Both the position numbers and the translations under genes were made by a program. The notes below the pieces were generated by a model. It was not told where the DNA came from and did not search any database. It saw nothing but the letters and a program-made list of their open reading frames with translations. DNA of 64,000 nucleotides from Microthyrium microscopicum (taxonomy: Eukaryota), in the NCBI GenBank assembly GCA_010405405.1, contig MU004230.1:1646627-1710626 (forward strand). The letters are read 5' to 3'. Below are positions 1 through 64,000 of the stretch, piece after piece. How positions within the stretch are numbered: position 1 is the stretch's first letter; every line of letters begins with the position of its first letter.

Positions 1-1262
1 AAAGAAGAAAGCTGGCCAAGCAGTAGGTTGATGTTCTGAGACTGATGCAATGATTGGAATATGAATCTTTGCATATCCAGTGTCCCAAAGTGAGTAGAAA
101 CGACCGGTCCAGGGGGCAATGACGCCAGATACGGTCAAAAGGACCAGTCCACCAAAGGCAACAACGAATATGATGAAGACGAGAGATTTAAGGAGGGTCT
201 GGAACTGGCGGCTGGGAAGCTGGTTTCGGAAGAACTCTACACCTCCGACGAGCTGTAGCAGTCCGAAGACACCTATAACAGTCAGCCTCAAGTTACATGA
301 TGTAAGATTCTCAACATACCAAGAGCAGCCATGTGTTCGCTACTGCGAATAGGCAAGAACCCAACAAATGGAATTTGCATACTGGCTAGCGTTCCGAGCG
401 CAAACCAAGTCGTATAGCTGACATACAACCGGGGGCTATATCTGCCCATACAGATCAAGACGAATGCATGAAGGGGAAGCAAGTTGGTGATGAAGACGTA
501 TCCACCCCAGGCTGACACCATGTATCCGTAGAACAATGCTGTTAGTGCTCCCCACATAGCTGATCCCTCCTTCAATGACTTGATCCAGAGGTAGAATGTA
601 AAGACCAGGAGGAAAATAGCAATGGCCTCATTGTCATAAGATCCAGCGACCGAACGAGAAATGTAGCCTGGGGCAATACCCATGAAGCAAGCGGCGAGGA
701 GACCAGCAGAAGGCGATGGGGTCATTTCAGCTGTGAAGAGATATGTCGCGAACGCAGTGAGACCAGAGAAGGCTGGCGCAAGGAGTACGCAAATGTTTCG
801 AATGTCAACGGGGAAGGTGAGGAATCGTAGAATGTGGTAAATGACACCGCTCGTCACCATGAGACCTGGGTAGAGGGTACCGCCTGTAACACGACCTAGA
901 GGATGCCATGTTCCTATAGTATCACCGTTAGAGCTATCACAAGTGTGCGCGACGTGGAATACTAACGGTCATCAAACCAGTCCCAAAAGGAGTAGAAGCC
1001 ATTCTCAACGAGATATTTTGTCGCTCTGAAATTGAACCACGGATCAACTAGATGGGATTAGCGCCTGTTCAAGGTATGTGATCGTTTCGCCAGCTAATTG
1101 TCACATACATTCGTGTATTATACTCTCAAACCGAATTACTGAGAATAGTCGACTTGATATAGCGGCCGCCGCAATGAAGATGAGAATGATCACTCGCAGG
1201 AGTGAACGTGTGCTTCGGCCGCTTTCTCCTTTGAGAAATACTTCCTGGGCCTGAGAGGCCAT
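1..1262 (-). CDS. STT3: Oligosaccharyltransferase catalytic subunit STT3 (5' part, multi-exon; runs off the window start)
   Basis: Exons translate to [45 protein letters not shown] and [18 protein letters not shown], all STT3 hallmarks; ATG at 1262; short GT-AG introns. Confidence 0.97.
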
Positions 1263-1738
1263 GGCCGATTGATGAAAATCGTAAAGGAGGGACGGGGTGG
1301 GTGGAATAGAATTGGTGACAGTCTTGGTGTTTCTCAACAAAGTTTCCCAAAGAACACGACGACAGTTATTCAGGAGCTTGACACTAGCGTAGCTTCCGCC
1401 AAGACTTTGGAGCTGAGTGGTTGGCCAATCGGAGAAAATGCGGGAAGGGTTTCAGCCTTTTCTCAGCCTTTTCTCAGCCTTGCTCAATGGCCGTCAGTCG
1501 CGGAACAAACAAATAGTATTCACGGAGCAAGACATGGAGACGACACTTGAGCCGAATAAATTATATTTTCAAATCGTGTCACTTCAAGTCGTTGATCAAA
1601 AGTCCGAGAAACGGCCACTTTTAGCTAAATGCTCACCTTGAACGCCACGAAAATGTAGAAAAGACGCTTAAGTGCATGCTCTTCATGCAATACAATGCTC
1701 CAAATGCTATTGATCGAATCAAACCCGCTTCAAGTTGC

Positions 1739-4375
1739 TTACTTCACTGCTTCAGTAGGACACTGCTCGCATAAATCGTGATCACAATTTGTGCAGCGAT
1801 TACCGGAAATCTGTGCAAGACTTATCTGTTGGCACTCGCACTGTAATGAAATCAGTACATCATCATGTTGAAATACTGGGGCAAAACTTACACAATGAGT
1901 CACGAAGTTCTCCGCTGACTGAATATGTCGAGACCGCTTCTCTCCTGGCGTATCATAATCATCGCCCATGGAGGAAGCACCACGCTTACGAGGAGCCGGC
2001 TGAAACGTTGGAATATTGCTCCGACTGCCGCGGCCGTCATGGTCTGTCTGTGATTTCTGATCTGAGATCTTCTGGAAATCCTTCTTTTTCTCATATGATT
2101 CTGGGTCGACCCAGTCCTCAACATTCAATTGGTCTTTCATGAAGTGCCGATCAATGTGGTTGAATCGCTCATCCCAGGCCTTTACACCAGTGTTGTGTAG
2201 GGCAATAACTTGCCCGCAGAACCCACACCAGAACCTTGTCTGATTGTTGCGGCCAACATTGCAAATGATAGCATGGGCTTTGGCGTTTTGCTCATGGAGA
2301 TCATGATCATTTTGGAGATGTGAGATCATGTCTGCATCTGACCAGAAGACCGCTTCACATTGATCGAAGTGTTTGCCGAGTTTAGGTTGCTGGCACTTCC
2401 AAAGTCCGATCTGGAAATGTTGAGAATTTTCATGACGCTTCCAATCATTCTACGTGAAATTAGCAACGAGCGAAACCCAATCTAGAGTGAAAGTGGGAGT
2501 GATTATACCTTACTACCAAATGCCTTGTCACATTGACCAAATGTGCATCCATATGGTTTCGTATGGCGCTTCATATGTTTACTGTACCGGTTAGTACTCA
2601 TTTCTCGAACAAACATCGTCGAACACTTACTTCATATCACAGTTACGCTTGAGCCACTTTTTACATTTCTTACATTGCTGACCGGATTCTTCTTTAGCTT
2701 GTGGTTCGTACTCTGGCGACTGCGGAGTCGCTTTCGATTGATCTTCAAGAGTGCTAATCATCATTTTCAGAGTTGCAATCATGACATCTTGAGGAGCAGG
2801 AGCCGGAGGTGGTGCTTGCTGTCTTGCGATGCCTTTACCTGAGTACTTGGACCGCGCAGAAACTTTTGGAGCAGGCTGTGAAGGAGCAATTGAATGCGTG
2901 ATGGCTGTCATCATGGTACTCATCAATTTTTGAGCGACATCTAGTTGGGGTTCTGCTGGAGGAGCATCTTTCGTTGCCCTTCCCGAAGTGTTTGATTGCC
3001 TAGATTGTGAAGAAGATGGATATGGACTTCCAGTCGCTGCCGACAGAGTACGGAGAGGTGCGGTTTGCGTGTCACCCGCCATACCGGCCATTCCGCTATT
3101 GATGGGAGTAACACTAGGGCGAGATAGCCGCCTTTGAGAAGGCGTTATAGGCGATAAGTGGGTTTCGTCCATGATAGATGGAACAGATGAAGTGCTACGT
3201 TCTGGATCTGTGGTTATCGTAACCTTCGGGGGTCTATTTGTCACAGTCGTCGGATCTATGCCCGTGCCTATTTGCTCCTCTTCACTTGGAGAAGGTGTCG
3301 CTATTCTTGATCTGATATCACCATGTAAGCGGAGAGACCACACAGTACACTAACCGACACGTACCTTTTGATAACGTCCTCTACATCTTCGTTTGGGTGC
3401 ATTTTGACAACATGCTGTTTGAAGTTATCATGCCGAGGCCATATCTTTTTGGGATTTCGACAATTTTTGCCAACACATTGAAAGCTTTTTGTTTTACCAA
3501 ATATGCCGTTAAAATGCTTGCTCTTCTTGTGTCTATCAAGATCGTTCTGAGTGATAAAGCCTTTCGGGGCTCTTTCGCACCCTGGGTAGTCGCATTTGTA
3601 AGGCCGATTATGCCATCTTTCATGCTTTCTGTCACACTTGTTAGTTCCATAGGCCTAGCTACAACTTCAACTAGATCACGTACGCCAAGTCTGAGCGGCA
3701 CTTTAATGTCTTTGGGCATTGAGGGCATTTCAATTCGTTGCCACGTGGTCTAGGCAAACTTTTCGATTCCGAGGACCTGTCCACTTGTGCTTTTGGGTGA
3801 GCAGGTGATGAAGGCGATAGAGGCATGCCCTGAAATTTAGGTGGTTCAAGGCCAAAGTTAAAAGTCGCATTGTCTCTATAATTCGATCCTTGACGATCTT
3901 GCGAGAAATATCCAGAATCCGCTGCCTGGTTTGAGCCGATACTGATAACTGATCCAGCTCTACTTGATGTGCCAATCAAGTCTATCTGAATCGGATTGTT
4001 GGTAGCCAGTGATGATCTATCTGTCCTCGGATGTTGTTGAGCCTGTACTACAGACCACGGTTCCTCCTGTTGTTGAGTAAACCGTGCCAATGGTTCGCTG
4101 GCCCCGTTATTATATACTGGTGGTGCTACATCCTTGGAGAAATCAAAATCCTGGTCATCTTGAGCTAAACCAGATGTTGATGCCGGTTGATCTTCTCTGA
4201 AAGCTACAGGAACATCACTCAAGGGATATCTACGCCTTGGTTGTGAAGCTGCGTCGGAGGATCGCCCATGGTCTTTTCCATAATGATGCTATTTCTATTA
4301 GTTTTCATATCGTGATGCTACGAATTAAAAAGTTACCGAATATTGGCTATATTGGTGCATTGCGTATGAATCCAT
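1739..4375 (-). CDS. Fungal multi-C2H2 zinc-finger transcription factor (multi-exon)
   Basis: Spliced exons give CPQCPKTLKCRSDLAKHERWH, CDYPGC...DLDRHKKSKH, KHMKRHTKPYGCTFGQCDKAFGSK-NDWKRHENSQHFQ and FWCGFC...WDERFNHIDRHF. ATG at 4375 (MDSYAMHQYSQYS) joins ORF 3671-4222 through a short intron. Confidence 0.85.
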
Positions 4376-7300
4376 CGGACAGCTATATCAACAACGCGTT
4401 AGCGATCGTCATTCAGTATGGTGAACTTCATCATGAACCGCAACATTGTCATTATCACCATCGCCACATTGTATCCAATGAAGTGATATCAGGTGATTCA
4501 AGGCGAAACATACATGATGTTCGAGATGCAAAATTCAAGACTTACCTTCTTGTATTGGTTGCCTAGTTGGGCGATTCCGCGGTATAATCTGGGGGCTCCA
4601 AGTTAGCCGAAAAGTCGAGGACAAGGAAGCGTGGAAATAAGAGACCCCACAAAGCGGACGCTGCTCCGACAAACATTTGGTGGCTGAGAGTACAGAAAAA
4701 AGGCAGGAAAGTACAGCGATTAAAGTTTGATCCGCGGCTCATAGCACACGATAGCAGAGGAGAACATTAGGAATTGCGTACCGCGGTCACTCACCGCTTG
4801 CTGCAGAACAGTAATGAGGCGACCCGTGCGGGGATGAAGGGAGGGCGCCCTTTGCCTCAGCGGGCACAACGGGTGGTTGTGAGAGCTTGGGCGCTGAAAA
4901 CCCCTCGAAAGACTAGAGTGCTGAAGATGTGTTGAAAAATGACTCTACTCCCGCCTGACCGGAGTATGGAGTAGCCAAACCAGCCAGCAGCTTCTTAGAG
5001 TGGGATGGGATGGATGGTTGGCGATGAGGCGTCAGCAGACCGTGTTCGTTACTAGGCAAATTTGGCGCTGAATGAACGGATAGAATGAGGCGACAGGTCA
5101 GACGACGGACAGGTTGTGAGCTGCTCCTCGCACAATCAAGTGGGAGAGTAGCCTACTCAAAGACTCCAGTCATGGATGAAGATGGAGAGCTCAGAGGTCT
5201 GAAGAAAGAACAAAAACTGATCCTACGCTGGGAACGGGCCGAGCTGCCAATTGCGTGAGTAGCGTGAACAGGCAACGAGAAAAAGAACAGAAAAGCCAGT
5301 TTCCCAAGCAAACCCAAGGCGGTGCTCTCGCTTCCAAAGAAGGGTTTGGGAAGGGCGAGACTGGATAAAAAACGCCAACGAGTAACGACAAGGTCAAAAC
5401 TAAAGAACTGAGAGGCAAGCTCTCAACGCCTGGCCTGCTTGGGTCAAACTTCAAAATTGAACCAAGAGTCAAGCACGCTGCGTGTCGCCGTGTCCACTCA
5501 GCACTGAACTGTCAGTGAAAAAGAGGCCGCTCCGAAAACACTCCTCTCCATCCTCTTTCTAACTTGAAGGTAGAGTCCGAACTACAATTTGTGCCTCCAC
5601 CCGCGGCAATCATCAAGGAATGAAAAGCAAGGAGGCCACCAGCTAACCAATCCATTCCCTCAACGTGCTGTACAGCCTGTACTTCATCCAAATCTTCTCC
5701 AGATAGGTCAAGCTCTCGGACCACTCTCACCGAAATCACCCTACAACCCTGTGCAATATCACATTCACCGCGCAGCATCTACAGAGGCCGCCAGCTCTCT
5801 ATTGGGCTGTTATAAACGATTTGGCCACCCAGTGTTATACGGCATCGTAGGCATGGCTTTGTGTTACACAACATCATCTTCCTGTGCGAAATCCGCACTG
5901 AGGGGAAAGAATGTCCGCCGTTGAGCTTTTTTTCGCAGACGACTCGACTTGACAACAGAACAACACCACACCATCATAATCTTAGCGCCTTGTTGATGCA
6001 TATTACCTGGCCTGATCCATGCTCAACCAGCAACTCGAAGAGGTTGGAACCTTTTTTCCAGTACCTAATCTGAAGACATCACCCCGACGGCCATGCAGTC
6101 TATGAATCTGTGATTCGTTACAGAGGTACAAGCCGCCTTCCTGCACTGAACTGGTCTTTGAGGCTGGTTCGCCCTTTGACCCCTTCTTTTCCGGTCAAAA
6201 GATCCTCCATGCTTGCGTTTTCTGCAAAAGGGCGCGTCTGCATTGCATTCTGTTTGTCTATTTCTTCCCATTCGCCAAGCGTGCAAAAAGCCTAGCGCTG
6301 CTACGACAAATAGTCGCCTCATTGGTTGCCTCATTCGAAATGTTCGTCTGCCTAACATGCCGTGGTACGAGGCAGTTTTCTGAAGCTGCCGTGCTTTGCG
6401 AGATTTTCGCTCTTCGTCCTCCAATTGCGGGTGTGTTCGTGCATTTTGAATGGTAATCTATAATCTGATTTGTCCAATCTTTCCGCACTCTGTCTTGTCG
6501 AATCTCGATTCGCGATAGACTCTAGAGGCATTTGTAAATCCGTCTGCTTTACTCAATCATATTCGATAAAGTACATGCCTTCAATACCAGAAGTAGTAGA
6601 AAAGACTGAACAAAAGCGGCCACTTGCTCCTGCATCTGCCAACAAATGCCATGCTACAGCACCACCCTCCTGCTCATTCCGCCTTTAACGTGCCACGCTT
6701 CGAGAAGCATGTCTTGTGCAGCTCAAACTCTACTGCACACCCAAAAATAATTATCTGATTTCTCAGCAAGAAACCAATCGCACAACACTTCCAATGCACA
6801 CCCCACCAAGGTCTGACGGGTAAATTCGGTTGAATATGTGCTTCTAGAATGCTCGTCCTTTCACTAAATGCAATCATCACGTCTTTCCATTGGAGAAGTT
6901 CTAATCCCATCTTTACGCCCTGCCATCTGCACGGCCACCGATACAGACCGTCCTATCAACAAACCCCTGACCTTTCCGAAAAAGGTGATTAAAGTTCATA
7001 TCTATCGTCATTTCATTAGTATCTATCATATCAAGTCCAATCGATGACCCAGTCAACAACTCATGCTAGTCTGATGGCGCACCAAAATCCCTTTTCCCAC
7101 AAATGAAAAGATGACAGGTAATATAGTGTTAGTAGCAAGGCGTAAAAGAGTTCATGTACATGTATGACAGAGTAGTAAAGCGTAAATGTAAGATTCCTGT
7201 ATATGACCAAAAGAAGAAACCGCGACAATGAAGAAACTCCAACAAAGTATTGGGTATCAGGTGGTGAATAAACGTATATCATCATATCTTTCTCTTGCAT

Positions 7301-7523
7301 GCCACATCATCAAAACCGGCGCCTTGGAAATAACAACAAAATCTCCGCTCCCATATTATAAACAAAAGAAAGTGGAATTCTTGGAGGGGGAATCGGTCCA
7401 TGCAGCTAACAAAATGCGTTCCCCATGTGTAGTTGTGTGAGAACCAGGGCGCACCATATCGTTCGACCAGGCGGAACTCATCCCGGTTTCCCCGTGGACT
7501 TAGGCAAATCCATGTCTACGATA

Positions 7524-10500
7524 TCACTGGCTGTAACCACCCATATCTCCAAAATATTGCCCCTGCTGCTGTTGTTGCTGGCCATATTGTGACTGCTGCA
7601 GTCCTAGACCCATCCCGCTTTGTCTGGCAGGCATGTTTGCCGGCGGATAGGTAGCCTCGTGTTGTTGTCCTAAGCTATACTGCTGCTGCTCATTGATGCT
7701 TGAGCCGCGCGAGCGTGGCGTCATTACTGCTGGCGGATACGACGTTCCAGTTTGGAACTGGTTACTGTAGGCATCCACGTCGAGTAGGGTGGCGTTGGGA
7801 AATGGGTATGTGAGTTGGGGAGGTGGGGCGTTGATGGATATGGTTGGCATCACGTCCATCTCGCCTGGCTCCTCTGAGTACATGAACGCGCTCGCCGTTG
7901 TAGGCAGCATAGATGGGTGTGTGGGCATAGATGCCATTTGGTACGCGGTGGCAGTGCGTGCGTTGGTAGTGGAAGAAGTATCGCGGGCGCCTGGATGCTG
8001 TTCGACAAGCGGGATGATGGGCATGGCGATTTGCTCCATATGTTTCGCGAGATGCACGGTAAGTTTCTTGAACGACGTGCACGTATTGCCGCAGAAGCGA
8101 CAGGGCTCAGAGGAAGGTGTTTTGTCCGAGTCCTTGCGGCAATCTTCCACCAGGCGGCCGACGTAGTCGTTGACTTCCTCGTCGCTGCGCGGGTAGTGCA
8201 GAACACCAGTGCCAAAGTCAATGGGCGCGTGGGCCGGGCCACGAGCGGGCGAACGCGAGCCAGCGTTGCGGCCGGTGCGGATCTTTGGCTCGGGGATCTT
8301 GTGTTCGCGCACTAGGTGCTGGACGAAATTGTCGCGCCGATAGCAGACGTGGGAGCAATCGTTGTAGCAGCAGGTCCAGCTTTCCAGCTGACGGTGGCGC
8401 TCGTTCTCGTGGCGGACCCAGTCTGCTTTACGCTTGAAGGACTTTGAATCGGTGCAGTCTGGGAATGTGCAGGTGAAGGGTTGAACGTCTTCGTGAATAT
8501 GTTTTGTCCAGTCCGATGGCTTTTTGAAATCTTTGACTTTGAAGCAGTAAGGGCATTCGAATCGTGCAGGTAAAGTCTTGACTGGCGGGAGTGGTATACC
8601 GAAAGGGAATTGTGCCGCTTGGTTATCACCTTCAAGTTCTTGGCTGTCAAGATCCTGTCCGGGTCCAACGACTTGAAATACGACAGGCAAAGCGTCGGAA
8701 CTCTTGCCGTTCAGTTTTGGTTCTAGTGGTTGCGCTTGGCCGCCCACGGCAGTGCAGTAGCCTTTTGAGCTACAATGCCCTTTCATGGTAGTAACTCTCT
8801 GGTGATCGATCCTAGAGTCTACAAGTCGTTTGTAACGTTTTGATTGTTCTTGGACCAAGCGATCTAGAATCTTGGGCTCGAGGTGAGGATTTAAAGAATT
8901 GATCTGTCTCTGGAAGCCATCGAAGGTTGGTATCACATTCATGTCCAAGCGCACTGTAAGATCCATTGTTACTCCCGTCTCGCCTTCGCCATCTTCATCG
9001 CTATCTTCGCCAGCGTCCTGAGGATGTGGAGAAGGGGACAAAAGAGATTGCCCAAACGGAATAGCTGGTGACGCAAGTGTTCCAACTGGAGGCCCTCCAT
9101 GTTTGCGCCATTGATCAGCCAGATGACCACCTGGAGACCGAGATCTGCCAATGTTTCCAATGTCACTTTTACTTCTGTGCCGAAACTTTTGGATTGTTGC
9201 CATGATAGGAGAGCGTCCTTCTGTACCAGTTGATGATAGGTTGGTGTCTAGCATGGGTGTCTTGGGTCGCCCTAACAAGCTGCTCTTTCTTCGAGGCATT
9301 GATGGGCCTGCATTCTGAGTTTCGGCTTTAACAGCAGAGGGTGCTGTGACGGATGACCCTGCGTCAGACTTCCTCTTTTTGCTATTGCTTCTGCTAGGGA
9401 CTCTTCCAGGTAGCATGTTACTGAAGTATCCAGATATGCCTTTCTTCTCTTTGCTTTGATTATTGGGGTCGATGGTAACTTCACGAGAAATACCAGGTTG
9501 GGACCATAGACTATCAAGGTCTGCAAGATCAGTCACACTTCGACGTCGTGACCCAATTGTTGCTGCAAGAGAGGCATTGTCAACCTCTTTGGCCTTGCTT
9601 TGATATACCATCATAGCATCGTTTGCAGTGTATGGCTGATTTCGATCAGAATCCCCCGATGGAGCAGTTGGCAGATCAATATCAACCCAAGGTCGTACCT
9701 TTGGATCCCTTGGTGGTGAACCATTGCTTGCCTGAGAACGATTTCGTACATCCGCGGGAGGAGAAGAAGGCTCTCGGTCTTCTTCGGTGTTTGAGGAACC
9801 TTCTTCGCCATCCTCTTCCTCGCCTTCGCCAAACTCGCTTGCTTCGCTAACCAAAACGCCAGGGCCGGGTTGTGGTACGTTCAAATACCCACTGTAGGCT
9901 GTGATATCATTCGTACTTCTGGCTCTTGGTCGATTTTGATGCTGGCGACTTCGTCTAGGAGCTGGATAATCTTCATTTTCGAAAATCCAGTGTTCCACAT
10001 GCTGGTTGCGAGCGTCACGATTTCTCTGCTCTTCTTGCTCGTCTAGAGTTGGCATCTCTCCAGCATCATTTATGACAGATCTTTCGATTGGACTGAGGCC
10101 GCCAGTTCCACGTTCTGTCCGCCATGAGCCATCGTCATTACGTGTAGTACTGAAATCAGATGTTTGAGTTGCGCCAATTGTAGTGTTTCCAGACCAATCT
10201 TCTTCATCAAAGTACTCTTCTTCATCAGCGTAGGGAGATAGAAGGTTGTTGCTAGCTTGGCTTCGTCGACTCAGACTCCGAGAAAGACCTATTGGGTCGG
10301 GATCGTCATCGCAATTCTCGATTCTTACAATAGGACTTTTCATTGGTGATCGAGAAAGGTCGTTCGAAGAGCCATTAGGGGGTGTAATATTATGCGAATC
10401 TTCTGTAGAATAAACATTATTTCCAAAGTTTGGGACGTTGAGACTGAGATTACTGGGCCGTTGGTCCGTTTGATAAGAGTTTTGTGGACCAAAGTGAGGA

Positions 10501-11063
10501 CTGGGATGCTGGGCCATATGAGGGGATGGCATTGCTGAATTTGGATGACTCGCCGACGCTACATTGTAGAAAGCGGCATTCGCGTCATGATTCATGAGCA
10601 ATGGGGAGTTGATGGAGGTATCTGCAAATGCCTGGTCCAGGTTGGAAGTCTCAAAGTGTGAGTGTGAATCAGAAGAGTATGAATCTCCAACGAATGATTG
10701 AGGGCTGAGATGATCATGGACAGTGGAGGGGGAATAAGTCATGACATTTGCTGATGATGTAGAAATTGCGTTATGATCCATAGGTTGCTGGAGGTAGTTT
10801 GAAGTGGTTGTTGTGTTCATGTTTTGTTGTTGATAGTAAAGGTCCGCTTCTGATGTTGGCATTTGTGACGGATTTGATTGTGTCGCCACATAGGCATAGC
10901 TGCCGAACTGAGAATTGGTGGCATTATAATTGGCAATATCTTCCGGTGAATGGCCCATTAGAGGAAGATTTTGTTGCAAGTCTTGACCCGAGGAAGGCAG
11001 AAAGTTCTGCAGTTGGTCCTCCTGACTCTGTGGGATCATGTTGTATGGGGGATAAGATGCCAT
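7524..11063 (-). CDS. Large fungal C2H2 zinc-finger protein (single exon, ~1180 aa)
   Basis: Long ORF with CPYCFKVKDFKKPSDWTKHIHED, CTFPDC..SFKRKADWVRHENERH, CSHVCYRRDNFVQHLVREH and CRFCGNTC..LTVHLAKH; first ATG at 11063. Confidence 0.92.
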   Translation of the reverse strand: MASYPPYNMIPQSQEDQLQNFLPSSGQDLQQNLPLMGHSPEDIANYNATNSQFGSYAYVATQSNPSQMPTSEADLYYQQQNMNTTTTSNYLQQPMDHNAISTSSANVMTYSPSTVHDHLSPQSFVGDSYSSDSHSHFETSNLDQAFADTSINSPLLMNHDANAAFYNVASASHPNSAMPSPHMAQHPSPHFGPQNSYQTDQRPSNLSLNVPNFGNNVYSTEDSHNITPPNGSSNDLSRSPMKSPIVRIENCDDDPDPIGLSRSLSRRSQASNNLLSPYADEEEYFDEEDWSGNTTIGATQTSDFSTTRNDDGSWRTERGTGGLSPIERSVINDAGEMPTLDEQEEQRNRDARNQHVEHWIFENEDYPAPRRSRQHQNRPRARSTNDITAYSGYLNVPQPGPGVLVSEASEFGEGEEEDGEEGSSNTEEDREPSSPPADVRNRSQASNGSPPRDPKVRPWVDIDLPTAPSGDSDRNQPYTANDAMMVYQSKAKEVDNASLAATIGSRRRSVTDLADLDSLWSQPGISREVTIDPNNQSKEKKGISGYFSNMLPGRVPSRSNSKKRKSDAGSSVTAPSAVKAETQNAGPSMPRRKSSLLGRPKTPMLDTNLSSTGTEGRSPIMATIQKFRHRSKSDIGNIGRSRSPGGHLADQWRKHGGPPVGTLASPAIPFGQSLLSPSPHPQDAGEDSDEDGEGETGVTMDLTVRLDMNVIPTFDGFQRQINSLNPHLEPKILDRLVQEQSKRYKRLVDSRIDHQRVTTMKGHCSSKGYCTAVGGQAQPLEPKLNGKSSDALPVVFQVVGPGQDLDSQELEGDNQAAQFPFGIPLPPVKTLPARFECPYCFKVKDFKKPSDWTKHIHEDVQPFTCTFPDCTDSKSFKRKADWVRHENERHRQLESWTCCYNDCSHVCYRRDNFVQHLVREHKIPEPKIRTGRNAGSRSPARGPAHAPIDFGTGVLHYPRSDEEVNDYVGRLVEDCRKDSDKTPSSEPCRFCGNTCTSFKKLTVHLAKHMEQIAMPIIPLVEQHPGARDTSSTTNARTATAYQMASMPTHPSMLPTTASAFMYSEEPGEMDVMPTISINAPPPQLTYPFPNATLLDVDAYSNQFQTGTSYPPAVMTPRSRGSSINEQQQYSLGQQHEATYPPANMPARQSGMGLGLQQSQYGQQQQQQGQYFGDMGGYSQ

Positions 11064-13024
11064 AGTGCCAATTGCACAAGGCACAGCTGTGAAATTGCTA
11101 GAACTTTATAATTATTCTAGCAATACAACTGACCTCTATTGCTGGCTTCTATAACGCAAGGCTCCGCCAATCAGGCATCTGAAAGTCGCAAGTCACTGGC
11201 TGGATGCGATAGATCAACGAGGCTGGCGTCAGGAACAGTTGGATCTGTTGAAGCGTCCTAACTTCGTCAAACTCTCAGATTACTGAAATGAAGAATGGTT
11301 AGATGTAGATGTGGTCAATATGAAGCGGCAAAGCGTGAAAGTTCGGAACCAGAAATCCGAGGAGTTGATAGAGTAAACGGACAAGATAATAATGTTGTCA
11401 AGGAGAGCCGAACAAGGCACTTTGCTGCTATGTCGCGCGAAGGTCTAAGCCCGACGGACAGCCACCGACGTGTAAGGGGCAGCAAGCCAAATGCGAACGG
11501 ATTAGGGAAGACAGTACAAGAATGGGACAGGCAGACTTCAAGGCTTTCACTGCACAGTGGACTTGAAGTGGGAGAGGAGGCGCAGAGTAAGTAGTTGTTG
11601 GGTGAACTCAACAAATTGGGGCTGTGCAGCGGATCTGCCAAAGAAGTGTAGAGGACGGTCAGGAACTTGGGAGACGGTATACGAGCCAAGAAGGTTGATT
11701 TCAGTCGCACCAAAGACGGAAAATGATGATGATGATGATATGAGATCAGACGGACATGTTTGACATCAGGCTGGAGCATTAGTTTTAGAAATTATTGTAG
11801 TATAGACGCTAAAGAGGTTGAGCGTCTATCCAAAGATCTAAACATGGAATAGCTTCACGTGGCCAATCATGGAACACCAGCAAACGCGACGCCAAGATGG
11901 TCTCTATCGGGTCGCATCGGGCTTGTTTCAGCGTTGGACAGTCGTTGAAATTGAGAATCATCCAACAGCCACGATAGAATAATCAAGTATAACCAAGCGC
12001 TTGGGGCAATCTGAACAATGACGGGCGGCTCAAGCGCTCCTACAAGTTCTCATGTTGAGGCGACTGACATGCTTAATCTCTTCGCAGCGCTGGGCACACT
12101 CTAAAGGAGGGCGTTGGTCCACAAGTTTCTTGACCGGTCTCTGGAAATTGAGGACATAGTTCCTAACTTCCTATATCGGGATATAAAACTGGTAGGGCCA
12201 AAGATTTTTCGCGGGATAAGAGCATGAGGCTCAAGCTGGTTGAAGTAATGCCCACCAGCACGATCATAATGTTCGCATGAAATCTGGTTGGAACACAAAG
12301 TGGAGAGAAGAAGATTTCAAAGTAGTTGAACCTGGACGAGAGATGGATCATTGATGTCTTTATTTGGCGATCAAAGGTCTCGAAAAGGCAAGCGCGAAAG
12401 GAAGCGTTGGAATTGGGGAAGGAAGGCTGGACCCTGTCAAGGAGCTTGGACCTTTGCCGGCGGTGCTTACCAGTTTTTCCATCAAGTGGTCAGGTCCTGC
12501 CTGTTTCGGACCAATCAAGATGGACAAAATGGCAAGAACAGACAAGCTCCTGCCGTCGCAACATCAGACTGTCAGACACCATCAAAACCAAGTCACGGAC
12601 CGCGTTTGCTACCGCACGATTCCATTGATCCGGGCCTGGTTCGCAAAAATTGTTTCTTCATTTTCCCTACATTTTACCTGCTACGTTTACCCGTTTATGC
12701 TCTATCGTCTAACTCACTCCAACTATTCTTGCGCCAGCCTTTTATAATGAGGCCCTTCCCGTCCGCGGACGCCTAACGCCTAACTCCCCTCGCATCTTCA
12801 AGTCCTTCGTGACTGCTGTACGCCTCAATTTCTTTCATGTGACAGCATCAAGCTGAACCGTCATACCTACTCTACCACTAAATCTTTACCCACAAATCGC
12901 CCGTGTGCTGAAGCTCCAAAACCCTCTTTGTTCTCTACTTTACTCTACTTCTCGCCCTTCAATCCTATTCTTCAATTTTCCGCATACACTTCCTCAATTC
13001 CCTCTGGTCTAGAGTCCTGTCAAC

Positions 13025-14125
13025 ATGTCAGCCCCTATCACTCGTCCGCAACCCAGAGAGTTGATCCCACCACTACTCGCATGTTTGCCAACTGCTGCAT
13101 TTTCACCAAAAGCTCCTCCTGCTTTATTAGACCTCTTAACACCCATTCTTCGACAAAGACTAAATGTCTTCGCTTCTAGCCCAAACTCGGACTCGTGGCT
13201 CAAGCTTCTCAACTGGGACCGTGATCAAGCTGCCAAATTACCACCGCTAGTCGAGCAACTCAATTTCGAACCACATCCTGTTTCAGGCGAGCTTGAAATA
13301 GAAGACATTGAAAAGATAGAGTTCCGAAGATTGGATCAGGAGACAATACATGCGCGTTTGGAGGTGGCTGAATATGATTTATTGCCAACATATCTATGGG
13401 TTGTCGCAGACAAGAATAATGGAGGTACAGGGTGGAGATTATCAGAGTTGAGAGTTCTTGAGGACAAGGACGATTCCGCAGACTGGTTTGACAGCATCGC
13501 TGAAGCAGAGACAAGATATAAAGAGAAGAACGGTTCAAAGCTAGGAAATGGACTTCCTCAAAACGGTACAGAGGAAGAAGATGATAGCGCATACTGGGCC
13601 GCTTATGATATGACTCCCGGACGAACACCTGCTAAGCGCTCTCCGGCTCCAGGAGCTCATGCCAATGGATTCCCAGTACAGGCTCCATCAAAGACGGAAA
13701 TGGAGTACTTTGAACGGTATCTTTCTGAAGTTCAACCCGCCACTGATCCTTACGATCCAGAGGAAGACAACGAGGTCACGAAAGAGTCCACTCTCAATCA
13801 TCATCGCAGTGAATTTGCTGAACCGGAAACTTCAGCTCCTAACGGCACGTCCACCAACAACGGCACAGATCCTGTGGAGCTAGTAATATCTGTTCCTGAC
13901 TCTCCACACCACCCCCAACCAATGGCGTCCTCACCTCGCTCGGTCGAAGCGCTGGATGCAGTAGCAACAGATCAGTCGCAAGCGGAGATTGGTATCAAGC
14001 AGCACATCTCTACTGACATCAAGTCATTATTCCGCCTGGCGAGAAGTGCGGGCATCTCCAGAGAAGAATTTGAGCGGGTTGTGAAAACGGAGCTGGAGGT
14101 TCTTCCTTTGATGGACATGGAGTAG
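13025..14125 (+). CDS. Conserved fungal hypothetical protein (366 aa)
   Basis: Intronless ORF with a good ATG context (caacATG), protein-like composition and a helical C-terminus (IKQHISTDIKSLFRLARSAGISREEFER). Confidence 0.85.
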   Translation: MSAPITRPQPRELIPPLLACLPTAAFSPKAPPALLDLLTPILRQRLNVFASSPNSDSWLKLLNWDRDQAAKLPPLVEQLNFEPHPVSGELEIEDIEKIEFRRLDQETIHARLEVAEYDLLPTYLWVVADKNNGGTGWRLSELRVLEDKDDSADWFDSIAEAETRYKEKNGSKLGNGLPQNGTEEEDDSAYWAAYDMTPGRTPAKRSPAPGAHANGFPVQAPSKTEMEYFERYLSEVQPATDPYDPEEDNEVTKESTLNHHRSEFAEPETSAPNGTSTNNGTDPVELVISVPDSPHHPQPMASSPRSVEALDAVATDQSQAEIGIKQHISTDIKSLFRLARSAGISREEFERVVKTELEVLPLMDME

Positions 14126-14608
14126 AATCCCATCGCTTCATGAAGTCATGACATGGTTTGGCATATGGCATTGGCGTGGAGTCTTTGAATGCATGGAAAT
14201 TTATGGCATAGCATTTTGTTATTGATTTTCTACTGTAACTGGCCGGATTAGCTATGTATTTTATACAGCCGCTGATCTTTCGCTCTAGTTGTCTATAAAG
14301 AATTATATTTGCTGTTCTTACCATACATGCTATATCTCAAGGTATCTTGAACACTTGGTTTAAATAACACAAAACATTATAGATAGGTACGACAATTTTA
14401 AAAAAGATAGAGGCACTCCTCAAACTCGGAAGCAGTATTTGGTAAGTCAAAGCCTTCGATGGTTTGGATATAGGTAGTAATATAGTACAATTCCGCCATA
14501 CTTTTGACCGATTCCCTATAACAATGCTGTCCACAAACCAAGCTATAAACGCCAATGCCATGAACCAAAGTGCTTCACATTTTCAATCTGCCAGACAGAT
14601 CAAGCCCA

Positions 14609-15341
14609 CTATGCCTTTCTCCGCTTTGCAGATCCACCCTGAATATGCTGCAACACCTGATCCAAGTCGCCAATATTCACATTATAATTCTGCTGTCCCT
14701 GCGGCACACTCTTCTCCTCCTCCGCGCCCTCAACCTCCTCCACCGTATTCTTCGGATCCGCCTCACCAACCACACTAATCCCCCGCGCCAAAAACCGCTG
14801 AAACGGCTTTGCGACAAAATACCCATCTGCTGAAAACCATTTCGCAAACGGCGCGCTTACACTGATCTCCTTCTCTTTACCACCGCTTCCAGAAATCTTC
14901 GCCTTGACTACATATCGTGGTCCATTGTCGCCTTGGCTATCTGTGCTCGTGCTAAGTGACAATGTGCTTCCTTTGCGAGTCGCTGTATACACAATCCCCT
15001 TCTCTACCCTCAGCAGCCAGTATGTGAAGGCCAAGTTAAGCACTCCATAGGCGAGAACGGCGGGGAGAGTGTAGGCGCGGGTTACGTCCCAGCCAAGTTT
15101 CCAGTCAGCGTAGAACAGGGCGCCGGCAATGGAAACGGCGGCGTAGCCGAGAGCTAGACGGACGTCGGTGAGGGTGTGGGATTGGGTGAAGCCGAGAGAG
15201 TTTAGGTAGTTTGGGAGAGCATCGTCGGTGGTGTTTTTGAGTTCTGTGGTTGTTTGTTAGCTGGCTGTGATGGAGGGAAGGGAAAGCTGGGGGGAGAGGC
15301 GGACCTGGGAGGGAGTAGACGGAGATTTTTGATTCGGCCAT
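14609..15341 (-). CDS. SPC2: Signal peptidase complex subunit 2 (SPC25 family)
   Basis: MAESKISVYSLP, intron, then ELKNTTDDALPNYLNSLGFTQSHTLTDVRLALGY, two TM segments and APFAKWFSADGYF. Confidence 0.9.
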
Positions 15342-15596
15342 TTTGATCGCGAGAGAGTTTGGGGTTTGATGATTGCGGTGGTCGAATGAGAGGAGTGTGA
15401 GTTTGGCGGTTGTGAGATGTTCGTGATGGATGTTGGAGATGTGGCTTTAGCAATTGAGGTAGGTACATACTGTACCCTTGTCTTGGCACGAGCTTTTGCG
15501 GCGTCTCGGATCTTTTGAAGCTTCGCGCTCTCAACCACCACTCCTGACAACGTCACAGCTAGGAGATATTGATCGTCCCATCTCGAGACTGTCAAG

Positions 15597-16818
15597 ATGG
15601 AGCACTCAATGGTTCAAACGATCTATAGAGATCCAGCGTTGTTGTGAGTTGGATGACATGGCGCGCAATGGTCATATGCTAATGAATGTAGTTACTGGAT
15701 TCTCATCCCTATCACGGTCGTTATGGTATGCGATACATCTCCAACCTCCCAATCAGTCCTGCAACAATAAGCTAACGAATGGATGTAGGTACTGACTGGC
15801 ATACTCCGTCACTACTCGTCGGTCCTTCTACAATCCATGCCAAAGAAACAACCCAAGAACAAGATCCGTGAGCACCGCCAACTCATCCGCGGAGCCAACC
15901 TGCGAGTAAACTACGAGTCCATTTCCCCTTCCTCGTTCCGAGCTCGCAAGGCACACTTTGAGACTGCTGCAAAGGATGGAAGCTTTCTCGCAGAGCCGGA
16001 GAATCGGGGCAAACCACCGCCCAATATGATGACGGACCCGGCGGCTATGGAAGGCATGATGGGAATGATGAAAGGCAACGTGGCAAATATGGTGTCGCAG
16101 ACGTTGATCATGGGCTGGATCAACGCGTTTTTCTCGGGGTTTGTTATCAGTAAGTTGGACTCCATCTGCCGGTTTGAAACATTTACCTGGTAGTGCCAGC
16201 AACAGCATCGTGGGGGCTGGGTGCGCAATGAGGCCGGCGTGTGCAAGCACCATGCTTCTCAACGAGTCTGAGTTGGTAGCCTCGCTATGGCCTCATTGGG
16301 ACCATAGTGATAGCTAGAGCACAGCTTCGATCTAAGCCCCTGTTGCTGGAGGCCGCTTGTTTCACCGCCTTACATATACTCGATTCTGAGCTAATATGAT
16401 GATAGTGAAACTGCCATTTCCACTCACTCCACAGTTCAAGGCTATGCTGCAGGCCGGAGTCGGCACTCGCGACATGGACGTACGGTGGGTATCCAGTGTG
16501 TCATGGTACTTCCTCACCCTCTTTGGGTTACAACCTATTTATAACTTCATTTTGGGAGGCGACAATGGTAAGTCTGAATCAAAAGCAGAAAAGCTTAGGA
16601 AAACCACCAGCGAAAGTTTGATATACTAACATAGCCACACTTTAGCGGCCAACCAAATGGCGCAGCAAATGGCCCAAATGAACCCAAGTGCTATGATGGG
16701 ACCAGGCCAAGACCCAGATAAACAGTTCCAAGCCGAGGCAGAAAATCTAGAAGTGCTGGAACACAAGTATCTACTTGACGGAATCGAGGAGCGCATTTTA
16801 GCGGGCTGGGCTGCTTGA
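15597..16818 (+). CDS. EMC3: ER membrane protein complex subunit 3 (5 exons)
   Basis: Spliced product IYRDPALFYWILIPITVVMVLTGILRHY...GWINAFFSGFVI/KLPFPLTPQFKAMLQAGV..DMDVRWVSSVSWYFL...FQAEAENLEV; stop TGA at 16816-16818. Confidence 0.95.
16168..16377 (+). ncRNA. Candidate structured RNA inside EMC3 intron 3 (intronic snoRNA-like or cis-regulatory element)
   Basis: Intron 16150-16405 is 256 nt against ~50-80 nt for most introns here. It contains nested perfect stems CCAGCAACAG/CTGTTGCTGG and CAATGAGGCC/GGCCTCATTG, an outer stem TGAAACA/TGTTTCA, and an ACA just after the outer stem. Confidence 0.5.
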
Positions 16819-19800
16819 CCGAGAAAGAAGGCAACTAGAAAATGTGGATCCTGGGATCTGCATGTCTGGAGGGTTTATAATGGAAAGCGTGTTTACATAT
16901 TACGTTGGCTAATAGATTTCACGTTAAGAGGTCGTGTCGAATCAACGTGTATCTCTAACGGCCTCATTTCGCGGCGTAACGTTGGAGGCCTCTGAGGCCT
17001 CCCACGCATTCTGAAAGGACAAGTAGGCTCTTGGATATCCTCTAGCATCCTATCAGCTCTATGAAGTGGGCGTTAAGATTGCGGAAAGGAATTTAGCGTT
17101 CAAGAAACAAATGAGAAAGTCAAACATGCCTACGAAAGCAGGTGCTCTTATCCTTCCTAATGCCAGATGCTGGTACATATAAGCAGCCACCTTATACAAT
17201 GAACGACTATGAACCAGTCCTTAGCCATACCAAGGCCATGTCTTTTGCCTAGCTTTTACCGGTCAATTCAACCAGGTTTTAGATGGCGCTGAGGACTTTC
17301 CCGTCAAGGAGTAGTATCTTAAGAAGAGCCGCAAGAACTGTGAGGACACGGTTGGCGACCATGCGAGACATACTATACCACGTTGCATTTGACCGCAATA
17401 GGTCCGTCCGTCAATTAGATTTTGGGGGCTTTATGTATTGTGGGCGCCAAAAGTGCCTGTTGTATGGACTGATGAGATCGGATTGTGATGCGGGTTTTGG
17501 GTTTCTGACTATAGCAGCATGATTTTGAAGGTCGGAAGATTGTCTTTTGCAAAGCTACAGACCAATGGGGCGAAATCATACTAGTTCGACAAGGTTTTGA
17601 ACCAGTCAATGACCTCCAGGGTTTTCAGACCGATCGAAAAGTCGAGCGTGATCCTCGCCACCTCCCCCGGGTCAATGATCTCGCCCTTTTGGTGGGACTT
17701 TGCATAGTTGGATCATATTGGGTAGCATTCATAGCTCAAAAAGCATACGTGATCCGGCTCGTTAGGTTGCTGTATCTTGACAGGGCACCTATCAGAGCAT
17801 CGGCAGGAAGAAGATATTCACGTTTTCTCTGACGAGCATTCAGAAGCATTTGGAGTATTGACACCGACAAGGACTTGCAGATGAAAGGCTTTGTGGAAAT
17901 CAACGATTTCATGAAACAATTGTTCCATTGGCCAGCCGCCAACCTAATGTAGATTTCAATATCAAATGCAAGTTTGTCGACTCCGCCTCGTTCATATCTT
18001 ATAGGTCGATATCTCGAAATCTTCGAGGAAGATGGCATTGCGCCACGTTTTAGAGTAGAACTAGGTTATCAGCGGACGTTATCGAACAGAGCTGGCAAAG
18101 CCGTTTTGTCTGTTTGGTAACTGGTTAGAATGTGAAACCGCCATTTTCAATTGAAGATAACCACTGCATAGATGACCAAGTCTGGTACGTAAAGACTAGC
18201 GACCTCTTGCACCTGATATCCAAGGGACCGAGCCCGTGGGTAGGAATGGACGATATGTACCTAGTGCCTAGGACGTATATGTCCCTAGATATGTATCCAG
18301 GTAGGTATGTATGTATGCACCCACGGGCCACAGTGTTGGGGAAAGAATGCCTTGAGAAAAGTGAAGCAAAAGTGCGAAGATCCAACAACACCAGGGTCAA
18401 GTGCTCCAAGTGATTGGCTCTAACCCACCTCATGCCTGCGATGTCAATAGAAGTTTTACCCACAGTGCACTGTGAGCTGGCAAGGCATTTCCTGACTTCT
18501 CCGCGAACTTCGCAGCGCGCGATATCAAGTTTGGTGTGAAGGTCCAAGGATTAATGGCAGAAATGATCAAAGACGATCCACGACCACGACGCACAGCACC
18601 AGCCATGAACATGTTACATGGCATAACGCGCAAACGTTGAAGCCATTGGAGAGGGTCTATTTGGTCCCAAGTAGTTGGAGACGAAGAGGCTTATTGCCTC
18701 GAACTCGTGGAGGTGGTGGAGACTGGACACTCGATCCTTCGTGATCGACATGTCTCAGCCGCTCCTTGGCATGCTTTTTCTCTCCCAACCTCACTCAAGT
18801 TTATCACGGCTTTGTACCCTTTGGCCCAGCAGAGCCGCACTAGTCCTTTTACGATACCGCCATGAGTGATCTGGTCCGAGCAATGGACGTGCACCTGGGC
18901 AGCTTCCGACTGTCTGGCGTCCCACAGTCCGGTTCCAGCTACTTGTTCTCCAACCATGTCTCGCCTTGCTCATCTTTCACGAATTATTGCTCTCTACAAC
19001 TGCTTTTGCCAGGTTCACCAGGCCCGACGTTCCGATAAGCATCTTGTCCCAAATATCCAATAAGGTGGGCCCAACAGCGCTTGCTCAGTCAGATAGGGGG
19101 TTACAGGCTTCACAGCTCTTCAATCACACCCAATGCGCAAGCACTCATCCTAAAAGGGTTGAAGCTTTACAAACATCTTCCGAGAAGGCGACCCCAGACT
19201 CCCAGAACCCCTGCAGCGGTCCGTCTCTTCAGGGCCATTTGGCTGGTGTCTGGCCTTGATCCTCTTCGTATCGAGTAGCGCATTCCTATCAGGTAGTCAC
19301 GATCGTGGTTCAAATGATTACGATGCTTGTGGTATGCGCTCCAATGGACGAGGAGTTTCGCGGGGCCTTGCATGCTCTAACCATGCTAGCTTCGTGGTAG
19401 TGGAATAATCCTCGCGACAAGCTACCGTAGCTCTCCGGAGGCCGCTTGACGCATCGCCTAACCCAACTACCAGATCACGATTCCACGAACGAAAGGCAAA
19501 CCAACCACATTAACTAATGTGCTCGATTTTGCTGGAGAGCCGTCTTCTGCCGACCTCCAGTTCATACAGGGACTGTCCCGCCTTCACTTCTCAGCGTCCT
19601 GCAGCTGGGCGGGAAACGGCCTCGCCAACCCCGGATCTTACCATGTCCGTCAAGGCACAAGTGACTGAAGAATGCTTTTTCCACTATACCCGCCAGCTTC
19701 TCGTCTTTTGTTTCTAGACTTTTGAGTGCAAGAGTGAATGAAACGTCAAGTCGTTCATCTTGGCAAGCACAACAGTCTAGATGTTCCCACGTTATCGGAG

Positions 19801-20728
19801 TCGAGACCGAGACCCCTTAGAGCAGGACCGCCTTGTTACGTCTGAGTGCCCAACAGGAGGCTCTGCGGGCGAGTATCTGGCGTTCGAGTCAGCTTGACAA
19901 CGTAATGGATGGGGGATGCTTGATGATGCACCAATCGTGCACAACAATCCCAAGTGCGCGGCAGCACAGATGTGGCCCATTATTGAACGAATAGTTGCAA
20001 GTTTTCGAGCCCACCATTGAATGGCTTAGGGCGTATTTCTGCAGGGACTGGGGTAACTCCTCACTTGTGCTGCAGAGGCTTAAGAAAGCTCACAACACTG
20101 GTTGATGCCATCATCTTGAACATCTGAATGGCAGCGCGAAAAAGCGCCTCATCTCATCGACAGATACCCTGTCCTTGCAGTCGCCTATCTTTTCAATTTT
20201 CCGGTGTAGAAAGTACTGGAGTGACTTGAGTTTTAGTTTGCCTACTGCTACGTTTGTATGCTAATTCCAGACTCCAGTGAAGCCCACGCGCAATAGCTGT
20301 AAGTTCAGTATGGTTATATTACGGTACTTTGTGTTTGGATAACCGCCTACTAGCCAGCCTCTTTGCATCCAGACTTATCCCTTTTTCGACATATATAGTG
20401 GTGTGGTCCCCTTTTAGCTTTTCAACACCTTGAGGCTGTGCTCGACCGATCGCTGAATATTTTAAAACTCAATACATGAGTTGAGAAATTCTGCCGCGCT
20501 CCGCCTGTTTCGTTACTGCTCAGCCCCCCTTTTCTTATACACACTGTTTGTTGTTCATTGTTCCCCTTTTTGTGGCTGCTCAGTAAAGGGCATAAGGTCA
20601 TATAACACCTTTCCCGGTCTTGTCACATCAACAACAATATCAGATCCGGTGTTAGGCTAGTGTTTTGGATACTGTTTTAGCTGGATTTGATCCTTTTCTT
20701 TACCTTCAATCATACGTTACCATCCAAG

Positions 20729-22315
20729 ATGGCTTTTCCAGCATACGAGAATCATACCAGAGAAAGTGAGGCCAACTATGGTCAACCTTCTTCGGAATGG
20801 TATCAAAATTTCGAGGATTTCGAATTTCAGCCTCAAAGCTACAGCCAAACTTCTCACTCTGCTCTGTTTTCTGACAGAAAGACCGATAGCTATTCCCGTC
20901 ATCATTTTGGGATGAATCGGTATATGGATGATGTTGACACCATCCCCTATCCACCCGACAGGTCCTACTTTTATGATGATGAGCACTTTCACCGACTTCA
21001 GCCTACTCATACCCTGGCATACAATCAGCCTAAGAACAACCCTTTCCAGCCACATTCGCCAGTCCGAATCCTCAATGACCTTGAAGATTTAGACTCAATT
21101 TCCTCTGGGACACGGACCTTTAGCGTTGGTAACGAAGACCCTCGTTCCCCAGTTTGCCTTCCTCATCCTTATTACGCACCACCTCGACTTTTGGCAGACT
21201 CTGGCGACATCCCATCCATGCCCATGACATCGCCACAAGTAACGATGGTAGGGAGCCACTTTGTCACCCTCAATCAGGTCGAACACGTTCCCAACGCTAC
21301 GCAAGACGAAGCCATGTCTGACATTGATGCCGAAGGCGATGACGATCCATCAATTCTTCCTCCTTCTAAGCAAGTCACAGACTGGCCATCAACCAAATCT
21401 GAACAACCTCCAACACCCGAACTTCAGCATGAATCAATCGCTAGTCCATCTAACGACGATGAAGTCCTGTCAGACGCTGATGCTAATGATTCCGACTACG
21501 TGAACACCAACACTCGAAGTCGAAGATCCAGCAAACGCACTCCCCCTACCAGCATACGCTCGCGTCGTAGTGCTCGTAGACCCTCTGGCGACAATCGCGC
21601 ATCCATCAACCTGGAAGTACCCCAGTCTCGTGCTCCCAAATCCAAGCGTGCAACCTATACGAAAGCAGGTGCTCGTTCCAACAATCCTACAAATGTCATA
21701 CGACCATTCTTCTGCCCACTCGCCCCTTATGGCTGCGCAGCAACTTTCTCATCCAAGAATGAGTGGAAGAGACACGTCAGTACACAGCATGTCAAGATAG
21801 GCATCTGGCGCTGCGAGATCTGTCAACCACAACCAACTGCAACAGGCACACTGGGCTCCTACAACGACTTCAATCGCAAGGATCTGTTTATGCAACACTT
21901 GAAGCGAATGCACGCCAATGAACTCTGCAACAGCCCCGAGTATACTTCGCTAGCCCCGCTAGGTGCCGAAATGGTCGATTGCGTTGATCGTGCCAACGAC
22001 CCCTACTCAGTAGCAGCTGTTGTGCTCAACACCGTGGTATCACGCTGCTGGAAAATCCTACGCGAGCTGCCAACTACCTGCCGCTGTCCACTCTGTGACA
22101 ACAAGGAGTTCCAAGGTCACTCCGCGTGGGAAGACTACATGGAGCATCTTGCTGGCACACATTTTGAACGACGTCGTAGTGGCGAAAAAGTTGTCAGACC
22201 CATCTGGCGAGAGGACAACGATTTATGCCATTGGCTGCAAGCTGAGGGTCTCATCGAGCCGGATAACAAAGGCGGGTGGCGAGTTGGTGATGGTCAACCA
22301 AAAAGGAACGTCTGA
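20729..22315 (+). CDS. Fungal C2H2 zinc-finger protein
   Basis: ORF with FFCPLAPYGCAATFSSKNEWKRHVSTQH, WRCEIC...FNRKDLFMQHLKRMH and CRCPLC...WEDYMEHLAGTH; first ATG at 20729. Confidence 0.9.
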   Translation: MAFPAYENHTRESEANYGQPSSEWYQNFEDFEFQPQSYSQTSHSALFSDRKTDSYSRHHFGMNRYMDDVDTIPYPPDRSYFYDDEHFHRLQPTHTLAYNQPKNNPFQPHSPVRILNDLEDLDSISSGTRTFSVGNEDPRSPVCLPHPYYAPPRLLADSGDIPSMPMTSPQVTMVGSHFVTLNQVEHVPNATQDEAMSDIDAEGDDDPSILPPSKQVTDWPSTKSEQPPTPELQHESIASPSNDDEVLSDADANDSDYVNTNTRSRRSSKRTPPTSIRSRRSARRPSGDNRASINLEVPQSRAPKSKRATYTKAGARSNNPTNVIRPFFCPLAPYGCAATFSSKNEWKRHVSTQHVKIGIWRCEICQPQPTATGTLGSYNDFNRKDLFMQHLKRMHANELCNSPEYTSLAPLGAEMVDCVDRANDPYSVAAVVLNTVVSRCWKILRELPTTCRCPLCDNKEFQGHSAWEDYMEHLAGTHFERRRSGEKVVRPIWREDNDLCHWLQAEGLIEPDNKGGWRVGDGQPKRNV

Positions 22316-23108
22316 AAGTAGTGCGCGATCCGATAAAAGTCTTTCGTTTGTCTTTCCCTTGGTGTTGAAGCGGAGTGTAACCCCTTTGAAGATGGGATGC
22401 ACTGAGCCTTGACACGCCAACATGTCCTGGCATGGACTTAATGTTTTCCCCTGCGATGGATATGATACCAAAGAATGGATGGCCGCTTTTTTATCTGTTC
22501 TATTCCCCTCTTGTTCCGCGGTTGAAAGACATCGCCTAGTGCTTATACGCGTCACTTAGTGACAGTCCGACTCTGACTTGCATATTCAGATATATACGTT
22601 GAAATCTTCAGTAACGTTGCTACGGCAGAAGACATATTTGCACCCCTGACTCATGGTCAATTTCCACAGATGACCTTTTCCTGATCTTGTGATGAATTTC
22701 GAGTCCCTTCGCGTGATAAACAATCGTGTAGGTAAGATGAGGTCGACAATTTGCATCCTGTCTCATGATGATGCTATTCTCTTGGCTGTCAAATCTTTGA
22801 TATACAATAGGTTAAAAAGACGAGGACCTGATTAAGTGGCGACAAGCGCGTTTATATGGCGGCAGAGGCGTGTAATCGCGCTTGTTTTGGCCCAACGTCG
22901 TCGCAAACTGACAGAGTAGATTGTCGGCTCGTTTTTAGTCTTTGAAGGCATTAAGATCATTGAGATTGATTGAACGGGACTTGTGGACACCTCTTCATCA
23001 ACATATTTGCCAAGGGCAGCCTCGATGTGCAGAGAATCGCTCTAGAGACTACTTGAAAGTCAGGTCACACATACACGCTTTATCCGGACCATCATACCAT
23101 GTATCGAA

Positions 23109-25132
23109 ATGCCCAAGCTTCGAGAAACATGCACACGTTGCTCTCGACGTCGACAGAAATGCGACAAGCAGATTCCGTGCTGGCGATGTGTTCGCGATGG
23201 AGTGGGGGCGTCGTGCTCTCGAAGTTGGGGTGAAGGGTACGATGCTCGGGTGCATCGGACCTATCCCAAGGACTCTGGAACAAATCCTTCTGAGCCAAAC
23301 TCTAGGGACGGAACTATTTTGCATACTACTGGGCCGCCCACACCTGCGCCGGCAGCGCCGCAGTCAGGTCTGACTGGGACCCCGGATGGCGACAAGGTCT
23401 TTTTGCAATCTCTTGTGCCCCAAAGCTTGCAAATACTGCAGCTTGTCGACTACCACGAACTGCAACTTCTCTGGTCCCACAACTGCTTGAATGGACCGGT
23501 TTTCAGAAGAGAGGTAGCTAGTGCAATCAAAGCGCCTGGTGGCCTGCAAGTCAAAAATCTCGACTTGAGATGGACTGCTCTTCTCTTTGCTGTCATGGCT
23601 TCAAGCTTGACTTGTGCCCCAGCATCATTTCTCCACAATTGGGGCTTCCCGGAATCTCAGCGAAGAACGTTGAGCGAGCGATGGTATAAAGCCACAATAT
23701 CATGCTTGAATCTGGGGACCTACATATCGAAACCTCATGTATACTCTCTCCAAGCCATCCTGGTGGCTACCAATTCAGCCAATATCATAGGATATGCAAG
23801 TGAGCAATTTATCCTGTACGGCGCGTTGCTGCGCATGGCTCAAGGGCTTGGTTTAAACCGTCTGCCGTTGAGTCCAGAGCTAGATGACCTTGATTCTCAC
23901 GATGGTATAATTCCACAGTCTCGGAGGGAAAACATTTCTTCAAGAGAGGTTGGAAGGAGACTTTGGAAAAACATATGCATTCAAGACTGGCTCTCAACTC
24001 AGTTTTCAGGTAGGCGTATGCACGTCTACATATTAGCATTCTCTAACTAGATGTAGGCATGGTGTCCATAAGTAAACAACAATTTACAACCTCAATTCCT
24101 CGTCGAATAGATGATGAGTCTCTTCGATTTGTAGACGAACGCACACCACTAGGGATTGATTACACACAATATGTCTACGAAGTGTCGTCCCTATTAGCTG
24201 ATTTCTATGGAGCGATTGGAGGCATCTCTGAGGATGCACAACAATATGAGATTATTCTGAAGTTTGACACGAAAATCCGAGCACTTGGGGTAGGCAGTAT
24301 GGCAACATGCTTCAACTACGTACGGCAACCGGCTAGGCATTTACCATGGGTGGACTGGGCAAGACGAGCAGCGATCATGTTCCAAGCCAGCAAAACTATG
24401 TCTCTGCATCGTAACTTCTTACTCAAAAGCTTCACGGAGCCGAAGTATGCGTACACGAGATGGGTGTCTATCACCACATCGAAGATTGTTTTACGAGAGG
24501 CTGAGGCAGATCTTGATGACCCGGAAAGTCCCAAACTTTGGACTACACAAGCTCAGGTAGTTGTAGCCGCAAGGACATTATGTCTCGATATTCGACATCG
24601 CTCTGAGACTGAGCCAGAATACGCAGAACATCGAGAGCTAATTGAACGAGCACTCGATATTCTACACAAGTACGGTGACAGCGCGCTAGCATCCAAGGGA
24701 ATACAGTTGATCACTTCAATACTTCGAACAGGACGACCACCTTCCCAGGAATCAAGAGACACCTCTATGCGAGAAGTTGATAACAACAGCCAAGACCACG
24801 AAGAACATCCAGTCACATGGCCTTTAGATAGCCAGATGAGCGCTTCCAACATGAAGCAGCATGGCCCCGAGACCCCGGAGAGTCTGCCGCCAGCTGGATC
24901 AGGACACTTCACTCCCCAGCGATTACTGCAAGATGGCAGTACCACCGTCACAGATGCCTCGCACACTGCTTTATATGATGCCGCGCTGCAGCAGCCACCT
25001 CATTTCGATATTATGAGTTCATCGGGCGCCACGGGGTTTGGCGCATATGGAACGCATGATGTGCCGATTATCGATCTTTTCTCCGACTATATACCTTCGC
25101 GGAACGGGTTTGACGACGCTTTTTTCTCATAA
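23109..25132 (+). CDS. Zn(II)2Cys6 transcription factor with fungal-specific TF middle domain
   Basis: N-terminal CTRCSRRRQKCDKQIPCWRC......CS binuclear cluster; AQGLGLNR and REVGRRLWKNICIQDW middle-domain motifs; one intron near 24010-24057. Confidence 0.92.
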
Positions 25133-26296
25133 GTTGTTTCATAGGACGAAGTATCGGAATATCACTTAGGTTTCGATTGTACAAAAGATAGGAAATCACA
25201 GAGCAGGCATGAAATAAAGCGCAAGTAATATCTTTGCTCGCTTTTATCACACAGCTTTTTAGCCACCATTGTAGTTGGTGAAGTTATTCTACGTAATCTA
25301 CTGCTCACTCTACGCGAGCATGAAAATCTTGAATAGAGACTTAAAGCAGCAGCAGCGGTGGTAATGAATGGTGCCGGTCTAAGCAATTCAAATGATCTCG
25401 TTTAATAGGCCCAAGATTATTACACGAGTCAATGACACTATCCGTATGTTTCGCTGCCTTATGATGGCTGCTTTAGAGCGCTGACAAACCTAGAGTGCTC
25501 AGCGGAACATATAGCGGCAAGCACAGCACATATGGCCTATCGTTATCAGCTCCCGCACTTTCTGTTTGTTTAAGTACGAAACAACGCTCAATACTTAGTA
25601 CTCTCATACAAATTCCTTTCCATTTCGAGCATTGAAGTCAAACTAGGAACAAACTCGCGAGCGTTAAGAGAGCAAATTAACTTTCTGCTTTACCAGTAAG
25701 GATGCCAAATGTTTTAGATCAGTAATTTTCAGCATGGACTCATCTATAGTCCCGAAATCCTCCGAATACTTCTGTCCAGTTACCCACGCTGAGTTCATGA
25801 GATACTTCACCAATGTCATTTCTCCAACCAGTCACGAAAGTGCAGCAAACTACCTACCTTAGTCCAAACGTATCAACTACCTACTCAGTGTCAGTACAAA
25901 GCGTCTCAAATAGTCCATCTCCGAGTCAGCTCGAGTACACCTGTACCATATGTTTTTGGTGGTTCTAGATATCATCTTCTTTCGCCGGCGTTCGGCCTTC
26001 GTCGGCGCCGAGATTTGATGCTCGTTCCAGCAAGTCAGGGACAATCTGACATTTTGATGTCAACAAATTCGTCGCCGAAAGCCTTTGATCGGTCTGAATA
26101 AGGGGCTTCTTGTGTCATCGAGGAAAATCTTGTAGGCAGAAAGGTATGACTTGAAATGTCAGTATTTTACTCTCCCATCCACCGTTATTCCGATAAAATG
26201 AACAAATTTCATGAATGATTCAACCTTCATTCATCTTTTTCAAACATTCTCTGTCCAGCTAATTGCGTGTTCTCTATTCCTCAACCTCTTGTCATC

Positions 26297-27839
26297 ATGC
26301 AATATCACGATCAGGAATCAACAACTTCTAACCAGGACTTGGAGAAAGCCAGTGCCCCAGATGGTTCACATTCAGACATCGTAGAGCCAACAACAAAATC
26401 AGAGATACCTAGAGGAGTGAACCCTTGGGATCCCAGCCAATTTCCAGATGGAGGACTCAAAGCATGGCTTGTCGTTGCTGGGAGCTTTTCTTGTCTGTTT
26501 TGCAGTTTTGGATGGATCAATTGTAAGTTGCTCGGTGTGTTCCACCAATTCACAGTTTAACGCGTGCTCTAGGTATTGGAATTTTCCAGGACTACTATCA
26601 AACCCACCAACTGAAAGAATTTTCACCAAGTACAATCTCATGGATTGGTTCACTTGAGGTGGCTCTTATGCTGTTCGGGGTAAGTAGACATCACCATTAT
26701 AACATACTTCGAAGTCGTCACTAAAGGAAACAAGGGATTATTTGTGGGAAGGATTTATGATAACTTTGGTCCTCGCCCTCTCCTTATTTTCGGTACCTTC
26801 TTTCATGTGTTTGGGCTCATGATGACTTCAATATCGACTGAATACTACCAAATTCTTCTTGCGCAGGGGATATGTAGTCCCATTGGCATCGCCTGTCTTT
26901 TCACTCCTGGTGAGTCCGACGTATTCTCGATTTGCTCAGTAGCTTACAGTTCTAGCTACGAACTCAGTAGTAACGTGGTTCATGAAGAGACGAGCGTTTG
27001 CTATTGGCATAGTAGCGTCTGGCTCTAGTTTGGGTGGCGTGATATTTCCTATCATGTTCAACAAGCTGATTGCAGAAGTTGGATTTGGCTGGGCCATGCG
27101 TATTTCTGCATTCCTGATTCTCGCCATGCTCATTTTCGCTATACTCACTGTGGAGCCACGCATGTCTCCATTACCGACGCCATTCAAAGTGTCGCAATAC
27201 ACACAAGCACTCAAAGAATGGCCTTTCGTCCTTACCACAATTTCTGCATTCCTTTTCTATCTCGGACTGTTCATTCCTATCAACTACATTCAGACTCAAG
27301 CTATCGAGTTTGGCATGGAGGCCTCCTTAGCGGCGTACTTGATTCCAATCTTGAATGCAGCAAGGTAAGTCATACTACCTCCATAGCACTTACATTCGAC
27401 TAATTCTGCTAGTATCTTCGGCCGAGTCTGTCCCGGCTATGCTGCCGACAAGATCGGAAAATACAACGTAAACATCATCACCTGTTTCCTTTCTGGAATT
27501 ATGTGCTTGGCTCTCTGGCTTCCTGGCAACTCGAATGCCGCCATAATTGTCTTCGCGGCATTATATGGATTCAGCTCTGGCGCCTTCGTTTCTCTACTCT
27601 TTGCGCTTATTGCACAGATTTCGGATATGAGAGAGATTGGCATGCGTTCCGGCTTCATGTGTGCTATCCTCGCTATACCATCTCTCGTCAGTAATCCAAT
27701 TGGTGGGGCTCTCATTACTCATGATCATGGTCAGTTCCGTGATGTCCAAATTTGGGCAGGCGTCATCATGTTGGCAGGCGCTTGTATGTTCGTTGTCACC
27801 CGAACCGCCATGGTTGGCTTCCGGTTTGTAAAGGTCTAA
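26297..27839 (+). CDS. MFS monocarboxylate-type transporter (multi-exon)
   Basis: [58 protein letters not shown] and [11 protein letters not shown] are MCT/Mch-family motifs. Confidence 0.93.
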
Positions 27840-29563
27840 TCTGTAATTTATCTTCTGTGCCTGCCCATATAACTCATAGAAGTACTTCGGTGGATAATAC
27901 TCCAACTCTACTCTTCATTAGACTTAGAATAATCATTCAGTAATCATCTTGACAATCGGTCGCTCTGTTTTGAACGGGCTTTTGATGTACCCAGCGCATA
28001 CCTAGAAACATGTCAAAGGAATCCATCAGCTCATAGGAGGTACATTCTCTGAAGCATTGCAATTTCTGTGCACTTTACACATAGCCTTTCGAGTACATTG
28101 CCAAACTTGCCACGCGCTCCTTGCATTGCTGGTAAACAGTAGTAGCATATCATAGGACTTTCGAGCTATTCTCTTTCTCCAGTATTACTCTCCAGATATT
28201 AACCTAAATATGATGATCAACTGTCTACATCACTGTACAACATCATGTCTTGGCCGCATCATTTAGTGACAAGCTCTCAGTTTCTCATAAAGTACTACAA
28301 TTCTCATTGTGAGCTCATATTATAATCGAATATTTCTGAAAGAACAATTAAGTAAGAGATCTCCAACTGGTACTCATCGCGATTGGTGGCATAGTTATAT
28401 TGCGATAATCAAGACGACATCATTCTTTATGTCGAATCGTAATGTTACGCTTTTCACAAATTGTGGGAACGCCGTATATGGAACGAAAATATTCCAGTGA
28501 GGAGAAACGTGGGGCTCAAAATAGACACCATAGGGTAAACAATTATTATAGTCGGCATATCCGTAAGGTCCAGATTCTCTTATACAATGCACGAACGAAT
28601 TACACAGCACTCGAAAACCGGTTGCAGTGCGCAACTAACTTATGACACGAACTTGCCAAAGCGTCTTATGGCCAATGGGTAACACGAGTTTATCATTTCC
28701 TGGTTTTTGGTACTGGTTTGCCCCTTGAATTGCCTATGTGTGCCTGTTATATGGTGTTGTCCAGGCGTTCAGAATAGCCCTGATGCATAAATCTATGGAA
28801 GTGACAGGTTCCTGAAATGCGGTAAGGTATGGATTGGATCAATTCTCATAATGTTTTGTTTTCCTGGAGTTAAAACGTTCTCTAATATTAGCTACGGACA
28901 AAATAGCTTGTAACACAATGACAATGCATATCGTTCTACAGTACTGCATTTCATTGGATCTGAGGGTTCATACACATCATACCAAGAACCATTATTGAAT
29001 CAGTTCTCAACAATCTCGCCACACAGCATCTAGAGATCGAATCAACATCACCATCGTCTTGGCTCGAAACAGTTAGTCAGGACAAGCTTTCAGAAGTTTC
29101 CAGGTTTCTGGCTGGGCAACTATGTTTGAGCTTTTACTGCTATTGTTTCCTAACACAATAATGTCACTACAATAGCAAGGATTAAGTGTGCTATATATTG
29201 CTAAAATGACGATCTAACCACAGTGTTTTTCGCCAAGCCATTCTAATTGGGAAAGCATGGTATCACATCCCCCAGATTTTCACCTAGTATACTATGCCGC
29301 AGTGGCCAAATGCTAGAAGCCCTTGTATCGACAGTCGATCATCCGGTCGTAGGTTATTGTGAGCTTGTCATGCCATGTTCAATTGACACCATTGCTCGCA
29401 CCATGCCGAACCCGATGTCCGAGTGGAAATTGGTTTCTCGTATCATTTGGCGCTGAAGTTGTGTATATAAATCAAGAGTGAACCTCCCCAACTACGGTTC
29501 AGAATATCCAACACTCAACATACAATCTTTTCATCAACTCTTCAATACCACAATCCTTTCATC

Positions 29564-30118
29564 ATGTACTTTATGAAATCAGCTTTCATTGCTATCCTTG
29601 GCCTTGGAGCCTTGGCTCTTGCTGCTCCAGCTCCACCTCAAGGGTGAGTTCACTCAACCATGGTCTCCCTCATCCTCTCTGTGATCAATCAGTTCGTTGT
29701 CCAAGCCCTGTGCTTGCCCGTTCCAATTGCTCTCATAGAAGGTCACTGCCAGGCCAGGCATATTTTCCTGCAACCGCTCGCTAACACGACATAGCCGTCC
29801 AGGAAACTTCAGAGGCCCAGAAGGCCCTGGCCCAAGGGGTCCAGGAGGTCCAGGCCCACGAGGACCAGGTCCAAATGGTCCACCCGGCGGCTTCAGAGAC
29901 GTAAGCGCTCGATGGCACTATGACTATCATGATAGCTTGATACTGACGTCTTTTTAGGGTCCTCGCGGACCACCAGGCCCACCAGGCGGTTTCAGAGATG
30001 TAAGTGGAGCACTAAGACTCATAATTGCTTGAAGTACTGTGATTGATATGGCGGCTTTATACTGACATGTTTTCAGGGCCCTCGCGGACCACCAGGCCCT
30101 CCAGGTCGTCCCTTTTAA
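29564..30118 (+). CDS. Small secreted Gly-Pro-rich collagen-like protein (89 aa, 4 exons; not in the ORF track)
   Basis: Exons 29564-29643, 29795-29900, 29958-29999 and 30077-30118 have canonical GT..CTRAC..AG introns and splice in frame to a signal peptide followed by GP repeats. TATATAAA lies ~100 nt upstream. Confidence 0.88.
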
Positions 30119-31289
30119 GTTCGAGATCGATAGGTCTGTTTAGCTATTGAACAGGGAGGAACTGATACTGGTGCCTCTACCTATTGTAAGGCTAGAGTTG
30201 ACCTAGCTAGCTCTTGTCCATGGGCCATTGCTGAACTGTACTATTCTTGTGTAATATTGAAAAAAAGAAATCAATCAAACGTTCGAATGCAAAGATAGCG
30301 TTAACATGCTCAGGAGTTGTGTATGATGAAAGTAATTGTTTTCGTTTCTACAATTCAATAATTCGATGACGGATGAGGTAATGGCAGTGTACGGAATACA
30401 GAGACCCGACTTGTCTGCCATTGATGAGTAAGATCTGTAAAACTGCCGGACAGTGCCTACTAGACCTGGAAAGTCGCAACGAGCAAGTATAACAGTCGGC
30501 TCGACGGCGCGATACTAAGTCTCACTCGCGTGTGCTTGGGTCTAAACGACCAACTCCCGGAAGAAAGATTGGCGCTTCCGAAGAGCAAAATAATTGAGAA
30601 ATCATGCAGCTAGCCTTCACTCTTCCATACTCTCGGTACAGAGTGGGACTTGCGCCGTACTCGGTTCGCCGTAGAAAAACCTACATGTTATCCCTGTATT
30701 GATAAGACGCGCTTGTAAAGGGACAGTTTCCTATGCTTGAAGCACGATGGATGTTCAAACAGGCTTGTTGGATGAAGAAGCAATGATTTCTCTTGAGAGA
30801 GAAGTAGGAGGTGAGATAGTTGTAGATGCGTGGGGTGAGGAAGCTGAAACAACGTGAATGGTTGAAACTGGACTTCCACGTTTTTACAAAGATCTGTGCG
30901 TGGCGCCCAAACGTGGCTTAGTGGTTCCTCCCGTTCCGCGGCCAGAGTGCTGCCAACTCCATTTCTCAGTTCGGCTACAGTTGTCGCACGACAGGGTCAA
31001 CAACACCAGACTTAGTCAGTTCCAGCTCGGATGGGAAATAAGACCCGCAGATTGCAGCAGTGGAACATGCATGGCTGGTGGACTTTGTTGGACGGTCTAG
31101 CTTTTGCGAACGCACGCTGCGCGCGGGATCCACTCCCTCTCCTTTGCCAACCCCCCGCGTTCGTTCGTTCCAAGTTTCAACATCAGATAATAGCTACTTT
31201 TCTCTCCTCCTACTTCTCCTTTGCCCAATCTCAACATCCTCTTCGCCTTCTCCGTCATACTGTTCGCTCTACGTAGATCGCTCGTCAAA

Positions 31290-32805
31290 ATGTCCGATCC
31301 AGTGACCCAACCTCAATCCGCCGATGCCGAAACTGACGGTTATCACTCTGCCTCCCCTAGCCTTCATGACGGAAAACTCAACGAGCTAGATAATGTACCC
31401 GAGCAGTCACTAGACTTTACACATTACAATTCAGATGCGCGAGACTACGATACCGACCACGATTACGATGCTGATAGCGCTATCGATAACGAATCTTTGA
31501 TTGGCGACGATACACGATCCCTCAACTCCACTGTCACCAGTTATAGATATGAGCATGGTCGACGATATCATGCGTATAAAGATGGCGCATATTGGGTAAG
31601 AAATTTCCCGACTTGGTGCTTTGATACGTGGAACGTCTTGTTCTCAGACCTAGGCTCTCCAAAGCCAAAGTCAGAACTTGAGATTATTCGAATAGACATG
31701 TCTTCAGAGTCAAGAGATATTGTGACAAGACTTCAAAATCACATTGAACGTCTGCAATACTTCGTGAAAAATTAGGAGCATGCGACTTGTCACATCAAAC
31801 AATCGCAAGCTTTGAAGCCCAGGAGATTTCTTGCTTACAAAATCCAGGGTCCAAATGACGAAAATGCGAACGAAATCCAAGATCTTGCTCACCACATGTA
31901 TCTTCTCACGTTAAACAACAAACTTCACCTAGCGCCCATAGATCAACCACATGTAAAGACCACCAGTCAAAGCGAATGTTCAGTCAGCTAATACAAAGCT
32001 TTAGAACGTCCTCGATGTTGGATGCGGTACTGGCATGTGGGCAATCGACATGGCCGATCAGTATCCTTCCGCCGTGGTTCTAGGAGTAGACCTATCACCC
32101 ATTCAGCCAGCATTCGTACCACCAAACTGTCATTTTGAAGTAGACGACCTCACACTAGAGTGGACCTTTCAGGAAGATTTCTTCGAGTTCATACACGTCC
32201 GAGAAATGTTTGGCAGCATACCAGATTGGGATGAGTTCTTTGACCAATGCTTCCGATGCACAAAATCTGGTGGCTGGATTGAAGTAGTCGAGCATGCGGT
32301 TACACCAATCTCACGGGATGGCACACAAGCAGAAGATCATTTCTACCACGAATGGGGTCGAACAGTGGTTGAGATGGGGCAAAAGAATGGAAAATCGTTT
32401 ACGATCTGGGAAGAGGCGAAAGAACGGCTGGAGAAAGCAGGCTACGTTGATGTTCATGAGGTGCATTATGACTGGCCAATGAATGGTTGGTCGAATGATC
32501 CCAAGATGAGAGATATTGGACGATGGAATCAGCTCCGATTACATTCTGGTATTGAGGGGTTCATGCTGAGGCTATTGACATCAGTTGGCGATGTATGTGC
32601 CCGAGGGTTCATTTTTTGTTGACATTATGCTGACTTTTGGTTAGTGGTCCTATGAGAAAGCTCAATGCTTCATGGCGGACATGCGAAAAGCTTTGCGTGA
32701 CTACTCTGTCCATGCTTATCTTCCCGGGCAAGTATCCATCTCCTTTAACTCGATTGATAGCTGATAAATTATGCTAGTACGGTTGTGTATGGACGAAAAC
32801 CTTGA
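31290..32805 (+). CDS. SAM-dependent methyltransferase, LaeA-like/TAM family (multi-exon)
   Basis: YRYEHGRRYHAYKDGAYW/GPNDE, LHLAPI, VLDVGCGTGMWAIDMAD, GVDLSPIQP..VPPNCHFEVDD and terminal VYGRKP are the standard motifs of this fungal family. Confidence 0.93.
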
Positions 32806-35094
32806 TCCAGTTGGCCACATCTTCAGAAGAAATCAGCTTTTCTAGAAGTTGATGCAAGATGATGCGGCGCTTTGGGCCACGGGTAGCGCACATGAAGTCG
32901 GGAAGGACCATTCCACAGTGTTCCTATCGCAACTTCCGGCTTGTCGCTCAAGTCGAAGCCTGGAGTATAGCCAGATGCTCGGCCTCATTTCTACCTGCAA
33001 AATGCCCATATCCGACTATCACAATCTTCGGATTCTACAAAGGCAATCCGACGATGAAAGATATGATCTTCTCAGGCTAAATCGTTGACAACAGTCGGAT
33101 ACGCCTCGTTGTGACGCGGCTGGTCAAGACCGGAACCGCCGGATGTAATCGTCGGAGCTAATCGTCGGTCAACTGTCAACACAATATGAGTCTTTGCTAG
33201 ATCAATTGTTATGGTTTGTATTATTCATCGGATCTGAGGGATGTACTGGCTACTTCCGAGAATATAAATGCGGATAATGCACCTGGTCATTGGCTGTGTT
33301 TGTAATTTCTTCATTCCACTATACTGTTTTTGTCGATATGGGTTGCTGTCATGATCCGACGCAACGCTTCAAGTGGCCGATTAGTTACAGGCCTGGAATT
33401 GATCTTCCAAGCAAATTGCTATTAGTTTTCGATATGTCAATACGTTGTATAGAGGGGCAAGCTATTAGAATGCCCACCAACTGTACTTAGCTCCGAGCTC
33501 GGGGATCTGACAATTGATAAGTGTCAAGAAAAAGAAAACATTGAATCGCGCGACATAAATCAAATAATTGGGTATTTGCATAAACAATGCAGGCAGAACA
33601 ATATATAAATGATTGTCCCTTCAGTTTGACCCGACTCAATGCCATGAAAACTCCGACAGGTAATTCAAATTGCAGCATCTCCAAGTACGGGACATCTAGA
33701 AGGTGTGGACTTTAAACTGGTGTACTAGGTATTGTTAACAAGATTTTGAGACCAGCGATTGAAGCCAATTTGAAAGTCTGTTTGGCTGGATTGCTGCAGA
33801 CAAGTCATGTCACGGTCATAAAAACATGAAGTTGAAATAACCATGTGGAGTACAGCAGGTACCGCAGGGTGCCTTTCCCATCCGCCGTGTAAGCGCTCAG
33901 AGCTTGGGGTAAAGGGGCATCGCTGTCTTTTTCTGTGTACGTCACACATCAATTCCGCCAAGCTCCGCTTTGTCAGGAATATGATCTTATTCCGTGCCAC
34001 ACTCGCTCGAAGTAATGAGATTACATAGCTACAAACGATCGATCTGAATACCGACACCGACATTGAGCGAAGAAACCGTCTTCTCAAACGAGATAAGCGA
34101 ACAACCATGACTTGCATGGTCAACGACTTCGTACACAAGATGTTCCCAAAGAGGATGCTGCCTGACTGCTTTAGGCGCGGTTCGTATCTGCAGCTGCAAC
34201 TCAAATTGCGGATCCGAACTGTTGTATGCAATGACTAATCCCTGATCATGTTCTCGAAGCTTACATACAGGGGAACCAACGAGCCTCAAACAGAACCACT
34301 GCATGACGTGCCACAGATAGTTTGAAAGTCTACCTAAGTTCACTATAGTGATTTAAATTTGAAGCTGAGCTTAGCATCCTATTCGCCATGTCGATGACTC
34401 GGTCTTGCTATTTGTCCGTCAGCGCGGGAAACATTCGGCCAAGGCTACACTTCTTCCAACAGCGTGCTATGCCATATTACGTCGAATTACTGAACCCGAT
34501 GCAGTGGTAGAAGGTTCGTGAAGTGACAGTCATACTTTTAAGAAAGTTGAAGGCGAATCGTAAAGAACATGTGCATGTATCCGCCATACGCCGAGTTGTA
34601 GCCTATAATGATTCCATGTATTACTGGTCTGCGCCGCTCAGCCTCCCATGAGATTCCGTATATCTTGATAGCTCTAACAAATTGTTTATGTATACGTTCA
34701 GCCACCTTGTAATTCTACATGTTTTCACACCGATTGATCTTACACTTTCCTTTTTAGAGTAACCTACTAGGAAGCTAGCTGCAGGTAAACTCATGCTTTT
34801 CTAGAAAAGCTGCAGGTATTCAGCCTTCACTTGGCTATGCATGCTATTTCCGATTTAGCTCTAGTCATCATTTTCTATATATCAAAGAAGATTGAAACAG
34901 TTAACATGGTAACAATACCCCTGGAGTGTATATATATCATTAATAATCCTGCTAGTTTTCAAGGCAAATTGTTGATTCCTCATCTTCAAATCGTATATCT
35001 AACAAGTGGCAGAGTCTTGGCTTTCTCAATTCAGATTCCATTGCCATATTGTCGAATCTTATTGGTACAACCAACAAAAACAACACTACCCAAC

Positions 35095-36026
35095 ATGAAC
35101 AATACCCGCTTACCTGCAGCTCTCACTAGCATCGAAGGATTGGAAAATGCTATGGAAGATCTGACAGACGACCAATGGCCAAGAGCTATGGGAGTTTTGC
35201 GCCGAGAATTGAGAACTATGGACGAATTCAGACTCTTCAGCTCTTCCTATCCAATCGAGCTGCAAACCCGAGTTCTATCGATCGTTCAGAGATTCGCATA
35301 CTACGACCCTAATGTGGGCGACATTTCTGATATCTCCACCTGGTGCCTTGAAAGATGGTTACTGCTCCTCAATGGAAACTCTCGTGAAGTGGGAGTTCTC
35401 AGAGGCAAGTCCACTTCTTATTGGGTTTGGTTCTTGCTAACAAGATGTACCAGGACTTGGTGAATATTGGAATCTCAGAGGCCAACAAATCTTACATCGC
35501 ATTAGAGCCAACAGCTCTTCCTCTGGAGACTCTTCGGAGGCTGATAGAGGTGCTCCTAGAGCGTTTCTCAACCGTGAGTTCTCCACAATTCCAACTTTTT
35601 CACTCACCTCTGCTAATGACGAATCCAAGGAGTTCATACTCAAGCTCATGTTGAGGCAAGGGGGCTTCTTCAGCCAAGTGCAGATTACTATCAACGAGCT
35701 GTCACTCTCGCTCAAGGAAATGACACCTTGGACGGGGATCTTTTGTCCGAAGTAAGTCCAAAAAGTTCCGAAAGCAGATGAACATGTCTGAATACTGATT
35801 GACCCAGGCCGCCGAATCGCACATCAACATAGGCTCAGTGACGAGTGGTCGAGAATCTCAAGGGTACTTCCAGCGAGCAATTCGATATCTTAGGGCAGCA
35901 TCCTTGTTTGACGACTATGAGCTTTCTGAAGATCTGCAACGGTAAGTACTTAAACATGCCAACTTTAACATCAACTTACTAATCATTTCCAGGTATCTTG
36001 ACGACTATGGGCAATATGTTGATTAG
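35095..36026 (+). CDS. Conserved fungal hypothetical helical protein (5 exons, one GC-AG intron)
   Basis: Spliced by eye: MNNTRLP...WCLERWLLLL...GLGEYWNLRGQ...HVEARGLLQPSADYYQRAV...DLLSE/AAESHINIGS...YFQRAIRYLRAA.../YLDDYGQYVD stop. All frames join through consensus splice sites. Confidence 0.8.
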
Positions 36027-36947
36027 GCTGAGACCTGTTGCTTTTTTTCATTTTCGAAGTTAAGCGAGTTCAAACTTATGCGAGAGATACCCAATGGTCA
36101 CCCTGCTGGAGGAAAGAAGGCGTTTTGCATCACCGTCGTTTCCTCGAGGCTGCATGAATTTTGAGACGGCGTTGAAGGTACTTATTAGCTTGGATCGGAG
36201 CCGCGGCGGATCGATGTTATCTTCTTTCTATCAAAAAACCGTGGTACGATCTTTATTCATTCCAAATGTCGTTATTAGCGTACTGTGCCGCAAGTTGTTA
36301 GTAGTCCGCATTGCCGCAAGTGCAGCGGCAATGCATATATACCATCTAAATGACAGTTCTTCAAATCGAACTGAGTTCCTTTGATTGCCGTCCACATTGT
36401 ATTCGTTTTTAAAATGCAATGGCACTTCTGCGGCCCGCTTAAGATGCCGCAGATGCAATGTGAAGTTGGAGTGCAAGGCTGCACAAGGCTGAATCACGTG
36501 GTCTTGATCAATTGGTGCTCAACTGTCTATGGCCTGGCAGAATTCGCAGCACTAAAGGCTTGCTATCAGTAACTCCTGTGATACTCTCTGATACTCTTCT
36601 AGTACTAGAAAATACTGAATACCGAAAACCGAAGTGTTTAGTGATTTGGAATGGCGTTAAGCAAGAATAAACCTGCAAGATCTGCAGCTTTGTCATTCTC
36701 TCTGAAGCTACCGATAACCCCTGCTAGCATCGACTTGACTGCGCTAAAACAAACGTGCGTTTTCCGCGCTGCGCTAAGCGCATTACAGATTTGTCAACTT
36801 CCTCCCAACTTCATTTGATAGACAGCCCGTGAAGCTATCGCGCGACCATTGATCCATTTGGAATCTTGCCATTTTCGTCATCGCAAGTTCATTCCAAGCT
36901 TACACCTCACTCACACTCAGCCCATCAACCCTTCCGCATTCTTCAAA

Positions 36948-37337
36948 ATGTTTGACGAACACGAACTCGCCATACATCCTCTTGTCCCTGAAAGCGTCCA
37001 GCACAACGTGCGAGTACGTCTCCCTCATCAATCCCCGATTTCTCATACAAACCTTGTCTAACGCACCTTCTAGGTCATCTCCAACATCCGGTCCCTCAGC
37101 GCATCACTCATCGGCGCAGTCGCTGGCACCCTCGGCCTCGAAAGCTACCCCGGCTTTGCATTCTACCTGCTCGGAACCGTCATAACCAGCTTGCTCATCT
37201 ACATATTCCTGGCAGAAGGCAACGTGAAGCGCTACTTTTTCCGGCCGACTGCTGATCTGTGGATGGGAGATATGTTTGGAAGCTTTATGAGCTTTGTTTT
37301 GACCTGGACGCTGTTTTATGGCATGGTACGGACATGA
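36948..37337 (+). CDS. EMC6: ER membrane protein complex subunit 6
   Basis: MFDEHELAIHPLVPESVQHNVR, intron, then VISNIRSLSASLIGAVAGTLGLESYPGFAFY...SFVLTWTLFYGMVRT, the EMC6/Rab5ip signature. Confidence 0.93.
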
Positions 37338-37807
37338 GAGTTGGAAATGCGGATGTATGTGCGGACTAGGATCAGCATTGGCGAGGCGTTTTGGCATTGA
37401 CTTTGGGAATATGTATGAAATAGGCGAGCTTGCGGATGTGGTGGCTTGCAGAGAGGTGCCGCAAGTAGTTGGACAGCTGAGGCCGTGAAGTACATGCCGC
37501 AATATGCCGCTGTAAATGATCAGACCATAATTCGTTGAGCATTCTGGTCAACACTATAATGGCTTCCTCTATCAGACACTGAAAATATGTATGAAGAGGG
37601 TTGACCTGAGAAGTCCCAGTATTCGAGGCTGGACAGATCGCATCAGACATGAATGCAGAGTTCGCAGACCCCAGTTAGGCTGTTGGAAATAATGAGCACA
37701 AAGATCGAGTCGAAATATATATCTTTCGTTGACTGTAATATTAATCTCTTTATTGTGTTCGTCAATGCTATAGAGTCTCGTAATATCTGCGTGAAAAGCG
37801 TCCAATC

Positions 37808-39039
37808 CTACTTGTCCTCCGATGCTTCTCTCAGATATCGTATGACCTCTCTCTCCGTATCCAACTCAGCTTCCAGCGTGATAATACGTTGTTGCAGCTC
37901 TGCTATCTTACTGTCTCTCGCAATTAACGACTTGCGCAGTACCTCTCGGCTATAACCACAGTAAGCTCAGTCCATCTGAAAGTCAAACAATGCAAGGTAC
38001 TTACCCATGCACAACGCCTTTAGCTCGTCGGGCGTATATGTCACATACACTCTTCAGCCTCGAACGTGCCTTTTCCCATATTTGTACATTCTCTTCCCTG
38101 AGAGCTCCCATGACATCATCTAAGAGCTGTTGCCCCTCAGCTGGCAAATTTCTCGATGCTGGCGTTGGTGTTGACATTGGCGATGCGAGATCCAGTAACT
38201 CGTTTCTATCTTCTTGCGCATTGGTTTGTCGCGACATCTGTTGTCGTTTGTGGGTCTCTGGTGTCGGCAAGCCACCTGCTACGCCAACCATATCCTGAAA
38301 TGTGCGTTTCGTGTTTGGTGTGGTCGCTCCTGGGACAATTTGTCCCATTGACCGAACCGTTGAAGACATTGTGCTTTGGGCAGATGCTTGAGATCCTCGG
38401 CCCAAGTCCTGTGTATCTAGCGCCATCATTGCCTGCTCATCCTCTGTGCTCATCTCGAAACTCGGATCTGTGATGGTGGTTGCAAAGCTTCGAGGTTTCG
38501 CGTCGGATACAGCATAGCTCTTCGAGTCTCTGCTTGCTGTATCTGCGGGTAATATGTCTGCCGTGTTTTGCGTGTTGTTCAAGAATGGATTTGGTGCAGG
38601 TAGGGTCGAGTAACGCGCATTTGCTGGCGGCGCATTCGTCATGCCAGCGGGTTCGTCCTCCGTCATGGTATTGCTCAGCACCGCTTGCTTCTCTCGCATA
38701 TCGGCGGCATCGCGCCACAGAAAGAACGAGCAGCGCTTTTCATTGGACTTTTGGCAGACGAAGAACCACTTTCCTTTGTTCTGATTCTCTTTTTTTACTT
38801 GGAAGAGGGACGCGGGGAGACGAGGTTTACATTCGCCTGTATCACAAAGTCAGCCAAGAAGACACGAAGAGGTATTGCCGTATGCACTTACACATCCATT
38901 GACCATTTTGATATAGACCTGTCAACTTGGTCGACCGGTTATTGTTCTGACCGCGCCGATAGCCTCCTCCGCCGCGACCATTCATTCTGGAGGGCGCTGT
39001 GGTTTTGGGAGGGCCCATGAACCCGCCTTTCTGAAACAT
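37808..39039 (-). CDS. GRF-type zinc-finger protein with C-terminal coiled coil (3 exons)
   Basis: Removing intron 38891-38837 gives WMCECKPRLPA...NKGKWFFVCQK..KRCSFFLW. The last exon is REVLRKSLIARDSKIAELQQRIITLEAEL. Confidence 0.88.
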
Positions 39040-39277
39040 GATGACTGTAAAATGTCCGCTAGGTACGCTACAAAGGGCCCGATGATAGTGGATTGAAATG
39101 CGGGGCTCGTTAGATAACTTCAGCCTTGCGGATGTCGGGTACCGATAAGGTGGTTCTATGGTGTTGCCTGTTCGGATACGGGTAGTACTGTAGTACCTTT
39201 GTAGGAGTAGTCGAGCTACAACCCAGGCGGAGGTCGGAGGTTAGAATGGAGTATAGATTCAATGATGTGACGAGGCA

Positions 39278-39322
39278 CGTTGGTGCATAAATCGTTGGTG
39301 CATAAATCGTTGGTGCATAAAT
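39278..39322. repeat. Tandem repeat, 3 x 15 bp (CGTTGGTGCATAAAT)
   Basis: Three exact consecutive copies read directly, upstream of the first GRF gene. Confidence 0.9.
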
Positions 39323-40037
39323 TGCTCTCCTAAAAGACTGAACTTGTCTGTAGGGGTGGAAAGATGCCAAATGCTGCCAGTCCCCAGCCCCCTTCGGCAG
39401 AAGTCTCCATTGGCGCTAACTCACCTCCTCAACACATCTGGCAACCAACTCAGTCTTCCTCCCAATTTATTGTTATATGGTCACCATTTTGTTCATCTGA
39501 TGCATCAGGGCACAAATTCTATGCTGTATACCCAACCTTATTGTTGTCTAGAATGTGTTTATATGCCTGCAATACATCTTTCAGGGCCACAAACATTGAA
39601 GACTCCGAAGCCGAAGGACGGCAAGTTTTCAATATCACAACCCGACCATTCAACTTGACTTGACGATCCAATTTAGTCGTTAGAGAGTCCAATAGTCATC
39701 CAGAGTATTTGTCAGCACACCTTTCACTCGATTTACAGGTTTCATGCTCGATGAGGCTGATCTCTGCTTGCTTGGGGCCAATAGCAGACTCTGTCTGAAA
39801 TGCTATCGTCCAACACTCGCTTCCGACTTGGATCTTCGGCACACTAGATGCTAATGTGCTCACTAATAGGTTGAGGAATCTGAACAAGAGGAGCTCGCGA
39901 TTCGAAGCGTCAAAGAGTTTGTATTTAACTACTTACTAGGTATCTATGATATATGTAAATACAGTTTTGTCAGCTTCGACCATACTATCAAAAAGAGCTC
40001 TTCATCGTCCTGTCCTCAGTGGCATCATATCCTCAGT

Positions 40038-41055
40038 CTAGTCCTCGCATGTTTGCTGTTGTTTTGACCCAGCATCACTCTGTGAACTCCTCACTGGCGC
40101 CAGATAATCCGTGATCAGTCTCTTGTTTGGTTTTCTGGTCCGGTCTCGAAGCCTGGTTTTGTTCTGAGCTCTGGTATTATGTTGAGCTCCAGTGCTGTTG
40201 TTGACTGCTATTTTGCTGCGAATTCTTGCGCTGCCTGGTAACTTAGTAGAGGCGCGCTTTGGCTCGACTTTTAGGTCTTTGCCTGCTCGTCGTTTTTGAC
40301 GGCATTTGACTGTACAATGTCAAGATATAAGCGAGGTCGGGAATGTAACACTTACCAGCTAATGCACTGTTTGCGGAAATGGGCTGGAGAGGGTATCGCT
40401 TTGCAGTGACAGAGTCTTTCGATACATCTGAAGGCTCTACTTCGATGGTGGTTTTCGAAAGTCTGTCCGAGGATAAAGTGCTTTTTCCTATCTCGTTGGC
40501 CTCTTGTAGCTTCGCTAGTTCTGAAAATGCCTTGTCCCAACTGGGTGTAATCGAATACAGATCTTGTGAAGAGACCACTGACCCAGAATGTGCTGGCTCA
40601 GCATGTGCTGGCTCAGATTCTCCTGGCTCAGATTCTCCTGGCTTAGACCTCACAGCCTGGCATAGATGACGTTCAGCCTCAGCCACCATATCTTTGCTGT
40701 TCAGGTCATACCACCTCTGGACTTCTTTGGGTCTTTCACGAAACCACTTCTCGATCACTGGATAGGTCTCGGCCCAAAAAAAGAAGGCACATTGTGTATT
40801 ATGGATATAGTCAGGACATCTCATGAACCATTCGCCCTGGTTTGCCGGCTTCGCCTTAGGTCCAGCGAGGTAGGGAACCGCGAGTTTGTTATGGAAGCCT
40901 AAGAGATCATGACAAGTCAGACAATGTATCGTTGCACCGGCTACTGAGTACCTAGGTTTCTTACATATCCATCTCAGTTCTCCATTAACGGGTCTGTAAT
41001 TTCTGGCACTTCCAACATTGTATCTTGCGAATGATTTCGTCTCACCTGAGAACAT
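40038..41055 (-). CDS. Second, divergent GRF-type zinc-finger protein (start codon uncertain)
   Basis: Removing the in-frame 66-nt intron 40964-40899 gives WICFHNKLAVPYLAGPKAKPANQGEWFMRCPD...QCAFFFW. A second intron near 40355-40311 leads to a basic tail ending in TAG at 40038. Confidence 0.75.
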
Positions 41056-42654
41056 CGCCGTACGTAAGTAGAGTGAGGGAAGTGTTGGAACATGCGGGCC
41101 ATGTACACAAGTTATGGGGCAGTCTGATTGTATTTTGGGCATGTTGCAGAGATGAAGAAACTGGTGCCTTCATACGCTTGCTACTATGTAATGAACGGAA
41201 AGTATAAAAGAGGAGGTTCTCAGTAAAAGGACGATGACACCGGAGGCAGAAAAGAGAATGCGTGAGCAGCGTGGCAGGGGACCATTGCGTATTAAATGCG
41301 TTCAGCGGTCGAAACAATTAAGCCATTGATACCATCCTGCTGCCCCACAAGAGTGCTCATGTACGTTTCTCAAGTTAGCCAAAGCACTACCTCATCTACC
41401 TACAGATAGAGGTGGCAACTGTAAGCGAATTCAAGATCAACTCTTCATAATCATACAAGTCCAGTTGTCCTCAACTCAGTGATATCATTGCAGAATGCCA
41501 GTCATCCCACTTCGCTCGCCCAAATCCAACATCGCGGCTGGCGAAAGAGAACGCGCTCCGAGCGCGTTCGCGTTCGAGACATGGCTGCTAAAGCACAGTC
41601 TTGTGCCCGATCAGAATCGGGAAGATCCTGGCTCTCGAAACTTTTCGACTGCCAAAAGCCGCCCATGAACCATTTTACCATTGGGGATTCGCCAGGTTTG
41701 AGCCTCGTGAGCTGGACGTCGACGCTAAAACCAGCCTAGTCTAACCGTTAACTTGCTAAGGAGGTTTTGAGGGCGTTGAAAGTCTATTACTTTGCCTAAA
41801 TAGGAACCCCAAAAAAGCTTGGACGTACAAGATTTCGCTTTCCAAGTTCTATTTTGACCTAAGGCACCAAACGGCGGAACATTTGCTGGCAGAGAAAAAG
41901 CAAATATCCGTTCCTTAACTTGGTAGGCAGCCAATGACAGGAGGGTTGTCTATCTTCCTCTGAGCACAAAGTTACAAACACGAAATTTGATAGCTCGAGT
42001 CTTGAGGCCGCTCCATCAGCTGAAGGCTACCTCGCCCTTGCCGATCTCCCCGAAGCCTTCGATAAGGACCCTGGCCGGGCTGACTGCAATACAAGGTCAG
42101 GAATTCGAGCCTTTCGATAATTGAGAATGAGGGGAGGGAGAATTCAACACAAGTGCCTCTGTAGCCCCTGAGGCCTTGTTGCCTTCAAATGTTTTCAACA
42201 TTCCTGTTTCTGATTCAAATCATATGTTTACTATTAATGACAAAATTTCCATCGTAAGATCTCATTACAGGTTCTCATGGTAGCAGTTCTTTGCTCTTGT
42301 AGTAGGATAAATTTTACTGCTAGAGCAAATTTCTCTGAAAGCAGGCAAGATGGAACAGCGAACAACACTTCCATAAGCTTTCTATCTATATCAGCTCTAA
42401 ATTTGAAGGCATCTAGACTTTTAGGTCGCAACAATTGATTGAGCCCACTTTAACCAAGAGCCTCAGCCTTATGCTTACCCCAGATTATCTCCGATTGGTC
42501 TAATTCCAGTACGTTTTTCGGCATCCCGACCTAAGCACCGACATCCATGCCTACTTCCCGACGCTAAGATAACATTTAAATGCAGTGATCCTTAACACCA
42601 AACTTTTTTTCCAAAGCTCTTACCTGCCAACCAACAACATACACAAACAACAAC

Positions 42655-43236
42655 ATGGATACTTCCACCGTCCAAACCGCCCTAACCACCCTAACATCCG
42701 ACATAGACGCCCTCACCACCGCCCTCCAACCCCTCCTCTCCGAACCAACAAACTCCCTCGCCAGCCCACTTCCCCTTCTCGACAAAGCCAAACTCTACAC
42801 AACAAGCACCTACGCCATCGAATCCCTCCTCTTCTCCGCCCTCCGTCTCTCCGGCGCAGATGCCAAAGCGCACCCAGTCTTCGCCGAGCTCGCGCGCGTC
42901 AAAGCCTACTTTGACAAAGTAAAGGAAGCGGAACATCCAGAGATGAAGCCACGGATCGATAAAGAGGCTGCCGGACGATTTGTGAAGGCGGGGTTGGCGG
43001 GGAATACGAAGCGGAAGTTTGAGGATGGGGATGAGGGTGTAGCGCGGGGAAAGGAGGATGGGCTGGGGAAGAAGAGTAAGCTGAGGAAGCAGAAGAGTGA
43101 GTAGTTGCTAGGTGCGATGTGAAGGGGATGGAGATGCTGACTTGCAGTAGGTTTGAAGGAGAAGAAGGGCAAGTCAAGTAAGCCGCCAAAGGGACCGAAG
43201 GAGGCGTTCAAGGCTTTGGTTGGACAGGGGAGTTAG
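42655..43236 (+). CDS. LRP1: Exosome cofactor C1D/Rrp47/Lrp1 family protein
   Basis: LPLLDKAKLY....YAIESLLFSALRLSG..AKAHPVFAELARVKAYFDK and RIDKEAAGRFVKAGL. A probable terminal intron 43097-43150 extends the protein to ...KGPKEAFKALVGQGS; unspliced it stops at 43104. Confidence 0.88.
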
Positions 43237-43601
43237 GGGCAGGAATAGGTGTTGTGCTGATTGCCTGAACTCAGGCTATTGCTGGCTTATCACAAGTTGC
43301 TGGCATTGTTGCGATGAGGAGAATATGACGAGACAGTCGGGATTGGAGCTGATGGAACGACTTTGCTTGTGGATCGGGCGTTTGTTTATGGATGATACCC
43401 CAGTCAATTGACATTGCATTTACAGTGTTCATATTTAATGAGAAATGAAATGGCACTGAAAGAGCCATTGAAACCACGGTCAATTCTATTCTTCATTGGC
43501 GTTTGCCAACACCAAATCCAAAAGTTATCCCATTCAACCAAAAAGCCAATGCCATGGCTGACTAACCTACAAACTCCAGAATGCGAATGCGATGCAAAAG
43601 T

Positions 43602-44763
43602 TTAAAGTATAGATCTTGACAGCCCCGATCTCGACAAGCCCTTTCGGCTGGGTATCTCATCGCTAGTATCTTCGTTTCCGCTTCCACCCACACCGTCGCT
43701 GCTCTCATCACGATATTCATCGTCCCACAAATCTTCTCTTAGGCTAATGTCATCTGCCTCTTCTCGCAAAAACTCGTCCGTCTCTGCCAGCTCCGGATCA
43801 TCGTCGAATTCATCTCCACTAACACGACGCCCGGTACCCTCCTCAGCTCTTGTGAGCTCCTCAACCTCCTTGATGCGTTTTTGAGTGCGCTGATATATGA
43901 GGTACCCGGTAACGGCTCCAACGGTAGCGCCAATAGCGATACTTATATATGTAACGACCTTGGTGCGGGTATCCATTTTGTCGCCCCTCTCAGCCAATTC
44001 GGCTAATTGATGCCCAATCCAGACGTGAAGCATAAGTTTAGGACTGACGATGGCAGTCGCGAGTCCAAAATTGTACCAGGTAACCGTGGGAATTGTACTT
44101 ATGGCACCGTTGCTGATGCTATATGGAAGTGGGCATAGGCGCACCATGCATAAGAGTTTCAGTCCGTCGTGTTTGAGTACTGTAGACAAGGCGGTAAAAC
44201 GAGAGTCGCCGGCAACCCATTTATTGACGTAGCGCTGAAATAGGGTGCGCGAGGTTATGAATGCGACCATGGAGCCGCATGTGCTAGCAGATGCGACGAT
44301 GAACCAGCTAGATGGTAATTAGCAATGAAGCGTTTTATAAAGGTTGGTGTACGTACCCGTTGGGAAAGCCGTAAACGAAGCCGCCTAAAGAAACACACGT
44401 TGAATATCCAATTAAAGGCGGGAACGACACAATGAATGTCATGAGCCAAAGAATGAGCCAACCGCCAGTAACATTTCTCCATCCTTTGGCAAAGTCGGCC
44501 AGCCAGTGGAAGATTTGATCATGATATACCAGGGATAGAATGCTGGATATGAAGGATAAGATGCCACATATTACAACCGCGGTTTTTTGTAAAGGTGTTA
44601 AGCTTAGCCAGAGTTTGATGCCTCGTACTGATAGATCTTCAATGCGCTTTTGCATGCGAGCTGTAAAGGACCGAGGGGTGGATCTTCTTGACATTGAGGA
44701 TGTGCGACGGACGGGAGGCATGCGGAAGCTGACGGGGCTGTTGGAATGGGAGGGAGATGGCAT
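43602..44763 (-). CDS. TVP38: Golgi membrane protein TVP38 (DedA/VTT domain)
   Basis: VSFPPLIGYSTC..LGGFVYGFPNG/W and LKLLCMVRLCPLPYSISNGAISTIPTV are TVP38 motifs; one intron near 44309-44356. Confidence 0.92.
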
Positions 44764-45536
44764 ATTGAAGTAGTTGTGACAAAGGCTAGCTTGTATGAAA
44801 CATGACGAAGGAGTGTAGGTTTGAAGGAGCGGGAGCGGTATGTATGAAGTTGAATGGGTATGATGAGACTTGTGTTTATGAAAGGAGAGAGGCCTAGAGT
44901 GCTGTAAGAGGACTACGTAACTGTGGCTTAGTTTCTTGAGCAGAGCCGCTCGCGTTTAGCAGGGTTTATGTGTCTAATAATGATGGCAAGATAAATAACG
45001 ATCTAATTTCTAGAAGGCTAACCTCCTAGGTACGAGTCTAAACTACCTTCTTTACGCAAGAAGTTAAATTACTATAATTTAATAATTCTTTACTTTATTT
45101 TATAATTAATAATATTATTCTCTTTATCTTTATTATTATAGTTCTATAATAATAATTAACTATTAACTTAATAAGCTAATAATAAATAACTTTAAAATCT
45201 TTATATTTAAAATAAAGCCTTAGTAATTTAATAATAAGTTACTATATTTTATTTTATTATAATTATCTTATAGGCTAGTTCTCTCTTAAAAGAAAGAATT
45301 TTAGGTTATTATTATTATATTTTTATTTATTAAAAGCTATTTATAAAGTTTTTTATACCTTATTTATTATTTAATATATTAATTTAGTTTAAGCTATTAT
45401 AGTTAATAAATTAGACTCTTTTAATTAAAAGCTAATCTAATACTAAACTTATAAATTTATTTTTCTCTTTTTTAAAAAAAGTAACTCTTTTTAAAAAAAA
45501 GAAATAAATAAAGAATAGCTAAAAAGAATTTATAAG

Positions 45537-45758
45537 TGTAAGGAATCCTTATAGGTTTGGTGTTTTAGTGTTAGATCTAGAGATCTAATCTTGTAGATAA
45601 GATCTCTTTATCTCGTTTAGAGTTAGTATATCTAAGGATCCCCTAGGCCCTATATCTTTATATCTATAGCTCTATCTCTAAATCTCCTCTCTCTATACGT
45701 AGATCCTATAATACTAGCTATATTCTACTTACTTAATTATACCTAATAGCTCTTTATA
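45537..45758 (+). repeat. 5' LTR of the Gypsy element
   Basis: Direct repeat of 53211-53432; the differences I can see are G/A and C/T transitions. Confidence 0.93.
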
Positions 45759-48700
45759 TAATCTACGTACCTTTATACTAAAAAATAACTCTATACATTT
45801 ATTATATATTACTAGATTGTTATTAGCTAAAGTTATACTTGAATTTACTAAATAATAATAATAAATTAGTAGTACTACTCTTAGTTAAGATTAGCGCTAT
45901 TTAGATTCTTATAGAAGGTACTAGCAAAGCTATAAATACTTAATTAAATAAACGCCTTTTTAGTGTCATTTACTAAAATAAAGAATATAAAGTAGTTAAA
46001 GCGTTTACTCTACTATATTCTTTTACTAACAATTTATAGAGGTATTTCTATATTCTCTCTACTTACTATCTATTTATATATACCTTATCCCTTATCTAAA
46101 AATATTCATTATTCTATTAGATTAGTTCTAATAATAATAGAAATAATATTATTATAGATTATAAAAATAACTAATGCGCTAATCATAGTACGCTACCTTA
46201 TTCTCTCTACCTTAAATATAAGTACTTATAATCTTATTTACTAGAGCGTTTCCTATCTCTTTACGACTTATATAGACACTTCTTAAAGGCTATATTAGTT
46301 ATATTAAATATAAAAGCTAATTAGATATTAACTTTGTAGTTAACCCTTTAATATAAACTACTTAGGATTTAAGATACTATTAAACTCTCTCTAATACTTA
46401 AAAAAGATAAAGGACTTTTTAATAATAAAGACGCTAAATTCCTATATTAAAACGTTATAGATATTTAGGAAGTAGAGAAAGCTTTTAGAGTAGTACTTAT
46501 CGTAGCGTTAATAAAAGAGCTAAGATTAAAGAAAGAGGTATTAACCTTTAGTGCTACCTAGATTACTAGCCCTTTTATAGTAAAAGTAATTAAAGAAAAA
46601 AAACGTATAGTAGAAGCGTTAGATAATAGTAAAGCACGTCTTCTAAAAGATATATAACTTTAGTTAGATTTACTACTTAGTTAACCTAACCCTCTAAATA
46701 TCCCTCTAGGATTCTTTTCTTATTTGCTTATTATATTCATAGACCTAAACTATAATATTACTCTATTAGTAGTAGATAAGCCTTTATTTATATAGGCCTT
46801 ATATAGAATTAGACTAAAATAGAAGAAATAAGTATTAGTAATTCGTTAAGATAAAGTAGATCTATTAAACTTAGTATAGAATTAATATCTTATTATTAAA
46901 GGAGAAGATTTCTTATATTATTATATTAAGTCTAGCTACTTTAAAAATTTCTTTAAACGACTTTATATCACGCTAGTAATATTATAAACTATAGCTCTTT
47001 ACTATTAGTCTTTAAGATTAGTATAGGATATTATTATAAAAAATCTCTTAGAATTAAACTTTAATATAGCTTATTTTAAGAAGTTATTTAAAACCTTATA
47101 GGATAAAGCTATAGATTAGCAACGTTTAATAGAAAATATTTAAGTCTATATTAACTAGTTATAACGTAATTATACTATTAAATTAAATATAGTATACTAG
47201 TCTAAATAATAGGCTATTATAAAGCTAAAGACTAAACAAGCTACTAACTTTTAATATTAAGAATTAGTTAGCTTACTACGTACTAAAATTACTAAATTAG
47301 AAGGATAGCTATAAGTAGTATTAGTTATAGCATTACTTCTCTATATTAATTATAAAGATTTAGAAGATAACACTATTTTAGGTTATTATATATTAAATAT
47401 TATATATCTAGTAGTATTAGGTAATATCTAATCTATAGGTATATAATATTTAACTCTATTATTAACTATAGTAAGTATAGTAGGTAGTTACCCTTATTTT
47501 AAGAAACCTAGTAACTTTATTAGAATTAATATAACTAAGTATAAAATATAGAAGAAGAAAATACTTAATATCTTATTTAATAATAAGGCATATTTATACG
47601 TCTTAATAGAAAAAAAAAAGATTAAGTTTATTTACTAACGCTTTACTAGTATTACCTATAACTTTACTATTATTTAAGAAGGTAGAGAATTAAAGAACCT
47701 ATATAAGTATATAAATAAGATATAGGCTAATCTAGATAGCTACTTTTATTCTAAAAATAGTTTTAAGAATACTAAAGCTTAGTTAAAGTTACCTAAAGCT
47801 AAGATAAAAGATTCTAAGACTCTTTAAGGGTTCTTAGAACAATTTAAAGCTAACTTTATAGATATAGAACTTAATAAACGTAAGAAGATCATTAAACTTA
47901 AAGATCTAATCTTAAAGAAGTTTATAAATTCCTTAGTAGCTTATAATATTAAAGACTTTATTATTTTCTATACTTAACTCTATAACGTTAGTCATTATAT
48001 TAACTATAAATTAAATACTAACGTAAATTTAAATAATAGTAACCTACATTAGAATAACTTACGTTAGGGAAATAATTAATCTTCTAATTAAAGAAATAAT
48101 ACTAACGCTAAAAATAATAATATCTCTTAATTCCTAGATGTATTCTAAGTATTAAAGGCTAAGAAACATTATATTTATTATAGCAAAAAAGGATATTATA
48201 CTAATATTAAGAACCTACCTTATAAGAGTTAAGAGCTATTATCTAATTAGAAGATTAAAGCTAAGGTTACTTAACTAGCTATAGTATTTACGTATATACG
48301 TTAAGATTAATAGCCCTTTATTAAGAAAGCTTAAGATAAAGATAATTACTATTTATTAAACTAGATGCTCCTTTACTAAGCTATAAGGAGGAGCTAAATA
48401 AGAACGAAGCATAAAACAAATAAAAGAAACGTTAGGATAATTAACTTAACGCTTAACTACTTAATATTAAAACTAATAAATAAAAAGCTAAGAAAACCTT
48501 TTATAGGAATAAAGAGGTTATTATTAGATATTTATATTATTATATTAAGCGCCTTAAATATAAAGAAGTAGTTTATAAGGACTATATTATACTAGTATAC
48601 TTTTAAGCTATTTATATATTATTAGCTTTTATTATACTTATAGTATAGCTAAAGAATATTAAAAAGAAAGACTCTATTATTAAATCTTAGTAGACTATAG

Positions 48701-51068
48701 TAGAGCAAATTTATATTCTACGTAGTAAAGTATATTCTAATATAGGTATTTTAATTAATATAGATAGTAGCACTATAAGTATTATTAATTCCTACTACCT
48801 AAGATAATATAGTATATTAATATTTAACCTTACTTAACCTTAAATTATTAAGCTTACTAATAGTAAGTCTATTTCTATAATTAATAGAGTTACTCTTATT
48901 AATATTTATATTAGCTACTACGTTAAATAGCTTAGTTATTTTATTATAGAAGTTACTTTATATAACCTAATATTAAGAGCGCCTTAGATAGACTAATATA
49001 AAGTTAATCTCTATAGAGGGTTAAGAACCTTAACTTTTAGTAGTATACAATATATTACTAATTATATTATATTACATTGCCTAATATCTATAGATCTAAA
49101 AGAACGTATAATTAACCTTCTCCTTCTTAATAATATAGATATTACGTTTATATCTATTATAGTATTTAAGAAGCTTTTAAAGCGTAAAGACGTTATTATT
49201 AACGCTTTTTAGCTAGAAGATTTTAAAAAGATAAAAGATAATAAAATAATAGATAAGGATAATAATAATAGAGAAGTAATAAATCTCTTTACTTACGCTA
49301 TCTTTAAAGAGAATTATATTAAATAGTAGGATAAGTAGGATAGCCTATATATATTATAAGAAGAAATACTAAAGCTTATTCTAGAGAAGTTTTAATAATA
49401 CTTTAAGGTTTTTAACCTAAAATAAGCTAATACTTTTATACTATATTAAAGTAAATTTAATTATACTATTAACTTTATCCTAGATATAAAAATATTAAAA
49501 CGTTATCCTATCTTAATATTCTTAAAGTAGGTATTAGTAGTAAAGTAGTATATAAAGTAATTATTAGTATATAGGTTTATAGGGCTTTCTAAGTCTTAAT
49601 ATACTATATTAATACTTTACGTTAGTAAGCTAGGCAAAGGTATTAGAGTTTATATTAATTATTATAAACTTAATAAAATTATTATTAAGAATAGTAATGT
49701 TTCTCCTCTTATTAATAAAATACTTACGCGTTTAATATATATAAAGTTCTACTTAAAATTTAATATTATTATAGCGTTTAAATAGATTTAAATTAAACCT
49801 AGAGATAAGCATAAAATAGCCTTTCTTACTTAATATAGCCTCTTTAAATTTAACGTCTTCTTCTTTAGTCTTATAGGAGGGCTAGGAACGTTTTAATCTT
49901 ATATTAATTACACGTTAATGTAATTCCTTAACGATTTTGTTATTATCTACCTTAATAATATCTTAGTCTTTAGTAAAACGTTAGAAGAATATAACGTATA
50001 TATCTATCTTATCTTAGATATATTAGAATATATAGGTTTATTCCTAGATATTAAGAAGTCTAAATTCTACGTTTAGGAAGTTAAATACCTTAGTCTAATT
50101 ATTACTACTAAGGGTATTAAAATAGATTTTACTAAGGTTTAGGTAGTATTAGAATAGGAACGACTAGTATGCTTAAAAGACGTTTAGGCATTCCTTAGAT
50201 TTACTAATTTTTACTATTATTTTATATTTAGCTACTTAGCTATAGTAGCGCTATTAATTAATCTTATAAGAAAAGACGCTATTATAGTCTTTCTATAAGA
50301 TCTAGAGGGGCTAGAGGAAAGAGCATTTAAAGCTCTTAAAGAAGCTTTTACTTTTACCTCTATCCTTATCTATTTTGACTATAATAAGAAAACTTAGGTA
50401 GAAATAAATACCTTAGATTAAGTATATATAGTAGTATTATTATAAAAGGACGCTAATAGAGATTTTAAACTCGTTACGTTCCTATCTAAAAAGATAATAC
50501 TTATAGAATATAATTATAATATCTATAATAAGGAATTATTAGCTATTATTTAAGCTTTTAAAAAATAGGAACCTAAATTCTTTAGTATAGAAGACGTTAT
50601 TAAGGTCTTCTTAGATTATTAAAACCTTTAGATATTTATAAAAATAAAGAAGCTTACTTATTATTAAATACGATAGGCTAAATTTCTATTATAGTTCTAC
50701 TTCCTTATTAAATATTACCTAGGAATAGCTAATAGTAAAGCTAACGCTTTTATAAGACGTTCCTAAGATCTTCCTTAAAGTAATAATAATCTATAGATTA
50801 CTTAGTAATATTAACTACTTTTATTCCTCTATTAGTTTAGTACAAAAAAAGCGATTAAACTTACTATAATTCTTATTAACCTTATTATCTTATCTCTTTT
50901 ATAAGTAGCTATAATTATAACGAATAAGTTAGATGCTATTATAATAGGGGAGTTATATTTAGAACCTATTGCGGAGAGCTTTTAGAATAAGGCTCTAGCT
51001 AGTTTAGATAATTCTCTACTAGTTAATAAGGAATCTCTAAACTTTGCCTTAGAATAGTTCTTAGAAGA

Positions 51069-51300
51069 TGTTACGGATCTCCTCTAGATGTACGGATCCG
51101 CGCTATTCGGGCTACCCCTCCATGGACCCCTGTTAGCGCCAAGGCTGCAGTGACGTCATCGTCACGTGTTAGCGCGCGCACGGTCCACCCGCGTGCCTAT
51201 TTATATCTCTTCCGTAGGCCCTTCTAGCTAGATTCCTCGTCTTAGATTCTATAATCACAACGAGCCCTTACTACGCCCTTGCACCTGCCGTTTCCTGACA
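51069..51300. mobile_element. Solo LTR of a different retrotransposon family nested in the Gypsy pol region
   Basis: 232-bp GC-rich island starting TGTTACGGA and ending TCCTGACA, flanked by an exact 5-bp duplication GAAGA (51064-51068 and 51301-51305); no similarity to the host LTRs. Confidence 0.88.
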
Positions 51301-53210
51301 GAAGAGGTAATAAAAGCGAGCAAGGTTAACAAGCTATTGATTGCAATTTAGCTAGCTAAAGTATAAAAAGACTACTTTCTACCTTTTAATATCCTTAATT
51401 AAGAGTACATTAAGTTAATAGATTATAAAGCTATACTAGATAGTATAGTGCTTTACTAGTAAAAGCTCTTTATTTCTACTACCTACTTATATTATAAAGC
51501 TATAAAGTAGGCTTATTAATATAAGGTTATAAGATATAAAGGAGTTATAATAATATACTATTATTTATAGTAAGACTATTAGTAACTACATATATTAGAG
51601 TTAGTAAAAACTTTCGTTAAGGGCTATTACTATATTTTTACTAAACTTATATATTAAAAGAAGTAAGGTTTATTAAGATCCTTCTTACTACTAGATTATA
51701 CTTAGTTAGATATTTCTATTAACTTTGCTATCTCCTTACTAAGATGTATATACTAAGGAATTATCTACTACTATATTATAGTTATAGTTAATTACTTTAC
51801 ATAGTCTTAGAGATTTATTACTCTCCTTAACCTATTAGTTAAAATAATAGTTATAACGTTTATTAACTACGTTTAGAAGCTTTATAGTTAGCTAGATTCT
51901 ATTCTATTAGATAGAGGAACCTAGTTTACGTTAGTATTTTAGAGCTACTTTTATAAGCGCATTAGCGTTACTCTAAGGCTAAGTATAGCTTAGTATCCTA
52001 AAATAAATAGAATTATAGAAATTTTAATTACTATACTTAAATAGTACTTATACTTATTTATTAACTAGGACTAAGATAATTAAGCCTTATTATTACCCTT
52101 TACTAAGTTCGTAGTTAACTTAGTAATAAGCACTACTATAGGCTTTATACTATTTAAGGCTTAAAATAGTTTCCTACTAAAATTAGGTTTAGAATTAGCT
52201 TATTATCTACTACTTAAGGCTTTATATAAATCCATAGTAGCTTATAAGGAAGTTACCTTAGTAAACTATATCTAGGACGATAAAGAAAAGTTATACTAAT
52301 TCTTAAAGAAATAATTAGTATAGGTATAGTTATAGCAAAAGCTCTACGCTAATAAGTACTAGCGTTTAGTACTTAATCTTTATCTAGGAGATTAGGTTTA
52401 TCTTAACGTTTATAACTATAATATAATACGCCTTTTAAAAACGCTAGATAATAAGAGTATAGGATCATTTAAAGTCCTTTATAAGATTAATAGTATTACT
52501 TATAAATTAAACCTACTTAAGTTAATAAAAATATATTTAGTATTTTACGCTTAGTTATTATACCTTATTAATAATAAGGCTAAGCTTCTTAAGGAAGTTA
52601 ACCCTTTACTAGCTATTATTAGCAAAGTTAAAAGCGAAGAAGAGAAATAGCTTATAGACGTTATTACTAATAGTAAATAAGAAGGCCATAGTAAAGATAA
52701 AGTCTTAAAATATAGAATTAAGTAGAATAGTTATTATAATAAGAGTTAGTAACTATAGTAGAACGTACTTAACGCGCCTAATACTATCTTAAAGTTTTAT
52801 TATCTATATCTTAATAAACTAAGTCTATATTCCTCTTAGAAGCTACTAAAGCCTAACTAAGAAGAAGATTATAATATTAATAATTTGCCTATAGATTAGG
52901 ATTATATAGCATAAAAGCGTTTTGTTTTTATAGTTTTATATCTCTTATTTTTAGTTTATTTTAATAACGCTACTATTAAGACTATTAAATACTATAAACT
53001 ATCTTAAATAGATATTCTTACCTTTATTAATAGGTTTTAATAGTTACTAGGGTTAGTAAATAACGTATTATATATCTCTTAGTAGTAATATATATAAAGG
53101 AGTTTAGTATTTATATAGACTAAACTAGACTAGATTAGACTAGCTTAGCCTAGCTTAGAATAGAATAGATTAGAATAGCCTAGGAGGTTTGTTTTAGAAG
53201 AGGGGAGTTA

Positions 53211-53432
53211 TATAAGGAATCCTTATAGATTTAGTATTTTAGTATTAGATCTAGAGATTTAATCTTATAGATAAGATCTCTTTATCTCGTTTAGGGTTAG
53301 TATGTCTAAGGATCCCCTAAGCCCTATATCTTTATATCCATAGCTCTATCTCTAGATCTTTTCTCTCTGTACGTAGATCCTACAATACTAGCTACATTCT
53401 GCTTGCCTAATCGTGCCTAATAGCTCTTTACA
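53211..53432 (+). repeat. 3' LTR of the Gypsy element
   Basis: Follows the polypurine tract AGAAGAGGGGAG and ends in CTTTACA followed by the target duplication. Confidence 0.93.
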
Positions 53433-54897
53433 ATAAGTAGCTCTTTTAAGGTTTTATTTTCTTTTTTTTTAAGCTTATTATAAGTTAAAATTAAGAAACT
53501 TTATAGTAAATTATATACTAAGTAAAAAAAATAAATACTTAAATAATTAATAAGACCTATCCTATATCTCTTTATAATAAAAATAATAATTTATCTATTT
53601 CTAGAAAGCTAAAGCTAAGAAAGACTTTAAGCTATTTTTAAAAGTAGAGTAAAATCTAGAGTTACATAGATCTAGATTCTTAGTAATCTATTTAAGTTAT
53701 TCTTTCTCTCTTTAGCTACTAGAGTCTAGTAATAGTCTTAGCTTTTACTTCTTAATAAATAAATTATTATTTTTATTATAAAGAGGTATAGAGTAAGCCT
53801 TATTAGCTATTTAAGTATTTATTTTCTCTACTTAGTATATAATTTATTATAGAGTTTCTTAATTTTAACCTATAATAGGCCTAAAAAAAAAATAAGACTT
53901 TAAAAGAGCTACTTATAAACTTTTTTTAGTTATTCTTTACTTATTTCTTTTTTTTAAGAAGAGTTACTCTTTTTAAAAAAAAGAAAAATAAATTTATAAA
54001 TTTAGTATTAAATTAGCTTTTAATTAAGAAAATCTAATCTATTAGCTATAATAGCTTAAACTAAATTAATATATTAAATAGTAAGTAAAGTATAAAGAAT
54101 TCTATAAATAGCTTTTAATAAATAAAAATATAGTAGTAATAACTTAAAATTCTCTTTTTTAAAAAAGAACTAGCTTATAAGATAATTATAATAAAATAAA
54201 ATATAGTAACTTATTATTAAATTATTAAGATTTTATTTTAAATATAAAAATTTTAAAGTTATTTATTATTAGCTTATTAAGTTAATAATTAATTATTATT
54301 ATAAAATTATAATAATAAAGGTAAGAAAAATAACATTATTAATTATAAGATAAGGTAAAGAATTATTAAGACGTAGTAATTTAATCTCTTATATAGAGAA
54401 GGTAGTTTAGACTTATACCTAGGAGGGGCTCCTACCTCTTAATGAATTTAGGAAATTGCGACTGCGTACTTTTATGGCAAGTGCTCTGCGGCTGCACCTA
54501 CCTCATCCAACAACCACCGTTTGCCCAGAGCCTCTCATATATCTATCTATCAAAACCTTCAGAATCTCAGCCCGGGATGTCGTGCTTCACTCGTATCCTC
54601 TCACTACTCTATTCTCACTCTCACCTTCAACCTGGCATTATTTGGTAAGGCTGAGCTGGCCTAGCCAATCCACTAGTTCCATCACCCATCGACGTCCAAC
54701 CAGCTGCCAGCCTGCTTAGCTTGGCTACTACCTACCGCTCACTACTTCAACACCCCTCCCCCTTCACTTGCTCACTCTTCCTTCAACTACATGTCTAGAT
54801 CTGCCGATTCCTAGATCTTCTTAATATTTAACATTTCATACTACTGGACAATTCATAGACCTTAAGCTCGGCCCCTGAGGCCCCTTAATCCTTCAAG

Positions 54898-57214
54898 ATG
54901 ATCGCTGACACCATATACGAGAAATGTCTACCCCTTCTTCAGAACTCGGCCTTGGACGACGATGACCGCACTGAGAAACTCGAAGATCTTGTTCGTACTG
55001 AAGCCTCATTGTCCGGCAAAGAGCTTGAGAACGCTGTACTTGATGCTTTATGGCGATTTCGGTCTGGTAATAGCGACGACCCAACCGCTGCGCGTCCTCC
55101 TTCGCGTCATACTGTTATTCGCCGCGCCTCACCAGCTCCATGGCAGGTCGCAAGAACGCCTACGCCCGCTTCACCAAGACCATCCAATTTGACGCCTAAT
55201 TCCTCCGCCATTTTTCGCAACAGAAGCTCAACAGCCTCACCCTTTGCGAGTCCCCGCGCATCTCCTAGACTCGCCTTTGTGTCACCTTATATTCCACATT
55301 CGCCGCGCCTAGATGCTTACCAACCAAACATGAATACTAGTCCTACACAAGAGCTATATGGCGACCTTGGGAACGACTCAGTGGAGTGGTTGGTAGGGGA
55401 TGATGATAGAAGCAATGCATCCTCTTCGTTTCTTACGGAAGCACTGCATAATGGTGCATCCGCCGAGCTCGGGCATCCCCAAATGGTCATGGATCCGCAT
55501 GATATGCTTCGATCCATATTTGGCGATGAATTATCCAATGATTCCATTCAAAAGTCTCTCGAAGATAACCAGTACGACATTGCTGCTACAATGAGTGCGT
55601 TGATGGAAGCACATAACTTGAATGACACTACCATTCCAATTTCTGCTGCGGAATTTAGTCGTACAGTTTTGGTAGGCAAGTCAATGAGCCCAAACGCTAG
55701 ACCAGTTACACCAGTAGGACAATCCAAGAGCCCGGTCGTTTGTAGGTATTGGCTTGCTTCTGGTAACTGCGCGAGAGCCGACTGTCGATTCAGTCATGAT
55801 ACCACCGGTACCATTTGCAAGTAAGTATAAGCCTGGCGACAATATGATTTCGTCTAACAAATCCAGATACTGGTTACAAGGCAATTGTCTTGCTGGAGAT
55901 ACCTGTGCCTTTTCTCATGATCCAACAATAAGTGTTGCACGACTGATGCAAGATGGGACAGCCACTCCTCCAACTCAACCTAATTTGACTGACTATGATT
56001 CATTTCCAACTTTGCAGCCAGCAGCCATTTTGACTACCAATCAGATCTCACCAGAGTATGCATTGGCTTTTGAACAATTTCATGGCTCATTACCAGGAAG
56101 TATTCCAACTAGCACTCTCAATCCATTAGCTTCATTTACTCCCAGTTCAGCTAGTCAGCCGCACTCTCGTACCGGAAGTAGGCATCATTCTCGTGCCCCA
56201 ACACCATCTGTACCTGCAGTCGATGACAATGATGCTTTTCCAACTCTAGGATCTGTTGCCAAAGGACAAAAGAAACATCATGGAAAGCGAGGTGGCCATG
56301 GACATGGACACTCTCACAAAGAGTCATCGAGCTCCTCCTTGGCAGATGTTGTAAAAATGGCTCCTTCACCAAGCCCTACTCCTCGTAGAAACCAAAAACC
56401 TCGAGTTACTGGTAATGAGAGAGGTCTCAGTGCTGGCGCTCTTGCCATTCCTATACCTCAGGATTTACCTTGGGTCACAACTGGTGATGCTGTTAACAAG
56501 TCTTATGTAAAAGCTAGAGCTGAAGCATTCCGACATGCGGGTCAGCGTAACAAGCTACTCCAAGGGTATGTTAATTCTATCTTTGTTTCTAGCTTCTCTA
56601 ACCTTTGATAGAGCTGCTCAAGCCTACAATCGTCAAGACGCTCGTGCTGCCAAAGCTCTTAGCCTTCGTGGTCAAGCTGAAAATAATCTAATGCGTGAAG
56701 CTCATCGTCGAGCTGCTCAACTTCTCTATGAAGAGCGTAACAAAGATTCAGGTCCAACTGCACGTGAACTCTACGTAGATCTACACGGTATGATGCATTC
56801 ATCTTGAACTTGGGCTTCTCACTGACATCTGAGACAGGTTTACATGCAGAAGAAGCAGTTGCCTACCTTTCAAAGTCACTTCGTGAACATGAAAATGTTT
56901 CACCAATGCGCCCTATATATGCCATCACTGGAACTGCTCATCACTCTCGCAATGGTAAAGACAAAATCGGCAAAGCAGTTCGTGCCTTCCTCATGGAATG
57001 GCGCTATGCTTTCCGAGAATTCACTGGCCCTGGTGATCGTAATGGTATGGGCGGTGTTGTAGGTATCGATCCTACCAGCTGGGATCGATTGCTTAGTCGT
57101 GATTCTTCTATCTCACAGACGCCAGATGCCACTAAAGGTGGATCTCAGAGCACGAAGGTCCTGTCACTCAAGAAAGAGGACATCCCGGTCGAACCTGCAA
57201 TAGAGAGTAGCTAA
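54898..57214 (+). CDS. CCCH zinc-finger and Smr (DUF1771-Smr) domain protein (multi-exon)
   Basis: CRYWLASGNCARADCRFSHD and CKYWLQGNCLAGDTCAFSHD fingers; AAQAYNRQDARAAKALSLRG; YVDLHG/LHAEEAV and YAITGTAHHS Smr motifs. Confidence 0.93.
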
Positions 57215-57332
57215 TGTAGGCACCGAATGAATGAAAAAAAATCGAGATACACTCCTCTTCATTCGACACAGTTGATTCGTACTTGCTAACCCTACATTTA
57301 GCCAAGTCGACCGCATCCACCTACCAAGGCTT

Positions 57333-58297
57333 TCAATACCTAGGACTCAGAAACGCCGCCGAATCACTCTGCGTGCTCGTCCGTCTCCCACCAGTCCTCG
57401 CAATATATCCCGCCTTCATCCCACTTGCACGGCTAAACACCACCTCCGCCTCATCATCAATCTCTCCGCTCGACCTTCTCCTCGGTTGACCAGCAGCTCT
57501 GGTCCCAGTCCACGTACTCGGCCTCCACCAAGCATTACTTTGAGTCTGCTGCACCAATTTCGGCACCACCACCCTCTGCTGCTGTCCTTGCTGTCCCCTC
57601 GTTCGCAGGCCCCTCGGTCTCGGATCTCTTATCACAAACGTCGTTCGATACCAGTCCCCGCGTCTCCAACTAACACTTCGTCGTATCGCACCCATCGTGC
57701 CCTCCTCAATGACTCGCCATGTGAAATTACATTCCCTCACCTTCCTCGTTCTACCCCCCCTCCCTTTTTCCTTCCCCTTGCCATGTCCACTCCCCTCTTC
57801 CCTATCTACTTGCCGCTGTTCTCTGCGATCCCTTCTCTCCGACTCCCTCCGATGCTCAGGAACTTCATCATCCCAGTAATTCGGATGGTCAAAGAAACTG
57901 CTGTCACTCGAATCTGGACCGACGTATGTTTTGGACGCATAGATGCGGCGGATTACGTGGTCTGCGACGGAGTCTTGGGTGCTGGTGGGATCGATTATGG
58001 CGGAGGCGATTGTGTGGCGGGCGGCGTAGATTGGGTGGACGAGCTGGATTGTTAATGGTATGGGCTGTTCAGAGAGCGTCGGTGATGATGGTCGTTCAAG
58101 GGAGGGAGAGGATGGGGATGTTGGTGCAGGCGATTGGTGAATTATGGTTGGAGGGGCGTTGGGTGTGCTGTTGGACTGGGGAGATCAGTTTCGGCTTGAG
58201 GGATGGAGGTTCAGGGGTAAATGGAGAGTGAGAGACTTACACGAGGTGCGGCGGTGCGAAAGCGAGCGCGGAAGGCGGAGAGGGAGATGAATTTCAT
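57333..58297 (-). CDS. Hypothetical protein, low complexity, possible degenerate retropepsin-like segment (2 exons)
   Basis: ATG at 58297 (MKFISLSAFRARFRTAAPR), GTAAGT..CTGAT..CAG intron, then an open frame continuous with ORF 57333-57740. Confidence 0.65.
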
Positions 58298-58987
58298 GAT
58301 ATTATTCCGTAGGAGACGACGTGATAGGATGCTTGATATTGATGGTGGTTTACCACGGCATACTAGAATTGAAGTGGAAAATGTGGCACGCTCAACTCTT
58401 GGACATTAGTCGGTACGTGGCTTGAAAGGACGTAAGAAGCTGAGACGGATACGACTCATATTTAAAGCTGCGTTTGCTAGTGACAAGTGTGGATTGTGAT
58501 GTCGTTGGTTCTACTAGCTTTTCACGATACACTTGCAAGGCGTTTGACGGTCAATCAGGCGCCAACTTCGAAAACTAGGATAGTCCGATCTTTTGCTGAG
58601 ATATGTCATTTTGTATGCAAAGTCAAAAGTCTTCGATTCAAAATAGAGTATGGTTCTAAAGTTTTCACTACAACACGCTGATTCATGGACTTGTGTGACT
58701 TGTGTATTATGGCGTGGCATATTATATTAGTTGAACTCACTGCAAGTTCACAGTCCATGAGCCTTTCTTTTTTTGCTGATAAAGCCCGTTTATGATGGAT
58801 TGGGATACTAGCTATCTTTGCCACTCACGCAAATCGAGGATTTCTAATCAAATAATAAAGAAAAATTGATGGCCATTCTTAGCCTTTGCAATGCATGTAC
58901 CGGTTACCGATGAATCTTCTATTTCCCACGCAACTCTAGTTTTGATTCTCATAGCTATCTTCTAGTTCGTAAAAGAAATGTCACAAT

Positions 58988-59830
58988 CTACATGGAGACC
59001 AAGAATAGGAATATACTAAGACCACCGATGCTTAATGTCCAATGTAATGACTGCTTTGTTGCCCAAGAGGATTTTGTGAGATGTATACTGGGATCGCATT
59101 TGAACCCAATGCCGGTACCATTCGGCCATGTCACATTGTGACACTTTGACCTTTCGACCATGGACTGTGAGACCTGATCCACAACTTGCTGATCAACGGT
59201 AAAGGCGCATGGTATTGGATCAGGCCGTGGAGTTGATAGTAGCGGACAGGCAGGATTGGTTTGGTTTGGTCCTTGTATGCCGACTACGCCTATTGAAGGA
59301 GGACATGAACCGTCTGCTCTAATATCTGGCATAGAACCTGAGGTCTTGCTGATGTTGAAAAATATTCGGTCCCGTCTGCCAGGATAGTTGAAGTCGTCGT
59401 CACGAATATATTTGCCAAAACAACCCAGATCATTTCCTACCACAAAGCCATATTCTAATACCCAGGTCGATTCGTTTGTTCTGGCCATCGAGTTTGAGGC
59501 ATTGATAGCAAGGTATTTGGCTGCAGGAGGACCCCATCCAGCAGGCGCGCCTTCACCGTATCCCTCTCCTATCCTACCTCTGCCTTCGTCGATCTCTCTC
59601 TCTGTCGTCAGCTGTAGTAATCTCCAGGTAACGGCCGGCTTGTAATTCCATGAAGTTGAGAAATTGTGCAGACCGAACACAAAGGGGAATGGGAAAACTG
59701 GTTGATAAACTGTGTTATTTCGGGGAAAGATTAGATCGACCTGAACAGTTGTATCAATGGAGCTGGAAAGAGAGGACTGTGAGAAGAGAGCAGCGATCCA
59801 TAATGAAACAGTGCAGAATTTCAAAATCAT
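58988..59830 (-). CDS. Secreted, probably GPI-anchored fungal glycoprotein of unknown function
   Basis: Signal peptide, VDLIFPRNNTVYQP.FPFPFVFGLHN motif seen in an uncharacterised fungal family, several Cys and N-glycosylation sequons, hydrophobic C-terminus. Confidence 0.85.
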   Translation of the reverse strand: MILKFCTVSLWIAALFSQSSLSSSIDTTVQVDLIFPRNNTVYQPVFPFPFVFGLHNFSTSWNYKPAVTWRLLQLTTEREIDEGRGRIGEGYGEGAPAGWGPPAAKYLAINASNSMARTNESTWVLEYGFVVGNDLGCFGKYIRDDDFNYPGRRDRIFFNISKTSGSMPDIRADGSCPPSIGVVGIQGPNQTNPACPLLSTPRPDPIPCAFTVDQQVVDQVSQSMVERSKCHNVTWPNGTGIGFKCDPSIHLTKSSWATKQSLHWTLSIGGLSIFLFLVSM

Positions 59831-60952
59831 GGTTGCTGCACACAGCTACCCGATGCTTGTAGATTCGTACAGCGATGAAGATTTGTGCTGGGTAGTCTCA
59901 TGTATTCAAGCATGATTTTGAGCACTTAGAAATAAGACGAATTCAAAGCTGATGTGTTCTGCTCGAGATCCTAGACTTAGCAATATTTATACATACACGT
60001 TGTATTCTTGATGGTGTGATTCGCTGATATTAGAGGGCAGGGCTTATTCGATAGACAATATTGGGTGATCTCCTATGTATTCTATTAATGACTTTAAAGT
60101 ACCTGAATCCTACTTTGATCCTTCTAATCAATGTAGTACTTAGCATGGCGGCATATCATGTAACTGTTGAGATTCACAATAACCCATATACATACAAGCT
60201 TATCAAGAGAGTAATGAGCCTGTACTGAGTGTGAATAGCGTTTTCAATATATAAGTGAAGTAAAAGTAAAGCAATGCAGAAAACAATATTTCCAAACTTA
60301 TAAAGGCATTAGCAGAAATTATTCTCCGATTATTGAAATCCTGTGGCACTTGAAGGAACAGGTAAACATCTTATCTCACAGGAACATGCCTATTATTTCC
60401 TATCAATAACAAGTTGTGAAAATGGAGTTCTCTGTTCTCTTCTCTCCTCATGCAGCCAATTTTGCTTAGTTCGGCAACAACCGAAACAGCAGAACTGGTA
60501 CTTCTTAGCATTATTATTTATCAACCGCCAAGCTCATCTGCAATGGTTACCGTTGTTTGCTACTCCTATCCCGGCTCATTTTCGAGTTAGTCGGGTCCAC
60601 TTTTTCCAACCTTGGATGGTGCCGTATTTCCACCACTGTGCATGTACCTAATACTCGCTTGCTGGCCTGGATTGGCCTTCTCATGCTGCCGCTACATTCG
60701 GCCGCGTTTGCTACCAATGAAAGAACAGGATAGCTTGGTAGATGTGGCTGATATTTCAATCTAGTACTTAGACTTGTCGCTCAACCCATAAAAAGTAATG
60801 CGATTCATATCGTGTGACTCTACCTCACTCCTTGCTATCACTGCTTCAATGTTGTTGAACTATTGCGATTCGAGGAGTACATGATTGACCTATAGCGCAC
60901 TTAAATACGTCCAATTTTTTATGCTGCCGATTTAGCAAACAACAAACAGAAT

Positions 60953-62254
60953 ATGGACGCAGAAATCCTCATTATTGGCGCTGGTATGTATCCCAAAGAT
61001 CCTCTCAAGGTCAATACTAATCCACTACAGGCGCAACCGGCTTGGCCCTCGCGCAAGGTCTACGCAGAGTAAGTCCTTTAGCATATCAACACCAAGAATC
61101 GTACAGCTCATGCAGTTATCTAGGCCGGCATATCGTGCATAGTTTTTGAACGTGACGACGGCCTATTCGCCCGTTCCCGCGACTGGAATTTCGCTGTCCA
61201 CTGGAGCGCAGACGCTTTACGAGCCATAATAGGCGACGAAGCATGGAGCAAAATCCAGACTGTTCAAGTGGATCCAAACACGCCGACAAAACATATGGAC
61301 GGCCTCAAATTTCTCAACGCAGCGACTGGAGAATTGGTCAATGAGGCTAAAATTGACTACTTTTATCGGCTTAAACGCAGCGCATTTCGCGAGCTGTTGG
61401 CGGATGGTGTGGATTTACGGTTTGGCAAGAGACTGGAGAGTGTGAATTTCAGCGAGGATGGAGAATGGGCGACGGCAAAGTTCGCAGATGGATCCAATGT
61501 AACTGGACGTATGATTGTGGGTGCGGACGGGCCAAAATCTGTGGTGAGAGATTTGCTGCTCGGAGCGTCAAGGCCGACAAGAATTCCGTATGTGGCTACG
61601 TTTGTCCAGGCTCAGTTTACTAGAGAACAGGCGCTGTTCCTTCGTTCTTTCCATCCGCTCTACCTGGCTGGTGTTCACCCCGATAATATGTTTGCATTTT
61701 TTGGAATGCAAGATGCCTCTGACGCCGAGAAACCAGAAACATGGACGTTCTTCTTCTATATATCATATCATAGTTCTCTGGAGGAGCAAGATCAAGCAGC
61801 AGACTGGACGTCAAGACAGTATTTGGATGTGCTGAAAGAACGGGCAAAGACGTTTTGCGATCCGTGGAAAAGCGCTCTTGAATGGGTCAGTGAAGATCTC
61901 CCTGTCTGGCATTCGACCTTCTCAGACTGGGATCCGAGTGTACCGGAGCACAAATGGGATAACAGGAATGGACGAATGACACTCGCGGGAGATGCAGCGC
62001 ATGTAATGACGGTTCAACGAGGACAGGGACTAAATCATGCCATCACCGACGTTTCTCAGTTACTGGAAGCGATCACAAAAAGCAGAGGAGACGGAACAAC
62101 GAATCAAGCCACAGCTATATCTGATTATGAAGCCAGGATGACTGAGAGATCTGGGGAGGAAGTAAGGCAATGCACTATCAACACTAAAATGCTTCACGAC
62201 TGGGCATCATTCCAGAATAGTCCAGTGATGAAAAAGGGACTGAAAAAGGATTGA
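60953..62254 (+). CDS. FAD-dependent monooxygenase (3 exons)
   Basis: ILIIGAG/ATGLALAQGL Rossmann motif, VFERD, IVGADG and TLAGDAAHVM...GQGLNHAITD fingerprints. Confidence 0.95.
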
Positions 62255-62607
62255 CCCTAGAGGAGGTTACTTGATAAACGAGTTACGACTGTGCTCATTT
62301 TATGTTGTTCTAGGATACCCAGATAACATTTGTAGATATCAGTGTATGAATGATGCAATCTTTTGGTCGATTCCATGGTCACTGTCAATAGCAACTCACC
62401 GACCAAGCCATCATGCTTATTGAACACTACTGCTCAATAACTTCAAAATCTCTGGCATGGCTTATCGGCTGATGATTGTACCTTTGTAGGCTCACTTTTG
62501 TGCTCTCACGCAGTGGTATAAAAATGCTGGGTTTCCCTCTCCTCTGTGGCTCTTCCTACTCTATTATATTCCTCCACCATCATCAAAGATATATACAAGC
62601 CTTAAAG

Positions 62608-62784
62608 ATGTGCGACTGGTACGAGATATATTATGATTCATGCAGGCACCAAGTCTTAGACCACGCTCCCTGCCACCTAGAAGCCACGAATGGCAAGCCT
62701 TGTACACCAGATGCGATTCATTGGGACACAAATTATTATTTCTGTCCTCCTTGCAGGCTGACTTATCTCAATAATACGTTCTAG
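62608..62784 (+). CDS. Small Cys/His-rich protein (58 aa), putative zinc-binding
   Basis: MCDWYEIYYDSCRH.......C.........C...CPPC pattern, aaagATG context and a TATAAAA about 90 nt upstream. Confidence 0.55.
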   Translation: MCDWYEIYYDSCRHQVLDHAPCHLEATNGKPCTPDAIHWDTNYYFCPPCRLTYLNNTF

Positions 62785-62984
62785 CTTGACAGCTTCCCCT
62801 TGCAAATATAACGAAGAAAGACTTTGCGTCTTCAAGTTTATACGTGGGGTCTTTTTAAATCTACGGTATCAATATATGGAGACCAGGTTCAATTGCTATT
62901 GACCGTAATTGCGTGATAAGCGCAACTCTGACGAACAATTTGAGTTGAAGCTTATCCTGCTATGGAAATTGTTCATTTCATCTT

Positions 62985-64000
62985 CTACAGTTGTGACATG
63001 GCCAGTTTTTTCACTGAAGGAATAGGAGATCAGCTTGATACTTTCTAATAACAGACTCAGTCTTCTCAACTTACATCTCAGCTCCCGTAAATCCAGGTCC
63101 CAGACACTGATATACTTCTCTAGCACCGCTGATCCTAATACTATTCCGTATGGCAACCTTGATTCCGTGAATAGGCTCTCGCATCGAGCTGCATTGTCAT
63201 CACCAGCCATGCTTTCAATTGTATACTCGTATGCGCTGAGTCGAAAAAACATAGGCAGTCCCAAACTTGTTCCCACATCCATAATGAACTCTGGCATGTC
63301 GCTCCGTCCTTCACAGTTCACAACATAAGGAGCAGTCTTTGAGCTTGGTAACTTGATCATATCGTTGATTTTTTGAGCATAGGGAATCGGGAGAATGATT
63401 CCTGGACGATCAAGTGAGAGTTCTACTTCATTGTAATCCGGTGGGATGATATGTGGGCCAAATGAAATGTTGTTCGCTTGCAAAACCCAAGCATTCCGCC
63501 GGAAGCTCCGATCAGATATTGGTAGAGCGATGATAGCAGTATCCAGTGGATCAAATCGTGAAATCCCAAAGGTAAGATTTCCTTCTGCTCTGTTTCCACT
63601 AGCAGGCTGGGGGCCATGTGGCAATTCGAGGGAGAAGATGTTTTGAGCCAGCGAATTGTTCCCGACCAGTCTTTTCAAAGGAGATGTTATCCCTTCTCCA
63701 GCTGAGCTTGGGATGAATGGAGCTAGACCAAATACTCCATCAAAGCCAGGAATATTAGTACTGAAGTTCCCGTCCGTCGTGAGATATGTTGCGTCTAGAA
63801 ATTCTAATCCAGGAATAGAATATCCGCCAAATTGTGCTATGTCTTTGACGAGATTCCCATCAAAAGCTGTGTTTGAATACTGAGAAACTGACTCAAATTT
63901 GCTATCCAAAAACGTTGTAGAGGCCTTTTCATTGAACTTGTGTCGGCCCTTCTCTTGGCACAGAGTATCTTTGCATTGCGATGATGGAAGCATAAGACCT
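62985..64000 (-). CDS. Pepsin-family (A1) aspartic protease homolog, 3' part; second catalytic motif degenerate
   Basis: FDGVFGLAP, NIFSLEL, GNLTFG, YVVNC...MPEF, LSAYEY and IVLGSAVLEKYISVWDL match the pepsin fold. A terminal intron near 63074-63014 gives ...LRLKKLAMSQL stop. The 5' end lies outside the window. Confidence 0.85.

Follow-up and report, generated by a model that had tools for sequence, protein, structure and literature searches.

A small unannotated gene of Microthyrium microscopicum encodes a predicted secreted glycine- and proline-rich protein with repeat units duplicated together with their intron

Structure and surroundings of the gene

Microthyrium microscopicum is a leaf-litter ascomycete (Dothideomycetes, Microthyriales). 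In a 64-kb stretch of its genome, which was analysed as a whole and is called the window here, a small gene is located on the + strand. When its four exons are joined by script, an open frame of 270 nt results, which consists of 89 codons and a TAA stop, and the translation is letter for letter the protein that had been proposed in an earlier note on this DNA. A pattern scan revealed a TATA-like box at 29464..29469 (+), about 95 nt upstream of the ATG, which is a putative promoter element. The first ATG on the 3′ side of this box is the start codon at 29564, with none between them.

Exon 1 (29564..29643; 80 nt, ending in phase 2) codes for the start codon, the predicted signal peptide (approximately residues 1–20, 29564–29623) and the stretch Ala-Pro-Ala-Pro-Pro-Gln that comes next. 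Intron 1 (29644..29794; 151 nt; GTGAGT...CTAAC...TAG) is in phase 2 and separates it from exon 2 (29795..29900; 106 nt). The two remaining introns are both in phase 0 and represent copies A and B of a duplicated intron, namely intron 2 (29901..29957; 57 nt; GTAAGC...CTGAC...TAG) and intron 3 (30000..30076; 77 nt; GTAAGT...CTGAC...CAG). Between them lies exon 3 (29958..29999; phase 0-0), and the coding part of exon 4 (30077..30118) adds 13 codons and TAA. As the earlier note had it, exons 3 and 4 measure 42 nt each (in exon 4 including the stop codon), are in phase 0 and have a Gly codon first. Each intron has GT..AG ends and a branch motif, CTAAC or CTGAC, 10–15 nt before its 3′ end, which is the usual form of introns in filamentous ascomycetes. 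The 3′ untranslated region extends from 30119 to at least 30280.

A Pfam scan of 57 ORFs across the window outlines the surroundings of the gene. A Zn2Cys6 factor (23046–24050) and an MFS transporter (26943–27839) are encoded upstream, and a Methyltransf_23 gene (~31287–32622, + strand) follows downstream. Since the nearest family-supported ORFs are the transporter, ending at 27839, and the methyltransferase gene, starting at ~31287, the gene is isolated, as had been stated. Elsewhere in the window there are housekeeping genes for STT3, SPC25, EMC3, Sas10/Utp3 and a VTT-domain protein. Neither a RiPP or other biosynthetic-cluster context nor peptide-tailoring enzymes were found among the 57 ORFs. 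With such neighbours and no tailoring enzymes, the context is uninformative on the function of the gene.

The gene is transcribed and spliced

By word content, we matched seven sequencing runs, of which five contain no less than half of the words sampled. The two soil metatranscriptome runs contain fewer of these words; the fraction is 0.20 in X6 (study P3) and 0.16 in X7 (study P4). Contigs from both soil runs, as well as from the DNA-type runs X1 and X4, were aligned to positions 29200–30600 at 90% likeness.

Exons 1, 2 and 3 follow directly upon one another in a contig of X6 (233 nt) and in one of X7 (243 nt). In both, the joints are 29643>29796 and 29900>29958, and exon 1 is covered at 29566–29643 by the X6 contig and at 29556–29643 by the X7 contig. 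The removal of intron 2 is documented with 43 nt on the shorter side of the joint. At the first joint T replaces C29795 in both soil contigs, which is a synonymous Gly change and the single coding difference specified in them. The joint of intron 3 (29999>30077) appears in two 61-nt contigs of one run only, X6, with 23 nt and 38 nt on its two sides; the flanks explain the whole contig with 0–1 mismatches. As the 23-nt side in exon 3 falls under the 30-nt caution line, the support for intron 3 is weaker than that for introns 1 and 2. The GT..AG polarity of all three joints indicates that the transcript lies on the + strand. The case for splicing is made by these joints; intron stretches of X6 and X7 lacking RNA cover carry no weight by themselves.

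None of the three splice joints occurs in the DNA-type runs X1 and X4, which contain solely the unspliced form, in X4, a possible source of the DNA analysed here, with the whole stretch in one contig. A further X6 contig, which covers 30085–30280 and thereby also the known extent of the 3′ untranslated region, differs from the window by two substitutions and a 4-nt deletion. From these differences it appears that the soil RNA stems from a slightly different strain. X6 and X7 share year and habitat and may represent one campaign. A joint from exon 2 directly to exon 4 (29900>30077), as expected for exon skipping, was not seen among the aligned contigs, in which rare forms are dropped. Of the junctions for which the earlier note had called, those of introns 1 and 2 are documented by contigs of both soil runs and that of intron 3 by the short X6 contigs, and the gene is real, expressed and spliced. 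It is thus a naturally expressed fungal gene with tiny exons.

Two minor observations concern the same contigs. In X1, a 59-nt contig skips 30128–30180 (53 nt of the 3′ untranslated region) beside the full form. The ends of the skipped segment, CG..AC, are not intron-like, and the contig is probably due to an indel variant or an assembly bubble. Furthermore, X6 contigs leave the Gly/Pro stretch at 29986 and 30086 for other Gly-Pro-rich coding sequence (109 nt and 255 nt). These loose ends may stem from collagen-like transcripts of other genes, or low-complexity words may have led the assembly to join separate sequences.

Joint duplication of exon and intron

Two kinds of repeats can be discerned in the coding sequence. 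Within exon 2, Tandem Repeats Finder detects 8-residue RGP-type repeats with a 24-nt period (2.5 copies at 29811–29869). The second kind is a unit of 13–16 residues, of which there are three copies with 16, 14 and 13 residues: the tail of exon 2 (29853–29900), exon 3, which codes for GPRGPPGPPGGFRD, and the truncated copy in exon 4.

When the tail of exon 2 and the adjoining intron 2 were aligned with exon 3 and the adjoining intron 3, 80 bases out of 94 aligned proved to be identical. Introns 2 and 3 by themselves agree at 45 of the 52 positions aligned and differ by indels amounting to 30 nt. The score of this alignment is 56, a value attained by none of 1000 shuffles (mean 35.5, maximum 50.5). 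Both the likeness of the two introns and the copying of exon and intron as one unit, which had been read from the sequence by eye, are thereby corroborated, and it is clear that a 42–48-nt exon piece was duplicated in tandem together with its intron to yield the last three units. In Dothideomycetes, introner-like elements multiply the same intron sequence at many unrelated loci. If their mutual match is left aside, introns 2 and 3 find matches of at most 19 nt in the window (E ≥ 0.14), and the absence of any other copy there argues for a local tandem duplication rather than an introner-type element. The repeat itself is equally confined. The seven Gly/Pro-rich 14-residue segments found on both strands of the 64 kb are all located at 29808–30112, and no paralogues were detected within the window, where the best tblastn match outside the locus has an E value of 1.7.

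When comparing the coding parts of the units, it becomes apparent that the peptide has been preserved while the codons have changed. Between the exon-2 tail and exon 3, all seven substitutions are synonymous (binomial P = 2e-4), as are all six between the exon-2 tail and exon 4 (P = 0.0015) and all three within the first 10 codons of exons 3 and 4, which encode the same residues (P = 0.037); the comparisons have branches in common, so that they are not independent of one another. In addition, there are two whole-codon indels among the copies. Since every substitution between units is synonymous, it is reasonable to propose that the peptide sequence is under selective constraint. The locus thus offers a young, still legible coding repeat that has grown by duplication of exon plus intron and in which selection on the peptide is visible.

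We also note that, across 29853–30076, the synonymous divergence between units (7 per 12.5 sites) exceeds the substitution divergence of the introns (7/52), although these are small numbers. Such a synonymous excess over the co-duplicated introns is contrary to expectation if both were copied together.

Properties of the encoded protein

At the N-terminus, Lys5 is followed by a hydrophobic stretch some 15 residues long, in which 11-residue Kyte-Doolittle means reach 2.6, and then by Ala-Leu-Ala before Ala-Pro. No other hydrophobic run occurs within the 89 residues. Judged by these rules, the N-terminus looks like a signal peptide, in line with the secretion that the earlier note had assumed, and we infer that approximately 20 residues would be removed and a chain of ~68–69 residues secreted.

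The putative mature chain has an unusual composition. Of its last 68 residues, 25 are Pro, 23 are Gly, 9 are Arg and 4 are Phe, so that Gly and Pro make up 71%, and with nine Arg against three acidic residues the calculated pI is ~12 at a mass of 6.6 kDa. Over the full 89 residues there is no Cys, no Thr and no N-glycosylation site, and Ser and Lys are confined to the signal peptide. With regard to the surface coat considered in the earlier note, the mature part lacks Ser, Thr, Cys, Lys and a hydrophobic C-terminus, so that the usual routes of attachment to the wall are missing. There are five Arg-Gly-Pro motifs and three Phe-Arg sites (residues 32, 60 and 74), the last two of which lie at boundaries of the exon-coded units. 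Dibasic sites (KR, RR, KK or RK) are absent from the 89 residues.

Fungal small secreted proteins are operationally defined by a signal peptide, a length of less than 300 amino acids and the lack of a membrane anchor. With 89 amino acids, a signal peptide judged by rule and no membrane anchor, the protein falls into this class, and it is apparently an orphan member of the known group of small secreted low-complexity fungal proteins.

Annotation status and search for relatives

The neighbouring methyltransferase gene allowed us to judge the coverage of the protein collections. Its exon at 32005–32622 is 100% identical to the NCBI/UniRef protein P0002 of M. microscopicum, and the proteome of this species is therefore among the sequences searched. 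Homologue searches were carried out with the 35-residue peptide of exon 2 as the sole query. In word-index searches with the exon-2 region, neither the 7 candidates among proteins of 39–126 residues nor the 214 candidates among proteins of 127–2000 residues contained a scoring match. A full phmmer search of the peptide against 1.84 billion representatives gave no hit at E ≤ 0.001, the ESM Atlas contained no usable match, and no chain of the PDB sequences reached E ≤ 10. Likewise, no Pfam family, Collagen (PF01391) included, matched the exon-2 peptide at E ≤ 1; the peptides of exons 3 and 4 (14 and 13 amino acids) are below scannable length.

As a positive control, the same queries were compared with the correctly spliced protein, which gave 51.6 bits; for databases as large as those searched, this corresponds to E values of 5e-9 to 2e-8. 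Since an annotated version of the protein would have been matched, its absence from the collections indicates that the gene is unannotated and has no detectable relatives. This fits the earlier assertion that the gene is invisible to ORF callers, given that the collections do include the product of its neighbour, and standard annotation has apparently overlooked the gene. The designation as an orphan is provisional, because self-identity amounts to just 51.6 bits and relatives scoring under ~34 bits, as well as all unannotated relatives, escape such a search.

Metagenome contigs were also considered. At least 598 stretches matched the search pattern, and among the matches listed two passed tblastn (L001 and L002). 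Both represent the same arginine-rich frame and have one 8-residue word in common with the query, which we attribute to chance. Strings containing Gly-Gly-Phe-Arg, or the start of exon 2, had no occurrence in the literature text searched. The literature listed for fungal collagen-like proteins, secreted Gly/Pro-rich proteins and proline-rich antimicrobial peptides, and that listed under the species name, yielded nothing on this protein.

The public model of the neighbour deserves a remark of its own. P0002 (254 aa) is without the upstream ORF at 31287–31775, residues 59–106 of which match the N-terminus of an Aspergillus homologue (P0016, 336 aa) with 63% identity (E = 7e-18). Because the upstream ORF matches a full-length homologue, the P0002 model looks truncated at its N-terminus, which adds to the signs that the locus is imperfectly annotated. 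With one small gene missed and the adjacent model seemingly truncated, surveys of fungal secretomes probably under-count such small secreted proteins.

Proposed function and alternatives

Our preferred reading, to which we assign a probability of roughly 55%, is that the gene product would be a secreted, flexible and non-globular polycation that acts intact on anionic surfaces. After cleavage of the signal peptide, the 6.6-kDa chain would be located outside the hypha. Its Gly/Pro-rich, Arg-rich and Cys-free composition suggests that it cannot fold into a globule, and it would rather adopt a flexible conformation of the polyproline-II and turn type. As an intact, sticky polycation it might then bind anionic surfaces, either polysaccharides of the wall and the litter or microbial competitors at their envelopes, with an adhesive or antimicrobial effect. 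In this it would be similar to cationic proline-rich peptides and would not rely on a collagen triple helix. The action on anionic surfaces is the weakest part of this explanation, and we put it forward with due caution.

A comparison with proline-rich antimicrobial peptides is instructive. The protein is cationic, rich in Pro (25 of 68 residues, pI ~12) and devoid of Cys, as this group is defined. With the animal representatives of the apidaecin type it has in common that it is Cys-free, strongly cationic, composed of more than 25% Pro and, by prediction, non-globular and secreted, and that it contains tandem units. The apidaecin-type peptides, however, are of animal origin, rich in Pro-Arg-Pro and separated by dibasic or dipeptidyl spacers, whereas in the fungal protein Gly is as abundant as Pro. 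Pro-Arg-Pro is the motif typical of the animal peptides; it is absent from the 89-residue sequence, where Arg stands in Gly-Pro-Arg-Gly and Phe-Arg contexts. A likeness to kinin-type and venom proline-rich peptides was considered as well and set aside. If the peptide proved to be bioactive, it would open a fungal peptide class that is neither Cys-rich nor processed by Kex2.

Instead of acting intact, the chain could serve as a precursor of repeat peptides. On its way through the secretory pathway it would be cut at the three conserved, monobasic Phe-Arg sites, which would free a pair of nearly identical Gly/Pro peptides of 14 residues along with two further fragments, and the copy number would depend on how many modules there are. 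The position of the last two Phe-Arg sites at unit boundaries speaks for such a scenario, and so does the constancy of the unit, kept by selection while the codons drift. Moreover, precursors that carry several copies of a secreted peptide are familiar from fungi, namely the Kex2-processed repeat proteins or KEPs (PMC6339444), which are also the subject of PMC7329392 and PMC9769878. Like these, the protein has tandem near-identical short units, here behind a putative signal peptide, and it is small and probably secreted. Yet the only established fungal route for repeat precursors depends on Kex2, and the lack of any KR, RR, KK or RK site leaves this protease without a canonical site. The protein is therefore not a Kex2 repeat precursor, and we rejected its assignment as a KEP. 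The KEP study adds that its pipeline demands at least three repeats between KR, RR or KK sites and that most described KEPs have four or more, compared with two full units and a truncated third in the present case (PMC6339444). Finally, no processing or tailoring enzyme adjoins the gene. All in all, we regard processing at Phe-Arg as rather unlikely.

One could also argue that the gene is merely young and lineage-specific and has as yet no specific function, being a transcribed and spliced, GC-rich low-complexity ORF that grows by slippage or duplication and is tolerated without being used. The failure of all searches to find relatives, the low-complexity, repeat-driven sequence and the lack of a functional context would agree with this. 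An unconstrained ORF, on the other hand, would not be expected to show exclusively synonymous changes between its units (7/7, 3/3 and 6/6). The signal-peptide-like N-terminus is intact, the three introns preserve the frame, and a TATA-like box is in place. What is more, a slightly different strain transcribes the gene in natural soil samples, and the specified coding change in that strain is synonymous. A gene free of any specific function is thus an improbable explanation.

More far-reaching is the idea of a new class of fungal secreted Pro/Gly/Arg peptides as counterparts of the animal proline-rich multipeptide precursors. In such a class, monobasic cleavage behind Phe-Arg, without the involvement of Kex2, would set the selected 14-residue unit free, the dose of this unit would change in evolution as modules are duplicated, and fungal gene callers would systematically miss genes of the class. 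We mention it as a decidedly speculative extension of the Phe-Arg scenario, with a low probability.

Resemblance to collagen

The intact polycation that we favour has to be distinguished from a collagen, since the earlier note had recognised the Gly-X-Y pattern of collagens and had envisaged a fungal collagen mimic. Exons 3 and 4 both begin by coding for GPRGPPGPPG, a string printed in 11 papers, and all 10 of those listed deal with animal collagen or gelatin. The local resemblance is accordingly real, but it comprises three triplets only. Strict Gly-X-Y runs in the protein have 2, 2, 3 and 4 triplets, altogether 11 (~33 residues) or 17 if Gly is allowed at X or Y, and the longest strict run has 12 residues. 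Gly is found at 9, 6 and 8 out of 23 positions in the respective registers, none of which is dominant. The module of 14 codons (42 nt) is not a multiple of 9 nt, and each module therefore shifts the Gly register by two. Hence the pattern is present for three to four triplets at a time, whereas a long run in a single register is missing, and the notion of a collagen mimic is not supported, given a longest run of four triplets, the distribution over three registers, the 14-codon module and an exon 2 without a Pfam match.

Genes for fibrillar collagens are built of 54-bp-type exons, whose lengths are multiples of 9 bp, so that the triplet register is kept. They resemble the present gene in having phase-0 exons with a Gly codon first and in having grown by duplication of exon units. 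The 42-bp module, by contrast, breaks the register, and here the intron copy is still recognisably similar. The gene has no bearing on the origin of collagen.

Fungi do have collagen-domain proteins; a preprint counts 508 of them and gives median collagen repeat lengths from 85.5 residues in SAR, the shortest group, to 192 in metazoans (bioRxiv 10.1101/2021.10.08.463732). Such fungal proteins, e.g. MCL1 of Metarhizium, share with our protein the secretion, which is predicted here, and Gly-Pro-X triplets. They differ in having a long, unbroken (Gly-X-Y)n stretch, a match to the collagen profile and other domains or anchors, as opposed to at most four strict triplets in a shifting register, an exon 2 without a profile match and no other domain.

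It is true that Gly-Pro-Arg is a triplet that stabilises the helix in the absence of hydroxyproline, but a mini-collagen, in which three chains would pair via GPR-GPP-GPP into a short triple helix and form a coat or fibre, is highly improbable: the 11 triplets are scattered, with a period of 14 residues the register is lost from one unit to the next, exon 2 lacks a match to Pfam and to any PDB chain at the thresholds given above, the whole mature chain is repeat without a non-collagenous trimerisation domain, there is no anchor, and a 12-residue run faces the medians of 85.5–192 in that preprint (bioRxiv 10.1101/2021.10.08.463732). The resemblance to collagen is local only, and a reading of the protein as a collagen is not supported.

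Other features of the window

At some distance from the gene, further features of the window were recorded. On the − strand, an uninterrupted ORF of 1193 codons at 7524–11105 matches none of the Pfam families at E ≤ 0.001. Towards the end of the window, 58988–59845 (−) codes for a DUF7136 protein and 62896–63999 (−) for an aspartyl protease of the secreted type, with no evident link to the gene described here. Between 44000 and 54000 there is an AT-rich block with 21–34% GC, compared with 44–51% elsewhere, and no ORF of at least 110 aa is present between 44955 and 54889. This block looks like a repeat region degraded by RIP.
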